A stretch of 64,000 nucleotides of DNA from Shigella phage A2. Location of the stretch: the sequence record OP197928. One strand, 5' to 3'. The position numbers were made by a program, and so were the translations under genes. Within the stretch, counting starts at the first letter, position 1; each line of letters starts with the position of its first letter. Under the pieces are notes generated by a model. It was not told where the DNA came from. It made no database searches and saw nothing but the letters and a program-made list of their open reading frames with translations. Positions 1 through 64,000 of the stretch are shown here, one piece after another.

Positions 1-1
1 G

Positions 2-1939
2 GTTCAAAGCACCGTGGTTAATAACTCTACTGGTACAGCAGCTTTGGCCGGTAAATTCCAGTGGGGTCCTGCTTTTCAAATTAAACAGGTTACAAATGAA
101 GTAGATTTAGTTAATACTTTTGGTCAACCTACAGCTGAAACTGCTGACTATTTTATGTCTGCAATGAATTTCTTACAATACGGAAATGATTTGCGAGTTG
201 TGCGTGCTGTCGATAGAGATACCGCTAAAAACTCATCTCCGATTGCCGGTAATATTGAATACACTATTTCTACCCCAGGTAGTAACTACGCGGTTGGAGA
301 TAAAATCACGGTTAAGTATGTTTCAGAAGACATTGAAACAGAATGTAAAGTTACCGAAGTAGATGCTGATGGAAAAATTAAGAAAATTAATATTCCTACT
401 GCAAAAATTATCGCTAAAGCGAAAGAAGTCGGTGAATATCCAACATTAGGTTCTAACTGGACCGCGGAAATTTCTTCGTCTTCCTCTGGTTTAGCTGCAG
501 TAATAACTCTTGGAAAAATTATTACTGATTCTGGTATTTTATTAGCTGAAATTGAAAATGCCGAAGCTGCTATGACAGCTGTTGACTTTCAAGCAAATCT
601 CGAAAAATATGGAATTCCAGGAGTAGTAGCTCTTTATCCAGGCGAGTTGGGCGATAAAATCGAAATTGAAATCGTATCTAAAGCTGACTACGCAAAAGGG
701 GCTTCTGCATTACTTCCAATTTATCCAGGTGGCGGAACACGCGCATCTACTGCCAAAGCAGTGTTTGGATATGGACCACAAACTGATTCACAATACGCTA
801 TTATAGTTCGTCGCAATGATGCTATTGTTCAAAGCGTTGTTCTTTCAACGAAGCGTGGTGAAAAAGATATTTACGATAGTAACATCTATATTGATGACTT
901 TTTCGCAAAAGGTGGTTCAGAATATATTTTCGCAACTGCACAAAACTGGCCAGAAGGCTTCTCTGGAATTTTAACTCTGTCTGGTGGATTATCGTCAAAT
1001 GCTGAAGTAACAGCAGGAGATTTGATGGAAGCCTGGGACTTCTTTGCTGACCGTGAATCTGTTGACGTTCAGTTGTTTATTGCGGGTTCTTGCGCCGGCG
1101 AATCTTTAGAAACAGCATCTACTGTCCAAAAACACGTCGTTTCAATTGGTGATGCTCGCCAAGATTGCTTAGTACTGTGCTCACCACCGCGTGAAACTGT
1201 AGTTGGAATTCCTGTAACTCGTGCTGTTGATAACTTAGTCAATTGGAGAACTGCAGCAGGTTCATACACTGATAACAACTTTAATATCAGTTCAACCTAT
1301 GCAGCAATCGATGGTAACTACAAGTATCAGTATGACAAATATAATGATGTGAATCGTTGGGTTCCATTAGCAGCTGATATTGCTGGTTTATGCGCGAGAA
1401 CAGATAACGTTTCTCAGACTTGGATGTCTCCAGCTGGTTATAATCGTGGTCAGATTCTTAACGTTATTAAACTTGCTATTGAAACTCGCCAGGCGCAGCG
1501 CGACCGTTTATACCAAGAAGCTATCAACCCAGTAACTGGTACAGGTGGTGATGGTTACGTATTGTATGGTGATAAAACAGCTACTTCTGTTCCTTCTCCA
1601 TTTGATCGTATTAACGTTCGTCGTCTGTTTAATATGTTAAAAACGAATATCGGACGTAGTTCAAAATATCGTTTGTTCGAATTAAACAACGCGTTTACTC
1701 GTTCATCGTTCCGCACAGAAACTTCCCAGTACTTACAGGGAATTAAAGCTCTCGGTGGAATTTATGAATATCGTGTAGTTTGCGATACAACAAATAACAC
1801 TCCGTCAGTAATTGATAGAAATGAGTTTGTTGCAACATTCTACATTCAACCGGCTAGAAGCATTAACTACATTACCTTAAACTTCGTAGCAACTGCTACT
1901 GGTGCAGATTTCGATGAGTTAACTGGTCTTGCAGGTTAA
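2..1939 (+). CDS. 18: Tail sheath protein gp18, 5-prime end cut by window edge
   Basis: Reading frame is open from base 2; translation (VVNNSTGTAALAGKFQWGPAFQIKQ...) matches recalled T4 gp18 from about residue 20 onward; followed by tail tube gene. Confidence 0.95.
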   Translation, partial: VQSTVVNNSTGTAALAGKFQWGPAFQIKQVTNEVDLVNTFGQPTAETADYFMSAMNFLQYGNDLRVVRAVDRDTAKNSSPIAGNIEYTISTPGSNYAVGDKITVKYVSEDIETECKVTEVDADGKIKKINIPTAKIIAKAKEVGEYPTLGSNWTAEISSSSSGLAAVITLGKIITDSGILLAEIENAEAAMTAVDFQANLEKYGIPGVVALYPGELGDKIEIEIVSKADYAKGASALLPIYPGGGTRASTAKAVFGYGPQTDSQYAIIVRRNDAIVQSVVLSTKRGEKDIYDSNIYIDDFFAKGGSEYIFATAQNWPEGFSGILTLSGGLSSNAEVTAGDLMEAWDFFADRESVDVQLFIAGSCAGESLETASTVQKHVVSIGDARQDCLVLCSPPRETVVGIPVTRAVDNLVNWRTAAGSYTDNNFNISSTYAAIDGNYKYQYDKYNDVNRWVPLAADIAGLCARTDNVSQTWMSPAGYNRGQILNVIKLAIETRQAQRDRLYQEAINPVTGTGGDGYVLYGDKTATSVPSPFDRINVRRLFNMLKTNIGRSSKYRLFELNNAFTRSSFRTETSQYLQGIKALGGIYEYRVVCDTTNNTPSVIDRNEFVATFYIQPARSINYITLNFVATATGADFDELTGLAG

Positions 1940-1974
1940 TACGGTGCATTCTAAAGGCCTGTTTCGGCAGGCCA

Positions 1975-1982
1975 TATAAATA
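1975..1982 (+). promoter_or_regulatory. T4-type late promoter box TATAAATA
   Basis: Exact TATAAATA between gene 18 stop and gene 19; preceded by GGCCTG-TTTCGG-CAGGCC stem-loop at 1956..1973. Confidence 0.5.
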
Positions 1983-2033
1983 CACTATATCCTTAATTCT
2001 TTAATTCTATATGCCCTAGGTTAAACATAGGGA

Positions 2034-2041
2034 TATAAATA
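2034..2041 (+). promoter_or_regulatory. T4-type late promoter box TATAAATA upstream of gene 19
   Basis: Exact TATAAATA 14 nt upstream of GAGG Shine-Dalgarno and ATG at 2056. Confidence 0.6.
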
Positions 2042-2055
2042 CTACAGAGGCTAAT

Positions 2056-2547
2056 ATGTTTGTAGATGATGTAACACGAGCGTTTGAATCTGGTGATTTT
2101 GCTCGACCTAACTTATTCCAAGTAGAAATTTCTTATCTTGGACAAAATTTTACGTTTCAATGTAAAGCCACTGCTTTACCAGCTGGTATTGTAGAAAAAA
2201 TTCCAGTCGGATTTATGAACCGTAAAATTAACGTAGCAGGCGATCGTACATTCGATGACTGGACTGTTACAGTAATGAACGATGAGGCACATGATGCTCG
2301 CCAGAAGTTTGTTGATTGGCAAAGCATTGCTGCTGGGCAAGGGAACGAAATTACTGGTGGAAAACCAGCAGAGTATAAAAAGAGCGCTGTTGTTCGCCAA
2401 TATGCTCGTGACGCTAAAACTGTAACAAAAGAAGTCGAAATTAAAGGCTTGTGGCCTACCAACGTGGGTGAACTTCAATTAGATTGGGATTCAAACAATG
2501 AAATCCAAACCTTTGAAGTAACTCTCGCTCTCGATTATTGGGAATAA
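2056..2547 (+). CDS. 19: Tail tube protein gp19
   Basis: 163 aa, size and sequence match recalled T4 gp19; position between sheath and portal. Confidence 0.95.
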   Translation: MFVDDVTRAFESGDFARPNLFQVEISYLGQNFTFQCKATALPAGIVEKIPVGFMNRKINVAGDRTFDDWTVTVMNDEAHDARQKFVDWQSIAAGQGNEITGGKPAEYKKSAVVRQYARDAKTVTKEVEIKGLWPTNVGELQLDWDSNNEIQTFEVTLALDYWE

Positions 2548-2579
2548 AATGAATGGGGAGAAATCCCCATCCTGCTTAA

Positions 2580-4204
<1,625 letters not shown>

Positions 4205-4205
<1 letters not shown>

Positions 4206-4453
4206 TGGAAGGTTTAATTGAAGCTATTAAATCAAACGACCTCGTAGCCGCTCGTAAATTCTTTGCTGAAGCCATGGCTGCAAGAACGATTGATTTAATT
4301 AAAGAAGAAAAAATCGCTATCGCTCGTAATTTCTTAATCGAAGGTGAAGAACCTGATGATGAGGATGACGAAGACGAGGATGATGACGAAGATAGCGATG
4401 ATAAAGACGACAAAAAAGACAAAGACTCTGACGAAGACGAGGATGATGAATAA
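4205..4453 (+). CDS. 67: Prohead core protein gp67 (acidic C-terminal tail)
   Basis: 82 aa, poly-Asp/Glu C-terminus, ATGA-type overlap with gene 20 stop, T4 gene order 20-67-68-21. Confidence 0.85.
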
Positions 4454-4878
4454 TGCTTCTGATCCCTGAAACTCATGAATTAGTTCTCGAGAATGTCGAA
4501 GCACTTATTCCTGAAGCACAGGGTCGCTTTGACGAATTGTCTTCTGCTTTAAATAAAGACGATATAAATAAAATTATCGAGAATATGCTTGATGATGAAA
4601 CTGATTTAGCGGTTGCATTAGCTTCTATTAATGAAAATATGCCGTTAAATGAATTTATCGTTAAACATGTTTCTGCCCGTGGTGAAATTACTCGCACTAA
4701 AGATCGCAAAACCCGCGAACGTAATGCATTTCAAACTACCGGGTTGTCTAAAGCAAAACGTAGACAAATTGCTCGTAAAGCTACCAAAACGAAGATTGCC
4801 AATCCAGCAGGTCAATCTCGTGCTCAGCGTAAGCGTAAAAAAGCTCTTAAACGCCGTAAAGCATTAGGATTAAGCTAA
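4453..4878 (+). CDS. 68: Prohead core protein gp68
   Basis: 141 aa with basic C-terminus, translationally coupled to gp67 and gp21. Confidence 0.85.
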
Positions 4879-5516
4879 TGAATGAACCCCAATTACTAAT
4901 TGAAACTTGGGGTCAACCTGGCGAAATTATTGATGGTGTGCCAATGCTTGAATCCCACGATGGAAAAGACTTAGGTTTAAAACCTGGTTTATACATCGAA
5001 GGAATATTCATGCAAGCGGAAGTCGTCAATAGAAATAAACGTCTTTATCCAAAACGCATATTAGAAAAAGCGGTAAAAGACTATATCAATGAGCAAGTTT
5101 TAACTAAACAAGCTCTCGGAGAATTAAATCATCCTCCACGCGCTAATGTTGACCCGATGCAAGCCGCTATCATTATAGAAGATATGTGGTGGAAAGGAAA
5201 TGACGTATACGGACGAGCTCGTGTTATTGAAGGTGACCATGGTCCTGGAGATAAATTAGCAGCTAATATTCGTGCCGGATGGATTCCAGGAGTTTCTTCT
5301 CGTGGATTAGGTTCATTGACTGACACAAATAAAGGTTATCGTATCGTAAACGAAGGATTCAAATTAACTGTAGGTGTTGATGCAGTATGGGGTCCAAGTG
5401 CTCCAGATGCATGGGTAACTCCTAAGGAAATTACCGAATCACAGACGGCGGAAGCCGATACAAGTGCCGATGACGCCTATATGGCTCTCGCAGAGGCCAT
5501 GAAAAAAGCGTTATAA
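4878..5516 (+). CDS. 21: Prohead core scaffold protein and maturation protease gp21
   Basis: 212 aa, matches T4 gp21 size and position. Confidence 0.93.
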   Translation: MNEPQLLIETWGQPGEIIDGVPMLESHDGKDLGLKPGLYIEGIFMQAEVVNRNKRLYPKRILEKAVKDYINEQVLTKQALGELNHPPRANVDPMQAAIIIEDMWWKGNDVYGRARVIEGDHGPGDKLAANIRAGWIPGVSSRGLGSLTDTNKGYRIVNEGFKLTVGVDAVWGPSAPDAWVTPKEITESQTAEADTSADDAYMALAEAMKKAL

Positions 5517-5519
5517 ATA
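5512..5519 (+). promoter_or_regulatory. T4-type late promoter box TATAAATA upstream of gene 22
   Basis: Exact TATAAATA overlapping gene 21 stop, 28 nt before ATG 5547. Confidence 0.6.
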
Positions 5520-5546
5520 TTATTATCTAAACAACAGGACTACAAA

Positions 5547-6356
5547 ATGCTTAAAGAACAACTGATTGCTGAAGCGCAAAAAATTGATGCTTCCGTTGCT
5601 CTTGATAGTATTTTCGAATCAGTTAATATTTCTCCGGAAGCAAAAGAAACTTTCGGCACTGTATTCGAAGCTACCGTCAAGCAGCACGCCGTTAAATTAG
5701 CTGAATCTCATATCGCTAAAATTGCTGAAAAAGCAGAAGAAGAAGTAGAAAAAAATAAAGAAGAAGCCGAAGAAAAAGCTGAGAAGAAAATCGCTGAGCA
5801 AGCTTCTAAATTCATCGACCATCTTGCGAAAGAATGGCTCGCTGAAAATAAATTAGCAGTTGATAAAGGCATCAAAGCCGAACTGTTTGAATCCATGCTT
5901 GGTGGATTAAAAGAGCTCTTTGTTGAACACAACGTTGTTGTTCCAGAAGAATCAGTTGATGTTGTAGCTGAAATGGAAGAAGAGCTGCAAGAACATAAAG
6001 AAGAATCAGCTCGTCTGTTCGAAGAACTCAATAAGCGTGACGCATATATCAATTATGTGCAGCGTGAAGTGGCATTGAGCGAAAGTACTAAAGATCTGAC
6101 TGAGTCTCAAAAAGAAAAAGTCTCTGCTCTGGTCGAAGGTATGGATTATTCAGATGAATTCTCAAGTAAATTGAGTGCCATCGTAGAAATGGTGAAGAAG
6201 TCTAATAAAGATGAAAGCACTATTACTGAGGGTATAAATACTCCTGATACTGAAGCAGCCGGACTGAATTTCGTCACTGAAGCTGTAGAAGATAAAGCTG
6301 CACCTGGTGCAGAAGATATTGTAAGTGTATATGCGAAAGTCGCATCTCGTTTCTAA
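5547..6356 (+). CDS. 22: Prohead core scaffolding protein gp22
   Basis: 269 aa, Glu/Lys-rich coiled-coil composition, T4 gp22 size and position. Confidence 0.93.
   Translation: MLKEQLIAEAQKIDASVALDSIFESVNISPEAKETFGTVFEATVKQHAVKLAESHIAKIAEKAEEEVEKNKEEAEEKAEKKIAEQASKFIDHLAKEWLAENKLAVDKGIKAELFESMLGGLKELFVEHNVVVPEESVDVVAEMEEELQEHKEESARLFEELNKRDAYINYVQREVALSESTKDLTESQKEKVSALVEGMDYSDEFSSKLSAIVEMVKKSNKDESTITEGINTPDTEAAGLNFVTEAVEDKAAPGAEDIVSVYAKVASRF
6233..6240 (+). promoter_or_regulatory. Late promoter for gene 23 located inside gene 22 (TATAAATACTCCTGATA)
   Basis: Exact TATAAATA inside the 3-prime part of gene 22, about 135 nt upstream of gene 23 ATG, as recalled for T4 P23. Confidence 0.6.
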
Positions 6357-6374
6357 TTTTAAAGGTTAACACAA

Positions 6375-7940
6375 ATGACTATCAAAACTAAAGCTGAACT
6401 TTTGAACAAATGGAAACCATTACTGGAAGGTGAAGGTTTACCGGAAATTGCTAATAGCAAACAAGCGATTATCGCTAAAATCTTTGAAAACCAGGAAAAA
6501 GATTTCCAGACAGCTCCAGAGTACAAAGACGAAAAAATTGCTCAGGCGTTCGGTTCTTTCTTAACAGAAGCTGAAATCGGTGGTGATCACGGTTACAACG
6601 CTACTAACATTGCTGCTGGTCAGACTTCTGGCGCAGTAACTCAGATTGGCCCAGCTGTTATGGGTATGGTACGTCGTGCTATTCCTAACCTGATTGCTTT
6701 CGATATTTGTGGTGTTCAGCCGATGAACAGCCCGACTGGCCAGGTATTCGCACTGCGTGCAGTATATGGTAAAGACCCAATCGCTTCCGGTGCTAAAGAA
6801 GCATTCCACCCAATGTATGGTCCAGATGCAATGTTCTCTGGTCAGGGTGCTGCTAAGAAATTCCCAGCTTTGGCTGCTAGTACACAAACCGTTGTGGGTG
6901 ATATCTATACTCACTTCTTCCAGGAAACTGGTACTGTGTATCTGCAAGCTTCCGCTGTAGTAACAATCGATGCTAGTGCTAACGATGCAACTAAACTGGA
7001 TGCTGAAATTAAGAAACAAATGGAAGCTGGCGTACTGGTAGAAATCGCTGAAGGTATGGCTACTTCTATCGCTGAACTCCAGGAAGGTTTCAACGGTTCT
7101 ACCGATAACCCATGGAATGAAATGGGCTTCCGTATCGATAAACAAGTTATCGAAGCTAAATCTCGTCAGCTGAAAGCTGCTTACTCTATCGAATTAGCAC
7201 AAGACCTCCGCGCTGTTCACGGTATGGATGCTGATGCTGAACTGTCTGGTATTCTGGCTACCGAAATCATGCTGGAAATCAACCGCGAAGTTGTTGATTG
7301 GATTAACTACTCAGCTCAGGTTGGTAAATCTGGTATGACCCTGACTCCGGGTTCTAAAGCTGGCGTATTTGACTTCCAGGATCCGATTGATATTCGTGGT
7401 GCTCGCTGGGCGGGTGAATCCTTTAAAGCTCTGTTGTTCCAGATTGACAAAGAAGCAGTTGAAATTGCTCGTCAGACCGGTCGCGGTGAAGGTAACTTCA
7501 TTATCGCTTCCCGTAACGTAGTTAACGTTCTGGCTTCAGTTGATACTGGCATTTCTTATGCTGCACAGGGTCTGGCTACCGGCTTTAACACTGATACTAC
7601 CAAGTCAGTATTTGCTGGTGTTCTGGGTGGTAAATACCGTGTATATATCGACCAGTATGCTAAACAGGATTATTTCACTGTAGGTTATAAAGGTCCGAAC
7701 GAAATGGATGCTGGTATTTACTACGCTCCATATGTAGCTCTGACTCCGCTGCGTGGTTCCGATCCGAAGAACTTCCAACCAGTAATGGGATTCAAAACTC
7801 GTTACGGTATCGGTATCAACCCATTTGCAGAATCCGCTGCTCAGGCTCCGGCTTCTCGCATCCAGAGCGGTATGCCTTCTATTCTGAACAGCCTTGGTAA
7901 GAACGCTTACTTCCGCCGTGTATATGTTAAAGGTATCTAA
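6375..7940 (+). CDS. 23: Major capsid protein gp23
   Basis: 521 aa; near-identical to recalled T4 gp23 (MTIKTKAELLNKWKPLLEGEGLPEIANSKQ...). Confidence 0.98.
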   Translation: MTIKTKAELLNKWKPLLEGEGLPEIANSKQAIIAKIFENQEKDFQTAPEYKDEKIAQAFGSFLTEAEIGGDHGYNATNIAAGQTSGAVTQIGPAVMGMVRRAIPNLIAFDICGVQPMNSPTGQVFALRAVYGKDPIASGAKEAFHPMYGPDAMFSGQGAAKKFPALAASTQTVVGDIYTHFFQETGTVYLQASAVVTIDASANDATKLDAEIKKQMEAGVLVEIAEGMATSIAELQEGFNGSTDNPWNEMGFRIDKQVIEAKSRQLKAAYSIELAQDLRAVHGMDADAELSGILATEIMLEINREVVDWINYSAQVGKSGMTLTPGSKAGVFDFQDPIDIRGARWAGESFKALLFQIDKEAVEIARQTGRGEGNFIIASRNVVNVLASVDTGISYAAQGLATGFNTDTTKSVFAGVLGGKYRVYIDQYAKQDYFTVGYKGPNEMDAGIYYAPYVALTPLRGSDPKNFQPVMGFKTRYGIGINPFAESAAQAPASRIQSGMPSILNSLGKNAYFRRVYVKGI

Positions 7941-7955
7941 TCTTTGACGATTTAA

Positions 7956-7979
7956 GGGACCTTCGGGTCCCTTTAGTTG
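7956..7979 (+). terminator. Intrinsic terminator after gene 23 (GGGACC-UUCG-GGUCCC plus U-rich tail)
   Basis: 6-bp GC stem with UUCG tetraloop followed by TTTAGTTGTTTTTAT. Confidence 0.75.
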
Positions 7980-7988
7980 TTTTTATGG

Positions 7989-7996
7989 TATAAATA
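7989..7996 (+). promoter_or_regulatory. T4-type late promoter box TATAAATA upstream of gene 24
   Basis: Exact TATAAATA 28 nt upstream of ATG 8024. Confidence 0.6.
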
Positions 7997-8023
7997 AATC
8001 ATATAAACTGAAAGGAAAGCGCA

Positions 8024-9307
8024 ATGGCTAAAATCAACGAACTTCTGCGCGAATCAACCACAACGAATAGCAACTCAATCGGTCGCCCAAATCTCGTTGC
8101 TTTGACTCGCGCTACCACTAAATTAATATATTCTGACATTGTAGCAACGCAAAGAACTAATCAACCTGTTGCTGCTTTTTATGGTATCAAATACCTTAAC
8201 CCAGACAATGAATTTACATTTAAAACTGGTGCTACTTATGCTGGCGAAGCTGGATATGTAGACCGAGAACAAATCACAGAATTAACAGAAGAGTCTAAAT
8301 TAACTCTCAATAAAGGCGATTTATTCAAATATAATAATATCGTTTATAAAGTATTAGAAGATACACCATTTGCTGATATTGAAGAAAGTGATTTAGAATT
8401 AGCTCTTCAGATTGCAATTGTTCTTTTAAAGGTTCGTCTATTTTCTGACGCAGCGTCAACAAGCAAATTTGAAAGCTCTGATAGCGAAATTGCAGATGCT
8501 AGATTCCAGATTAATAAATGGCAAACCGCCGTTAAATCTCGTAAACTTAAAACTGGTATCACAGTTGAATTAGCACAAGATTTAGAAGCAAATGGATTCG
8601 ATGCTCCTAATTTCTTGGAAGATTTGCTTGCAACTGAAATGGCAGATGAAATCAATAAAGATATTCTGCAGTCTTTGATTACAGTATCAAAACGTTATAA
8701 AGTTACAGGAATTACTGATACTGGATTCATTGATTTGAGTTATGCATCTGCACCTGAAGCTGGTCGTTCATTATACCGAATGGTATGTGAAATGGTTTCG
8801 CATATCCAAAAAGAATCAACTTATACAGCAACGTTTTGTGTTGCTTCAGCTCGTGCCGCTGCGATTCTTGCTGCATCAGGTTGGTTAAAACATAAACCAG
8901 AAGATGATAAATATCTTTCACAAAATGCCTATGGGTTTTTAGCTAATGGTTTACCACTTTATTGCGATACTAACAGCCCATTAGATTATGTAATCGTTGG
9001 CGTAGTAGAAAATATCGGTGAAAAAGAAATTGTTGGATCAATTTTCTATGCTCCGTATACAGAAGGTCTCGACTTAGATGACCCTGAACATGTAGGTGCA
9101 TTTAAAGTTGTTGTTGATCCAGAAAGCTTGCAACCGTCTATCGGTTTATTAGTTAGATATGCTTTATCTGCAAATCCTTACACCGTAGCAAAAGATGAAA
9201 AAGAAGCAAGAGTAATTGATGGTGGAGACATGGATAAAATGGCGGGTCGTTCAGATTTGTCTGTTTTATTAGGTGTTAAGCTACCAAAAATTATCATTGA
9301 TGAATAA
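8024..9307 (+). CDS. 24: Capsid vertex protein gp24
   Basis: 427 aa, paralog-like similarity to gp23 core (ELAQDL..., IFYAPY...), T4 position. Confidence 0.95.
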   Translation: MAKINELLRESTTTNSNSIGRPNLVALTRATTKLIYSDIVATQRTNQPVAAFYGIKYLNPDNEFTFKTGATYAGEAGYVDREQITELTEESKLTLNKGDLFKYNNIVYKVLEDTPFADIEESDLELALQIAIVLLKVRLFSDAASTSKFESSDSEIADARFQINKWQTAVKSRKLKTGITVELAQDLEANGFDAPNFLEDLLATEMADEINKDILQSLITVSKRYKVTGITDTGFIDLSYASAPEAGRSLYRMVCEMVSHIQKESTYTATFCVASARAAAILAASGWLKHKPEDDKYLSQNAYGFLANGLPLYCDTNSPLDYVIVGVVENIGEKEIVGSIFYAPYTEGLDLDDPEHVGAFKVVVDPESLQPSIGLLVRYALSANPYTVAKDEKEARVIDGGDMDKMAGRSDLSVLLGVKLPKIIIDE

Positions 9308-9313
9308 AACAAA

Positions 9314-9338
9314 GGGACCTTTCGGTCCCTTTTTATTT
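9314..9338. terminator. Bidirectional hairpin terminator between convergent genes 24 and rnlB
   Basis: GGGACC-TTTC-GGTCCC followed by TTTTTATTT on plus; sits between convergent ORF ends. Confidence 0.7.
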
Positions 9339-10341
9339 AACTTACCAATTCAATCCAAGCCGGACGAAGTACATCTTGTACCATTTTAACTAATTCCTTT
9401 TTAATCAAAGAAGGATTATCCGCTTGAGTTAGAGTAATACCTTCACGAGAAGTTTCTTCCAAAATATCTTGAACAGTTAGTCCCATCACCTTTCCAAAAT
9501 CTTTTGGACCAATTTCGCCAATTTTAGAAATAACGTTATTTACTCGGTTTAGTGTAACGTAACAAGCTAAAATCCCCACCAATTTGTTATCAGCTTCTGA
9601 TAGTTCAACTTTAGCTTTAATAGGCTTATCAGACTTTTTCTTTTCACTAAATTTAGAATTCTTGCATTTGATGGCTACACGATTGCGATTAGGCAGCCAA
9701 GAAGGATAACAAGGTTTCAATACATATCCTTCAGCGGTAAATACTTCGCCTTTGGCTTCAGCTTTCCAAACACATTTATTAGCGTCAATTAAACCTGCAT
9801 TATCTACGGTAAAATTATAAGACGGAACAACAGAATCCAAATCATTTGGAAGTTTAATAAGATCTTCAAATTTACCACGACCCAAAAGTGGAGCGATTTT
9901 AAACCCAAATGAATTACAAAACGATTCCATCATGTAATCATCGACATAAGTCACATCGCCACTTTCTGTAGTGACAATAATGTCAAATACATAAAAATCT
10001 TTATCGCCATAATCAACATTCTTCTGAATGCCAGGTCCAGCGAATTCGCCAAAGACTTGATAAGATACAACCGCTGAAGTTTCCATAATATCTTGGACAG
10101 CTTTAATAGAATCTTCGTAATTCTTTAGAATAATTTCATACCCAAAGAAATCTTCAGCAGGAAGAATCGGTCCAGTACGTTTAGCGCAAGTTACTTTATC
10201 ACGCTCAATAATCAAAGAAAAGTTTGTTCCATGAATTTTTTCACGAGCTACCCATTCGCCGCCAGTCAATCCCAAGCTATAAAGTTTTTCAATAAATTTA
10301 GAGTTGTAATGATTTTCAAGACTGCTATACTTTTTAAACAT
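9337..10341 (-). CDS. rnlB: RNA ligase 2 (gp24.1, RnlB)
   Basis: 334 aa; nucleotidyltransferase lysine motif ([10 protein letters not shown]); matches recalled T4 Rnl2. Confidence 0.9.
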
Positions 10342-10350
10342 AATTAATCC

Positions 10351-10629
10351 TCAAAATGTAATTTCTAACCAATCACCATCACGCTGATCACTATTGACTT
10401 TAAAGCTGAATCCTTCTTTTCTCAGCCAATCACCAATTTCTTCAGTAATCAATTTATCGCGAGCAGTACAATAATAACTAAAATATGTTTTACCTTGTTC
10501 AGCTGCTTTATTAGCAAGTTCTGAAAAATCTTTAATAAAACACTCTAGCTTAAACTGTTTACTTTTTAATGCTTTTTCACGTAATTGATTAGCAAAAGAT
10601 TCATTTTCATAAAGATCATACTGTTCCAT
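10351..10629 (-). CDS. Hypothetical protein (T4 24.2 position)
   Basis: 92-aa ORF downstream of hoc, tightly packed. Confidence 0.6.
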   Translation of the reverse strand: MEQYDLYENESFANQLREKALKSKQFKLECFIKDFSELANKAAEQGKTYFSYYCTARDKLITEEIGDWLRKEGFSFKVNSDQRDGDWLEITF

Positions 10630-10831
10630 TTTTCACCTTTTTATTAATATGTCTTTTTCTATAGACAACTTTTTCTCGAGTTTCAAATTTATTCTTAGCA
10701 GTCATAGCTCGAGCCCATAATACAGCCACTTCTTTCGCCTGTAAGTTTAATTCACGAGCAATTTCAATGAATGACTTTCCAGACTCATGAAGAGTAAACA
10801 CCACAACCTCAGTTCTCATAATCAATCTCAT
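10616..10831 (-). CDS. Hypothetical small protein (T4 24.3 position)
   Basis: 71-aa ORF; start codon uncertain (alternative internal Met). Confidence 0.5.
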   Translation of the reverse strand: MRLIMRTEVVVFTLHESGKSFIEIARELNLQAKEVAVLWARAMTAKNKFETREKVVYRKRHINKKVKNGTV

Positions 10832-10889
10832 GTTATCGAGTTGGTGCCATTATATACATCATTTTCTGATTGTGTTTTGTGTGCTTTCA

Positions 10890-10914
10890 AAATGAAGAAA
10901 GGGGCCGAAGCCCC
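10890..10914 (-). terminator. Intrinsic terminator downstream of hoc (minus strand)
   Basis: GGGGC-CGAA-GCCCC hairpin; on minus strand followed by TTTCTTCATTTTG. Confidence 0.6.
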
Positions 10915-10920
10915 TTATGA

Positions 10921-12342
10921 TTATGGATAGGTATAGATGATACCAGTTTCTAAAGCAGTTTTATGAATGATGTATCCATTACGTGATTCTTGAACATCAA
11001 CTTCTGGATAGTCTTTCATCATCTTCTGAAGCGTATAACGATGCAAGTAGTATTTACTATCTGGATCGTCAGTTTTCCAATCTTTACCTTCTTCGGTCAT
11101 TTTTTGGATTTCATCCATAACCCACCAACCACACCAGATGTAAGCTGAAGTACGATGTGGAAGAGGATGAACATAAGGTAATTCACCTTCTGGCTCTGGA
11201 GCAACTTTATCAGTTACCTGAACTTGACCTTCCGCCGTAATAGTTTTGCTATCATAATCAGCAGCAGCAGTAACAGTTGCAGTAACTTCAATAGTTTGAC
11301 TTCCAATAGATGAGGTATCAACGGTATATACATTAGTTGACCCTTCTACAGGAGAAGAATCTTTCTTCCATGAATACGCAATTTGCGCTTCTTCTGGAGC
11401 ATCAGTGACATTAGCAGTAAATGTAGCCGAAGCATCTTGTTGAACGTTAATAGAAGGAGGAGTCAATGTAACCTGTGGATTCATTGTCTTCTTATTAACT
11501 GTTAATGATACTTCATTCGAAGTAACTTCCTTTTCATTGTAATTTTCAGCAGTTACTTGGGCTACGCATTTAATTCTTTTTACTCCACTTGTAGTTGGAG
11601 TATAGCTAAATGTAGAGTTAGTTTCTCCACCAACTTGTGAATCATCTACATACCACTGATACGTAGCAGATGCTCCATCAGGTTGAGAAGCTAAGGCAGC
11701 AGTAAATTGAACTGGTGTTCCAATTACTCCAGCTGAAGGACTATCGGGAGTTACTGCCAAAGTAGTTGTCTGTGTCTTTTTATTAACAGTCAATGACACT
11801 TCATTAGAAGTAACTTCTTTTGCATCATAATCTGTCGCGGTTACTTGAGCCACACACTTGATTGTTTTAACTCCGCTTGTGTCAGGAGTGTAATTGAATG
11901 TAGCGCTAGTCGCTTCGCTCACAGGAGAACCGTCAACGTACCATTGATACGTAGCAGATGCGCCTGATGGCTGCGAAGCCAAAGCAGCGGTAAATTCAAC
12001 AGCTGTTCCGATTACTCCTTCCGGAGGACTATTAGGAGTTACGGCTAAGGTAGTCGTCTGTGTCTTATTTTGAACTGTGATAGTTGTACTAATTTCAGCT
12101 GTTTCGGGACTACTATCGGCAACTTGATTTGTTGCAACTACTTTAATAGTCTTTTGACCGGCAGGTCCTTTTAATACATAACTAAAAGTTGCTTCAGCTC
12201 CATCTTGTGGAACATCATCAACAGTCCAAGCATATGTAATAGGTCCATCTCCAGTTTGACCACTGGGCGTAGCAGTAAACTGCTGAGTCTGATCTATAAC
12301 TCCAGTAGGTGTTTTAGGAGTTATATCAACTGTAAAAGCCAT
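10921..12342 (-). CDS. hoc: Highly immunogenic outer capsid protein Hoc, with one extra Ig-like domain
   Basis: 473 aa; N- and C-terminal regions match recalled T4 Hoc (376 aa); two tandem about 96-aa Ig-like repeats. Confidence 0.9.
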   Translation of the reverse strand: MAFTVDITPKTPTGVIDQTQQFTATPSGQTGDGPITYAWTVDDVPQDGAEATFSYVLKGPAGQKTIKVVATNQVADSSPETAEISTTITVQNKTQTTTLAVTPNSPPEGVIGTAVEFTAALASQPSGASATYQWYVDGSPVSEATSATFNYTPDTSGVKTIKCVAQVTATDYDAKEVTSNEVSLTVNKKTQTTTLAVTPDSPSAGVIGTPVQFTAALASQPDGASATYQWYVDDSQVGGETNSTFSYTPTTSGVKRIKCVAQVTAENYNEKEVTSNEVSLTVNKKTMNPQVTLTPPSINVQQDASATFTANVTDAPEEAQIAYSWKKDSSPVEGSTNVYTVDTSSIGSQTIEVTATVTAAADYDSKTITAEGQVQVTDKVAPEPEGELPYVHPLPHRTSAYIWCGWWVMDEIQKMTEEGKDWKTDDPDSKYYLHRYTLQKMMKDYPEVDVQESRNGYIIHKTALETGIIYTYP

Positions 12343-12351
12343 AAGTTATCC

Positions 12352-13032
12352 TTATTTTAATGTTACGAAAGAAGAATTGCGTGTTTCACGAATTAAAACT
12401 GATCCGTCACGGTTAATGTAATAAATTAAGCTAAATAATGTTTGGTGTGCAGAAGCATGCTCAAAACTAGTTGGGTGAGATTTCCAATCCGGAGTTTCAG
12501 CGATCCATTGATAAATCCACCAAGGAACAGTACAGAATCCTGGATTTTTTCCAATCAACTGAAGATTCGGGCTAAAGTTTTCCGGAAGAGTAAATACAGA
12601 CGGCTTTTCAGATTCAATAATCTCAGCTACAGCCTGTTCGAATTTTTCTTCAACAAAAGGAGTATCTTCAATCAAAACATCGGTATTTTCAGGAATTTTA
12701 TCCGTTTCTACTACTTCAATTTTAATGTCAGATTTAACTGGAGAATCAATCAAAAGTGCTGCTTCTGGATTGACTTCTTCATCGTCATATTTTAATCCCT
12801 CTGCAGCATCAGCAGCATCAATTAAGTCTTTAATAGATAACCCATCAGTCTCTGGCATAGGTTCACTAGCGAGCTTCTGGAGGGCTTCTTCAATATCAAC
12901 AACGATATTATCAAAAGATTTATTCTTTTTGACCTTTATACCAAACTGTTCAGCATATTCAGCTAATTTAGCTTTAGCTTCTTTATTATCATCAAGAGCC
13001 TTCAGCTCTGCAATATAATCTTTATCTATCAT
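12352..13032 (-). CDS. inh: Inh, inhibitor of prohead protease gp21
   Basis: 226 aa, T4 Inh size and hoc-inh-uvsW position. Confidence 0.75.
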   Translation of the reverse strand: MIDKDYIAELKALDDNKEAKAKLAEYAEQFGIKVKKNKSFDNIVVDIEEALQKLASEPMPETDGLSIKDLIDAADAAEGLKYDDEEVNPEAALLIDSPVKSDIKIEVVETDKIPENTDVLIEDTPFVEEKFEQAVAEIIESEKPSVFTLPENFSPNLQLIGKNPGFCTVPWWIYQWIAETPDWKSHPTSFEHASAHQTLFSLIYYINRDGSVLIRETRNSSFVTLK

Positions 13033-13045
13033 AATATTTCCTCAG

Positions 13046-13053
13046 TATAAATA
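13046..13053 (+). promoter_or_regulatory. T4-type late promoter box TATAAATA upstream of uvsW
   Basis: Exact TATAAATA 30 nt upstream of uvsW ATG 13083. Confidence 0.55.
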
Positions 13054-13082
13054 TAGATATATTTATTACATGGTATTTAGAC

Positions 13083-14594
13083 ATGACTGACATTAAAGTA
13101 CATTTTTATGATTTTAGTCACGTGAGAATTGATTGTGAAGAAAGTACATTTCATGAACTCCGTGATTTCTTTAGCTTTGAAGCTGATGGGTATCGTTTTA
13201 ATCCGAAATACAAATATGGCCACTGGGATGGACGAATCCGTCTTTTAGATTATAATCGTCTTCTTCCATTCGGCTTAGTCGGGCAAATTAAAAAGTTCTG
13301 TGATAACTTTGGCTATAAAGCCTGGATTGACCCACAAATTAACGAAAAAGAAGAATTATCAAGAAAAGATTTTGATGAATGGCTTTCTAAATTAGAAATC
13401 TATTCAGGAAATAAAAGAATTGAACCACACTGGTATCAAAAAGATGCAGTGTTCGAAGGATTAGTCAATCGTCGTAGAATTCTTAATCTTCCAACATCCG
13501 CTGGTAAATCGTTAATTCAAGCTTTGCTTGCGCGATATTATTTGGAAAATTATGAAGGTAAAATTCTTATCATTGTTCCAACAACTGCTCTAACAACTCA
13601 GATGGCTGATGACTTCGTTGACTATCGTTTATTCAGTCATGCAATGATAAAGAAAATTGGTGGCGGAGCATCAAAAGATGATAAATATAAAAATGATGCA
13701 CCAGTCGTTGTTGGTACATGGCAAACTGTAGTAAAACAACCGAAAGAATGGTTCTCACAGTTTGGAATGATGATGAATGATGAATGCCATCTTGCTACAG
13801 GAAAAAGTATTTCATCTATCATATCAGGTTTAAATAACTGTATGTTTAAATTTGGTTTGTCTGGTTCATTACGTGATGGCAAAGCTAATATCATGCAGTA
13901 TGTTGGAATGTTTGGTGAAATATTTAAGCCAGTAACGACCTCTAAATTAATGGAAGATGGACAAGTAACTGAGTTAAAAATTAATAGTATTTTTCTTCGC
14001 TATCCCGATGAGTTCACTACTAAATTAAAGGGAAAAACTTACCAAGAAGAAATAAAAATTATTACGGGGCTTAGTAAAAGAAATAAATGGATCGCTAAAT
14101 TAGCTATTAAGCTTGCGCAAAAAGATGAAAACGCTTTTGTCATGTTTAAGCATGTATCACATGGTAAAGCTATTTTCGATTTAATTAAAAATGAATACGA
14201 TAAAGTTTATTACGTATCAGGGGAAGTTGATACCGAAACCCGCAATATAATGAAAACCTTAGCTGAAAACGGTAAAGGAATAATTATAGTAGCTAGTTAT
14301 GGTGTATTTTCTACTGGTATTTCAGTTAAAAATCTGCATCACGTTGTTTTAGCACACGGTGTTAAATCTAAAATTATTGTATTGCAAACAATAGGTCGCG
14401 TATTACGTAAGCATGGTTCTAAAACAATCGCAACAGTCTGGGACCTCATCGATGATTGTGGTGTTAAGCCAAAATCTGCTAATACGAAAAAGAAATATGT
14501 TCATTTGAACTATCTTTTAAAACACGGCATTGATCGTATTCAGCGCTACGCAGATGAAAAATTTAATTACGTAATGAAAACAGTTAATTTATAA
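13083..14594 (+). CDS. uvsW: UvsW ATP-dependent DNA/RNA helicase
   Basis: 503 aa; Walker A (PTSAGKS), DEAH-like (NDECH), helicase motif VI region; matches T4 UvsW. Confidence 0.95.
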   Translation: MTDIKVHFYDFSHVRIDCEESTFHELRDFFSFEADGYRFNPKYKYGHWDGRIRLLDYNRLLPFGLVGQIKKFCDNFGYKAWIDPQINEKEELSRKDFDEWLSKLEIYSGNKRIEPHWYQKDAVFEGLVNRRRILNLPTSAGKSLIQALLARYYLENYEGKILIIVPTTALTTQMADDFVDYRLFSHAMIKKIGGGASKDDKYKNDAPVVVGTWQTVVKQPKEWFSQFGMMMNDECHLATGKSISSIISGLNNCMFKFGLSGSLRDGKANIMQYVGMFGEIFKPVTTSKLMEDGQVTELKINSIFLRYPDEFTTKLKGKTYQEEIKIITGLSKRNKWIAKLAIKLAQKDENAFVMFKHVSHGKAIFDLIKNEYDKVYYVSGEVDTETRNIMKTLAENGKGIIIVASYGVFSTGISVKNLHHVVLAHGVKSKIIVLQTIGRVLRKHGSKTIATVWDLIDDCGVKPKSANTKKKYVHLNYLLKHGIDRIQRYADEKFNYVMKTVNL

Positions 14595-14619
14595 GGGCTT
14601 CGGCCCTTTGGAGAAAAAG

Positions 14620-14850
14620 ATGTTACTAGAATTTAAACAATTTCTTTATGAAGCTTCTATTGATGAATTTATGGGTAAAATTGCCTCTTGTCAAACGATA
14701 GAAGGTCTAGAAGAACTTGAAGCTTATTATAAGAAAAGAGTTAAAGAAACTGAATTAAAAGATACTGATGACATCTCAGTCAGAGATGCTTTGGCAGGAA
14801 AAAGAGCTGAATTAGAAGATTCAGACGATGAAGTAGAAGAAAGTTTTTAA
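14620..14850 (+). CDS. uvsW.1: UvsW.1 small acidic protein
   Basis: ORF track starts at TTG 14608; ATG 14620 preceded by GGAG gives 76 aa, the recalled T4 UvsW.1 size. Confidence 0.7.
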   Translation: MLLEFKQFLYEASIDEFMGKIASCQTIEGLEELEAYYKKRVKETELKDTDDISVRDALAGKRAELEDSDDEVEESF

Positions 14851-14905
14851 ATTAAAAAAGGCCCAACCAAAAAGGAAGGGCCAAAACTATAGACTAAAGG
14901 TCACA

Positions 14906-15073
14906 CTATAGCAAAAGTTGTGTTTCATTTAATTGTTCTTCCGAACTTTCTGAAACTGGTAGTTCTTTAATGTAATTATAACAAGGCCCAGGATGTACAG
15001 GACCTTTGTCTGTTTCAACAACCAATGCAGAATCGATTGGAGTTTTACAGACAACGCAAATCTTATCTGACAT
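14906..15073 (-). CDS. Hypothetical 55-aa protein (T4 uvsY.-2 position)
   Basis: ORF below the 60-aa track cut-off, found by hand: GAGGAG SD then ATG; MSDKICVVCKTPIDS...; Cys-x2-Cys plus a distal Cys. Confidence 0.5.
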   Translation of the reverse strand: MSDKICVVCKTPIDSALVVETDKGPVHPGPCYNYIKELPVSESSEEQLNETQLLL

Positions 15074-15098
15074 GATTGTCTCCTCTGAATTATATATC

Positions 15099-15106
15099 TA
15101 TTTATA
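15099..15106 (-). promoter_or_regulatory. Possible late promoter TATAAATA (minus strand)
   Basis: Plus-strand TATTTATA, i.e. TATAAATA on minus, 26 nt upstream of the 55-aa ORF. Confidence 0.35.
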
Positions 15107-15196
15107 ACCCCATCTTAAAGCGCATTTCTTGTACACGCTTTAAACATGCTTCCATTTCTGCTAAAAGTCTAAATACTTCTTTATAATTTGTCATAT

Positions 15197-15424
15197 TTAC
15201 CCCATATCTCTCATATGCATATCAATGCCCATATCTTTAGAATAAAAATATTCATCAAGATATCCGGCAAATTTTCCTTTAATATAAAGGACATCTTCAC
15301 CACACGGGTGGTCGGCCAGAATACGAATATCCTGACGCTTAAGATTATGCTTTTTCATTAAGAATTGAATCTCAGTTTCAAATTCTTCTTCATAATTAAA
15401 AGCATCATCAATGCTATATCTCAT
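15197..15424 (-). CDS. Hypothetical protein (T4 uvsY.-1 position)
   Basis: 75-aa ORF immediately downstream of uvsY with overlapping stop/start. Confidence 0.6.
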   Translation of the reverse strand: MRYSIDDAFNYEEEFETEIQFLMKKHNLKRQDIRILADHPCGEDVLYIKGKFAGYLDEYFYSKDMGIDMHMRDMG

Positions 15425-15837
15425 TATTTTCCAGCCTCAAATGCTCGCATGTCTTGAATATGCTTAATAGCAAATCCGCGTGATTTGATAGCATCAAGAG
15501 CTCCGCTACAGAAATCCAATAAAATTCCCCAATATTGCAATGAAGTATCAACTTTTAAAACATCCTTATCAGCTGATAGAACTGTCTTCATTTCTGATTT
15601 CTCATAACGGTCCATACTAAATTCATCACCATCTCCTCGTCCCGAGTAGTAGTCTAATTTAGCTTTAAGAGCAACTTTTTTCTGTGCATCAATTCTAAGC
15701 ATTTCCTTTTTAATACTTGAATGCTTATTGAGCCATTTACTATATAACATCACATTATTAGCTGCTTCATACTGTAATTTAGTCGAATCTATAAACACAT
15801 CTTTCTTCAATTCTTCTTGAAGATCTTCTAATTTCAT
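15424..15837 (-). CDS. uvsY: UvsY recombination mediator protein
   Basis: 137 aa, matches recalled T4 UvsY. Confidence 0.95.
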   Translation of the reverse strand: MKLEDLQEELKKDVFIDSTKLQYEAANNVMLYSKWLNKHSSIKKEMLRIDAQKKVALKAKLDYYSGRGDGDEFSMDRYEKSEMKTVLSADKDVLKVDTSLQYWGILLDFCSGALDAIKSRGFAIKHIQDMRAFEAGK

Positions 15838-15903
15838 ATTGTTCTCTATTCAATTGTTATTGGATGGACTTAGATTCATTATACCACGTTTATACGTGAA
15901 GCA

Positions 15904-16302
15904 TTATACTCTGTTACTGGAAGCCAGTTGTAGTTTTATCTGCTCGATATCATCAGGGTTATCGATGACTGAAAAGCGTATTTCTACTATCAGAGTATAA
16001 TCATCATAAACCGGTATTACATTAACTGCTAATTTATCAATACGTGGCTCGTAGTTTCTTACTGCGCTTTCAATGTTACGCTCAACAGTATCAGCAGTAA
16101 GAGGAGTCATATTCTCAAAAAGCTGATCAGATAAATCGCATCCAAATTCTGGGTCAAATGGCCTTGACCCTTTCCTGGTTGTAATAATTCCCAAAAGGCT
16201 ATTTTTAATTGACCTTAATCCAAGAGATCTGGAAACGTCTTTGTCCCAATCCATTTTCATTTCTGGGTCAATGTCAGAATAAAGCTTATTAATATTTGCC
16301 AT
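15904..16302 (-). CDS. 25: Baseplate wedge protein gp25
   Basis: 132 aa, T4 gp25 size and sequence. Confidence 0.93.
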   Translation of the reverse strand: MANINKLYSDIDPEMKMDWDKDVSRSLGLRSIKNSLLGIITTRKGSRPFDPEFGCDLSDQLFENMTPLTADTVERNIESAVRNYEPRIDKLAVNVIPVYDDYTLIVEIRFSVIDNPDDIEQIKLQLASSNRV

Positions 16303-16928
16303 TACAATAGCTCAAAGAATTCTTTGAGTCCTCTTATTACATGAGCGTGAGTTTTTCCACACTCTGGACACTTAATTGGAACAGCCAAATAAACAGTAGG
16401 CTTTAAAAGCATATCTTTTATAGCTACAATATCTGACTCTGTGATGATAGAATATAAATCTTCCAACTCTTTTTCATTTAAGTCTTCAATTGGAATGCTT
16501 TCACCGTTAGCATGAATCGTTTCTATACATGATACTATCATGTGGGCTATATTTTTATCATCAAAAATTTTAGGGTAATGGAACTTAATTTTAATGTCAC
16601 CCAGTGTATACCAGAGGTCTTCTGGTGCATCTATTTGTGTATGTAATAGATTTATATGGGTTGGTATTTCAGTTCCGCAGGTGCACTTCCAGGAGTTTTC
16701 GTGATTAACTTCTCCAAGAGAATGTGCCCATAAATGAATCAATAGTAGTTCTGATTCTTGGCGGTTTAAATCTTTTGCATTTGTGCATTCTTTAATTAGC
16801 TTTTTAACGATCTCTTCTACTGAACCGTTCTTTTTAGCAGTAATAAGTTCTAGATATTCTTTAAGAGTAAATGCGCGACAGTTGATTATTTTAGAACCAA
16901 CTCTCACATCAAATTTGTATTCATACAT
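16302..16928 (-). CDS. 26: Baseplate hub protein gp26
   Basis: 208 aa, T4 gp26 size; divergent from gene 51. Confidence 0.88.
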
Positions 16929-16949
16929 ATTTAGCTCCTTTATTTATCA

Positions 16950-16961
16950 TATTTATAAATA
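16950..16961. promoter_or_regulatory. Overlapping divergent late promoters for genes 26 (minus) and 51 (plus)
   Basis: TATTTATAAATA: TATAAATA on plus at 16954..16961 and on minus at 16957..16950. Confidence 0.6.
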
Positions 16962-16978
16962 GAATAAAAGGAGCATCT

Positions 16979-17728
16979 ATGGCAAACATTATTCGTTGTA
17001 AATTACCAGATGGTGTTCATCGTTTTAAACCATTTACGGTAGAAGATTATCGAGATTTTTTGTTAGTTCGAAACGATATAGAACATCGGTCACCACAAGA
17101 ACAAAAAGAAATAATTACTGATTTAATTGATGATTATTTTGGAGACTATCCGAAGACTTGGCAACCATTTATATTTTTGCAGGTATTTGTAGGTTCAATA
17201 GGTAAAACTAAAGTACCGGTCACATTTGTATGTCCAAAATGTAAAAAAGAAAAGACAGTTCCATTTGAAATATATCAAAAAGAATTAAAGGAACCTGTTT
17301 TTGATGTAGCTAATGTTAAAATTAAATTAAAGTTTCCTTCTGAGTTTTATGAAAATAAAGCAAAGATGATTACTGAAAATATTCATTCTGTTCAAGTAGA
17401 TGAAATGTGGTATGATTGGAATGAAATTAGCGAATCAAGTCAAATAGAACTTGTTGATGCCATCGAGATAGAAACATTAGAAAAAATTCTCGATGCAATG
17501 AATCCTATTAATTTAACATTGCATATGTCATGCTGTAATAAGTACATTAAAAAATACACTGATATAGTAGATGTGTTTAAGCTATTAGTTAACCCAGATG
17601 AAATATTTACTTTTTATCAAATTAATCACACACTCGTAAAAAGTAATTATAGCTTAAATTCAATAATGAAAATGATTCCTGCTGAGCGCGGATTCGTATT
17701 AAAACTGATTGAGAAGGATAAACAATAA
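16979..17728 (+). CDS. 51: Baseplate hub assembly protein gp51
   Basis: 249 aa, T4 gp51 size and position. Confidence 0.88.
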
Positions 17729-18903
17729 TGAGTATGTTGCAACGCCCCGGATATCCAAATCTCAGCGTTAAATTATTTGATAGCTACGACGCTTGGAGTA
17801 ATAATAGATTTGTTGAATTAGCTGCTACTATTACTACATTAACTATGCGGGATTCTCTTTATGGCCGAAATGAAGGAATGCTGCAGTTTTATGATTCTAA
17901 AAACATCCATACAAAAATGGATGGAAATGAAATAATTCAGATTTCTGTAGCTAATGCAAACGATATTAATAATGTTAAAACACGAATTTATGGATGCAAG
18001 CATTTTTCCGTGTCAGTAGATTCAAAAGGCGATAACATCATTGCTATTGAATTGGGAACTATTCATTCTATAGAAAATCTTAAATTTGGTAGACCATTTT
18101 TCCCTGATGCAGGTGAATCTATAAAAGAAATGCTTGGTGTCATTTATCAAGATCGCACATTATTAACTCCAGCAATAAATGCTATAAATGCTTATGTTCC
18201 TGATATTCCATGGACTAGCACATTTGAAAACTATTTGTCATATGTAAGAGAAGTTGCTCTAGCTGTAGGAAGCGACAAATTTGTATTTGTATGGCAAGAC
18301 ATCATGGGAGTTAACATGATGGACTATGATATGATGATAAATCAAGAACCATATCCAATGATTGTCGGTGAGCCATCTTTAATAGGTCAATTTGTCCAAG
18401 AATTAAAATATCCATTAGCATATGATTTCGTTTGGTTGACTAAATCGAATCCTCACAAACGTGACCCAATGAAAAATGCTACTATCTATGCTCATTCATT
18501 TTTAGATTCTTCATTGCCAATGATTACTACGGGAAAGGGCGAAAACTCTATTGTAGTGTCAAGGTCAGGTGCTTATTCTGAAATGACTTATAGGAATGGA
18601 TATGAAGAAGCTATTCGTCTTCAAACTATGGCACAATATGACGGCTATGCTAAATGTTCTACTGTCGGTAATTTTAACTTGACTCCTGGTGTTAAAATTA
18701 TTTTTAATGATAGTAAAAACCAATTTAAAACAGAATTTTACGTTGATGAAGTTATCCACGAATTATCTAATAATAATTCAGTAACTCATCTATATATGTT
18801 CACTAATGCAACGAAACTGGAAACAATAGACCCAGTTAAGGTTAAAAATGAATTTAAATCTGATACTACCACTGAAGAAAGTAGTTCTTCCAATAAGCAA
18901 TAA
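17728..18903 (+). CDS. 27: Baseplate hub protein gp27
   Basis: 391 aa, T4 gp27 size. Confidence 0.93.
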
Positions 18904-19381
18904 AGAAGTTTCTATTCCTAAAATGGGTCTTAAACATTATAACATTTTAAAAGATGTTAAAGGTCCTGACGAAAATTTAAAACTTCTTATTGATTCTATT
19001 TGTCCGAATTTATCACCAGCAGAAGTTGATTTCGTTTCTATTCATTTATTGGAATTTAATGGAAAGATTAAATCTCGTAAAGAAATAGATGGTTATACTT
19101 ATGACATTAATGATGTTTATGTATGCCAAAGATTGGAATTTCAATACCAAGGAAATACATTTTATTTTAGACCTCCTGGAAAATTTGAACAATTTTTAAC
19201 GGTGAGCGATATGTTATCCAAATGCTTGCTTAAGGTCAATGATGAAGTTAAAGAAATTAATTTTCTTGAGATGCCAGCATTCGTTTTAAAATGGGCAAAT
19301 GATATTTTTACAACTTTAGCAATTCCTGGCCCTAATGGTCCAATAACCGGAATTGGCAATATTATTGGATTATTTGAATGA
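18848..19381 (+). CDS. 28: Baseplate hub distal protein gp28
   Basis: 177 aa; start lies 56 nt inside gene 27 in another frame. Confidence 0.8.
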
Positions 19382-21150
19382 AAAAGCCACAAGAAATGCA
19401 AACGATGCGTAGAAAAGTTATTTCAGATAATAAACCAACACAGGAAGCGGCTAAATCCGCTTCTAACACTTTATCTGGACTTAACGATATATCTACGAAA
19501 TTGGATGATGCTCAAGCTGCTTCTGAATTAATTGCTCAAACTGTCGAAGAAAAATCGAATGAAATAATTGGAGCAATTGACAATGTAGAAAGCGCAGTGA
19601 GTGATACTACTGCTGGTTCTGAGTTAATTGCTGAAACTGTCGAAATTGGCAATAATATTAATAAAGAAATCGGTGAATCGCTCGGGAGCAAATTAGATAA
19701 ATTAACAAGTTTACTAGAGCAAAAAATTCAGACAGCTGGAATTCAACAAACAGGAACTAGTTTAGCTACGGTTGAAAGCGCTATTCCTGTTAAAGTTGTT
19801 GAGGACGATACAGCTGAATCTGTGGGTCCTTTATTACCGGCTCCTGAAGCAGTTAATAATGATCCTGATGCTGATTTTTTCCCTACCCCTCAGCCAGTTG
19901 AACCTAAACAAGAATCGCCAGAAGAAAAACAGAAAAAAGACGCATTTAACTTAAAATTATCTCAAGCTTTAGATAAATTAACAAAGACTGTTGATTTCGG
20001 ATTTAAGAAATCTATTTCAATTACTGATAAAATATCAAGCATGCTATTTAAGTATACCGTCAGTGCTGCTATTGAAGCTGCTAAAATGACTGCAATGATA
20101 TTGGCTGTTGTTGTTGGAATAGACCTGTTGATGGTTCATTTCAAATATTGGTCAGATAAATTTTCACAGGCATGGGATTTATTTAGTACAGACTTTACTA
20201 AATTCTCTAGCGAAACCGGAACATGGGGTCCTTTATTACAGAGCATCTTTAGTTCTATTGATGAAATTAAAAAATTCTGGGAAGAGGGAGATTGGGGCGG
20301 TTTGACGGTAGCTATTGTAGAAGGGCTTGGAAAGGTTCTTTATAATTTAGGAGAACTTATTCAGCTTGGAATGGCTAAATTATCTGCTGCAATTCTTCGA
20401 GTCATTCCTGGCATGAAGGATACCGCTGATGAAGTAGAAGGAAGAGCACTAGAAAATTTCCAAAATTCTACTGGAGCATCTCTCAATAAAGAAGACCAGG
20501 AAAAAGTTGCAAATTATCAAGATAAACGAATGAACGGAGACCTTGGTCCGATAGCAAAAGGATTAGATAAAATTGCTAATTGGAAAACTCGTGCATCTAA
20601 CTGGATTCGTGGCGTTGATAATAAAGAAGCACTAACTACCGACGAAGAACGCGCAGCAGAAGAAGAAAAATTAAAGCAACTTTCACCAGAAGAAAGAAAA
20701 AATGCTTTAATGAAGGCTAATGAAGCTCGGGCCGCGATGATTCGTTTTGAAAAATATGCTGATTCAGCTGATATGAGTAAAGACTCAACGGTTAAATCAG
20801 TTGAAGCTGCCTATGAAGACCTTAAAAAACGGATGGATGACCCGGATTTAAATAATTCACCGGCAGTTAAAAAAGAACTTGCTGCTAGATTTTCTAAAAT
20901 TGATGCTACTTATCAAGAGCTCAAGAAAAATCAGCCTAATGCCAAACCTGAAACTTCTGCTAAATCGCCAGAAGCAAAACAAGTCCAGGTAATAGAAAAG
21001 AACAAAGCACAGCAAGCTCCTGTTCAACAAGCATCTCCTTCGATCAATAATACTAATAATGTTGTTAAGAAAAATACTGTCGTTCATAATATGACACCCG
21101 TAACGAGCACGACTGCTCCTGGTGTATTTGACGCGACTGGAGTTAATTAA
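19378..21150 (+). CDS. 29: Baseplate hub / tail length determinator gp29
   Basis: 590 aa, T4 gp29 size and position. Confidence 0.9.
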   Translation: MKKPQEMQTMRRKVISDNKPTQEAAKSASNTLSGLNDISTKLDDAQAASELIAQTVEEKSNEIIGAIDNVESAVSDTTAGSELIAETVEIGNNINKEIGESLGSKLDKLTSLLEQKIQTAGIQQTGTSLATVESAIPVKVVEDDTAESVGPLLPAPEAVNNDPDADFFPTPQPVEPKQESPEEKQKKDAFNLKLSQALDKLTKTVDFGFKKSISITDKISSMLFKYTVSAAIEAAKMTAMILAVVVGIDLLMVHFKYWSDKFSQAWDLFSTDFTKFSSETGTWGPLLQSIFSSIDEIKKFWEEGDWGGLTVAIVEGLGKVLYNLGELIQLGMAKLSAAILRVIPGMKDTADEVEGRALENFQNSTGASLNKEDQEKVANYQDKRMNGDLGPIAKGLDKIANWKTRASNWIRGVDNKEALTTDEERAAEEEKLKQLSPEERKNALMKANEARAAMIRFEKYADSADMSKDSTVKSVEAAYEDLKKRMDDPDLNNSPAVKKELAARFSKIDATYQELKKNQPNAKPETSAKSPEAKQVQVIEKNKAQQAPVQQASPSINNTNNVVKKNTVVHNMTPVTSTTAPGVFDATGVN

Positions 21151-21158
21151 GGAATAAT

Positions 21159-22253
21159 ATGGCAATTGTTAAAGAAATAACTGCTGATTTAATTAAAAAG
21201 TCCGGTGAGAAAATTTCAGCCGGACAGAGTACTAAATCAGAAGTAGCAACTAAAACATACACTGCCCAGTTTCCAACTGGGCGTGCTAGTGGTAATGACA
21301 CTACAGGGGACTTCCAGGTAACAGATCTATATAAGAATGGATTATTATTTACTGCATACAATATGTCATCTAGGGATTCTGGAAGTCTTAGATCGATGAG
21401 ATCTAACTACTCTTCTTCATCTTCGAGTATTTTAAGTACAGCTAGAAACACTATTAGTAGTACAGTATCAAAACTATCAAATGGATTAATATCAAACAAT
21501 AATTCAGGAACAATAAGTAAAGCTCCTGTCGCAAACATTCTTTTACCGAGATCTAAATCTGACGTTGATACATCATCACATAGATTTAACGATGTCCAAG
21601 AAAGCCTTATCAGCAGAGGCGGAGGTACTGCTACTGGTGTGTTAAGTAATATTGCTTCAACTGCAGTATTTGGGGCACTGGAAAGTATAACGCAAGGTAT
21701 AATGGCTGATAATAATGAACAGATTTATACGACAGCCAGAAGTATGTATGGCGGTGCTGAGAATAGAACTAAAGTGTTTACATGGGATTTGACACCACGT
21801 TCAACAGAAGATTTGATGGCTATTATTAATATCTATCAGTATTTTAACTATTTTTCTTATGGTGAAACGGGCAAATCTCAATATGCTGCTGAAATAAAGG
21901 GGTATTTAGATGATTGGTATCGTTCTACATTAATTGAACCTTTATCTCCGGAAGACGCAGCTAAAAATAAAACACTATTTGAGAAAATGACATCGAGTTT
22001 AACTAACGTTCTAGTAGTTTCAAACCCGACAATTTGGATGGTGAAAAACTTTGGTGCAACATCTAAGTTTGATGGAAAAACGGAAATATTTGGCCCATGT
22101 CAAATACAGAGCATCAGATTTGATAAAACACCTAATGGTAACTTTAATGGATTAGCTATTGCTCCAAACCTCCCTAGTACATTTACTCTTGAGATTACTA
22201 TGAGAGAAATTATCACGTTAAACCGTGCTTCTTTATATGCGGGGACTTTTTAA
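21159..22253 (+). CDS. 48: Baseplate tail tube cap gp48
   Basis: 364 aa, T4 gp48 size. Confidence 0.9.
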   Translation: MAIVKEITADLIKKSGEKISAGQSTKSEVATKTYTAQFPTGRASGNDTTGDFQVTDLYKNGLLFTAYNMSSRDSGSLRSMRSNYSSSSSSILSTARNTISSTVSKLSNGLISNNNSGTISKAPVANILLPRSKSDVDTSSHRFNDVQESLISRGGGTATGVLSNIASTAVFGALESITQGIMADNNEQIYTTARSMYGGAENRTKVFTWDLTPRSTEDLMAIINIYQYFNYFSYGETGKSQYAAEIKGYLDDWYRSTLIEPLSPEDAAKNKTLFEKMTSSLTNVLVVSNPTIWMVKNFGATSKFDGKTEIFGPCQIQSIRFDKTPNGNFNGLAIAPNLPSTFTLEITMREIITLNRASLYAGTF

Positions 22254-23218
22254 TGTATTCTTTAGAGGAATTTAATAATCAAGCAATAAACGCAGATTTC
22301 CAACGTAATAATATGTTTAGCTGCGTTTTTGCGACAACTCCATCAACTAAAAGCTCTTCGTTGATAAGTTCAATTAGCAACTTTTCTTATAATAACTTGG
22401 GTCTAAATTCAGATTGGTTAGGATTGACTCAAGGCGATATTAATCAGGGAATTACCACGCTAATTACCGCTGGCACACAAAAACTGATAAGAAAATCAGG
22501 GGTTAGTAAATATCTTATTGGTGCCATGAGTCAACGTACAGTTCAAAGTTTATTGGGCTCATTTACAGTTGGTACATATTTAATTGACTTCTTTAACATG
22601 GCATATAACTCATCTGGATTGATGATATATTCTGTAAAAATGCCAGAGAATAGATTATCCTATGAAACTGACTGGAACTATAATTCTCCTAATATTCGTA
22701 TAACTGGGAGAGAATTAGACCCTTTGGTTATTTCATTTAGAATGGATTCAGAAGCATGTAACTATCGTGCAATGCAAGACTGGGTTAACGCTGTTCAAGA
22801 CCCAGTAACTGGATTGCGTGCTTTGCCACAAGATGTCGAGGCAGATATTCAGGTTAATCTTCATGCTCGTAATGGATTACCTCATACTGCGGTGATGTTC
22901 ACTGGATGCATTCCAGTGTCAGTGAGTGCTCCTGAGTTATCATATGATGGAGATAACCAAATAACTACATTTGATGTTACTTTTGCGTATAGAGTCATGC
23001 AGGCTGGGTCGGTTGATAGACAAGCTGCGCTTGAGTGGCTTGAATCTGCTGCTATAAATGGCATTCAAAGCGTTCTCGGAAATAGTGGAGGTGTTACTGG
23101 ATTATCTAATTCGCTTTCACGACTTAGTAGATTAGGAGGAACTGCTGGAAGCATTTCAAACATTAATACTATGACGGGAATTGTCAACTCGCAAAGTAAA
23201 ATATTAGGAGCAATATAA
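22253..23218 (+). CDS. 54: Baseplate tail tube initiator gp54
   Basis: 321 aa, gp19-like C-terminal similarity, T4 position. Confidence 0.9.
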   Translation: MYSLEEFNNQAINADFQRNNMFSCVFATTPSTKSSSLISSISNFSYNNLGLNSDWLGLTQGDINQGITTLITAGTQKLIRKSGVSKYLIGAMSQRTVQSLLGSFTVGTYLIDFFNMAYNSSGLMIYSVKMPENRLSYETDWNYNSPNIRITGRELDPLVISFRMDSEACNYRAMQDWVNAVQDPVTGLRALPQDVEADIQVNLHARNGLPHTAVMFTGCIPVSVSAPELSYDGDNQITTFDVTFAYRVMQAGSVDRQAALEWLESAAINGIQSVLGNSGGVTGLSNSLSRLSRLGGTAGSISNINTMTGIVNSQSKILGAI

Positions 23219-23222
23219 CAAT

Positions 23223-23252
23223 GGGGACCGAAAGGTCCCCATATTTTTATTT
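23223..23252. terminator. Bidirectional hairpin terminator between gene 54 and the minus-strand alt cluster
   Basis: GGGGACC-GAAA-GGTCCCC followed by ATATTTTTATTT. Confidence 0.7.
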
Positions 23253-23537
23253 ACGGAATGAAATAAAAGCAGCAACTGAAGCAACTAAACTGTCTTCAAT
23301 ATAAACTTCAATTTTTACCGGAGCTTCTGACTCAAATTTACCTGTTACTACACCTTGGAAAATGCTTTCAGTCTGCTCTGGCTTTGAAAAATTTTCAGAA
23401 GGAAAAATTCCGAACTTTTTATCTGTTCCAAAAATTTTGATAAATTCATCATAAACTGCTTCATTAAAAGCATTATCAGCAGGAATAACGCCTTCAACTA
23501 CAAGTTCTTGACCTAAAAAGCGCAAAGAAGATTTCAT
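23247..23537 (-). CDS. Hypothetical protein (T4 alt.-3 position)
   Basis: 96-aa ORF preceded by an early-promoter-like element. Confidence 0.55.
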   Translation of the reverse strand: MKSSLRFLGQELVVEGVIPADNAFNEAVYDEFIKIFGTDKKFGIFPSENFSKPEQTESIFQGVVTGKFESEAPVKIEVYIEDSLVASVAAFISFRK

Positions 23538-23576
23538 TTTGTGTTCCTCATGTTATGTCAGTAAAATTACTATAAC

Positions 23577-23606
23577 ACAACACGAGGGACTTGTAAACTA
23601 CATCTT
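23577..23606 (-). promoter_or_regulatory. T4-type early promoter (-35 GTTTAC, -10 TATAGT on minus strand)
   Basis: Plus GTAAAC at 23601..23606 and ACTATA at 23577..23582, 18-bp spacer; nearly identical cassette at 39204..39233. Confidence 0.55.
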
Positions 23607-25655
23607 GAACTTTTTAGACATTCCGTTGATGTTAACCAAAGAAGCCAAGATTTGAGAAACTTCGTTTTTCTCTTCTTTTGATTCTTCTACAAGGAATTGA
23701 TTAAACCCAGCCATTGGACGAACTTCACCAGTTTCCATCAGATGATCGCCATCATATACCGATTCTTCTAATTGTTCAGAAGGAGGAACGATTGTGCCTT
23801 CGATTAGATACTTGTTATAAGCAGTTTCTTTCATCATGTACGTGCTTACTTTATTAATCTTCAACAAAATTCCACGCGGTAAAATAACTTCAGCTTCTGA
23901 TGGAAATCCTGATAAATGACCTGGAACGATAACTTTAATTCGCTCAGCTCCTTTTATTACCATACCTACGCTAGTTTCAGCATCTTCATTAGCATATGCA
24001 GAATGACTGCCCATATGCATTAAATCTTCAGCATCAACAGAACCTTCTCCTTCACCAGAAAATACTGCGCCGGAATCATCTAGAGCCATATAGTTTTTAC
24101 CATGCTCACCGAAGATATTTGGTTTAAGCGATGTTGATACGAAGTTCTTGAAATAAAACATTTTATTTTCAATATTATGACGTAAAGTTTTAAAGGTAAC
24201 TTCTTGTCCACGATAAAGCGTAGTTCCTGGAGGAAGAACTGAACCTTTGGCAAAGGCAGAATCCATTGTCTCGATGTGTTTAATAGCTCGTTCCATGTAT
24301 TCTTCACGGGTAGAATCTGGTTTACCCAAGAGGAACGAGTTCATTTCAACATATGAATCTGCACAATAATCTTCAATTACATCAGACTCAGCCTGAGTCA
24401 GTCCTTTTGGAGTTACTTCGGTGCTTGCGTATTCATATGCCTGAGCAGCAGATTCATTAATCAATTTATAAATGCCATTCATGACAAATTGAATAATAGC
24501 TACCTTTTCGTCTGGCGTGGCTTTAGAACCTTTAACTAAATCATTGATAATTTTCTTAATAACATCAAAGCTATTAGAAATATTAATGTCAGCGAGATCG
24601 CTCAAAATTTTATCGGTTTTATAATCAAAGAATTCTTTATTCTTTAAATATTCTTGAGAACCTTGATATGTTATATCGCTCTGCAGCTTGATAGATGGAT
24701 CACGTAAACGTGCATGGGCCAATGCAATATGATTTCGGAAGCTTTCTAGTTCATAATCATTAGATTTAAAACGAGAAGCACTCCTCATACCACCGATAGC
24801 TCCTTTGCCGAAGTTTGAACCAATCTGAATAACGCCAGAGTTCATTGGTCCTTCTGCTTTATATACCGGAACTTTAGATTCAAACTCTTGATATTTCTTA
24901 GCGGCGAAGCTATCACCCTGAAGTGAAGCATCGACAGTAGAATATTGAGCTTGTGCTGCTAATCGACGACTAATTTTAGTTTTCTGAATAACAGCTTGAT
25001 CCGTGCGCTTATCATTTTCTAGAGCAATAGAAGCGGCAACAGCAACAGCTTTAGGAACAGCATTACCTGTTTTAACGTCTACATAAACATCACCAACCTT
25101 TGATTCAACTTTTGTGAATAACTCAGTTGAAATAGGAGGTACACCTGGAATGTCTTCTAAATTAGCAGTTTTACGATAAACCATAATATATGCATACTTT
25201 TTATCATAGTCCCAGATTTCCTTTAAAAGAACATATCGACCTGCTCCTTTAGTACGTACTAAACGGTCAGCAATAACTTGCATTTGACGAGCAGCGCCAT
25301 TTGTTTTACTTTTTAGTACGCGGAATAGGCATGCGTCAATTTTATACTGTTTCATTGTTTGAAGAGCAGTATCAAAAACCGCATTAATGACACCAATTGG
25401 ATTTCCACCCAAGTTTTTAAGTTTAACTAATGATAGTTTCTCATTAACACCTATCATTACGATATGCATCATTTTATCGCCTGGCTTAACGTTTTTATTT
25501 GTATCACCGCCAGAGGTGTATGTACAAAATCTAAATCCAGGAAGCACACTTTCTTCACCGGCTTGAATAGCAAAAATTTGAGGTATTTTATGCTTAGGAT
25601 TTAAGTTAACAACCGGCGCCGAAGCGCCGTCAAATAATTCTGTAATAAGTTCCAT
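23598..25655 (-). CDS. Alt-family ADP-ribosyltransferase paralog (685 aa)
   Basis: N-terminus MELITELFD...; C-terminal ART signature YRGQ ... FVSTSL ... SEAEVILPRG (R / S-T-S / E-x-E); paralogous to adjacent 698-aa ORF. Confidence 0.85.
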   Translation of the reverse strand: MELITELFDGASAPVVNLNPKHKIPQIFAIQAGEESVLPGFRFCTYTSGGDTNKNVKPGDKMMHIVMIGVNEKLSLVKLKNLGGNPIGVINAVFDTALQTMKQYKIDACLFRVLKSKTNGAARQMQVIADRLVRTKGAGRYVLLKEIWDYDKKYAYIMVYRKTANLEDIPGVPPISTELFTKVESKVGDVYVDVKTGNAVPKAVAVAASIALENDKRTDQAVIQKTKISRRLAAQAQYSTVDASLQGDSFAAKKYQEFESKVPVYKAEGPMNSGVIQIGSNFGKGAIGGMRSASRFKSNDYELESFRNHIALAHARLRDPSIKLQSDITYQGSQEYLKNKEFFDYKTDKILSDLADINISNSFDVIKKIINDLVKGSKATPDEKVAIIQFVMNGIYKLINESAAQAYEYASTEVTPKGLTQAESDVIEDYCADSYVEMNSFLLGKPDSTREEYMERAIKHIETMDSAFAKGSVLPPGTTLYRGQEVTFKTLRHNIENKMFYFKNFVSTSLKPNIFGEHGKNYMALDDSGAVFSGEGEGSVDAEDLMHMGSHSAYANEDAETSVGMVIKGAERIKVIVPGHLSGFPSEAEVILPRGILLKINKVSTYMMKETAYNKYLIEGTIVPPSEQLEESVYDGDHLMETGEVRPMAGFNQFLVEESKEEKNEVSQILASLVNINGMSKKFKM

Positions 25656-25658
25656 GAT

Positions 25659-27755
25659 TTATCCTTGAACGAACTTGTAAGGCATGTTTGCAATATCTAT
25701 GCAAGACGCAATAATTCCAAGAGATGATTCTACTTTTTGTTTAACATTTGATGAAACAAATGATGCAAAGTCAACTCTGTCTTCTATTTCAATATCACCT
25801 GTCATTGTAACTACTTCACCAGTTTCCATTAGACGGTCACCGTCATAAATTACTGATTCGGTGAGTTCTTCCGTAGTCATAACTTCAGCTTGAATGAGTT
25901 TTGTATTATTAGATGTTGTTCCGTCATTATTAGAAGCATCAGTTATTTTATTAACTTTGACCATCAATCCTCGTGGTAGAATAACTTCAGCTTCTGTTGC
26001 TATTCCGAGACTTCCTGGATATACAACATTAACTTTATGAGCTCCATCAATTGCCCATCCTATTTGAACTTTAACGTATTCTGGATTTTCTTTATACGCT
26101 CTTATTTCGTTTGGATTAATAGTTATTCCTTCTTCATTTTTATCAACTGTTAATTCATTACGAGCTTCTGGTTCTAAAAGACCAATGCCAGCATGTGTAA
26201 TTCCAAAACGTCCAAAAATGATAGGAGTTAAAGAAGTAGATACAAAATTTCTGAAATAGAACACTTTATTTTTAACTAGTGCTTCGTATATAGGAGCAGT
26301 CATACTTTGAGCACGATAAACTGTAATGCCTTCTGGTATACGGTCACCATTTTCAAAAGCTGAATCTAAGTTATTTATAGCAGATTCAATTTCTTTTTCA
26401 CTCATTACATCATATCGTTCTGGATTGTAGCGTCCTAAAAGAAGATTATTGATGTCAGTATATCCTGAACCGCAATACTCTCTAATGCCGCGCTTTTGTG
26501 ATGGAGTATATTTAGAACCATCACGGGCAATAGTAATATCAATCATTGGACCTGCACCAATTCCAGAAAAACTATAAATCATTCGTTTGAGGAATTTAGT
26601 TTTTGCTGCGTTCCAGGAATTTTTAGTTATTTCTTCCCAGACTTCATCTGGCTGCCCTTTACGAGTTTTATTATGTTTATCAAGCCAAGTATCTTTATAT
26701 TCTTCAAAGAATTTATTAATAGCTGCTGCATACTTCTCTAAACATTTTATTGAAGTAGTCGGTTCATTTTTAATCGCATTAAGAATTACATCTTTAATTT
26801 TTTCAGAAACTTCATTAACCTCACTTTTTGAAAAGAATTTATAGTCATAATGAAGTTCATCTGCGGTTCCTTCGGCAATAATTTTTGCTGCCTTAGTTTT
26901 AGAAGCTAATGAATTAATTCCAAGTTTCATTTCTTCTGCTTCGGGAATTAAAGGAGCGGTAGCAGGTTTATTGAAATTAGCTGCGGTAGATTCATATTTC
27001 TGGAATAATTCACTTTCAAATCTAGAAGATTCCAATGACTGACTTTGTGCAATTGCTCTACGGGAAATTTTAACTTTAACGATTACAGCTTGGTCAGAAC
27101 GTTTATCATTTTCTTGTGCAATAGATGCTGCAATTGCCTCATTTTTAGTTACTTGAGCTCCAGTATCTTTATTGATATAAACATCGCCGACTTTCGATTC
27201 AACTTTAGTAAAGAGCTCGGTGCTAATTTCCGGAACTCCTGGAATGTCTTCTAGTGATACATTTTTGCGATGTATAAGAATATATGCATACTTTTTATCA
27301 TAATCCCAGAGTTCCTTAAGAAGGACGTATCTGCCACCTGAACGACTGCGGATAAGTCTATCAGCAATAACTTGAATTTGTCGAGCTTGACCAGCAGTTT
27401 TAGACTTAAGAATACGAAGCATACAGGCATCAATTTTATACTGACGCATCGTCTGCATCGCAACAGTAAAAACTGAATTGATGTAATTAATTGGGCTTGG
27501 ACCGAGACCTTTTAATTTAGCAATTGAACCTTTAGCAGTTAATGTAAAAGGAACAATATGCATCATTTTATCGCCCATCTTTAAATCGCGATTAGTATCA
27601 CCTCCAGATGTATAGGTACATAAACGAAAGCCTGGTTGTTCAATTGCGTCATCAACATGAACTGAAAAAATTTGTGGTATTTTCTTCTTTGGATTTAAGT
27701 TTGTAATCGGAAGAGTAGTATCTTCGTCAAATAATTCTGTAATGAGTTCCATCAT
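25659..27755 (-). CDS. alt: Alt ADP-ribosyltransferase (698 aa), packaged internal head protein
   Basis: N-terminus MMELITELFDE...; ART signature YRAQ ... FVSTSL ... TEAEVILPRG; sits next to the DNA ligase gene as alt does in T4; which of the two paralogs is the T4 alt ortholog is not certain. Confidence 0.75.
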   Translation of the reverse strand: MMELITELFDEDTTLPITNLNPKKKIPQIFSVHVDDAIEQPGFRLCTYTSGGDTNRDLKMGDKMMHIVPFTLTAKGSIAKLKGLGPSPINYINSVFTVAMQTMRQYKIDACMLRILKSKTAGQARQIQVIADRLIRSRSGGRYVLLKELWDYDKKYAYILIHRKNVSLEDIPGVPEISTELFTKVESKVGDVYINKDTGAQVTKNEAIAASIAQENDKRSDQAVIVKVKISRRAIAQSQSLESSRFESELFQKYESTAANFNKPATAPLIPEAEEMKLGINSLASKTKAAKIIAEGTADELHYDYKFFSKSEVNEVSEKIKDVILNAIKNEPTTSIKCLEKYAAAINKFFEEYKDTWLDKHNKTRKGQPDEVWEEITKNSWNAAKTKFLKRMIYSFSGIGAGPMIDITIARDGSKYTPSQKRGIREYCGSGYTDINNLLLGRYNPERYDVMSEKEIESAINNLDSAFENGDRIPEGITVYRAQSMTAPIYEALVKNKVFYFRNFVSTSLTPIIFGRFGITHAGIGLLEPEARNELTVDKNEEGITINPNEIRAYKENPEYVKVQIGWAIDGAHKVNVVYPGSLGIATEAEVILPRGLMVKVNKITDASNNDGTTSNNTKLIQAEVMTTEELTESVIYDGDRLMETGEVVTMTGDIEIEDRVDFASFVSSNVKQKVESSLGIIASCIDIANMPYKFVQG

Positions 27756-27791
27756 ATCCTCTCTAGTGTTTATTCTATTTATAAAATTAAA

Positions 27792-27803
27792 GGCCCGAAG
27801 GCC
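27792..27803. other. GC-stem tetraloop hairpin (GGCC-CGAA-GGCC) between gene 30 region and alt
   Basis: Inverted repeat AAAGGCC CGAA GGCCTTT. Confidence 0.4.
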
Positions 27804-27804
27804 T

Positions 27805-27993
27805 TTAATAATCTATTGGTAAGAGAGTACGATATATTTCAAACTTTGGACCTTTTTCATAGGCATCAAATGTTTCTGTGAATTTATTATAAGCATATGC
27901 ATCTATAAATTCAATCATAATTTGTGATACAGAAGTAGAAACATCTCCACCTTCTTTTTGAGCAACGACAATTGTTTCTAAGTAAGCTTTCAT
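27805..27993 (-). CDS. Hypothetical 62-aa protein between ligase and alt
   Basis: ORF overlapping the gene 30 stop by 4 nt; no recognisable motif. Confidence 0.4.
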   Translation of the reverse strand: MKAYLETIVVAQKEGGDVSTSVSQIMIEFIDAYAYNKFTETFDAYEKGPKFEIYRTLLPIDY

Positions 27994-29453
27994 AGACCAG
28001 TTACCTCATGAAAATCACCAAATACATCCTCGAATGTATTAGCTTTAGTTTTATCTTCACGTAAACGAATCGCAATTGGAAGAAATAATTTTACGTAATC
28101 AGTGCGGCCATCAGATTTTAACCAACCATTGCATTCGCACTCTAGAATTTTTCCAATATAATAATTTTGGTTTTCCATAATGCGAGTACGGTCAAGTTCA
28201 TGTGATTTTACGCCGGCTTTATCTTTTAAGCCTGAACCAGCATTTACTTTAATTTTTCCACACTCTGATTCAAGAATAAATCCACCTGCTTTAGTAGGGT
28301 CTTTACGGTGAGGATAAATTCCTACAATTTTTAAATCAACATCAATTACTTCTTTAAATTTATAGAGATTTTTTGAACGAGCATTTTCCCACAATCCATC
28401 GGTATTTTTGAGAATAATACCTTCAAGACCTTGGTCAATATACTTTTTATAAATTACCTTAGCTTCATCTAGGTTATTTACTACCTGGTTTTCAATTAAA
28501 ATTACTTTATCATATCCTGATGTCATTTGTTCTAGTTTAGAAAAACGTACATCATATTTTAAACGAAACGCCGGAAGACCGTATATTTCTACCAACGGGA
28601 CATAATCCCAGACCTGAAACTTCATGCATTCGGCTTCTTTTTCGGAAATGGTTCCTTTTAAGGATTTATTGGCGATTCCATTAGAAGCAGTACGAGATTC
28701 CGCTACTTCGGCGAATTCTTTAGCTTTACTAATTTCAGGATAAGCATCAAAAAGAAAATCTAGGCCTTCTGGTTCCTTTTTAACTTGCTCATGGTATACC
28801 AATTCGCCATCAATTAACACACCTTCTGGATGAATCTGGCGGGCTTCAGCAGTCATTTTGATTAATTCTTCCTTAAGAAGATCTAATCCTAGATATTCAT
28901 TACCAGCTCGTGATAAAAGACGAACATCATCTAATTCATCGCCTCGGACTTCAGCAAAACACCGAGCTCCATCTGCTTTTAACTGTGCAAAGGCTGGAAA
29001 TTTGATATTCTTATTAATGCCTTTTTCATCATAAGAACTTGCCAGCATTTGAGGTTGTTCAGGAATTAAACCTGGCCAAACTTTGTTTGCAATAGATACT
29101 GAAGCACCGCATTCAAGGTCTCGCATCATCACTCGACGCAAAACTTCAACATCATCCTTTTTACCATCGGTGATATATCCAGTCAATTCCTCAATTGCAG
29201 CATTTCCGGTCAATTTCCGAGTAGCTAACGTGAATTCAATGAAGTCAAGCATATCGGTAATGGTCAGCATTCCAAAACTCTGGGTAGCAATACCAGGTTT
29301 AGGCCATTTCTTGATATAATACTGTAACCCACGAGAATAAGTCAGACGATATACCCGTTTAAGCAATTCATTATCTTTATTCTTTTCAAGAATTGCTTGC
29401 TTCTGCTTAGTTGATCCAATAGATGCTATTTCATTCAGAATTTTAAGAATCAT
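27990..29453 (-). CDS. 30: ATP-dependent DNA ligase gp30
   Basis: 487 aa; adenylation lysine motif (KADGAR); near-identical to recalled T4 DNA ligase. Confidence 0.97.
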   Translation of the reverse strand: MILKILNEIASIGSTKQKQAILEKNKDNELLKRVYRLTYSRGLQYYIKKWPKPGIATQSFGMLTITDMLDFIEFTLATRKLTGNAAIEELTGYITDGKKDDVEVLRRVMMRDLECGASVSIANKVWPGLIPEQPQMLASSYDEKGINKNIKFPAFAQLKADGARCFAEVRGDELDDVRLLSRAGNEYLGLDLLKEELIKMTAEARQIHPEGVLIDGELVYHEQVKKEPEGLDFLFDAYPEISKAKEFAEVAESRTASNGIANKSLKGTISEKEAECMKFQVWDYVPLVEIYGLPAFRLKYDVRFSKLEQMTSGYDKVILIENQVVNNLDEAKVIYKKYIDQGLEGIILKNTDGLWENARSKNLYKFKEVIDVDLKIVGIYPHRKDPTKAGGFILESECGKIKVNAGSGLKDKAGVKSHELDRTRIMENQNYYIGKILECECNGWLKSDGRTDYVKLFLPIAIRLREDKTKANTFEDVFGDFHEVTGL

Positions 29454-29719
29454 TGCTCATCCTTCAAAGTTTGGTTTACAGCTCTATTATAAATCAATTC
29501 ATCATTAAGCTCAGGCAAAGACTTATGATATGTAGTTCTAACTTTATTTCCTTGCATCCAGTGCTTGATATAAATGAAACCTTGCTCTACACATTTTTTA
29601 AAAATTCGTTCGTCTTTTTGAGCTCGGAATTCTGGATTGCATCTAAAAAATTGATTTACGTGACCGTAATCACGTGTAGTATTACCTTCATTTTCATAAA
29701 TAGTGTGAACGACAAACAT
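29450..29719 (-). CDS. Hypothetical protein (T4 30.1 position)
   Basis: 89-aa ORF, translationally coupled. Confidence 0.5.
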   Translation of the reverse strand: MFVVHTIYENEGNTTRDYGHVNQFFRCNPEFRAQKDERIFKKCVEQGFIYIKHWMQGNKVRTTYHKSLPELNDELIYNRAVNQTLKDEQ

Positions 29720-30582
29720 TAGAATGCTCCTTGGAAAATATTATCACCACTAGTAAATCTATTAAAATACCCTGCATCACCAGGCTTAGTATAACTCCAC
29801 GTATGGAATGGATTCATATGATACGGGTGTGTATAATATGGATTATATGGATGTGTATAATATGGATTATACGGATTAAATCCAGGAGTTCTCCAGGTAG
29901 TGTTCCAACGAAAAGAATCGTTTTTAACCATCTTCTCAATTACATCTTTTATAGCTTTTTCACTATCAAAACTTTCTTTATTTTCCTTCGGTGAAAAAAG
30001 CTTATTTTCTACATCATTCCATGTATAAACTCGCTGAGCGGTTTTTGGAATATTGTCACGCTCTCCTCGCGCCATCCAATAAACAGGAACATTTAATATT
30101 TCACTCGCATGATCGCAGTGGTGAGCAAGATCGTCAATATAACAAATTACGTTATATTTCTCTTTTGCCTTTTTGAATAACTCTTCTTTTGAAGAATCAT
30201 GACCACACATCATTACTTCTGAGAAGGCACCAGGAAAAAGAGCATTCAAATTAAATTGACGATTCAACAGAGCGTCAATAGAATCACCCAACGCTGTAAC
30301 AGCTACAAAATTATAATCTTCTTTTAATTTGTTAATTACGCACAGGGCGTCTTTATATGGAGACAAATAACGAATAAAATCTGAACGATTGTATTTTTCA
30401 ATTAACTTGACGCCAAGTTCTTCATCACAATTAAAGAGTTTACCCGGAGAAATAAATTTCTCATCTTGGATCATTTTTAAAATATGTTCTAACGGAAGAT
30501 TATATTTCTGAGCAAAATAAGGAAGGCCTGATTGCCAGCTTAAACATACTCCATCAATATCAGTTAAAATAGTAGGCTTCAT
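29719..30582 (-). CDS. HAD-superfamily-like hydrolase with C-terminal Tyr/Pro-rich repeat tail (T4 30.2 position)
   Basis: 287 aa; N-terminal ILTDIDGV (HAD motif I, DxDG); C-terminal NPYNPYYTHPYNPYYTHPYHMNPF. Confidence 0.6.
   Translation of the reverse strand: MKPTILTDIDGVCLSWQSGLPYFAQKYNLPLEHILKMIQDEKFISPGKLFNCDEELGVKLIEKYNRSDFIRYLSPYKDALCVINKLKEDYNFVAVTALGDSIDALLNRQFNLNALFPGAFSEVMMCGHDSSKEELFKKAKEKYNVICYIDDLAHHCDHASEILNVPVYWMARGERDNIPKTAQRVYTWNDVENKLFSPKENKESFDSEKAIKDVIEKMVKNDSFRWNTTWRTPGFNPYNPYYTHPYNPYYTHPYHMNPFHTWSYTKPGDAGYFNRFTSGDNIFQGAF
29825..29872. repeat. Perfect-to-near-perfect 24-bp tandem duplication inside the HAD-like ORF
   Basis: GGGTGTGTATAATATGGATTATAT / GGATGTGTATAATATGGATTATAC, encoding the YNPYYTHP repeat on minus strand. 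Confidence 0.8.
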
Positions 30583-31043
30583 AGAGAGTCTCTTAATAGA
30601 TTTAACACATCAATAAATTCAGCTTCGGTTAGTATTGTATCATCTTTTGTTAGACCACTAGCCATGCTGTGCTTCAAAACTTTTCCTTTCGAGGCTTGTA
30701 ATGCATCGCGAAAGCCCTTGTTTTGGAACGCTGCTTCAAAATATGCATTTGTGTATAATTCTTTCCATGCTTCGGAATATCTTGAAAACGGAGTTCCAAG
30801 CCAGAACAACGTGCCACGGTCCTGAGCTCTAGCATAAGCTCGTCCAGCTTGTTGGGCGGCAAGCCCGGATAACCCAAATATACGACGCTGTTGTTCAACA
30901 TTTTTCACCTTGCATCCTTGGAGGAATCCTTCGAGACCTCCAAATTGGATACCGTCCATAACAAAAGGCCATTGGGCGAAATTACTTAATGCACATGATG
31001 GCCATCTAAAATTGCTTCTAATCTCTAGCTCAGACATTTTCAA
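30579..31043 (-). CDS. NADAR / YbiA-like (DUF1768) domain protein (T4 30.3 position)
   Basis: 154 aa; ALSNFAQWPFVMDGIQFGGLEGFLQGCK parallels the recalled E. coli YbiA core DFSNFAAWPIKVDGKTWPTSEHYFQAQK, plus downstream W and LKH segments. Confidence 0.6.
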   Translation of the reverse strand: MKMSELEIRSNFRWPSCALSNFAQWPFVMDGIQFGGLEGFLQGCKVKNVEQQRRIFGLSGLAAQQAGRAYARAQDRGTLFWLGTPFSRYSEAWKELYTNAYFEAAFQNKGFRDALQASKGKVLKHSMASGLTKDDTILTEAEFIDVLNLLRDSL

Positions 31044-31245
31044 TACTTATAATTTCAACATCAGCCCAATGACCATAACTTGGTAAACGGTCTTCAATAG
31101 ATAATCCGCCATCATATTTAAGCATTTTAATTGTCATAATATATGGCTCTAAATGGTCTTCAGTGAGCGGAGAGACATCAGTCACACGATAAGTAACTTC
31201 GACCATTTCCGTGCCCAGTAATTTCTGGATTAATTTCTTAAACAT
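31030..31245 (-). CDS. Hypothetical protein
   Basis: 71-aa ORF in the 30.x cluster. Confidence 0.45.
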   Translation of the reverse strand: MFKKLIQKLLGTEMVEVTYRVTDVSPLTEDHLEPYIMTIKMLKYDGGLSIEDRLPSYGHWADVEIISIENV

Positions 31246-31249
31246 TTTA

Positions 31250-31537
31250 TTAAAATCTCATCTGAAAACCGTGTGATTTAACATTACCGCCGCCGATATC
31301 AGAAATGTTAATTTCACGCGCAATTGAAGGGTCAATGTCAATTTCACGATTAAGTTTAGTGATAGCTAAAGTATCGCGGCCATTTACAGTACGGAACTCT
31401 AAAGGGCAGACTACATTAACGTAGTTTTTAATTGATTCACTGGTAGGTTGCAAATGAGCAGGAAGGTCTTTAGGTGCCTTAGAGAAAACCACTTCACAGA
31501 AATTTTTGCGGGTATCAAAATAAGTAGTCATAAACAT
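31250..31537 (-). CDS. Hypothetical protein
   Basis: 95-aa ORF in the 30.x cluster. Confidence 0.5.
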   Translation of the reverse strand: MFMTTYFDTRKNFCEVVFSKAPKDLPAHLQPTSESIKNYVNVVCPLEFRTVNGRDTLAITKLNREIDIDPSIAREINISDIGGGNVKSHGFQMRF

Positions 31538-31554
31538 AGTATTTTCCTCAGTAA

Positions 31555-31580
31555 GGGGCCGAAGCCCCTCATTTTATTTT
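31555..31580 (+). other. GC hairpin with plus-strand T-run (GGGGC-CGAA-GCCCC then TCATTTTATTTT)
   Basis: Terminator-like geometry oriented for the plus strand inside a minus-strand gene cluster. Confidence 0.4.
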
Positions 31581-31944
31581 AAATATCAAATTCGTTAAGA
31601 ACTACATCAAAGATTGCTTCAAGATGCTCAGGTTTAGCTCTGTTACTCAAAATATGACGAATCCAAGTTTTAACCAGAAGCTTGCGATTAACGCCATTCC
31701 AGCAAGGATGAGTCCCTAAATCGCGTTGACGAAAATCATCATCCAAAGCGATTTTAAAAGAAGAACCTTCTTTCGTGATTGAAACCGTGATGCCATTTTC
31801 AAATCGCATATAAACGTAGTTAGGAGTCATATACTGTTCAATTTCGCATACTGATCCATTTTGATGTTTCCAAAGGCAGATAGTATCAATAGAACCTGCA
31901 ATACCGTTAGAAACATATTTACGTTCAAAGTTGATGTAGTTCAT
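31579..31944 (-). CDS. Hypothetical protein
   Basis: 121-aa ORF preceded by an early-promoter-like element. Confidence 0.5.
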   Translation of the reverse strand: MNYINFERKYVSNGIAGSIDTICLWKHQNGSVCEIEQYMTPNYVYMRFENGITVSITKEGSSFKIALDDDFRQRDLGTHPCWNGVNRKLLVKTWIRHILSNRAKPEHLEAIFDVVLNEFDI

Positions 31945-31981
31945 TTTTATTCTCCGAGATGTTTAATTGCGGTACAGGTAT

Positions 31982-32010
31982 ATAATATCATATCCTGTAC
32001 CAAAGTAAAC
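31982..32010 (-). promoter_or_regulatory. T4-type early promoter (-35 GTTTAC, -10 TATTAT)
   Basis: Plus GTAAAC 32005..32010 and ATAATA 31982..31987, 17-bp spacer. Confidence 0.5.
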
Positions 32011-32014
32011 TATT

Positions 32015-32383
32015 TTATGCAACTTTAATCCAATTATCTAAATTTAATTCACCTTTGGCTTTCATTTTTTCAATCAAAAGATCAGCGGTAATACGACCAT
32101 TTTGATACCATGTAACATCTTCAGAGTAACCAGTTTCTTTATCTTCATAAGTCTCACAACGAATTTTACCAATAATCAAAGTTTTCAATTCGTATGTATC
32201 TCCAGTAAAAAAGTTAGTTAACATTATTTTCCAAGAGAAATCATCAGAAGGACCTTCAGGAGTCATGCAACCTACAAATTCAAATTGTTCTTTGTATAAG
32301 TGCCACTGAAGTTCTTTAGTTTCGATAGCTTTATAGCCGTCGTGGTCTTTACCTTTGATGTATGAGTTAAGATTGATTTTCAT
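32015..32383 (-). CDS. Hypothetical protein
   Basis: 122-aa ORF. Confidence 0.5.
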   Translation of the reverse strand: MKINLNSYIKGKDHDGYKAIETKELQWHLYKEQFEFVGCMTPEGPSDDFSWKIMLTNFFTGDTYELKTLIIGKIRCETYEDKETGYSEDVTWYQNGRITADLLIEKMKAKGELNLDNWIKVA

Positions 32384-32410
32384 TTTATTCTCCTTTGTTT
32401 GTGTAAGATA

Positions 32411-32440
32411 ATACTATCACAAAGGAACCATACTGTAAAC
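32411..32440 (-). promoter_or_regulatory. T4-type early promoter (-35 GTTTAC, -10 TAGTAT)
   Basis: Plus GTAAAC 32435..32440 and ATACTA 32411..32416, 18-bp spacer. Confidence 0.5.
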
Positions 32441-32460
32441 AACTTTGTGCAATCTTTGGA

Positions 32461-32488
32461 AAATAAAAAAGGACTCCCGAAGGAGTCC
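32461..32488 (-). terminator. Intrinsic terminator (GGACUCC-UUCG-GGAGUCC then UUUUUUAUUU on minus strand)
   Basis: 7-bp GC stem with tetraloop, followed on minus strand by a T6 run. Confidence 0.75.
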
Positions 32489-32493
32489 TCAAC

Positions 32494-32670
32494 TTATGCT
32501 TTCTGCTTACCAAAACGAGAAGCATCATCTCGAAGAACCGCACGTGCTCGGCGCATGATCTTCTCAACAGTTTGATTGATACGAGAGTTCGACCCACGCT
32601 TGTAACCAGCGCGTTTAGAATCACCAACTTTCTTTTCAACTGCTTTCTTTGCTTTAGCTTGTTTTGCCAT
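32494..32670 (-). CDS. Small highly basic protein (T4 30.9 region)
   Basis: Lys/Arg-rich 58 aa from ATG 32670 (ORF track extends to 32712); overlapping 84-aa alternative frame judged less likely. Confidence 0.4.
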   Translation of the reverse strand: MAKQAKAKKAVEKKVGDSKRAGYKRGSNSRINQTVEKIMRRARAVLRDDASRFGKQKA

Positions 32671-32864
32671 TATAAATTCTCTTTTAAATGAAAATGCAGG
32701 ACTTATTGGCATTGCCTGCGAAAGCCCTCAAGGGGTACTTAGGTTTTGAATATTTACCGACAGGATAACCATAAACCTCGTCAACATTCAAGAGGTACAC
32801 CGTAAAACAAAGTTCGACGGCTCCTCGTTTTAACTTCACACTAAGGCAGTGACTCTCCAATAAA

Positions 32865-33113
32865 TTACTTCAGTGTTACCACAAAGTGACGAACTGCTTT
32901 TCGTGCAGCAGAAGCCAGAGGCTTAGCATATTTAAGTTCATCTTTTTCCTGAAGCTCAGCAGCTAATGCAGTTTGAGCAGGATTCAGATGTTTGAAATAA
33001 CGCAGGATTTCAAGAGCTTCGGCTTCAACATCAATAGATGCGCCATAGTTTTCGTGACCATTATTCCATGCGTTTCGTTGCAGTTCAAGAGCGTGTTGTA
33101 ATTGTTTAATCAT
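32865..33113 (-). CDS. rIII: rIII lysis inhibition accessory protein
   Basis: 82 aa, T4 rIII size, adjacent to gene 31. Confidence 0.8.
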   Translation of the reverse strand: MIKQLQHALELQRNAWNNGHENYGASIDVEAEALEILRYFKHLNPAQTALAAELQEKDELKYAKPLASAARKAVRHFVVTLK

Positions 33114-33239
33114 TTAAAAATTCTCGTTAGAGATTAAAACTCGGTAGTCACGTTCTTCTGAATTTCATCTTCTTTCGACAGATCTCTCAGTTGTAGACTA
33201 CCACATAGAATTGAAACTCAATTCATATTATTATTTATA

Positions 33240-33575
33240 TCACTTATAAAGACACGGAATAGCTTTATAGTGACAGGTAACGAATTTTTGCTTAATTTCT
33301 TTTGGCTGCTTAAGACCCAGAGCTACAAAAGGATGAGGAACGTTTCGAATTTGACCAACTGGAAGAGAAGTCAAATCACCAACTTCGCAGAAACCTTCAG
33401 GAACATCAGGACCAACAGAATGAACTACACACAGTTCAGGAACTTCACCTTGAACACGTTTACCGATAATAAGTCCTGATTCTGTAACTTCTTCATCACC
33501 GGCTTGCGCAGGTTCAGAAACTAAAATAACATATTCACCGACAGCACGAATTGGTAGCTGTTGTACTTCAGACAT
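33240..33575 (-). CDS. 31: Co-chaperonin gp31 (GroES-like)
   Basis: 111 aa, matches recalled T4 gp31. Confidence 0.93.
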
Positions 33576-33631
33576 CGTTTTTCCTTTTTGTTAACAGATG
33601 AATTAATAATAACAAATAATTCTTAAAGCAT

Positions 33632-33940
33632 TTATTTACCAATAAATTGAAGCAAATGCTCAACTTTCATGCCATTAACGGAAATCAATTTGTCAATAGA
33701 AAAACCTCGCCATGCACCGAGCTCAACATCAAATACCGGAATCATATCAGTAGATTCTTTCCGAGTAGATTCAGTCAATTTACCAGTTTGCATGGTTGGC
33801 ATAAAGTCTGCATCACGAGTGCCTTTCATGGTACGAATAGTACCATCAGACTTTTCAAAAACCACGTTTGAAATACCCATGGACAATTTAGTTTTCAAAA
33901 TTTCACGAATTGCTACTTTCTGTTCAGTTGTCAATTTCAT
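33632..33940 (-). CDS. Hypothetical protein (T4 31.1 position)
   Basis: 102-aa ORF. Confidence 0.5.
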   Translation of the reverse strand: MKLTTEQKVAIREILKTKLSMGISNVVFEKSDGTIRTMKGTRDADFMPTMQTGKLTESTRKESTDMIPVFDVELGAWRGFSIDKLISVNGMKVEHLLQFIGK

Positions 33941-34177
33941 TTATTTACCTATTACAGTTTTAATATGGGTTGTTCCACGTTCTTTAAGAGTGGAAAGCAA
34001 CTTTTGGCATTTTTCTAAATCAGATTTCCAACTATACGGCCTATCAATACAAACCCATTCTGACTTATAATACTGTTTCCATTTAGAGAAAAAATACTTC
34101 TTATACTCTACAGCAAATGAAATGTTCTCGTTAGAATAAGAACTAATTGCTGTGAGCTGTACCAAACGAAATTTCAT
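33941..34177 (-). CDS. Hypothetical protein (T4 31.2 position)
   Basis: 78-aa ORF. Confidence 0.5.
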   Translation of the reverse strand: MKFRLVQLTAISSYSNENISFAVEYKKYFFSKWKQYYKSEWVCIDRPYSWKSDLEKCQKLLSTLKERGTTHIKTVIGK

Positions 34178-34758
34178 TATTCACCACAGAATTCGTTGAT
34201 ATTTTCCCAATTTAACTTATTCAAGTTTTTCTTAGGAACATTAAACACTTCAATACCTGCATTTCGCAGAATATCATCCCAGCCAGGTTTATTTTTATCG
34301 TATGTTTCGCAATAAACCAGCTTTTTAATTCCAGATTGAGCTATCGCTTTTGCACAATCTGGGCAAGGAGAAAGTGTTACATACATAGTAGCACCTTCAA
34401 TTGAAGAACCATTTCGCGCAGCAAACAAAATCGCATTTAGTTCAGCATGAATTTCATTTTTAGACGACCACTCAGAGTGAGCACTACGATGTTCTTTCGC
34501 CAAGACAAAACGATCAGTTGAACCAAATGATACACATTCAGGCTTATGACCTTGAATGATAGTATGTTTAGGCTTATTCAGCAACCAACCTTGCTCAGCA
34601 GCATAATCGCAGCAATTCACACCCCCGGCAGGTGAACCATTATATCCGGTAGAAATAATACGTCCATTCTTTTCAATTACCGCTCCTACCTTCCAGGAGC
34701 AACATTTTGATTCTTGTGATACTAAATATGCAATTTGAAGTACTGTACTCGCTTTCAT
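34177..34758 (-). CDS. cd: dCMP deaminase
   Basis: 193 aa; cytidine/dCMP deaminase zinc motifs (HAE...PCPDC). Confidence 0.95.
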   Translation of the reverse strand: MKASTVLQIAYLVSQESKCCSWKVGAVIEKNGRIISTGYNGSPAGGVNCCDYAAEQGWLLNKPKHTIIQGHKPECVSFGSTDRFVLAKEHRSAHSEWSSKNEIHAELNAILFAARNGSSIEGATMYVTLSPCPDCAKAIAQSGIKKLVYCETYDKNKPGWDDILRNAGIEVFNVPKKNLNKLNWENINEFCGE

Positions 34759-35093
34759 TTCATAATCACCAGATAAGCAGATTTAGCAGTTTCAACACGA
34801 TAAATTTCGTGACGAAGTTTAGTTATACTTTTAATAACAGAACTAATTATATTCTGCCCATCTTTAAAGCGGTTTTTCTTATCAATAAAAATTGCACCAA
34901 CCATCTTTTTGTGAAGCTCAACCGGATACTTCGTCACAATAATAGCATCATACACAGAAGGATGAATACTATTCACTAGAGTATCATTCATTAAAGTTAT
35001 TCTAATGAACTGTGCTGTTTCAGAGTCAAGCGCTCTATGATCGCCAGTATCATTTTCAAGACAATTATCAATTATATCAGTTAAATTCATCAT
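34755..35093 (-). CDS. Hypothetical protein (cd.1 position)
   Basis: 112-aa ORF. Confidence 0.5.
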   Translation of the reverse strand: MMNLTDIIDNCLENDTGDHRALDSETAQFIRITLMNDTLVNSIHPSVYDAIIVTKYPVELHKKMVGAIFIDKKNRFKDGQNIISSVIKSITKLRHEIYRVETAKSAYLVIMK

Positions 35094-35326
35094 AGTACGC
35101 CATACACCCTTTGTGCTTCAACTAATCCATCAAAATCCAGTTTAAGATGCGATATTTGATCGCCATCACCTGGATTCACAATTACTAATACTGAACGAGG
35201 AGTTTCGGTAATAACACGAACCGATGTTTCAGGAAATCGTTCAGAAACCTTATTTACTAATTCCTGTGCAAATAGTTTAACTTTTTCTTGGAATTCTTTA
35301 ACAGTAATTGGTTTTTCACTTAGCAT
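35090..35326 (-). CDS. Hypothetical protein (cd.2 position)
   Basis: 78-aa ORF. Confidence 0.5.
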   Translation of the reverse strand: MLSEKPITVKEFQEKVKLFAQELVNKVSERFPETSVRVITETPRSVLVIVNPGDGDQISHLKLDFDGLVEAQRVYGVL

Positions 35327-35847
35327 GTTGATCCCAGCTCCTTACTTTCAACGTTTTTAACTAATTTGACAGAAACTAATTCAGCATCTTGAGTAATCAT
35401 TACCGGGCCTTCTTCATACTCTTCAAGATATTCTAGAGCTTTCTTTTTAGCTTCTTCCTTCGTATCAGTTTGAGCATAGATATAAAACATACAACCAGTA
35501 ATACCTACTACTTTCCACTTAATTTCTTTATCAGTTTTAATTTCAAATTTACTGACAGAATCATCTTTTTGAACTTCTTCGAAAAAAGAATATTCTAACA
35601 TATAAGCAATTGAAAATAACGGGCTAACTTTATAAGATTCGCCCATTACATCAACAGCTTTATACCAACAATCATCAATTTCGCGTTTAATGCTAATAAC
35701 ATTTTTCGCAGGATCTATTTTTACTTTAAATGAATTTTCCCCAATAAACTGGGCAATTCGTTTATTAGCCCCGCAAGTTTCATTAAAAATATCTTTATAT
35801 CCAGCTTTAAAGCGATAAACCTTATCTTCTTCAAACCATTCGCTCAT
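35320..35847 (-). CDS. Hypothetical protein (cd.3 position)
   Basis: 175-aa ORF. Confidence 0.55.
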   Translation of the reverse strand: MSEWFEEDKVYRFKAGYKDIFNETCGANKRIAQFIGENSFKVKIDPAKNVISIKREIDDCWYKAVDVMGESYKVSPLFSIAYMLEYSFFEEVQKDDSVSKFEIKTDKEIKWKVVGITGCMFYIYAQTDTKEEAKKKALEYLEEYEEGPVMITQDAELVSVKLVKNVESKELGSTC

Positions 35848-35878
35848 TTCAATTTCCTCATTTGTTTTTGGTAGAGCT

Positions 35879-35908
35879 ATAATATCACAACTCTACCGTA
35901 AAGTAAAC
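35879..35908 (-). promoter_or_regulatory. T4-type early promoter (-35 GTTTAC, -10 TATTAT)
   Basis: Plus GTAAAC 35903..35908 and ATAATA 35879..35884. Confidence 0.5.
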
Positions 35909-35910
35909 TA

Positions 35911-36186
35911 TTAAATTGCTTTGAATTCTGATGTCTGCGATTCAAAACGAATATCGCCTTTGATGACTAGCTCAGCATCAAGACCGAATACAACAATGAT
36001 ATGCGCGGAACCTGGATACAACGTGATGGCAACAGAATCCACCTGGTCTGGAAGCAAAGTGTTCAACACATGAGTCACTTGAGCATGAATTCGAAGCTCA
36101 GCTGCGTTATCAAGTTTTTCAAACATATTATTAGCGATAATTTGGCTAAACACTACTTCTACGATTTTAGAATAAGTCGGAAACAT
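35911..36186 (-). CDS. Hypothetical protein (cd.4 position)
   Basis: 91-aa ORF. Confidence 0.5.
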   Translation of the reverse strand: MFPTYSKIVEVVFSQIIANNMFEKLDNAAELRIHAQVTHVLNTLLPDQVDSVAITLYPGSAHIIVVFGLDAELVIKGDIRFESQTSEFKAI

Positions 36187-36188
36187 AT

Positions 36189-36389
36189 TTACCTCACATA
36201 ATTTTCTTCAAGCCAATCAATAACATCCAACGCATTATCAAAAGTTGAACCATCTACTTTATCTTCTGTTTCATAATCAAGAACATCTAAGCCTACTCTT
36301 CCATCAACAATAGGCCATAAACAAAATAGATATTTCTTTTCTTTTTCAATTTTATCACAAAGTCGATAAATCTTTTCTATGTTATTCAT
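36189..36389 (-). CDS. Hypothetical protein (cd.5 position)
   Basis: 66-aa ORF. Confidence 0.5.
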   Translation of the reverse strand: MNNIEKIYRLCDKIEKEKKYLFCLWPIVDGRVGLDVLDYETEDKVDGSTFDNALDVIDWLEENYVR

Positions 36390-36578
36390 AAGTTTTCCAT
36401 GGTAAAGGCAGTTTAGTTTTCTTTACTGTTAGTTCAACATCAGGATTCTTTTCTCTTAATTTAAGGCATTCCTCCCAAGCTCTGATTTCACTAGTGAATA
36501 CACAAAATTGCCCATTACTAGTACCAACTAAACCACTATTTACAATAACAATAGACCAAGTTTCATGATGCCACGCCA

Positions 36579-36579
<1 letters not shown>
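36382..36579 (-). CDS. Hypothetical small protein downstream of pseT
   Basis: ORF track gives 75 aa from 36609; internal ATG at 36579 overlaps the pseT stop and is the likelier start (65 aa). Confidence 0.4.
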
Positions 36580-37804
<1,225 letters not shown>

Positions 37805-37807
37805 TTA

Positions 37808-38038
37808 TTATTTCTCAACCAATGATTGAATATAATCATGCAAGTCTTTAGATGCTTTACCCCACTTATTTTGGTATTCATTTTTAAGATTAGCCCGAGA
37901 TTGAGCTAATAAAACATCATTAGTTGGAGGTAAAGATTCTAATCGTTGAATCTGGCGTCCATAAATCATTGCAGCCATCTCGGATTCATAAATCAATCCT
38001 TTGAGATGTTCAAATTGATGCCATGAAATCATTTGCAT
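37808..38038 (-). CDS. Hypothetical protein
   Basis: 76-aa ORF. Confidence 0.45.
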   Translation of the reverse strand: MQMISWHQFEHLKGLIYESEMAAMIYGRQIQRLESLPPTNDVLLAQSRANLKNEYQNKWGKASKDLHDYIQSLVEK

Positions 38039-38328
38039 TTATCCTCTTTTAGCTCTTGACGATAATAACATATCATAGTTTTTTGGTCATGTACATATCG
38101 TTTTACATCATTAAGCCAAATACGAAATTCCTGGGAATCTTCAAATGGCATACCGACCCAAGCTTTACCATCAATAACTTTAACTTGCCAAGATAGTTTA
38201 GCTTCATCATATGACTTTATTTGTACAGGCCAATTAGGATGAACTGTTTCTTTCTTTACTTCTAGAGGCTTTGTCGAACAACCAACTAGAAGACCAATAG
38301 ATAATATTACTGCTGATAGTTTAATCAT
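38029..38328 (-). CDS. Outer-membrane spanin (o-spanin lipoprotein; T4 pseT.2 equivalent)
   Basis: 99 aa; signal peptide with lipobox LLVGC; immediately downstream of the i-spanin-like ORF. Confidence 0.6.
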   Translation of the reverse strand: MIKLSAVILSIGLLVGCSTKPLEVKKETVHPNWPVQIKSYDEAKLSWQVKVIDGKAWVGMPFEDSQEFRIWLNDVKRYVHDQKTMICYYRQELKEDKCK

Positions 38329-38678
38329 TTAGAAAGGTCCTGGATGTCTTCTGCGAACTTGTTGAAGGAGTTGTTGATTTGTTTTTCAACCAATCCTGGC
38401 TTATGAGCCACCACATCCGCCTTCTTTGCGTCTTTGCGCAGTTTTTCATTTTCACGCTCAATAGCAGCAATTGCCTCACGATTTTTATTATTCATCGCAT
38501 CAATATAATTATACTGAATTCGCAAATTATTTAATGCTAAAGCGTTTTCATTGGCCGTTTTTGTAATTTCTACGACAGACGTTTCTAATCTTTCAATTTT
38601 ATTTTTTAAAATTAAAGAAGTTCCGCCCAATGCAATTACAATTAATAGCAAGCCTGCTGTCGTATTACTTAATTGCAT
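38325..38678 (-). CDS. Inner-membrane spanin (i-spanin; T4 pseT.3 equivalent)
   Basis: 117 aa; N-terminal transmembrane helix then charged coiled-coil region. Confidence 0.6.
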   Translation of the reverse strand: MQLSNTTAGLLLIVIALGGTSLILKNKIERLETSVVEITKTANENALALNNLRIQYNYIDAMNNKNREAIAAIERENEKLRKDAKKADVVAHKPGLVEKQINNSFNKFAEDIQDLSK

Positions 38679-39175
38679 AAAGTTTTAATAACCTCTATAA
38701 TATCGTCTTGAGAAAGACCGTTAATTAAAATATGATGTTCAGCCGGAGATTTAGAAATTTTAAAGCATGCCTCAACATCTTCTGCCATATCCGATGCGCT
38801 ACGATTTGGATTACTAATTCCAAGACGATGTTTTCCCGTTAAAGGATTAACGATGATATAGCATTTACAGTTGTTAATATGAACATTAGGTTGAGTCTGA
38901 TTAATGAACACATCGCAATCATATTTCGCAAGCTGATTTTCTAAAAAGACTTTCATCTCCTCAACCGCATCAGGAAGCATATCACGGGCTTGCTCAAGAC
39001 GACGATTTCGATATTCTTTAATGGTCGTTTTCCGCTTGACTTGTTTAGCTAAATCTTTCTTAAGATCGGTGATATATCCAACTCGACGATTTCCTTTAAA
39101 TACAGAAATCCCATCTGTAGTATCACCGTATGCTTCAACGACCATTTCAGTAGTAATAAGCTGTAAATCCATCAT
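38669..39175 (-). CDS. alc: Alc, inhibitor of host transcription on cytosine-containing DNA
   Basis: 168 aa, T4 Alc size and position next to rnlA. Confidence 0.8.
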   Translation of the reverse strand: MMDLQLITTEMVVEAYGDTTDGISVFKGNRRVGYITDLKKDLAKQVKRKTTIKEYRNRRLEQARDMLPDAVEEMKVFLENQLAKYDCDVFINQTQPNVHINNCKCYIIVNPLTGKHRLGISNPNRSASDMAEDVEACFKISKSPAEHHILINGLSQDDIIEVIKTLCN

Positions 39176-39203
39176 AAAGTCCTCATGTTATGTCAGTAAG
39201 ACT

Positions 39204-39233
39204 ACTGTAACACAACACGAGGGACTTGTAAAC
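39204..39233 (-). promoter_or_regulatory. T4-type early promoter (-35 GTTTAC, -10 TACAGT)
   Basis: About 50-bp cassette nearly identical to that at 23553..23606. Confidence 0.5.
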
Positions 39234-39236
39234 AGC

Positions 39237-40824
<1,588 letters not shown>

Positions 40825-40851
40825 AATAAAATGGGCCTTGCGGCCCACTCC

Positions 40852-42030
40852 TTAAAAATATTTTTTAAAACTCATCATAACTTTATCATCAACATCATTA
40901 TCAATCTGTGCAACAAGGTAAGATGACAGTTCTACTTCTTGCGGTGCAGATTGAACATTATCAGAATTAAGATATTCACGAATCCAAGGATATGGATGTT
41001 TAACCGGAGCATCGGTAATTGGGCATGGAAGACCGCACTGTTTCATACGAGATACAGTTAAGTAATCAATAAAGCTCCACATGCTATTTGTATTTAATCC
41101 AGGAACATCGCCATCTTTAAATAAATGAACTGCCCAATCTTTTTCTTGGCGGTTAACTTCCATGAAAATATCAACTGCTTCTTGTTCACACTCTTTGGCA
41201 ATTTTAACCCATTCATCGCCATCAGTACCAGATTGAAGTTGACGAATAATATATTGTGTACCTTTAAGATGAAGCTGCTCATCACGTGCAATAAATTTCA
41301 TAATCTTCGCATTACCTTCCATGATTTCCATGTTCTTATGGAAGTTGAAAGTACATGCAAAGGATACATAAAAACGAATAGCTTCCAATGCGTTGATTAC
41401 ATGCAGACAAAGGTAAAGAGAACGCATTAGTTCGTATTTGCATTCTTCTACATGCATAAGGCTATTTGAATATGCGTCCAAATCATATTCATTCTCTGAA
41501 AAACACCTAAAAATTTCTTTTGCGTTTTCCCATTCACGAGTTTTCTCAATAACATCATCATAATAACGACCAATAGATTCAGCACGTTTCATGATAGCTT
41601 TATCTAATACAATCTCATCAAATACCTTTGACGGATCAGTATAAAGATTTCGCATGATATGAGTATATGAACGACTGTGAATAGTTTCACTAAAAGTCCA
41701 CGTAGCAACCCATGTATCAAGGCTTGGGTCTGAAATTAATGACATAAGTACAGCAGACGGCGCACGACCCTGAATGCTATCCAAAAGTGATTGATACTTC
41801 AGATTATTAGTAAAAATATTTTGCTGATACTGAGGAAGCTTATTAAACTGTGCAGCATCCATCATCAAGTTTACTTCTTCAGGACGCCAGAAAAATGACA
41901 ATTGCTTTTCGGTTAAATCTTCAAAAACTTTATGGCGTTGAATATCATAACGCGCAATACCAAGACCTGAACCGAAGAACATAGGTTCTTTTAAAACATC
42001 AACTGGATTTGTATTAAAAACTGTGCTCAT
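40852..42030 (-). CDS. nrdB: Ribonucleotide reductase small subunit NrdB, uninterrupted
   Basis: 392-aa continuous ORF; no intron. Confidence 0.95.
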   Translation of the reverse strand: MSTVFNTNPVDVLKEPMFFGSGLGIARYDIQRHKVFEDLTEKQLSFFWRPEEVNLMMDAAQFNKLPQYQQNIFTNNLKYQSLLDSIQGRAPSAVLMSLISDPSLDTWVATWTFSETIHSRSYTHIMRNLYTDPSKVFDEIVLDKAIMKRAESIGRYYDDVIEKTREWENAKEIFRCFSENEYDLDAYSNSLMHVEECKYELMRSLYLCLHVINALEAIRFYVSFACTFNFHKNMEIMEGNAKIMKFIARDEQLHLKGTQYIIRQLQSGTDGDEWVKIAKECEQEAVDIFMEVNRQEKDWAVHLFKDGDVPGLNTNSMWSFIDYLTVSRMKQCGLPCPITDAPVKHPYPWIREYLNSDNVQSAPQEVELSSYLVAQIDNDVDDKVMMSFKKYF

Positions 42031-42081
42031 AAATTTTCCGCTTAGTTAATAGATAGTGACTCGTCCATGAGTCAAATTATA

Positions 42082-44346
42082 TCATAATTTACAGGATGAA
42101 CAATCTTCAGCTTTTGGAGTTTCTATTTCATAATCATCAGTACCAGAACCGTCACGTGTATTATGATAATAGAAATTTTTTCCGCCAAAATACCAAAAAT
42201 ACAAAAGGTCATCAATCATTATTGACATTGGAACCTTTCCTTTTGGAAAAATCTGCGGGTCATAGTATGTATTCGCCGAAGCTGATTGACATACCCATTT
42301 AAGCATAATAGCTACTTGCGTAAGATAAGGTTTATTACCTTTCTTAGCTAATTTCCACGTATAATCATAGAGGTCTATGTTATGCTCAATATTGGGCACG
42401 ACTTGATTAAAGGAACCCTCTTTTGATTCTTTAACAGAGACTGGTCCACGTGGAGGCTCGATACCGTTTGTACTGTTAGAAACTTGGGAAGATGACTCAC
42501 ATGGCATAAGTGCTGATAATGTGCTATTACGGATGCCAAAGAGCTTAAGGTCTTCCCGCAGCGACGACCAGTCACAAACGTATTTTGGAGCTGCGATTTG
42601 GTCAATCTTTTTATTGTACCAGTCGATAGGTAATTCGCCTCGAGACCAACGAGTGTCTGAATAATATTCGCAAGGTCCTTTTTCTTTGGCGAGCTTAATG
42701 GATGCTTTAATGAGTCCATACTGTAATCTCTCAAATAGTTCATGTGTTAAATCGTTAGCATCTTCATAAGAAGCAAAGTTACTTGCCAGCCAAGCTGCAT
42801 AGTTGGTAACACCTACGCCAAGATTTCGACGCTTTTTAGCTTTTTCTGCTTCAGGAACCGGATATCCTTGGTAATCCAAAAGATTATCAAGAGCACGAAC
42901 CTGGACTTCTGCCAATTCATTAATTTTATCTTGGTCTTGCCAGTCAAAATTATCCAGTACGAATGCAGAGAGAGTACACAATCCAATTTCAGCATCAGGA
43001 CTATTCACATCATTTGTTGGAATAGCAATTTCACAGCACAAGTTACTCTGACGAATAGGTGCCTTTTCACGAATAAACGGAGTATAGTTATTCGTATTAT
43101 CAATGAACTGTACATAAATCCTTGCTGTTCCTGAGCGTTCAGTCATGAGCAATTCAAATAGTTCACGAGCTTTAATACGCTTTTTACGAATATTAGGGTC
43201 TTTTTCTGCGGCTTCATACAATTCACGGAAACGGTCTTGGTCTTTAAAATAAGAATAATAAAGCTCTCCGCCCATTTCATGGGGACTGAACAAAGTAATG
43301 TAATCGTTCTTTCCAAAACGTTCCATCATCAAATCATTCAGTTGAACACCATAATCCATATGACGAATGCGGTTTTCTTCTACGCCTTTGTTATTTTTCA
43401 AAACAAGAAGATTTTCAACTTCCAAATGCCAAATAGGATAATAAGCAGTAGCAGCGCCGCCACGAATTCCACCCTGTGAGCATGATTTAACAGCAGTCTG
43501 AAAATGTTTCCAAAAAGGAATAACACCAGTATGGCGTACTTCACCCATGCCAATCTTAGAACCTTCAGCACGAATCATACCAACGTTAATACCAATTCCA
43601 GCGCGTTTAGAGATATATTCAACAATTGAAGCGGAAGCCTTATTGATAGACTTTAATGAATCACCTGCCTCAATAACAACGCATGAACTAAACTGCCGGG
43701 TTGGAGTACGGCAACCAGCCATAATAGGAGTTGGCAATGAAATCTGTCGAGTAGATACTGCTTCATAAAAACGGATAACGTGTTTTAATCTATCAACAGG
43801 TTCATCTTGATGCAATGCCATTCCAATAGTCATAAATGCAAACTGTGGAGTTTCATAAATTTGACCAGTGGTTTTATCTTTAACTAGATATTTTTCTTTT
43901 AATTGCATCGCCCCGGAATAAGTAAATTCCATATCCCGCTCGTGCTTAATTTTTGATTCTAAAAATGTAATTTCTTCTGCAGAATATTTTGACAACAATT
44001 CAGGGTCGTATTTACCTTCATTTACACAGTAAGAAATATGGTCAATAAATGAACGTGGTTCATACTGCCCATAAACATGCTTACGAAGAGCGAACATTAA
44101 ACAGCGTGCAGCTACATATTGATAATCAGGCTCTTCAACTGAAATAGAATTCGCAGCAGCCTTAATTACAATGGTTTGAATGTCATCAGTTGTCATTCCA
44201 TCACGGAGATATGATTTAATATTTTCATATAATTCATAAGGATCTACAGATGTTCCTTCAGCTGCCCAAGATAAAACTTTAATAATTTTTTGCGGGTCAA
44301 AGCTCTGAGAAACACCACTACTTTTGATAACATTAATTAATTGCAT
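42082..44346 (-). CDS. nrdA: Ribonucleotide reductase large subunit NrdA
   Basis: 754 aa with class I RNR motifs; T4 NrdA size. Confidence 0.97.
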   Translation of the reverse strand: MQLINVIKSSGVSQSFDPQKIIKVLSWAAEGTSVDPYELYENIKSYLRDGMTTDDIQTIVIKAAANSISVEEPDYQYVAARCLMFALRKHVYGQYEPRSFIDHISYCVNEGKYDPELLSKYSAEEITFLESKIKHERDMEFTYSGAMQLKEKYLVKDKTTGQIYETPQFAFMTIGMALHQDEPVDRLKHVIRFYEAVSTRQISLPTPIMAGCRTPTRQFSSCVVIEAGDSLKSINKASASIVEYISKRAGIGINVGMIRAEGSKIGMGEVRHTGVIPFWKHFQTAVKSCSQGGIRGGAATAYYPIWHLEVENLLVLKNNKGVEENRIRHMDYGVQLNDLMMERFGKNDYITLFSPHEMGGELYYSYFKDQDRFRELYEAAEKDPNIRKKRIKARELFELLMTERSGTARIYVQFIDNTNNYTPFIREKAPIRQSNLCCEIAIPTNDVNSPDAEIGLCTLSAFVLDNFDWQDQDKINELAEVQVRALDNLLDYQGYPVPEAEKAKKRRNLGVGVTNYAAWLASNFASYEDANDLTHELFERLQYGLIKASIKLAKEKGPCEYYSDTRWSRGELPIDWYNKKIDQIAAPKYVCDWSSLREDLKLFGIRNSTLSALMPCESSSQVSNSTNGIEPPRGPVSVKESKEGSFNQVVPNIEHNIDLYDYTWKLAKKGNKPYLTQVAIMLKWVCQSASANTYYDPQIFPKGKVPMSIMIDDLLYFWYFGGKNFYYHNTRDGSGTDDYEIETPKAEDCSSCKL

Positions 44347-44663
44347 AAGTCCTCAACTTGAAAATCGTCTTTAAACAATCGGTTAACTATATGAGCTATT
44401 ATATCACCATGACACGGCTTTGGTTTACATGTGCATCCTAGCCTCATTCCACGTAAAGGCTCTAAATGTGCTTTAGTTATTTCTCCGGATTTAATTCGAC
44501 GTATAAAATCTTTTTTGAATAATTCAATGGCAGCCTCCCGGCTGCCAGCATCTTTACCGACGTAATTTCCCCAAAATGTACCACGGTGAATATTAACATC
44601 AAAGTCGGATTTATATTTATTCACTACTCGGCATATACGGCCTGCGCGGTTGTAAGTGTTCAT
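44337..44663 (-). CDS. Hypothetical protein (nrdA.1 position)
   Basis: 108-aa ORF with CTCKPKPCH cysteine cluster. Confidence 0.5.
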
Positions 44664-44892
44664 ATTGTTCTTCCGTTAAAACAGTAATATCGTAGTAACA
44701 GTCAGAAGAAGTTTTAACTGTGGAAATTTTATTATCAAAATACTCACGAGTCATTTTATGAGTATAATATTTTTTGCCATAAATGATAATAGGCTGTTCT
44801 GGTCCTGGAACTTCTAACTCGCTTGGATTAGGAAGTGTAAAAAGAACGACACCAGAAGTATCCTTAAATCGTAAAATCATATATCCTCTCAA
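44617..44892 (-). CDS. Hypothetical protein (nrdA.2 position)
   Basis: 91-aa ORF. Confidence 0.5.
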
Positions 44893-44903
44893 TTAAATTA
44901 AAA

Positions 44904-45764
44904 TTACACCGCCATCTTTCCTTTCAATACACCGTGGGACTGATAATCTTTGAGAACGAAATCTTTAGGCCTGAGTTTAAGAACATATTCCAATTGTTCT
45001 TTAGTAGAAAGATAACGGAATTTATAAGGCAATCCGCCTATTACCAGTTCACAAAGCTCTTTAGGTTCACGACGCAAAATTTCTTTGCATTGTTCTACAT
45101 GATTCATATAGATATGAGTATTACCACCAGAAAATATCAAATCTCCTGGAGTAAGATTACACATCTTAGCTACAATATGAACTAACGCAGCATATGATGC
45201 AATATTAAATGGAAGGCCGAGAAAAACATCTACTGATCGTTGATACCACTGCAAATCCAAATAGCCATTACGCACATTAAACTGATAGAACATATGACAA
45301 GGCGGTAATGCCATCTGCTTGATTTCAGCTGGATTCCATGCTGAAACGATTTGACGTCGATCAGTTGGTAATTTTTTAATACGATCAATAGTTTCAACTA
45401 ATTGATCCACACCACCGAAATCACGCCATTGTTTACCATATATAGGACCAAGTTCACCACTATGATATCCTAGGTCTTTAGCCTGGTTTTCATAGTTATC
45501 GTCCCAAATAGTTTTACCTTGAATAAGACTACCATGAGTGCGAAGACGTAAATCATTAACATTGGTAGAACCGGAAATAAACCATAAAAGCTCAGCAATG
45601 CATGCATTCCAGGCGAGCTTCTTAGTTGTTACTGCAGGAAAACCTTTGGTTAAATCCCATCGTAATTTAGTACCGAACAAAGCAATTGTTCCTGTGCCCG
45701 TTCGGTCATCGGTTTCATAGCCATTTTCAAAAATGTCTTTAATTAAATCTTGGTATTGTTTCAT
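44904..45764 (-). CDS. td: Thymidylate synthase, uninterrupted
   Basis: 286-aa continuous ORF; no intron. Confidence 0.97.
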   Translation of the reverse strand: MKQYQDLIKDIFENGYETDDRTGTGTIALFGTKLRWDLTKGFPAVTTKKLAWNACIAELLWFISGSTNVNDLRLRTHGSLIQGKTIWDDNYENQAKDLGYHSGELGPIYGKQWRDFGGVDQLVETIDRIKKLPTDRRQIVSAWNPAEIKQMALPPCHMFYQFNVRNGYLDLQWYQRSVDVFLGLPFNIASYAALVHIVAKMCNLTPGDLIFSGGNTHIYMNHVEQCKEILRREPKELCELVIGGLPYKFRYLSTKEQLEYVLKLRPKDFVLKDYQSHGVLKGKMAV

Positions 45765-45809
45765 TTAGTACCTTATATAAATTATAATACATTTTATGAA
45801 GCTAAATAA

Positions 45810-46169
45810 TCAATACGGTTTAGCATCAAATTTTCTCTCAATTTCAGGCGTGAAATATAATTCTTTACCGCGTTTGGAAAAGCGACCAATAATATGATAA
45901 TTATTCTCATCAAACGTGATATTACCAATATCCATAGCTTTCAACCAAATATCGATATTTCTATCCAGCTTTATATCAAAATTCCAATACGGAGAACTAT
46001 TACCGAAAATAATGCAAGCGGATTCAGTGAAACAACTGCTATAAATCTTGTCTTTAGGAACTACTAATTGATAGACACCTTTAATAAACTGAGGACCCTG
46101 CCACTTTGGCTGTTTCGTGTCTTTTTCTAATAGAATAGGGTAATAATTAAAATTCATATTTTCCGCCAC
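45810..46169 (-). CDS. Hypothetical protein inserted between frd and td
   Basis: 119-aa ORF with its own spacing; no recognisable domain. Confidence 0.5.
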   Translation of the reverse strand: MAENMNFNYYPILLEKDTKQPKWQGPQFIKGVYQLVVPKDKIYSSCFTESACIIFGNSSPYWNFDIKLDRNIDIWLKAMDIGNITFDENNYHIIGRFSKRGKELYFTPEIERKFDAKPY

Positions 46170-46177
46170 GTGTTATT

Positions 46178-47007
<830 letters not shown>

Positions 47008-47018
47008 ATTATCTCCTA

Positions 47019-47351
47019 TTAAAAAGGATCAGGAACATATCCACTAGCTTTAATCATTTTAATTAACGTTAACATTCCTTTGTTAACTGCTTGTGAGATT
47101 TCATCAAAAACTTCATCATTAAAAAGTTCTAGCACACCCTTCTGAACTTTTAATTTACAGCCAACAATTTCGTCATCGCCTATAGTAAATTCATTACCGC
47201 CAATTCCACCGAAAAACTTAATTACCCCAGTTAACTGTCTTCCACGAGAATATGGGTCATGTGATAAAGTAATATGAGTCACCCCAGGTACAGTTTTAAA
47301 TTGACAGCGAATGTTTACTTGAGAAATTCCAGTTACATGAATGTCAGACAT
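47019..47351 (-). CDS. Hypothetical protein (frd.2 position)
   Basis: 110-aa ORF. Confidence 0.5.
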   Translation of the reverse strand: MSDIHVTGISQVNIRCQFKTVPGVTHITLSHDPYSRGRQLTGVIKFFGGIGGNEFTIGDDEIVGCKLKVQKGVLELFNDEVFDEISQAVNKGMLTLIKMIKASGYVPDPF

Positions 47352-47361
47352 AATATTTTCC

Positions 47362-47604
47362 TCAAACAGACTTTTTCACAATTTTCCAATCAGCTTTAAA
47401 CTGATCAACATCAGAATGGTAAATCCAGAATCCTGCGCTTTCTCCATCTTCATAAAGAGGACATCCATCGCATTCATCTTCCCATCCCATATCACGCAAA
47501 AGACGTTCAGCTTTTTCAACAAGTTCAGAATCTTTACCGATGATATTAAAATACCATTTACCTTTAACTTCTGAATCTTTAATGCTCTGACGTTGTAATC
47601 TCAT
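47362..47604 (-). CDS. Hypothetical protein (frd.3 position)
   Basis: 80-aa ORF. Confidence 0.5.
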   Translation of the reverse strand: MRLQRQSIKDSEVKGKWYFNIIGKDSELVEKAERLLRDMGWEDECDGCPLYEDGESAGFWIYHSDVDQFKADWKIVKKSV

Positions 47605-47629
47605 TTTATTCTCCTTAGTTGATAGGGTA

Positions 47630-47659
47630 ATAGTATCACACTACTACCCTACTGTAAAC
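47630..47659 (-). promoter_or_regulatory. T4-type early promoter (-35 GTTTAC, -10 TACTAT)
   Basis: Plus GTAAAC 47654..47659 and ATAGTA 47630..47635. Confidence 0.5.
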
Positions 47660-48021
47660 TACTTTTTGAAAGTTTTTCGCAAAAGTTCAATGATTTCATC
47701 TACATTGTTTTCGTCAACAATGCAGTGAATTTTTGTTACGCCAGAAACCTTGTCTTCGACTTCATCTTCAGAAGTCGGTTCTTTATACTCACGAAAACAA
47801 TGAAATTCATCTTCGCAGACGTTGAAGTAAAAATGCTTTCCATTGGCGCATTCTACGTGTTTTACTACTTTAAATCCATCAGCAAAGAAAACTTCTTTAA
47901 CTTCAAACCATCCGCCATTTTCTTGAATAGCTTTAACTATTAATGAATTAGAACGCGGGCGATAATTAATAAATGTATCAATAAGTCTTGGAACAAGTTC
48001 GTACTTTTTATCAATATACAT
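47659..48021 (-). CDS. Hypothetical Cys/His-containing protein
   Basis: 120-aa ORF; HVECANGKHFYFNVCEDEFHCF suggests possible metal binding. Confidence 0.5.
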   Translation of the reverse strand: MYIDKKYELVPRLIDTFINYRPRSNSLIVKAIQENGGWFEVKEVFFADGFKVVKHVECANGKHFYFNVCEDEFHCFREYKEPTSEDEVEDKVSGVTKIHCIVDENNVDEIIELLRKTFKK

Positions 48022-48066
48022 TATGTTTTCCTCATTTTAATAGGGGGCTTGATAGCCCCTCGATAA

Positions 48067-48318
48067 TTACTGTTCAATCAATCCCATGTAAAATTCTGCA
48101 TCTTCAGCATCCATACCATCACAGTATTCATTAGCCATAAATCGTTCAAGAACTTCTAAAGGACCTTCAATAACAATAGAAAAATTGCAATAATTGGGAT
48201 CATCATGAATACTTGTGATACTAAGTTCAGGATAACGATTACGAATAATTTCTTCAATATATTCAAAATCAACGATGTCAATATCAACTTTAGCCATATT
48301 ATTTTCCTCTTTAATCAT
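48067..48318 (-). CDS. Hypothetical acidic protein
   Basis: 83-aa ORF (alternative start at 48297); early-promoter-like element upstream at 48341..48370. Confidence 0.45.
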
Positions 48319-48390
48319 CAGCAGTATTGCCGATAGTTGTATAGTACCATAAAGCTTTATGCTTGTAAACCGTTTTGTGAAAAAATTTTT

Positions 48391-48420
48391 GAAATAAAAA
48401 AGGGGACCTCTAGGGTCCCC
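48391..48420 (-). terminator. Intrinsic terminator downstream of gene 32 (GGGGACC-tetraloop-GGUCCCC then UUUUUUAUUU)
   Basis: 7-bp GC stem followed on minus strand by T6 run, 22 nt after gene 32 stop. Confidence 0.75.
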
Positions 48421-48442
48421 AATTAATTAGTAATATAATCTA

Positions 48443-49351
48443 TTAAAGGTCATTCAAAAGGTCATCCAGGTCCGTGTCATCAGCACTAGATGAACTGCCA
48501 GAGCTTGAGCTCATAAAATCATCTTCAGTTTTTGTTTTGAAGTCATCAACATTAAATGCATCCAAATCATCAGCAACTTTATCGGCTTTCTTAGCAGCAG
48601 TTGCTGCGGCACCACCCATAGCAGCAGTTCCCATAACTTGACTGAACTTAGTGCTCAGTTCTTCAAACGATTTGAATTTATCTTTAGAAGTCATTTCAGA
48701 AAGGTCAACCATTTGTTCGAACAGTTCTTTCTGGAAAGATTCATCATCAATGTTTGGAATCGCAGATTGATTCAGGAATTTAGATTCGTCGTAGTTACTA
48801 AAACCAGAAACTTGTTTAACTTTCAGTACAAAGTTAGCACCTTCCCACGGACAAGTTACATCAACCGGAGTTTCACCCATTTCAACATCAACTGCAATCA
48901 TTGCGTTGATTTTATCCCAGATTTTCTTACCGAAACGGTATTTAAATACTTTACCTTCATTTTCTGGAGCAGCTGGGTCTTTTACTACAAGAATGTTAGC
49001 CCAGTAAGAAGTTTTACGTTTAACAAGACCGTACTCTTTATTGTCAGTGTTGTACAAATCATTTTTACTGATATACTGACATACTGGGCAAGAATCGTAA
49101 TCACCGTGGGTAGATGAACAGTTTTCAATATACCATTTACCATTTTTCTTGAAACCGTGATTTACAAGAATTGCGAATGGTGCTTGTTCATCATTTTTAG
49201 ACGGAAGAAAACGAATTACTGCTTGACCGTTACCCGCATTATCGAGTTTCAGTTTCCACTCGCCTTTATCTTCAGAAGAAAAACCACCTTTGTTTCCAGC
49301 CAGTTTAGCCATTTGTGCAGCGAGTTCAGCAGTAGATTTACGTTTAAACAT
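48443..49351 (-). CDS. 32: Single-stranded DNA-binding protein gp32
   Basis: 302 aa; near-identical to recalled T4 gp32 including acidic C-terminus. Confidence 0.97.
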
Positions 49352-49430
49352 TTTTATTTCCTTTTTAATTTAATTAACAGTTGGTGCTATGACGATGTAT
49401 GACCTCATAGCTGGTCAGTGAGATAATTAT
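49352..49430 (-). promoter_or_regulatory. Gene 32 autoregulatory translational operator (leader pseudoknot plus A/U-rich gp32-binding region)
   Basis: Leader ...GCTGACCAGCTATGAGGTCATACATCGTCATAGCACC... then TTAATTAAATTAAAAAGGAAATAAAA-ATG matches the recalled T4 gene 32 leader. Confidence 0.55.
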
Positions 49431-49434
49431 AATC

Positions 49435-49442
49435 TATTTATA
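49435..49442 (-). promoter_or_regulatory. Late promoter TATAAATA for gene 32 (minus strand)
   Basis: Plus-strand TATTTATA just downstream of gene 59 stop. Confidence 0.5.
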
Positions 49443-49450
49443 ATAAGCAA

Positions 49451-50104
49451 TTAATACTTGCAAGATTTCACAGTTTCAATGAAAACTTTTTTAGCTTCCT
49501 GTGAATCGATATTTAAAATTTTTCTATAAGCCTTTAACTTTATAGAATAATTATTCCAGACTAAATTATCAGTCTGTTCATCATGTTTATCGATTATATT
49601 TAAAAACGAATCAAGCAAGATAAACGTCTCAAACGAAATTATATTCGATTGCAGAAGTTTAAAAATATAACTTGATTGAACTTTTGGATTATACTCAAAG
49701 ATTTCTTTAAAAGCAGAAACTTCAACTTTTTTACTAAAATAATAAATGTTGCGAATATCTTCTTCAAACTTAAATTTAATTTGCTTTAAGCGTCCGATAT
49801 ATTCACGATAAAACACAAGTGCATCAGCGTCAGAGATGTCACCAATCCAAGCATCTTGGTTAGCAACAAGATTGCTTATAAAGATTAAAGCAAGTTCCTT
49901 TAATTTATATTTTTCTGATAACTTCTGGAAAAAATACTTATCCCTTCGCTTTTGATAAGCGGCATCAGACACCCGCATGCACCAATTATACTTAATTACA
50001 TCATACTTTCCATTCATATGTTGTTTTATCATTAAGTATAATTTATAAACTGATTTACCATCAATATATCTTTCACCACCAGCAGGCATGCGGAGTTTAA
50101 TCAT
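49451..50104 (-). CDS. 59: Helicase loader gp59
   Basis: 217 aa, matches T4 gp59. Confidence 0.95.
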   Translation of the reverse strand: MIKLRMPAGGERYIDGKSVYKLYLMIKQHMNGKYDVIKYNWCMRVSDAAYQKRRDKYFFQKLSEKYKLKELALIFISNLVANQDAWIGDISDADALVFYREYIGRLKQIKFKFEEDIRNIYYFSKKVEVSAFKEIFEYNPKVQSSYIFKLLQSNIISFETFILLDSFLNIIDKHDEQTDNLVWNNYSIKLKAYRKILNIDSQEAKKVFIETVKSCKY

Positions 50105-50439
50105 AGTAGAAAATCTAATGTATTAGTTTTTTCACAACGAACAACAGAAGGACGTAAAAGATTTTCGTCAATAGCTTCTGACTGAATTTTTTCAATTATA
50201 CCCGAAGGAATAAATTTAGCAAATTGAGTTTCAGGAATAGAATTTTCTTCCAAGAATGCTGTTGTAGCTTCAAGATAACTCATTCCAAACTCTTCTACCA
50301 TTTTTTCAATAATAAATCCATTTTCTTGGCGGTCAAGAAGCTTTGCAATTTCATCCTTTTCTTTCTTAATTGAAAGTTCTTTTTCTGAAAGCCCGGCCTC
50401 ATCGACCGGGCGAATATCATTTAGAGAAAACTGTGTCAT
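50101..50439 (-). CDS. 33: Late transcription accessory protein gp33
   Basis: ORF to 50448; start set at MTQFSLNDIRP... (112 aa) by recalled T4 gp33. Confidence 0.9.
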   Translation of the reverse strand: MTQFSLNDIRPVDEAGLSEKELSIKKEKDEIAKLLDRQENGFIIEKMVEEFGMSYLEATTAFLEENSIPETQFAKFIPSGIIEKIQSEAIDENLLRPSVVRCEKTNTLDFLL

Positions 50440-50686
50440 AAAGTTCAACTACCTCTTCAGTTTCAGCTTCAAACACATCACGGTTATCTTTATGATACAA
50501 AGCTAATAGACGATTAAACATCTTGCCATCAACACCAAGTTCATCTTTGGCACGAATTCGAATATCTTTAATCAATTCATTATAACCAGAAATTTTCAGT
50601 TTATGATCAGATGCTTCTTTAATAAATTTAGCCAAGTCTTCGCCATGGATAGCTTCATCAAATTCAACCATTTCTTTTTTAGCCAT
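50417..50686 (-). CDS. dsbA: Double-stranded DNA-binding protein DsbA
   Basis: 89 aa, T4 DsbA size; overlaps gene 33 start. Confidence 0.88.
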   Translation of the reverse strand: MAKKEMVEFDEAIHGEDLAKFIKEASDHKLKISGYNELIKDIRIRAKDELGVDGKMFNRLLALYHKDNRDVFEAETEEVVELYDTVFSK

Positions 50687-50694
50687 TATTCACC

Positions 50695-51612
50695 TCAAAA
50701 TTCATTAATGCTATTAGTTAATTTAGAAAGACCCGCTTTTACAAAATATGAATAAATTTTGCCGCGCGGTGGTAATTTATATGAATTATAGTAATTCACA
50801 ATGTTTGAAGCAATATTATCAGGAATATAATCAAAATCAATTAGAACTAAATTTTCTTTATAACGATTATATTCAGATTCTGTGAGAAGCACCTTAGCTT
50901 GCTCACGATCATTAGCAATAGCTTCAACAATAGAGGTTTTCATTGAAGGAGTTCGTTCACCTTCAACTTTGGTAAACCAAAAGTCAGATCGTACTTTAAC
51001 TGAAGCAACGTTATCCTTTTTGTCGCCTTTAAGGATTTTAGTCATACAGTCAATTTCAGCAGAACCGCTTTTAATTTTAACCCATTTCTTATGCATCGGC
51101 GACCATTGCTTAACATTTGGGTATTTATGAAGCTGTGTAAAGTCACCATCCGATGAAATGATTAAAATCTTGTGTCCTTCTAAAGAGAACTTTTTAACAA
51201 GAACAGCAATGTGGTCATCTGCTTCATACTTATCAATATCCATAACAATGTATGGCATATAAGCTTTCAATTCATCTATAACTTTATGGCTGGATTCAAA
51301 ATAACCTTCCCAGTCCCAAGTAGATTCTTCTCGTGCTTTTCCACGGTTTTTCTTATAATAATACGCGAAATCACGACGCCAGTATCCAGATTTCGCGTTA
51401 TCAATACACAATACAATTTTAGTGTATCCAAGAGTTTTTGCTTTTTTGACATTAAACTTAATTGAGTTCAATATCAAATGACGAACCATTGATAAATTAA
51501 TTTTTTCTTTATCTGGGAAGTTTACTAAAGCAGTTGAAAGCGCAATTTGACTAAAGTCAATAAAGCAAATTCCTTCTTTATAATCTTCATCCAACATCAT
51601 TTCTAAATCCAT
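50695..51612 (-). CDS. rnh: RNase H (5-prime to 3-prime exonuclease, FEN family)
   Basis: ORF to 51627; start set at MDLEMMLDEDYKEG... (305 aa) by recalled T4 RNase H. Confidence 0.93.
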   Translation of the reverse strand: MDLEMMLDEDYKEGICFIDFSQIALSTALVNFPDKEKINLSMVRHLILNSIKFNVKKAKTLGYTKIVLCIDNAKSGYWRRDFAYYYKKNRGKAREESTWDWEGYFESSHKVIDELKAYMPYIVMDIDKYEADDHIAVLVKKFSLEGHKILIISSDGDFTQLHKYPNVKQWSPMHKKWVKIKSGSAEIDCMTKILKGDKKDNVASVKVRSDFWFTKVEGERTPSMKTSIVEAIANDREQAKVLLTESEYNRYKENLVLIDFDYIPDNIASNIVNYYNSYKLPPRGKIYSYFVKAGLSKLTNSINEF

Positions 51613-51674
51613 ATGAACCTCGTTCAATTAGTGAGATTTCTATTATATACCATCCAAATCTTAAAGTAAACAAG

Positions 51675-51682
51675 TATAAATA
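51675..51682 (+). promoter_or_regulatory. T4-type late promoter box TATAAATA upstream of gene 34
   Basis: Exact TATAAATA 35 nt upstream of ATG 51717. Confidence 0.6.
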
Positions 51683-51716
51683 CTTATTATTGAAAACACA
51701 ATAGGAGCCCGGGAGA

Positions 51717-54700
51717 ATGGCCGAGATTAAAAGAAAGTTCAGAGCAGAAGATGGTCTGGACGCAGGTGGTGATAAAATAATCAACGTAGCTTTAGCTGAT
51801 CGTGCCGTAGGAACTGACGGTGTTAACGTTGATTACTTAATTCAAGAAAACACAGTTCAACAATATGATCCAACTCGTGGATATTTAAAAGATTTTGTAA
51901 TCATTTATGATAACCGCTTTTGGGCTGCTATAAATGATATTCCAAAACCGGCAGGAGCTTTTAATAGCGGACGCTGGAGAGCATTACGTACCGATGCTAA
52001 CTGGATTACAGTCTCATCTGGTTCATATCAATTAAAATCTGGTGAAGCTATTTCGGTTAACACTGCAGCTGGTAATGATATTACATTTACTTTACCATCT
52101 ACCCCAATTGACGGTGATACTATCGTTCTCCAAGACATTGGAGGAAAACCTGGAGTTAACCAAGTTTTAATTGTAGCTCCAGTGCAAAGTATTGTAAACT
52201 TCAGAGGCGAGCAAGTACGTTCAGTACTAATGACTCATCCAAAGTCACAGTTAGTTTTAATTTTTAGTAATCGTCTGTGGCAAATGTATGTTGCCGATTA
52301 TAGTAGAGAAGCTGTCGTTGTAACACCAGCAAGTCTCTATCAGGCGCAATCTAATGATTTTATCGTACGTAGATTTACTTCTGCTGCACCAATTAATGTT
52401 AAACTTCCAAGATTTGCTAATCATGGCGATATTATTAATTTCGTTGATTTAGATAAACTGAATCCACTTTATCATACAATTGTTACTACATACGATGAAA
52501 CGACTTCAGTACAAGAAGTTGGAACTCATTCCATTGAAGGCCGTACATCAATTGACGGTTTCTTGATGTTTGATGATAATGAGAAATTGTGGAGATTGTT
52601 TGACGGGGATAGTAAAGCACGTTTACGAATTATAACGACTAATTCTAATATTCGTCCAAACGAAGAAGTCATGGTATTTGGTGCGAATAACGGAACAACT
52701 CAAACAATTGAGCTTCAGCTTCCAACTAATATTTCTGTTGGTGATACTGTTAAAATTTCCATGAATTACATGAGAAAAGGACAAACAGTTAAAATCAAAG
52801 CTGCCGGTGAAGATAAAATTGCTTCTTCAGTTCAATTGCTGCAATTCCCAAAACGTTCAGAATATCCGCCTGAAACTAAATGGGTAACTGTTCAAGAATT
52901 AGTTTTTAACGGTGAAACTAATTATGTTCCAGTTTTACAACTTGCTTATATAGAAGATTCTGATGGAAAATACTGGGTTGTACAACAAAACGTTCCAACC
53001 GTAGAAAGAGTTGATTCTTTGAATGATTCTACTAGAGCAAGATTAGGCGTAATTGCTTTAGCTACACAGGCTCAAGCTAACGTCGATTTAGAAAATTCTC
53101 CACAAAAAGAATTAGCAATTACTCCAGAAACATTAGCTAACCGTACTGCTACAGAAACTCGTAGAGGTATCGCAAGAATAGCAACTACTGCTCAAGTGAA
53201 TCAGAACACCACATTCTCTTTTGCTGATGATATTATCATCACTCCTAAAAAGCTGAATGAAAGAACTGCTACAGAAACTCGCAGAGGTGTTGCAGAAATT
53301 GCTACTCAGCAAGAAACAAACGCAGGAACAGATGATACAACCATCATTACTCCTAAAAAGCTTCAAGCTCGTCAAGGTTCTGAATCATTATCTGGTATTG
53401 TAACCTTTGTATCTACCGCAGGAGCTACTCCAGCTTCTAGTCGTGAATTAAATGGTACAAACGTTTATAATAAAAACACTAATAATTTAGTTGTTTCGCC
53501 TAAAGCTCTGGATCAGTATAAAGCTACTCCAACACAACAAGGTGCAGTAATTTTAGCAGTTGAAAGCGAAGTAATTGCTGGACAAAGCCAAGAAGGATGG
53601 GCAAATGCGGTTGTAACGCCAGAAACGTTACATAAAAAGACATCAACTGATGGAAGAATTGGTTTAATTGAAATTGCTACGCAAAGTGAAGTTAATACAG
53701 GAACTGATTATACTCGTGCAGTCACTCCTAAAACTTTAAATGACCGTAGAGCAACTGAAAGTTTAAGTGGTATAGCTGAAATTGCTACACAAGTTGAATT
53801 CGACGCAGGCGTCGACGATACTCGTATCTCTACACCATTAAAAATTAAAACTAGATTTAATAGTACTGATCGTACTTCTGTTGTTGCTCTATCTGGATTA
53901 GTTGAATCAGGAACTCTCTGGGACCATTATACCCTTAATATTCTTGAAGCAAATGAGACACAGCGTGGTACACTTCGTGTAGCTACACAAGTTGAAGCTG
54001 CTGCAGGAACATTAGATAATGTTTTAATAACTCCTAAAAAGCTTTTAGGTACTAAATCTACCGAATCGCAAGAAGGTGTTATTAAAGTTGCAACTCAAGC
54101 TGAAACCGTAGCTGGAACGTCAGCAAATACTGCTGTATCTCCAAAAAATTTAAAATGGATTGTGCAGAGTGAACCTACCTGGGCAGCTACTACTGCGATA
54201 AGAGGTTTTGTTAAAACTTCATCTGGTTCAATTACATTCGTTGGTAATGATACAGTCGGTTCTACCCAAGATTTAGAACTATATGAGAAAAATAGCTATG
54301 CAGTATCACCATATGAATTAAACCGTGTATTAGCAAATTATTTGCCGTTAAAAGCAAAAGCTGCTGATACAAATTTATTGGATGGTCTAGATTCATCTCA
54401 GTTCATTCGTAGGGATATTGCACAGACGGTTAATGGTTCACTAACCTTAACCCAGCAAACGAATCTGAGTGCCCCTCTTGTATCATCTAGTACTGCTACG
54501 TTTGGTGGATCAGTTTCGGCAAATAGTACATTAACTATTTCTAATACTGGAACGGCAACTCGTCTGATTTTTGAGAAAGGACCTCAAACTGGAACTAACC
54601 CAGCACAGACGATGACTATCAGAGTTTGGGGAAATCAGTTTGGCGGCGGTTCAGATACAACACGTTCTACTGTATTTGAAGTTGGTGATGAAACGTCTAA

Positions 54701-55586
54701 TCACTTTTATTCTCAACGCAATAAAGCTGGTAATATTACGTTTAGCATTAATGGTACTGTAATGCCAATAAATGTTAACGCTTCCGGTTCATTGAATGCG
54801 AATGGCGTAGCAACATTTGGTAGTTCAGTTACAGCCAATGGTGAATTCATTAGCAAGTCTGCAAATGCTTTCAGAGCAATAAATGGCGACTATGGATTCT
54901 TTATTCGCAATGATGCTGCTAACACCTATTTTATGCTTACTGCATCGGGTGATCAGACTGGCGGATTTAATGGATTACGTCCTTTAGCTATTAATAATGC
55001 ATCTGGTCAAGTAACTATTGGTGAAAGCTTAATCATTGCCAAAGGTGCTACTATAAATTCAGGTGGTTTAACTGTTAACTCGAGAATTCGTTCTCAAGGT
55101 TCTAAAACTGCTGATTTATATACTCGTGCTCCTACCGCTGATACAGTCGGATTCTGGTCAATTGACATTGATGATTCAGCTACATATAACCAATTCCCTG
55201 GTTATTTTAAAATGGTTGAAAAAACTAATGAAGTGACTGGGCTTCCATACTTAGAACGTGGTGAAGAAGTTAAATCTCCTGGTACACTGACACAGTTTGG
55301 TAACACACTTGATTCGCTTTACCAAGATTGGATTACTTATCCAACGACACCAGAAGCGCGTACCACTCGCTGGACACGTACATGGCAGAAAACCAAAAAC
55401 TCTTGGTCAAGTTTTGTTCAGGTATTTGACGGAGGTAACCCTCCACAACCGTCTGATATCGGTGCTTTACCATCTGATAATGCTACAATGGGGAATCTTA
55501 CTATTCGTGATTTCTTACGAATTGGTAATGTTCGCATTATTCCTGACCCAGTGAATAAAACGGTTAAATTTGAATGGGTTGAATAA
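51717..55586 (+). CDS. 34: Long tail fibre proximal subunit gp34
   Basis: 1289 aa, T4 gp34 size; repeated ATE(T/S)RRG(I/V)A..AT motifs. Confidence 0.97.
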   Translation: MAEIKRKFRAEDGLDAGGDKIINVALADRAVGTDGVNVDYLIQENTVQQYDPTRGYLKDFVIIYDNRFWAAINDIPKPAGAFNSGRWRALRTDANWITVSSGSYQLKSGEAISVNTAAGNDITFTLPSTPIDGDTIVLQDIGGKPGVNQVLIVAPVQSIVNFRGEQVRSVLMTHPKSQLVLIFSNRLWQMYVADYSREAVVVTPASLYQAQSNDFIVRRFTSAAPINVKLPRFANHGDIINFVDLDKLNPLYHTIVTTYDETTSVQEVGTHSIEGRTSIDGFLMFDDNEKLWRLFDGDSKARLRIITTNSNIRPNEEVMVFGANNGTTQTIELQLPTNISVGDTVKISMNYMRKGQTVKIKAAGEDKIASSVQLLQFPKRSEYPPETKWVTVQELVFNGETNYVPVLQLAYIEDSDGKYWVVQQNVPTVERVDSLNDSTRARLGVIALATQAQANVDLENSPQKELAITPETLANRTATETRRGIARIATTAQVNQNTTFSFADDIIITPKKLNERTATETRRGVAEIATQQETNAGTDDTTIITPKKLQARQGSESLSGIVTFVSTAGATPASSRELNGTNVYNKNTNNLVVSPKALDQYKATPTQQGAVILAVESEVIAGQSQEGWANAVVTPETLHKKTSTDGRIGLIEIATQSEVNTGTDYTRAVTPKTLNDRRATESLSGIAEIATQVEFDAGVDDTRISTPLKIKTRFNSTDRTSVVALSGLVESGTLWDHYTLNILEANETQRGTLRVATQVEAAAGTLDNVLITPKKLLGTKSTESQEGVIKVATQAETVAGTSANTAVSPKNLKWIVQSEPTWAATTAIRGFVKTSSGSITFVGNDTVGSTQDLELYEKNSYAVSPYELNRVLANYLPLKAKAADTNLLDGLDSSQFIRRDIAQTVNGSLTLTQQTNLSAPLVSSSTATFGGSVSANSTLTISNTGTATRLIFEKGPQTGTNPAQTMTIRVWGNQFGGGSDTTRSTVFEVGDETSNHFYSQRNKAGNITFSINGTVMPINVNASGSLNANGVATFGSSVTANGEFISKSANAFRAINGDYGFFIRNDAANTYFMLTASGDQTGGFNGLRPLAINNASGQVTIGESLIIAKGATINSGGLTVNSRIRSQGSKTADLYTRAPTADTVGFWSIDIDDSATYNQFPGYFKMVEKTNEVTGLPYLERGEEVKSPGTLTQFGNTLDSLYQDWITYPTTPEARTTRWTRTWQKTKNSWSSFVQVFDGGNPPQPSDIGALPSDNATMGNLTIRDFLRIGNVRIIPDPVNKTVKFEWVE

Positions 55587-55594
55587 GAGGTATT

Positions 55595-56710
55595 ATGGAA
55601 AAATTTATGGCAGAGTTTGGACAAGGATATGTCCAAACGCCATTTTTATCGGAAAGTAATTCAGTAAGATATAAAATAAGTATAGCGGGTTCTTGCCCGC
55701 TTTCTACGGCAGGACCATACGTTAAATTTCAGGATAATCCTGTTGGAAGTCAAACATTTAGCGCAGGACTTCATTTAAGAGTTTTTGATCCTTCCACCGG
55801 AGCATTAGTTGATAGTAAGTCATATGCCTTTTCGACTTCAAACGATACTACATCAGCTGCTTTTGTTAGTTTCATGAATTCTTTGGCGAATAACAGACTT
55901 GTTGCTATATTAACTAACGGAAAGGTTAATTTTCCTCCTGAAGTAGTATCTTGGTTAAGAACAGCAGGAACGTCTGCTTTTCCATCTGACTCTGTATTGT
56001 CAAGATTCGACGTATCATATGCTGCTTTTTATACTTCTTCTAAAAGAGCTATTGCATTAGAGCATGTTAAACTGAGTAATAGAAAAAGCACAGATGATTA
56101 TCAAACTATTTTAGATGTTGTATTTGACAGTTTAGAAGACGTCGGAGCTACCGGGTTTCCAAGAAGAACGTATGAAAGCGTTGAGCAATTTATGTCAGCG
56201 GTTGGTGGAACTAATAACGAAATTGCAAGATTACCAACTTCAGCTGCTATAAGTAAACTATCTGACTACAATTTAATTCCTGGCGATGTTCTTTATCTTA
56301 AAGCACAGTTATATGCTGATGCCGATTTACTTGCGCTTGGAACAACAAATATATCTATCCGTTTTTATAACGCATCTAATGGATATATTTCCTCGACACA
56401 AGCTGAGTTTACTGGACAAGCTGGATCTTGGGAATTAAAAGAAGATTATGTGGTTGTTCCAGAAAACGCTGTCGGATTTACGATATATGCACAGAGAACT
56501 GCGCAAGCTGGTCAAGGTGGCATGAGAAATTTAAGCTTTTCTGAAGTGTCAAGAAATGGAGGTATTTCGAAACCTGCTGAATTTGGCGTCAATGGCATTC
56601 GTGTTAATTATATCTGTGAATCTGCTTCACCTCCGGATATAATGGTACTTCCTACGCAAGCATCGTCTAAAACTGGTAAAGTGTTTGGGCAAGAATTTAG
56701 AGAAGTTTAA
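55595..56710 (+). CDS. 35: Long tail fibre hinge connector gp35
   Basis: 371 aa, T4 gp35 size and position. Confidence 0.9.
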   Translation: MEKFMAEFGQGYVQTPFLSESNSVRYKISIAGSCPLSTAGPYVKFQDNPVGSQTFSAGLHLRVFDPSTGALVDSKSYAFSTSNDTTSAAFVSFMNSLANNRLVAILTNGKVNFPPEVVSWLRTAGTSAFPSDSVLSRFDVSYAAFYTSSKRAIALEHVKLSNRKSTDDYQTILDVVFDSLEDVGATGFPRRTYESVEQFMSAVGGTNNEIARLPTSAAISKLSDYNLIPGDVLYLKAQLYADADLLALGTTNISIRFYNASNGYISSTQAEFTGQAGSWELKEDYVVVPENAVGFTIYAQRTAQAGQGGMRNLSFSEVSRNGGISKPAEFGVNGIRVNYICESASPPDIMVLPTQASSKTGKVFGQEFREV

Positions 56711-56715
56711 ATTGA

Positions 56716-56740
56716 GGGAGCCTTCGGGTTCCCTTTTTCT
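56716..56740 (+). terminator. Intrinsic terminator after gene 35 (GGGAGCC-UUCG-GGUUCCC then UUUUU)
   Basis: GC stem with UUCG tetraloop and T5 run. Confidence 0.7.
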
Positions 56741-56741
56741 T

Positions 56742-56749
56742 TATAAATA
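56742..56749 (+). promoter_or_regulatory. T4-type late promoter box TATAAATA upstream of gene 36
   Basis: Exact TATAAATA 24 nt upstream of ATG 56773. Confidence 0.6.
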
Positions 56750-56772
56750 CTATTAAAATAAAGGGGCATACA

Positions 56773-57438
56773 ATGGCTGATTTAAAAGTAGGTTCAACAA
56801 CTGGAGGCTCTGTCATTTGGCATCAAGGAAATTTTCCATTGAATCCAGCCGGTGACGATGTACTCTATAAATCATTTAAAATATATTCAGAATACAATAA
56901 ACCACAAGCTGTTGATAACGATTTCGTTTCTAAAGCTAATGGTGGTACTTATGCATCAAAGGTAACATTTAATGCTGGTGTTCAAGTACCATATGCTGTA
57001 AACAATACAAACCCGTGCGGTATTTATCCAGGTAACGGTGATAATGCTACTTTTGCTGTAGCAAATATCGATATTGTTTCGTGGAATGGTATTGGTTTTA
57101 AATCATCACAGGGTTCAGCAGCCCGAACTGTTGTAATTAATGCACGTAATGGTGATATTAGTACAAAAGGCGTTGTGTCGGCAGCAGGTCAAGTAAGAAG
57201 TGATGCGGCTGCTCCTATAGCAGCGAATGACCTTACTAGAAAGGACTATGTTGATGGAGCAATAAATACTGTTACAGCAAATGCGAACTCTAGAGTGTTA
57301 CGATCTGGTGATACTATGACTGGAAACTTAACCGCACCAAACTTTTTCTCACAGAATCCTGCATCTCAACCTTCACATGTTCCACGATTTGACCAAATCG
57401 TAATTAAGGATTCTGTTCAAGATTTCGGCTATTATTAA
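56773..57438 (+). CDS. 36: Long tail fibre distal connector gp36
   Basis: 221 aa, T4 gp36 size. Confidence 0.9.
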   Translation: MADLKVGSTTGGSVIWHQGNFPLNPAGDDVLYKSFKIYSEYNKPQAVDNDFVSKANGGTYASKVTFNAGVQVPYAVNNTNPCGIYPGNGDNATFAVANIDIVSWNGIGFKSSQGSAARTVVINARNGDISTKGVVSAAGQVRSDAAAPIAANDLTRKDYVDGAINTVTANANSRVLRSGDTMTGNLTAPNFFSQNPASQPSHVPRFDQIVIKDSVQDFGYY

Positions 57439-57446
57439 GAGGACTT

Positions 57447-60400
57447 ATGGCTACTTTAAAACAAATACAATTTAAAAGAAGCAAAACTGCAGGTCAACGT
57501 CCTGCTGCTTCAGTATTAGCCGAAGGTGAATTGGCTATAAACTTAAAAGACCGTACTCTTTTTACTAAAGATGACTCGGGAAATATTATTGATTTAAGCA
57601 TTACCGCTGGCGGTAATATTAGTGGAAATATCACTCAAACTGGCGATTATACACAGACTGGAAAATTTAATTTAATTGGTCCGCAAATTGTAGCAAGCGG
57701 TGGATATATTGAGTTTAATTATCGTACTACTGGAAGTGGGGCTTGGTCCGGTCAACACACTGCAAAAGCTCCAATTTTTGTAGATTTAAGCTCAGCTACT
57801 TCCACATCTGAATATAATCCTATAATTAAACAGCGCTTTAAAGATGGAACTTTTTCATTAGGTACTTTAGTTTCTGAAGGTTCGTTGAAGATTCATTATA
57901 TTGATGAAACTGGTCAATCTAAATATTGGACATTTGCGCGCTCAGGTAATTTTCAAGTTGATTCTGGTAATTTATTAGTATCTGGTGGGTATTTAGTCGC
58001 TCAGAGTAATATTGAAACAAGAACAGGTTCTTTGATTGGTCCATCTGTTGTAACTAAAAATATTTCATTTGATACGAAAGCGTTTGGACAATACGATTCG
58101 CAGTCATTAGTTCAATATGTTTATCCTGGAACTGGTGAAACAAACGGAATTAATTACCTTCGTAAATTCCGTGCAAAATCTGGTGGTACGATTTATCATG
58201 AATTAGCTTCTGCACAAACCGGAAAAAGTGATGAACTGTCTTGGTGGACCGGTAATACAGCCGTTAATAAACAAATGGGCCTTCGCAATGATGGGTCTTT
58301 AGTGTTGCGACGCTCACTCGCAATTGGTACAATTACAACAGATGAAAACATTAATAATTACGGCTCCACTGGAGCAATGGGTGAATGCTATATAGTCATT
58401 GGAGATGCCGCAACTGGTGTATCATATAAAAGATCTGGTGTATATGATTTAGTTGCTAATGGTCTTTCTATCGCGTCTATTACTCCTGATAGTTTCCGTA
58501 GTACTCGTAAAGCGTTATTTGGACGTTCAGAAGACCAAGGCGGAACCTGGACAATGCCTGGAACGAATGCTGCATTTTTATCAGTTCAAACACAGGCTGA
58601 TGAAAACAGTGCTGGAGACGGTCAGACACATATTGGCTATAATTCAGGCGGAAAAATGAACCACTATTTCCGCGGCAAAGGCAAAACTAATATTAATACT
58701 CAAGAAGGCATGGAAGTTAACCCGGGTATTCTTAAAATAGTAACCGGTGCAAATAATGTAATGTTTTATGCTGATGGCGGTATTACATCCACTAAGCAGC
58801 TTTCAATATATAATGGTGTATATTTAGCAGCTAATAATTCTACTGCTGGGCTAACATTCGCTCCAACTACTACAATTGATGGCACTAAGCAAATTTTGTG
58901 GGAAGGTGGTAAGCGCGCTGGACAGAATAAAAGCTATGTAACTGTTAAAGCGTGGGGTAATTCATTTAACGCATCTGGCGATCGTAATCGTGAAACAGTT
59001 TTTGAAGTAGCTGACGGACAAGGTTATTATTTTTATTCCCAGCGTGTAGCCCCAAGCGGCTCAGAAACTACTGGTCCTGTTGTAACTCAGTTTGCTGGAG
59101 CTGTTAATGCTAGAGGAAGTATTATTACTGACGGAAGTTTTAAAGTTAATGGATTGAGCACTTTAGTCGGTAATGTTACCATGTCTAATGGTTTGTTTGT
59201 CCAAGGTGGTTCTTCTGTTACTGGACAAGTTAAAATCGGCGGAACTGCTGATGCATTAAGAATTTGGAATGCCGAATATGGTGCTATTTTCCGTCGCTCA
59301 GAAAGTAATCTTTATATTATCCCGACTCCTAAAGATGCTGGAGAATCTGGTGGTATAAGTAATCTTAGACCATTGATAATAGAACTGAACACTGGCACAG
59401 TTAAAATGTCGCATGATGTTCATTTAGGAGATTCTGGATCTGGTACAGGATTATTACAAGTAAGTAATAGTCTTAAAACTATTAAAATGATATGTCCAGT
59501 AACTATTAATGAACGCAATGCAGCGCTTACTCTAGATTCTCCTTCATCTTCTTCTGCTAATTATTTGCAGGGTTCTAAAGCTGGAACTAGATCGTGGTAT
59601 GTTGGTCTTGGTGGTGCTGGAAATGATTTATCACTTTATAGCCAATCTTATGGGCATGGTCTTGTTATAAGTGATAATTTCGTGTCAATCACTAAACCCT
59701 TTAAAGTCGGAAATGCCCAACTAGGAACTGACGGTAATATTACCAACGGTTCAGGAAACTTTGCTAACTTAAATACCACGTTAAATCGTAAAGTTAATTC
59801 TGGATTTATTACTTATGGAGCAACTGCTGGATGGTATAAGTTTGCAACAGTAACAATGCCACAATCCACTTCGACAGTCTTCTTTAAAATAGCCGGTGGT
59901 TCTGGATTTAATAGCGGATTATTCACACAATGTAATATTGCTGAAATTGTTTTACGTACTAGCAATGAAAGACCTGCTGACTTAAATGCTGTATTATACA
60001 CAAGAACAATTGGATCTGCATTTAAAGATATTGCAGTTAATAACGTCTCTGGAGATACATATGACATTTATGTTTCTGCCGGAACATATTGCAATCAATT
60101 AACTTGTGAATGGACATGTACTGAAAACGCTACGGTTAGTGTTATTGGTATTAACTCATCTACACAATCGCCTGTAGATGCTCTTCCAGACACAGCAGTT
60201 AACGGTCAAGTTGCTAATGTTCTTAATAACTTGGTTGATCGCGGTAAAGTTAAACGTTACGAAGCTGATTCTGAAATAGCTATTAATAACCAAACCGGCA
60301 TTCGTATTAGAAGCAACGGCGATAAAACTGGTTCTATTGCTACAATGCTACGAAATGATGGCGGTAGTTTTTATATTCTGTTTACAGATAAAAATGCCAC

Positions 60401-61229
60401 CGATGGCGCAGCAACTGTTAACGGCGATTGGAATAGTAAGCGTCCTTTCGCAATTAACTTAACAACCGGTGAAGTGCTAATGAATAACGGTATAGCTGTT
60501 CGCAGCGCTGCTTTATTCTATAATAGCATAAACGTCAAAGATAATGGTTCTATTAACTTTGATAAATCAGGCGCTAACCCTAGAAATATGAGAATATTTC
60601 ATGCTGGCGATGCTTCTCGCGGTAACCGTATTGAAATTGCCGATGAAACTAACTATATTGCTTACTTTGAAAAAGCTCCAGGTGGAGCTAACCGCTTTGT
60701 AGTAAATAATGCTACTGTGGCTGGTGTTAATCAAATGAATTCATTTGGTATTAACATCAATAACGCACTTGGTGGAAACAGTATAGCATTTGGTGATAAT
60801 GACACGGGTATTAAGCAAAACGGCGATGGATTATTAGACATTTATGCGAATGGTGTGCAAACGTTCCGTTTCCAAAACGGTGATTTGTACTCATATAAAA
60901 ATATAAATGCCCCAAACGTTTATATTCGTTCTGATATTCGCTTAAAATCTAATTTCAAACCTATCGAAAATGCACTTGATAAAGTTGAAAAACTCAATGG
61001 TGTCATTTATGATAAAGCTGAATACATCGGTGGAGAGGCAATTGAAACTGAAGCGGGTATTGTGGCTCAAACGTTACAAGACGTTTTACCAGAAGCTGTC
61101 CGTGAAACAGAAGACAGCAAGGGTAATAAAATACTCACTGTTTCTTCTCAAGCCCAGATTGCTCTTCTGGTTGAAGCTGTGAAAACACTTTCTTCTCGTG
61201 TAAAAGAACTTGAATCTAAACTTATGTAA
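57447..61229 (+). CDS. 37: Long tail fibre distal subunit gp37 (T2-type, with C-terminal intramolecular chaperone domain)
   Basis: 1260 aa (T4 gp37 is about 1026); N-terminal part T4-like; C-terminus carries SDIRLK autoproteolysis motif and coiled-coil tail. Confidence 0.93.
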   Translation: MATLKQIQFKRSKTAGQRPAASVLAEGELAINLKDRTLFTKDDSGNIIDLSITAGGNISGNITQTGDYTQTGKFNLIGPQIVASGGYIEFNYRTTGSGAWSGQHTAKAPIFVDLSSATSTSEYNPIIKQRFKDGTFSLGTLVSEGSLKIHYIDETGQSKYWTFARSGNFQVDSGNLLVSGGYLVAQSNIETRTGSLIGPSVVTKNISFDTKAFGQYDSQSLVQYVYPGTGETNGINYLRKFRAKSGGTIYHELASAQTGKSDELSWWTGNTAVNKQMGLRNDGSLVLRRSLAIGTITTDENINNYGSTGAMGECYIVIGDAATGVSYKRSGVYDLVANGLSIASITPDSFRSTRKALFGRSEDQGGTWTMPGTNAAFLSVQTQADENSAGDGQTHIGYNSGGKMNHYFRGKGKTNINTQEGMEVNPGILKIVTGANNVMFYADGGITSTKQLSIYNGVYLAANNSTAGLTFAPTTTIDGTKQILWEGGKRAGQNKSYVTVKAWGNSFNASGDRNRETVFEVADGQGYYFYSQRVAPSGSETTGPVVTQFAGAVNARGSIITDGSFKVNGLSTLVGNVTMSNGLFVQGGSSVTGQVKIGGTADALRIWNAEYGAIFRRSESNLYIIPTPKDAGESGGISNLRPLIIELNTGTVKMSHDVHLGDSGSGTGLLQVSNSLKTIKMICPVTINERNAALTLDSPSSSSANYLQGSKAGTRSWYVGLGGAGNDLSLYSQSYGHGLVISDNFVSITKPFKVGNAQLGTDGNITNGSGNFANLNTTLNRKVNSGFITYGATAGWYKFATVTMPQSTSTVFFKIAGGSGFNSGLFTQCNIAEIVLRTSNERPADLNAVLYTRTIGSAFKDIAVNNVSGDTYDIYVSAGTYCNQLTCEWTCTENATVSVIGINSSTQSPVDALPDTAVNGQVANVLNNLVDRGKVKRYEADSEIAINNQTGIRIRSNGDKTGSIATMLRNDGGSFYILFTDKNATDGAATVNGDWNSKRPFAINLTTGEVLMNNGIAVRSAALFYNSINVKDNGSINFDKSGANPRNMRIFHAGDASRGNRIEIADETNYIAYFEKAPGGANRFVVNNATVAGVNQMNSFGININNALGGNSIAFGDNDTGIKQNGDGLLDIYANGVQTFRFQNGDLYSYKNINAPNVYIRSDIRLKSNFKPIENALDKVEKLNGVIYDKAEYIGGEAIETEAGIVAQTLQDVLPEAVRETEDSKGNKILTVSSQAQIALLVEAVKTLSSRVKELESKLM

Positions 61230-61230
61230 A

Positions 61231-61256
61231 AGAGGGCTTCGGCCCTCTAAGGATTT
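61231..61256 (+). terminator. Hairpin after gene 37 (AGAGGGC-UUCG-GCCCUCU) with downstream U-run
   Basis: 7-bp stem, UUCG tetraloop, then AAGGATTTTTA containing the gene 38 SD; probably attenuating. Confidence 0.5.
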
Positions 61257-61259
61257 TTA

Positions 61260-62045
61260 ATGGCAATTGTAGGTGTTCCTGGCTGGATTGGTGAATCTGC
61301 CGTGAATGAAACTGGACAACGTTGGATGGATGCTGCAATGAGAGCAGTCCGTGTTTCAGTTCCCGGTTGGATGAGCTCAATGGCCGGACAATCTAAAGAA
61401 GTATATTATAGCATTGGTGCTAGTAATTCTTATAATAAAGATACATTAATAAACTGGATAAAAGCACAAGGGTCCACGCCTGTTGTTATTACTATTACAG
61501 GAAATATTGTTTCTCAATCTACTGGTGTTCCATGCTTAGATTTTCCTAGCTCATTAACTAATGCATACGTGACACTTAATATCAATTCAGGCGTGCATGT
61601 TTGGGGCCGTGGTGGGAATGGCGGAAATAACTCTGCCGGTAGAGCAGGAGGAACTGCAATAAATAATGGAATTGGAACTAGATTGCGTATTAACAACAAT
61701 GGTGTTATCGCAGGAGGCGGTGGCGGCGGTGGAGGCGGATATTATTCTCCTTTTTCACAAATGAAATTGACTTTTGGCGGTGGCGGCGGTCGTCCATTTG
61801 GTGCTGCTGGCGGGTCTGCTAATATGGAACAGGGCGCTACTGCTGGTACTATTTCTGCACCTGGTAAAGGGTCTGTCAATGGTATCTATAATGGCGGGAA
61901 TGGCGGTGATGCTGGTGCCGCAGGTGGTAAATGTAATATTCGTGGGCAAGGATCAGAATATAACGGCGGCGCGGCTGGTAAAGCTGTTACTGGTAATGCT
62001 CCAACTTGGACTAAGGTTGGTACAATATATGGTTCAAGAGTATAA
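61260..62045 (+). CDS. 38: Receptor-recognising adhesin gp38 (T2-type, glycine-rich motifs)
   Basis: 261 aa; conserved N-terminal gp37-attachment region followed by several Gly-rich motifs separated by variable segments. Confidence 0.85.
   Translation: MAIVGVPGWIGESAVNETGQRWMDAAMRAVRVSVPGWMSSMAGQSKEVYYSIGASNSYNKDTLINWIKAQGSTPVVITITGNIVSQSTGVPCLDFPSSLTNAYVTLNINSGVHVWGRGGNGGNNSAGRAGGTAINNGIGTRLRINNNGVIAGGGGGGGGGYYSPFSQMKLTFGGGGGRPFGAAGGSANMEQGATAGTISAPGKGSVNGIYNGGNGGDAGAAGGKCNIRGQGSEYNGGAAGKAVTGNAPTWTKVGTIYGSRV
61713..61739 (+). repeat. Nine consecutive glycine codons (GGA GGC GGT GGC GGC GGT GGA GGC GGA) inside gene 38
   Basis: Direct reading of codons in the gene 38 frame; second G5 tract at 61774..61797. 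Confidence 0.9.
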
Positions 62046-62077
62046 TTTTTGAATAAATATCCTTAAAAGGAGGGTCT

Positions 62078-62734
62078 ATGGCAGCACCTAGAATATCATT
62101 TTCGCCCTCTGATATTCTATTTGGTGTTCTAGATCGCTTGTTCAAAGATAACGCTACCGGGAAAGTTCTTGCTTCCCGGGTAGCTGTCGTAATTCTTTTA
62201 TTTATGATGGCGATTGTTTGGTATAGGGGAGATAGTTTCTTTGAGTACTATAAGCAATCAAAGTATGAAACATACAGTGAAATTATTGAAAAGGAAAGAA
62301 ATGCACGCTTTGAATCTGTCGCCCTGGAACAACTCCAGATAGTTCATATATCATCTGAGGCAGACTTTAGTGCGGTGTATTCTTTCCGCCCTAAAAACTT
62401 AAACTATTTTGTTGATATTATAGCATATGAAGGAAAATTACCTTCAACAATAAGTGAAAAATCACTTGGAGGATATCCTGTTGATAAAACTATGGATGAA
62501 TATGCAGTTCATTTAAATGGACGTCATTATTATTCCAACTCAAAATTTGCTTTTTTACCAACTAAAAAGCCTACTCCCGAAATAAACTACATGTACAGTT
62601 GTCCATATTTTAATTTGGATAATATCTATGCTGGAACGATAACCATGTACTGGTATAGAAATGATCATATAAGTAATGACCGCCTTGAATCAATATGTGC
62701 TCAGGCGGCCAGAATATTAGGAAGGGCTAAATAA
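62078..62734 (+). CDS. t: Holin T
   Basis: 218 aa; single N-terminal TM segment and large periplasmic domain; T4 holin size. Confidence 0.95.
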   Translation: MAAPRISFSPSDILFGVLDRLFKDNATGKVLASRVAVVILLFMMAIVWYRGDSFFEYYKQSKYETYSEIIEKERNARFESVALEQLQIVHISSEADFSAVYSFRPKNLNYFVDIIAYEGKLPSTISEKSLGGYPVDKTMDEYAVHLNGRHYYSNSKFAFLPTKKPTPEINYMYSCPYFNLDNIYAGTITMYWYRNDHISNDRLESICAQAARILGRAK

Positions 62735-63007
62735 TTATTTGTTCGTATACATCTCTAGATATCGATATACACCCTCAAAACCCTCGTTGAATTCGTCGAT
62801 GAGGGTTTTCTTATCTTCTTGAGTTAATTCAGAAACAATTTTACGGAATGAATTCTGATTTAATTTTCTACCTTCATGCGTTACTCCAATCTCATTCAGA
62901 AATGCAATAAAATTAGCACGATTTTCAACAATATCTTCTCTGGAAAATTTAATCAAAATAGACGCAACAGTAATAATTTCACGCACAACTTCAACAGCGT
63001 TATTCAT
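62735..63007 (-). CDS. asiA: Anti-sigma-70 factor AsiA
   Basis: ORF to 63022; 90 aa from internal Met; matches recalled T4 AsiA. Confidence 0.9.
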   Translation of the reverse strand: MNNAVEVVREIITVASILIKFSREDIVENRANFIAFLNEIGVTHEGRKLNQNSFRKIVSELTQEDKKTLIDEFNEGFEGVYRYLEMYTNK

Positions 63008-63062
63008 AATATTCCAACTCAATAAGATTAGTCATTTATTCAATAAGTTTATTATAACAAAC

Positions 63063-63191
63063 CTATTCTTCTTGTAAACTACTTTGTACAACTTTTTCTG
63101 GATTTGTATAACCTTGTCCCAAGAATTCCGCAACTGTCTGGGCTTCTCTAAGACGTTCTGACTCAACTACTTGCTCAAGATTATGACTCAT
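63063..63191 (-). CDS. Possible 42-aa ORF (T4 asiA.5-like position)
   Basis: Hand-found ORF MSHNLEQVVESERLREAQ... with ATG overlapping the upstream stop; below the 60-aa cut-off. Confidence 0.3.
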   Translation of the reverse strand: MSHNLEQVVESERLREAQTVAEFLGQGYTNPEKVVQSSLQEE

Positions 63192-63502
63192 AGGAGTTCC
63201 TCTATACAACTATCATTATCCTTATAGCTATCAATATAGTCCTGTAGGTCAAAGAACGCAATTTCATATTCTAGAGCTTTAAGAGCTCGTTCTTCGGTGT
63301 AGTCAGAACCGAAGACAATAATGATTTCACCAGGCCAGTTGCGGTCGAAGTCGACACTAAAAGGAATACGAGAACATACTTCGTCTGCCATATCTGCGAT
63401 AACATTGCGATACACATTCTTGTTAACACGATAGAGCTCTGCGAGTTCTTCACAGCGAATAACCAGTTCAGTGGCAGGAGTTTCTTTTATTTTAGTAAGC
63501 AT
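63188..63502 (-). CDS. Acidic small protein, possibly Arn (anti-restriction, McrBC inhibitor)
   Basis: 104-aa acidic ORF adjacent to asiA as arn is in T4; sequence identity not verifiable from memory. Confidence 0.4.
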   Translation of the reverse strand: MLTKIKETPATELVIRCEELAELYRVNKNVYRNVIADMADEVCSRIPFSVDFDRNWPGEIIIVFGSDYTEERALKALEYEIAFFDLQDYIDSYKDNDSCIEELL

Positions 63503-63603
63503 AATCTTTACCCTTATGTTTCTGTTTGCGTTTAGATTGAAGTTCTACTTTCTTCTTGTCTTTATGGACAGAAGCCTTATTAAAATCATGCTTTGCTACG
63601 AGA

Positions 63604-63879
63604 TTATTCATCTTCCAGTTTCCTTAATTGATATTGCAAAGAGCTAATAATTTCTTCGTTCATTTTAATATACATATCACGTAAGAAAGGTTTTAGTCCG
63701 TGGCTCATAATAGCTAATGTATCACCTTTACCCAAATTAACCAAATAAGGGTGATCTAAAGCATCCCAACCAGGTTGATTAGCATACATCCCGTAATCCT
63801 TTTCCATCATATGGTTAAGACGTTTAATTTCTTGAATACGATTTTCAATAGCGTCTTTCTGGAGTTGTTTATTATTCAT
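63604..63879 (-). CDS. Hypothetical protein
   Basis: 91-aa ORF. Confidence 0.45.
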   Translation of the reverse strand: MNNKQLQKDAIENRIQEIKRLNHMMEKDYGMYANQPGWDALDHPYLVNLGKGDTLAIMSHGLKPFLRDMYIKMNEEIISSLQYQLRKLEDE

Positions 63880-63881
63880 TA

Positions 63882-64000
63882 GTAAAGGTCCTCAGAGTAA
63901 AGTTCTTTTTCACTACCACCACGTTCAATACGTACTTGTCCAGCGTAAGTTGCAATAATCATTGCTTCTTCGCGAGTCCAATAATTACTATATTGGTCAA
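63882..64000 (-). CDS. Hypothetical protein, 3-prime end only (start lies beyond window)
   Basis: Open frame from window edge to TAA at 63879..63881 (...[30 protein letters not shown]). Confidence 0.35.

Follow-up and report, generated by a model that had tools for sequence, protein, structure and literature searches.

The window analysed here, 64,000 nucleotides of Shigella phage A2 (sequence record OP197928), contains a long-tail-fibre locus with the canonical gene order g37-g38-t, in which g37 carries an S74 domain (Table 1). Gene 38 starts with an ATG codon, and its product has exactly the sequence of the database protein UVD36934.1, 'receptor recognizing protein [Shigella phage A2]'. The spacer between g37 and g38 holds a hairpin with a perfect 7-bp stem and a TTCG loop, followed by the Shine-Dalgarno sequence of g38, and the hairpin is identical in phages JK38 and Sf25. 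This predicted structure could either make expression of g38 lower than that of g37 or stabilise the transcript of g37. Downstream of g38, the sequence AATAAATA at 62052-62059, 18 nt upstream of the start of the holin gene t, is one mismatch away from the T4 late-promoter consensus TATAAATA. As a side observation on the neighbouring gene, g37 of JK38 (L002:478-4969) is divided in the annotation into two overlapping CDS, which points to either a frameshift or a split made in annotating.

Table 1. Coordinates of features at the g37-g38-t locus (GRM, glycine-rich motif; HVS, hypervariable segment; positions are those of the window)
Feature	Position	Strand	Basis or remark
Gene 37, distal long-tail-fibre subunit, 1260 aa	57447..61229	+	Pfam
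Peptidase_S74 intramolecular chaperone domain of gp37, aa 1162-1219	60930-61103	+	Pfam
Intergenic hairpin AGAGGGC-TTCG-GCCCTCT, g37/g38	61231..61248	+	Terminator-like score
Shine-Dalgarno sequence of g38, AAGGA	61249-61253		
Gene 38, long-tail-fibre tip adhesin gp38, 261 aa + stop codon	61260..62045	+	ORF, Pfam, PDB match
N-terminal attachment domain, aa 1-42, T2/Bas43 subtype	61260..61385	+	Pfam Gp38_N
GRM1 (GRGGNGG), aa 116-122	61605..61625	+	At least 90% conserved in 111 full-length homologues
HVS1 and conserved RLRINNNG strand, aa 123-151	61626..61712	+	Conservation profile; contains the G128R codon
R128 codon, AGA	61641-61643		
GRM2, nine Gly codons, aa 152-160	61713..61739	+	Mixed GGA/GGC/GGT
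HVS2 (YYSPFSQMKLTF), aa 161-172, T6/Tsx type	61740..61775	+	Segment identities
GRM3 (GGGGGRPFGAAG), aa 173-184	61776..61811	+	Bears the second copy of the 15-nt repeat D1
Second (G5) Gly tract	61776..61790		
HVS3, aa 185-210, T6/Tsx type	61812..61889	+	Segment identities
GRM4 (NGGNGGDAGAAGG), aa 211-223	61890..61928	+	Shares direct repeat D2 with GRM1
HVS4 (KCNIRGQGSEYN), aa 224-235, T6/Tsx type	61929..61964	+	Segment identities
GRM5 and conserved C-terminus, aa 236-261, Bas43/T2 subtype	61965..62042	+	Segment identities
Direct repeat D1, two copies	61716-61730 and 61776-61790		Exact, 15 nt
Direct repeat D2, two copies	61610-61624 and 61892-61906		In GRM1 and GRM4
First segment of the identity comparison	61260-61706		DNA identity: Bas43 88%, Bas35 (T6 type) 55%
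Second segment of the identity comparison	61707-61964		DNA identity: Bas43 61%, Bas35 (T6 type) 81%
Third segment of the identity comparison	61965-62045		DNA identity: Bas43 about 93% (92.6%), Bas35 (T6 type) about 78% (77.8%)
Gene t (holin T)	62078..62734	+	Pfam Phage_holin_T 5.9e-117

The first-pass annotation, made from the sequence alone, had proposed that gp38 is the adhesin form of the protein, with glycine-rich motifs, and Pfam, the sequence matches in the PDB, the predicted fold and the conservation profile all agree with this. The Pfam family GP38 (PF05268) matches with a score of 246.3 bits against a cut-off of 25 (4.1e-73; profile positions 1-218 of 218), Gp38_N (PF21721) matches aa 1-42 with 64.6 bits against the same cut-off (8.2e-18), and the Pfam search returned no family beyond these two. 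The sequence matches in the PDB are 6f45_D of phage S16 (4e-49) and 9v85, the receptor-binding domain of PP01 (2e-33). An AlphaFold2 model computed with 58 homologues as input reached a pLDDT of 92.6 and a pTM of 0.86, and a Foldseek search with it gave significant scores for 6f45_D (E 1e-21, TM 0.80/0.84) and 9v85_C (TM 0.73/0.85) only. The predicted model matches the fold of the solved gp38 adhesins, namely a beta-helix and a polyglycine-II sandwich with distal loops. The product of gene 38 is a T2/T6-type gp38 long-tail-fibre adhesin of a Tequatrovirus; as such it is an ordinary gene of a kind already described.

Close relatives of the gene are numerous, with 195 matching records in the phage collection. 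Among the matches listed, nucleotide identity is 99.5% to JK1, 99.4% to JK38 and QOTSP, and 98.7% to FriedrichMiescher (Bas39), teqhal and teqsoen. Over 25 kb, the flanking genome is at best about 96% identical to any record in the collection, and therefore the Tequatrovirus itself was not found there. No publication on Shigella phage A2 turned up in a literature search; PMC9686686 covers other Shigella phages.

Mosaic structure of gene 38

The layout of gp38 was defined from an alignment of 120 database representatives together with reference adhesins, with conservation computed over 111 full-length homologues. It consists of five conserved glycine-rich motifs, whose order is fixed, with four hypervariable segments between them, and the open reading frame and all five motifs quoted in the first-pass annotation are indeed present in the translation of 61260..62045. 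Glycine makes up 48 of the 146 residues of aa 116-261 (33%), compared with 11 of the 115 N-terminal residues.

Different parts of the gene resemble different relatives. Over aa 1-115, gp38 is 97% identical to Bas43, 77% to T2 and 47% to T6, and the first ~100 nt of the gene are 89-98% identical to T2. GRM5 and the C-terminus are 100% identical to both Bas43 and FL18, 85% to T2 and 73% to T6. The points at which identity switches between the Bas43 type and the T6 type, as represented by Bas35 at the DNA level, fall in GRM2 and at GRM5. Judged by this pattern of identities, gene 38 is a recombinant, in which an attachment domain and C-terminus of T2/Bas43 type surround a cassette of T6 type that runs from GRM2 to HVS4. 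Tétart in 1998 and Trojet in 2011 reportedly placed crossovers in gp38 within the glycine-rich motifs. It is documented that specificity cassettes are exchanged at conserved motifs (PMC3157838), and gene 38 is a clean example of this known rule.

The partner protein gp37 is ~98% identical to Bas39 gp37 over 1260 aa. Its last 85 aa differ from T2 gp37 by one residue and are unrelated to the tail of Bas35, which is of T6 type. The subtype of the attachment domain is known to pair with the subtype of the gp37 C-terminus in a lock-and-key manner (PMC3157838), and the subtypes of the gene 38 attachment domain and of the gp37 tail match this published pairing.

A separate observation concerns the same docking module in another T4-like lineage (L010:1767-2279, L013:3656-4168), where a short gp38 is directly followed by a second ORF of 170 aa. 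The second ORF has a Gp38_N attachment domain and a C-terminal part without glycine-rich motifs, which suggests that the lineage has two alternative tip proteins with one common docking module.

The alignment also contains about 10 shorter proteins among the 120 gp38 representatives, at whose junctions two Gly-rich stretches meet (P0041, P0102, P0011, P0070, P0090, P0091, P0109, P0116, P0117 and P0120). A comparison of three of them at the DNA level gave a gap of exactly 282 nt in P0041 (L009:3001-3504), between GRM1 and GRM4, which is the spacing of repeat D2; a gap of exactly 60 nt in P0102 (L012:2501-3217), between GRM2 and GRM3; and a gap of 75 nt in P0011 (L011:318-1022), which reaches from GRM2 to where GRM3 ends. 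The deletions in these variants from public assemblies are in frame. Exact repeats reach at most 13-17 nt in the four gp38 genes examined, so that a collapse during assembly is an unlikely cause, the repeats being too short. The short variants, which come mostly from automated Logan assemblies, may represent defective genomes, functional short adhesins or artefacts. Engineered deletions of GRMs and HVSs in T6 yielded no viable phage (PMC3157838), and the short variants are therefore more likely to be defective than to be new host-range forms. The contig with P0102 also encodes a gp37 of only 477 aa (L012:1033-2466), which suggests a large internal deletion or a repeat collapse in that gene. 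The first-pass annotation had named recombination as a route to host-range change, and both the mosaic pattern and the deletion variants support recombination between GRMs, which is already in the literature (PMC3157838).

Predicted receptor and residue R128

The first-pass annotation had further suggested that the variable segments would identify the receptor, and had recommended aligning them with characterised gp38 adhesins. That alignment places them in the T6/Tsx type. HVS2, HVS3 and HVS4 are each 100% identical to those of JK38 and Bas39, two phages that depend on Tsx: Tsx is the primary receptor of Bas39 in the BASEL supplementary table (PMC8594841), and JK38 was assigned Tsx/Kdo by RB-TnSeq (bioRxiv 10.64898/2026.04.02.716166). 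In the same order, the three segments are 83%, 77% and 83% identical to those of T6, which uses Tsx, and 92%, 77% and 92% identical to those of Bas35, another Tsx phage. Identities are low to the adhesins of other specificities, at 0%, 18% and 0% to T2 (FadL), 8%, 15% and 8% to RB51 (OmpF), 7%, 30% and 25% to M1 (OmpA), and 0%, 27% and 8% to S16 (OmpC). The earlier label 'T2-type' thus fits gp38 in its architecture, its attachment domain and its gp37 partner; the specificity cassette, however, is of T6 type.

Because the set of HVS loops is that of T6, Tsx is predicted to be the primary receptor. Three published observations bear on how such a prediction can be made: one HVS set is common to nearly all Tsx-binding gp38 proteins (PMC3157838), the receptor is predictable from gp38 phylogeny (PMC12032242), and specificity switched to another porin when the part of gp38 that begins with HVS2 was replaced (bioRxiv 10.64898/2026.04.02.716166). 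From sequence comparison, then, the nucleoside channel Tsx is most likely the primary receptor. The prediction is useful for the design of phage cocktails, where resistance through loss of tsx can be anticipated; otherwise it adds little beyond annotation.

The one feature that sets gp38 apart from the JK38 and Bas39 proteins is residue 128. The proteins are identical at 260 of 261 residues, and the sole difference is G128R. Each of the 12 other full-length proteins in the 90% cluster has G at this position, and none of the 111 representatives besides gene 38 has Arg. Position 128 is naturally variable among homologues (A, S, G, Q, E and others). R128 aligns with S127 of PP01 gp38, three residues past loop-A (W119-I124; PMC12892980), which is a putative receptor loop of PP01, and by alignment to the PP01 loop definitions the residue would be located on a polyglycine strand.

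An alternative to the simple Tsx prediction is that G128R has shifted or broadened specificity, through the addition of OmpA or LPS or toward a Shigella variant of Tsx, with the consequence that Tsx is not the sole or main receptor. The uniqueness of R128 among the 111 representatives and the 12 other cluster members fits such a change, as do its alignment close to PP01 loop-A and the fact that the host in the deposited record is Shigella. There are also precedents for single gp38 changes with large effects, since Q206L in HVS3 can switch the receptor (bioRxiv 10.64898/2026.04.02.716166) and other single-residue changes can extend receptor use (PMC3157838). However, these documented specificity-changing substitutions lie in HVS2 and HVS3, elsewhere than position 128; the position tolerates many residues in natural homologues; and HVS2-4, which cassette swaps show to set the choice of porin, are identical to those of Tsx-dependent phages. 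We consider this alternative unlikely. A narrower proposition is that G128R gives gp38 an altered or wider receptor use than that of the otherwise identical Tsx adhesins in JK38 and Bas39, which might for instance adapt the phage to surface proteins of Shigella. We give it only a slim chance; were it true, G128R would count as a host-range switch by one natural substitution, located in HVS1 and not in HVS2 or HVS3.

Length constancy of the glycine tracts

The first-pass annotation had drawn attention to a tract of nine Gly codons and a second, G5 tract, which it called homopolymeric and regarded as prone to slippage. Both tracts are present, the first at exactly 61713..61739. They are homopolymeric as protein; as DNA they are not, being built of mixed codons (GGA GGC GGT GGC GGC GGT GGA GGC GGA in the nine-codon tract) with no GGG. 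GGG accounts for 0 of the 14 codons in the two tracts, compared with 6 of the 45 Gly codons elsewhere in the gene. The longest G run in gene 38 is 4 nt, at 61603, outside both tracts, and the tracts contain no perfect tandem DNA repeat or mononucleotide run. Tandem Repeats Finder reports a weak array of period 9 (2.9 copies, 88% matches) with a score of 45, below its default threshold of 50. The two tracts have the exact direct repeat D1 in common, its copies lying 60 nt apart and in frame. When the Gly codons were shuffled, a repeat of at least 15 nt was reached in 78 of 2000 shuffles; D1 is only marginally longer than the coding of polyglycine yields by chance.

The lengths of the tracts and of the motifs around them are nearly invariant. 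Among the phage genes listed, all 29 with at least 90% nucleotide identity span 786 nt, and all 12 of the other full-length members of the 90% cluster have both G9 and G5. No length polymorphism of the Gly tracts was found in the phage records, in the 90% identity cluster or among the 111 representatives. In the reference adhesins, the G runs differ in that A, S or V takes the place of G inside a block of fixed length. Of the 111 homologues, 107 have a block of 20 residues at aa 141-160, 105 have a GRM3 of 12 residues and 109 have a GRM4 of 13, so that GRM block lengths are constant in 95-98% of the set. The lengths of the HVSs, on the other hand, range widely among homologues, from 0 to 15 residues for HVS2, 15 to 36 for HVS3 and 7 to 40 for HVS4. 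The GRMs of solved adhesins are polyglycine-II helices of a sandwich from which variable loops project (PMC12892980; PMC12032242), and the constant GRM lengths fit this structural role.

These observations bear on the idea that the Gly-codon tracts are slippage-prone contingency sequences, whose frequent changes in length would alter host range. The weak period-9 array and the 15-nt repeat common to both tracts are what such a mechanism would draw on. However, the codons are mixed, the gene and tract lengths are fixed among close relatives, differences in the G runs arise by substitution, a repeat such as D1 turns up in codon shuffles, the motifs are structural helices, and GRM deletions engineered in T6 gave no viable phage. 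Slippage is therefore largely refuted as a source of host-range change, and we judge it highly improbable; the glycine-rich motifs are structurally constant in length rather than hypermutable.

A candidate for a natural deletion in a Gly tract was rejected. Gene 38 matches Shigella phage Sf25 (MF327009; L001:1501-2210) in two pieces, but the 103-nt gap between them is in the N-terminal half of the gene and has no end in a Gly tract. In that record g38 is annotated as two CDS; the gap is out of frame, and a second deletion fuses the end of g38 to the holin gene. The Sf25 gene reflects either sequence errors in the record or a defective locus.

Proposed mechanism and comparison with known adhesins

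Taken together, we think it very probable that gene 38 encodes a Tsx-type gp38 adhesin of recombinant origin, in which loops rather than slippage in Gly tracts drive host range. A plausible mechanism can be modelled on the homologues in S16, T2 and T6. The distal subunit gp37 would trimerise with the aid of its C-terminal S74 chaperone domain, which would then be cut off. One gp38 would use its N-terminal attachment domain to dock on the tip of the fibre, with a stoichiometry of 1:3, and we infer from the same three phages that gp38 is probably present in the virion. Docking of the attachment domain onto the gp37 tip has been described (PMC3157838; S16 structure as described in PMC12892980). 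The glycine-rich motifs would pack into a polyglycine-II sandwich, which would serve as a rigid scaffold of constant length, and the hypervariable segments would form distal loops that bind the extracellular loops of an outer-membrane protein. Because the specificity cassette has recombined at glycine-rich motifs, host range would be expected to change through cassette exchange and through point substitutions in the loops, rather than through slippage in the Gly tracts.

The reading that gene 38 instead encodes a gp38 of the T4 type, which acts as a chaperone in gp37 assembly and is not part of the virion, has virtually no probability and is already refuted: it has in its favour the common gene name and position alone, and the annotation 'distal long tail fiber assembly catalyst' that several records of close homologues still carry, whereas the adhesin families GP38 and Gp38_N alone match the protein, it is predicted to fold like the S16 and PP01 adhesins, and gp37 has its own S74 chaperone domain, as in T2. 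T4 gp38 is an unrelated protein without glycine-rich motifs, and is absent from the virion (PMC3157838). Although it has the same gene name and the same position downstream of g37, its sequence is unrelated to that of gene 38, with no match in the Pfam search.

The recombinant, Tsx-type adhesin proposed for gene 38 can be compared with several characterised proteins. The gp38 of the Salmonella phage S16 (6F45 chain D) and the receptor-binding domain of gp38 of the E. coli O157 phage PP01 (9V85) have the same fold as the model, with TM of 0.80-0.85, at a sequence identity of 42-43%. Both 9V85 and S16 have been described as a beta-helix domain and a polyglycine-II sandwich with protruding receptor loops, and 6F45 has gp38 on the gp37 tip. 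OmpC is the receptor of both the S16 and the PP01 protein, and in loop sequence both are unrelated to gene 38 (compared here for S16).

T2 gp38, an adhesin for FadL/OmpF, has the same subtype of attachment domain and the same GRM scaffold as gene 38, but its HVS2-4 are unrelated, and a receptor other than that of T2 is therefore expected. The reverse holds for T6 gp38, a Tsx adhesin (P0037), which has the same HVS set, and GRM2 and GRM3 that are 90-92% identical; its attachment domain, however, is of the other subtype (47% over aa 1-115), and so is its C-terminus (73%).

Finally, the closest characterised relatives are the gp38 proteins of Escherichia phage Bas39 and Shigella phage JK38, which have the same length, all HVSs reported as identical save for G128R in HVS1, and the same g37-g38-t context. 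The genome around the gene is only about 95-96% identical to theirs over 25 kb. The Tsx dependence of Bas39 and JK38 was shown by experiment, whereas for gene 38 the receptor is a prediction.
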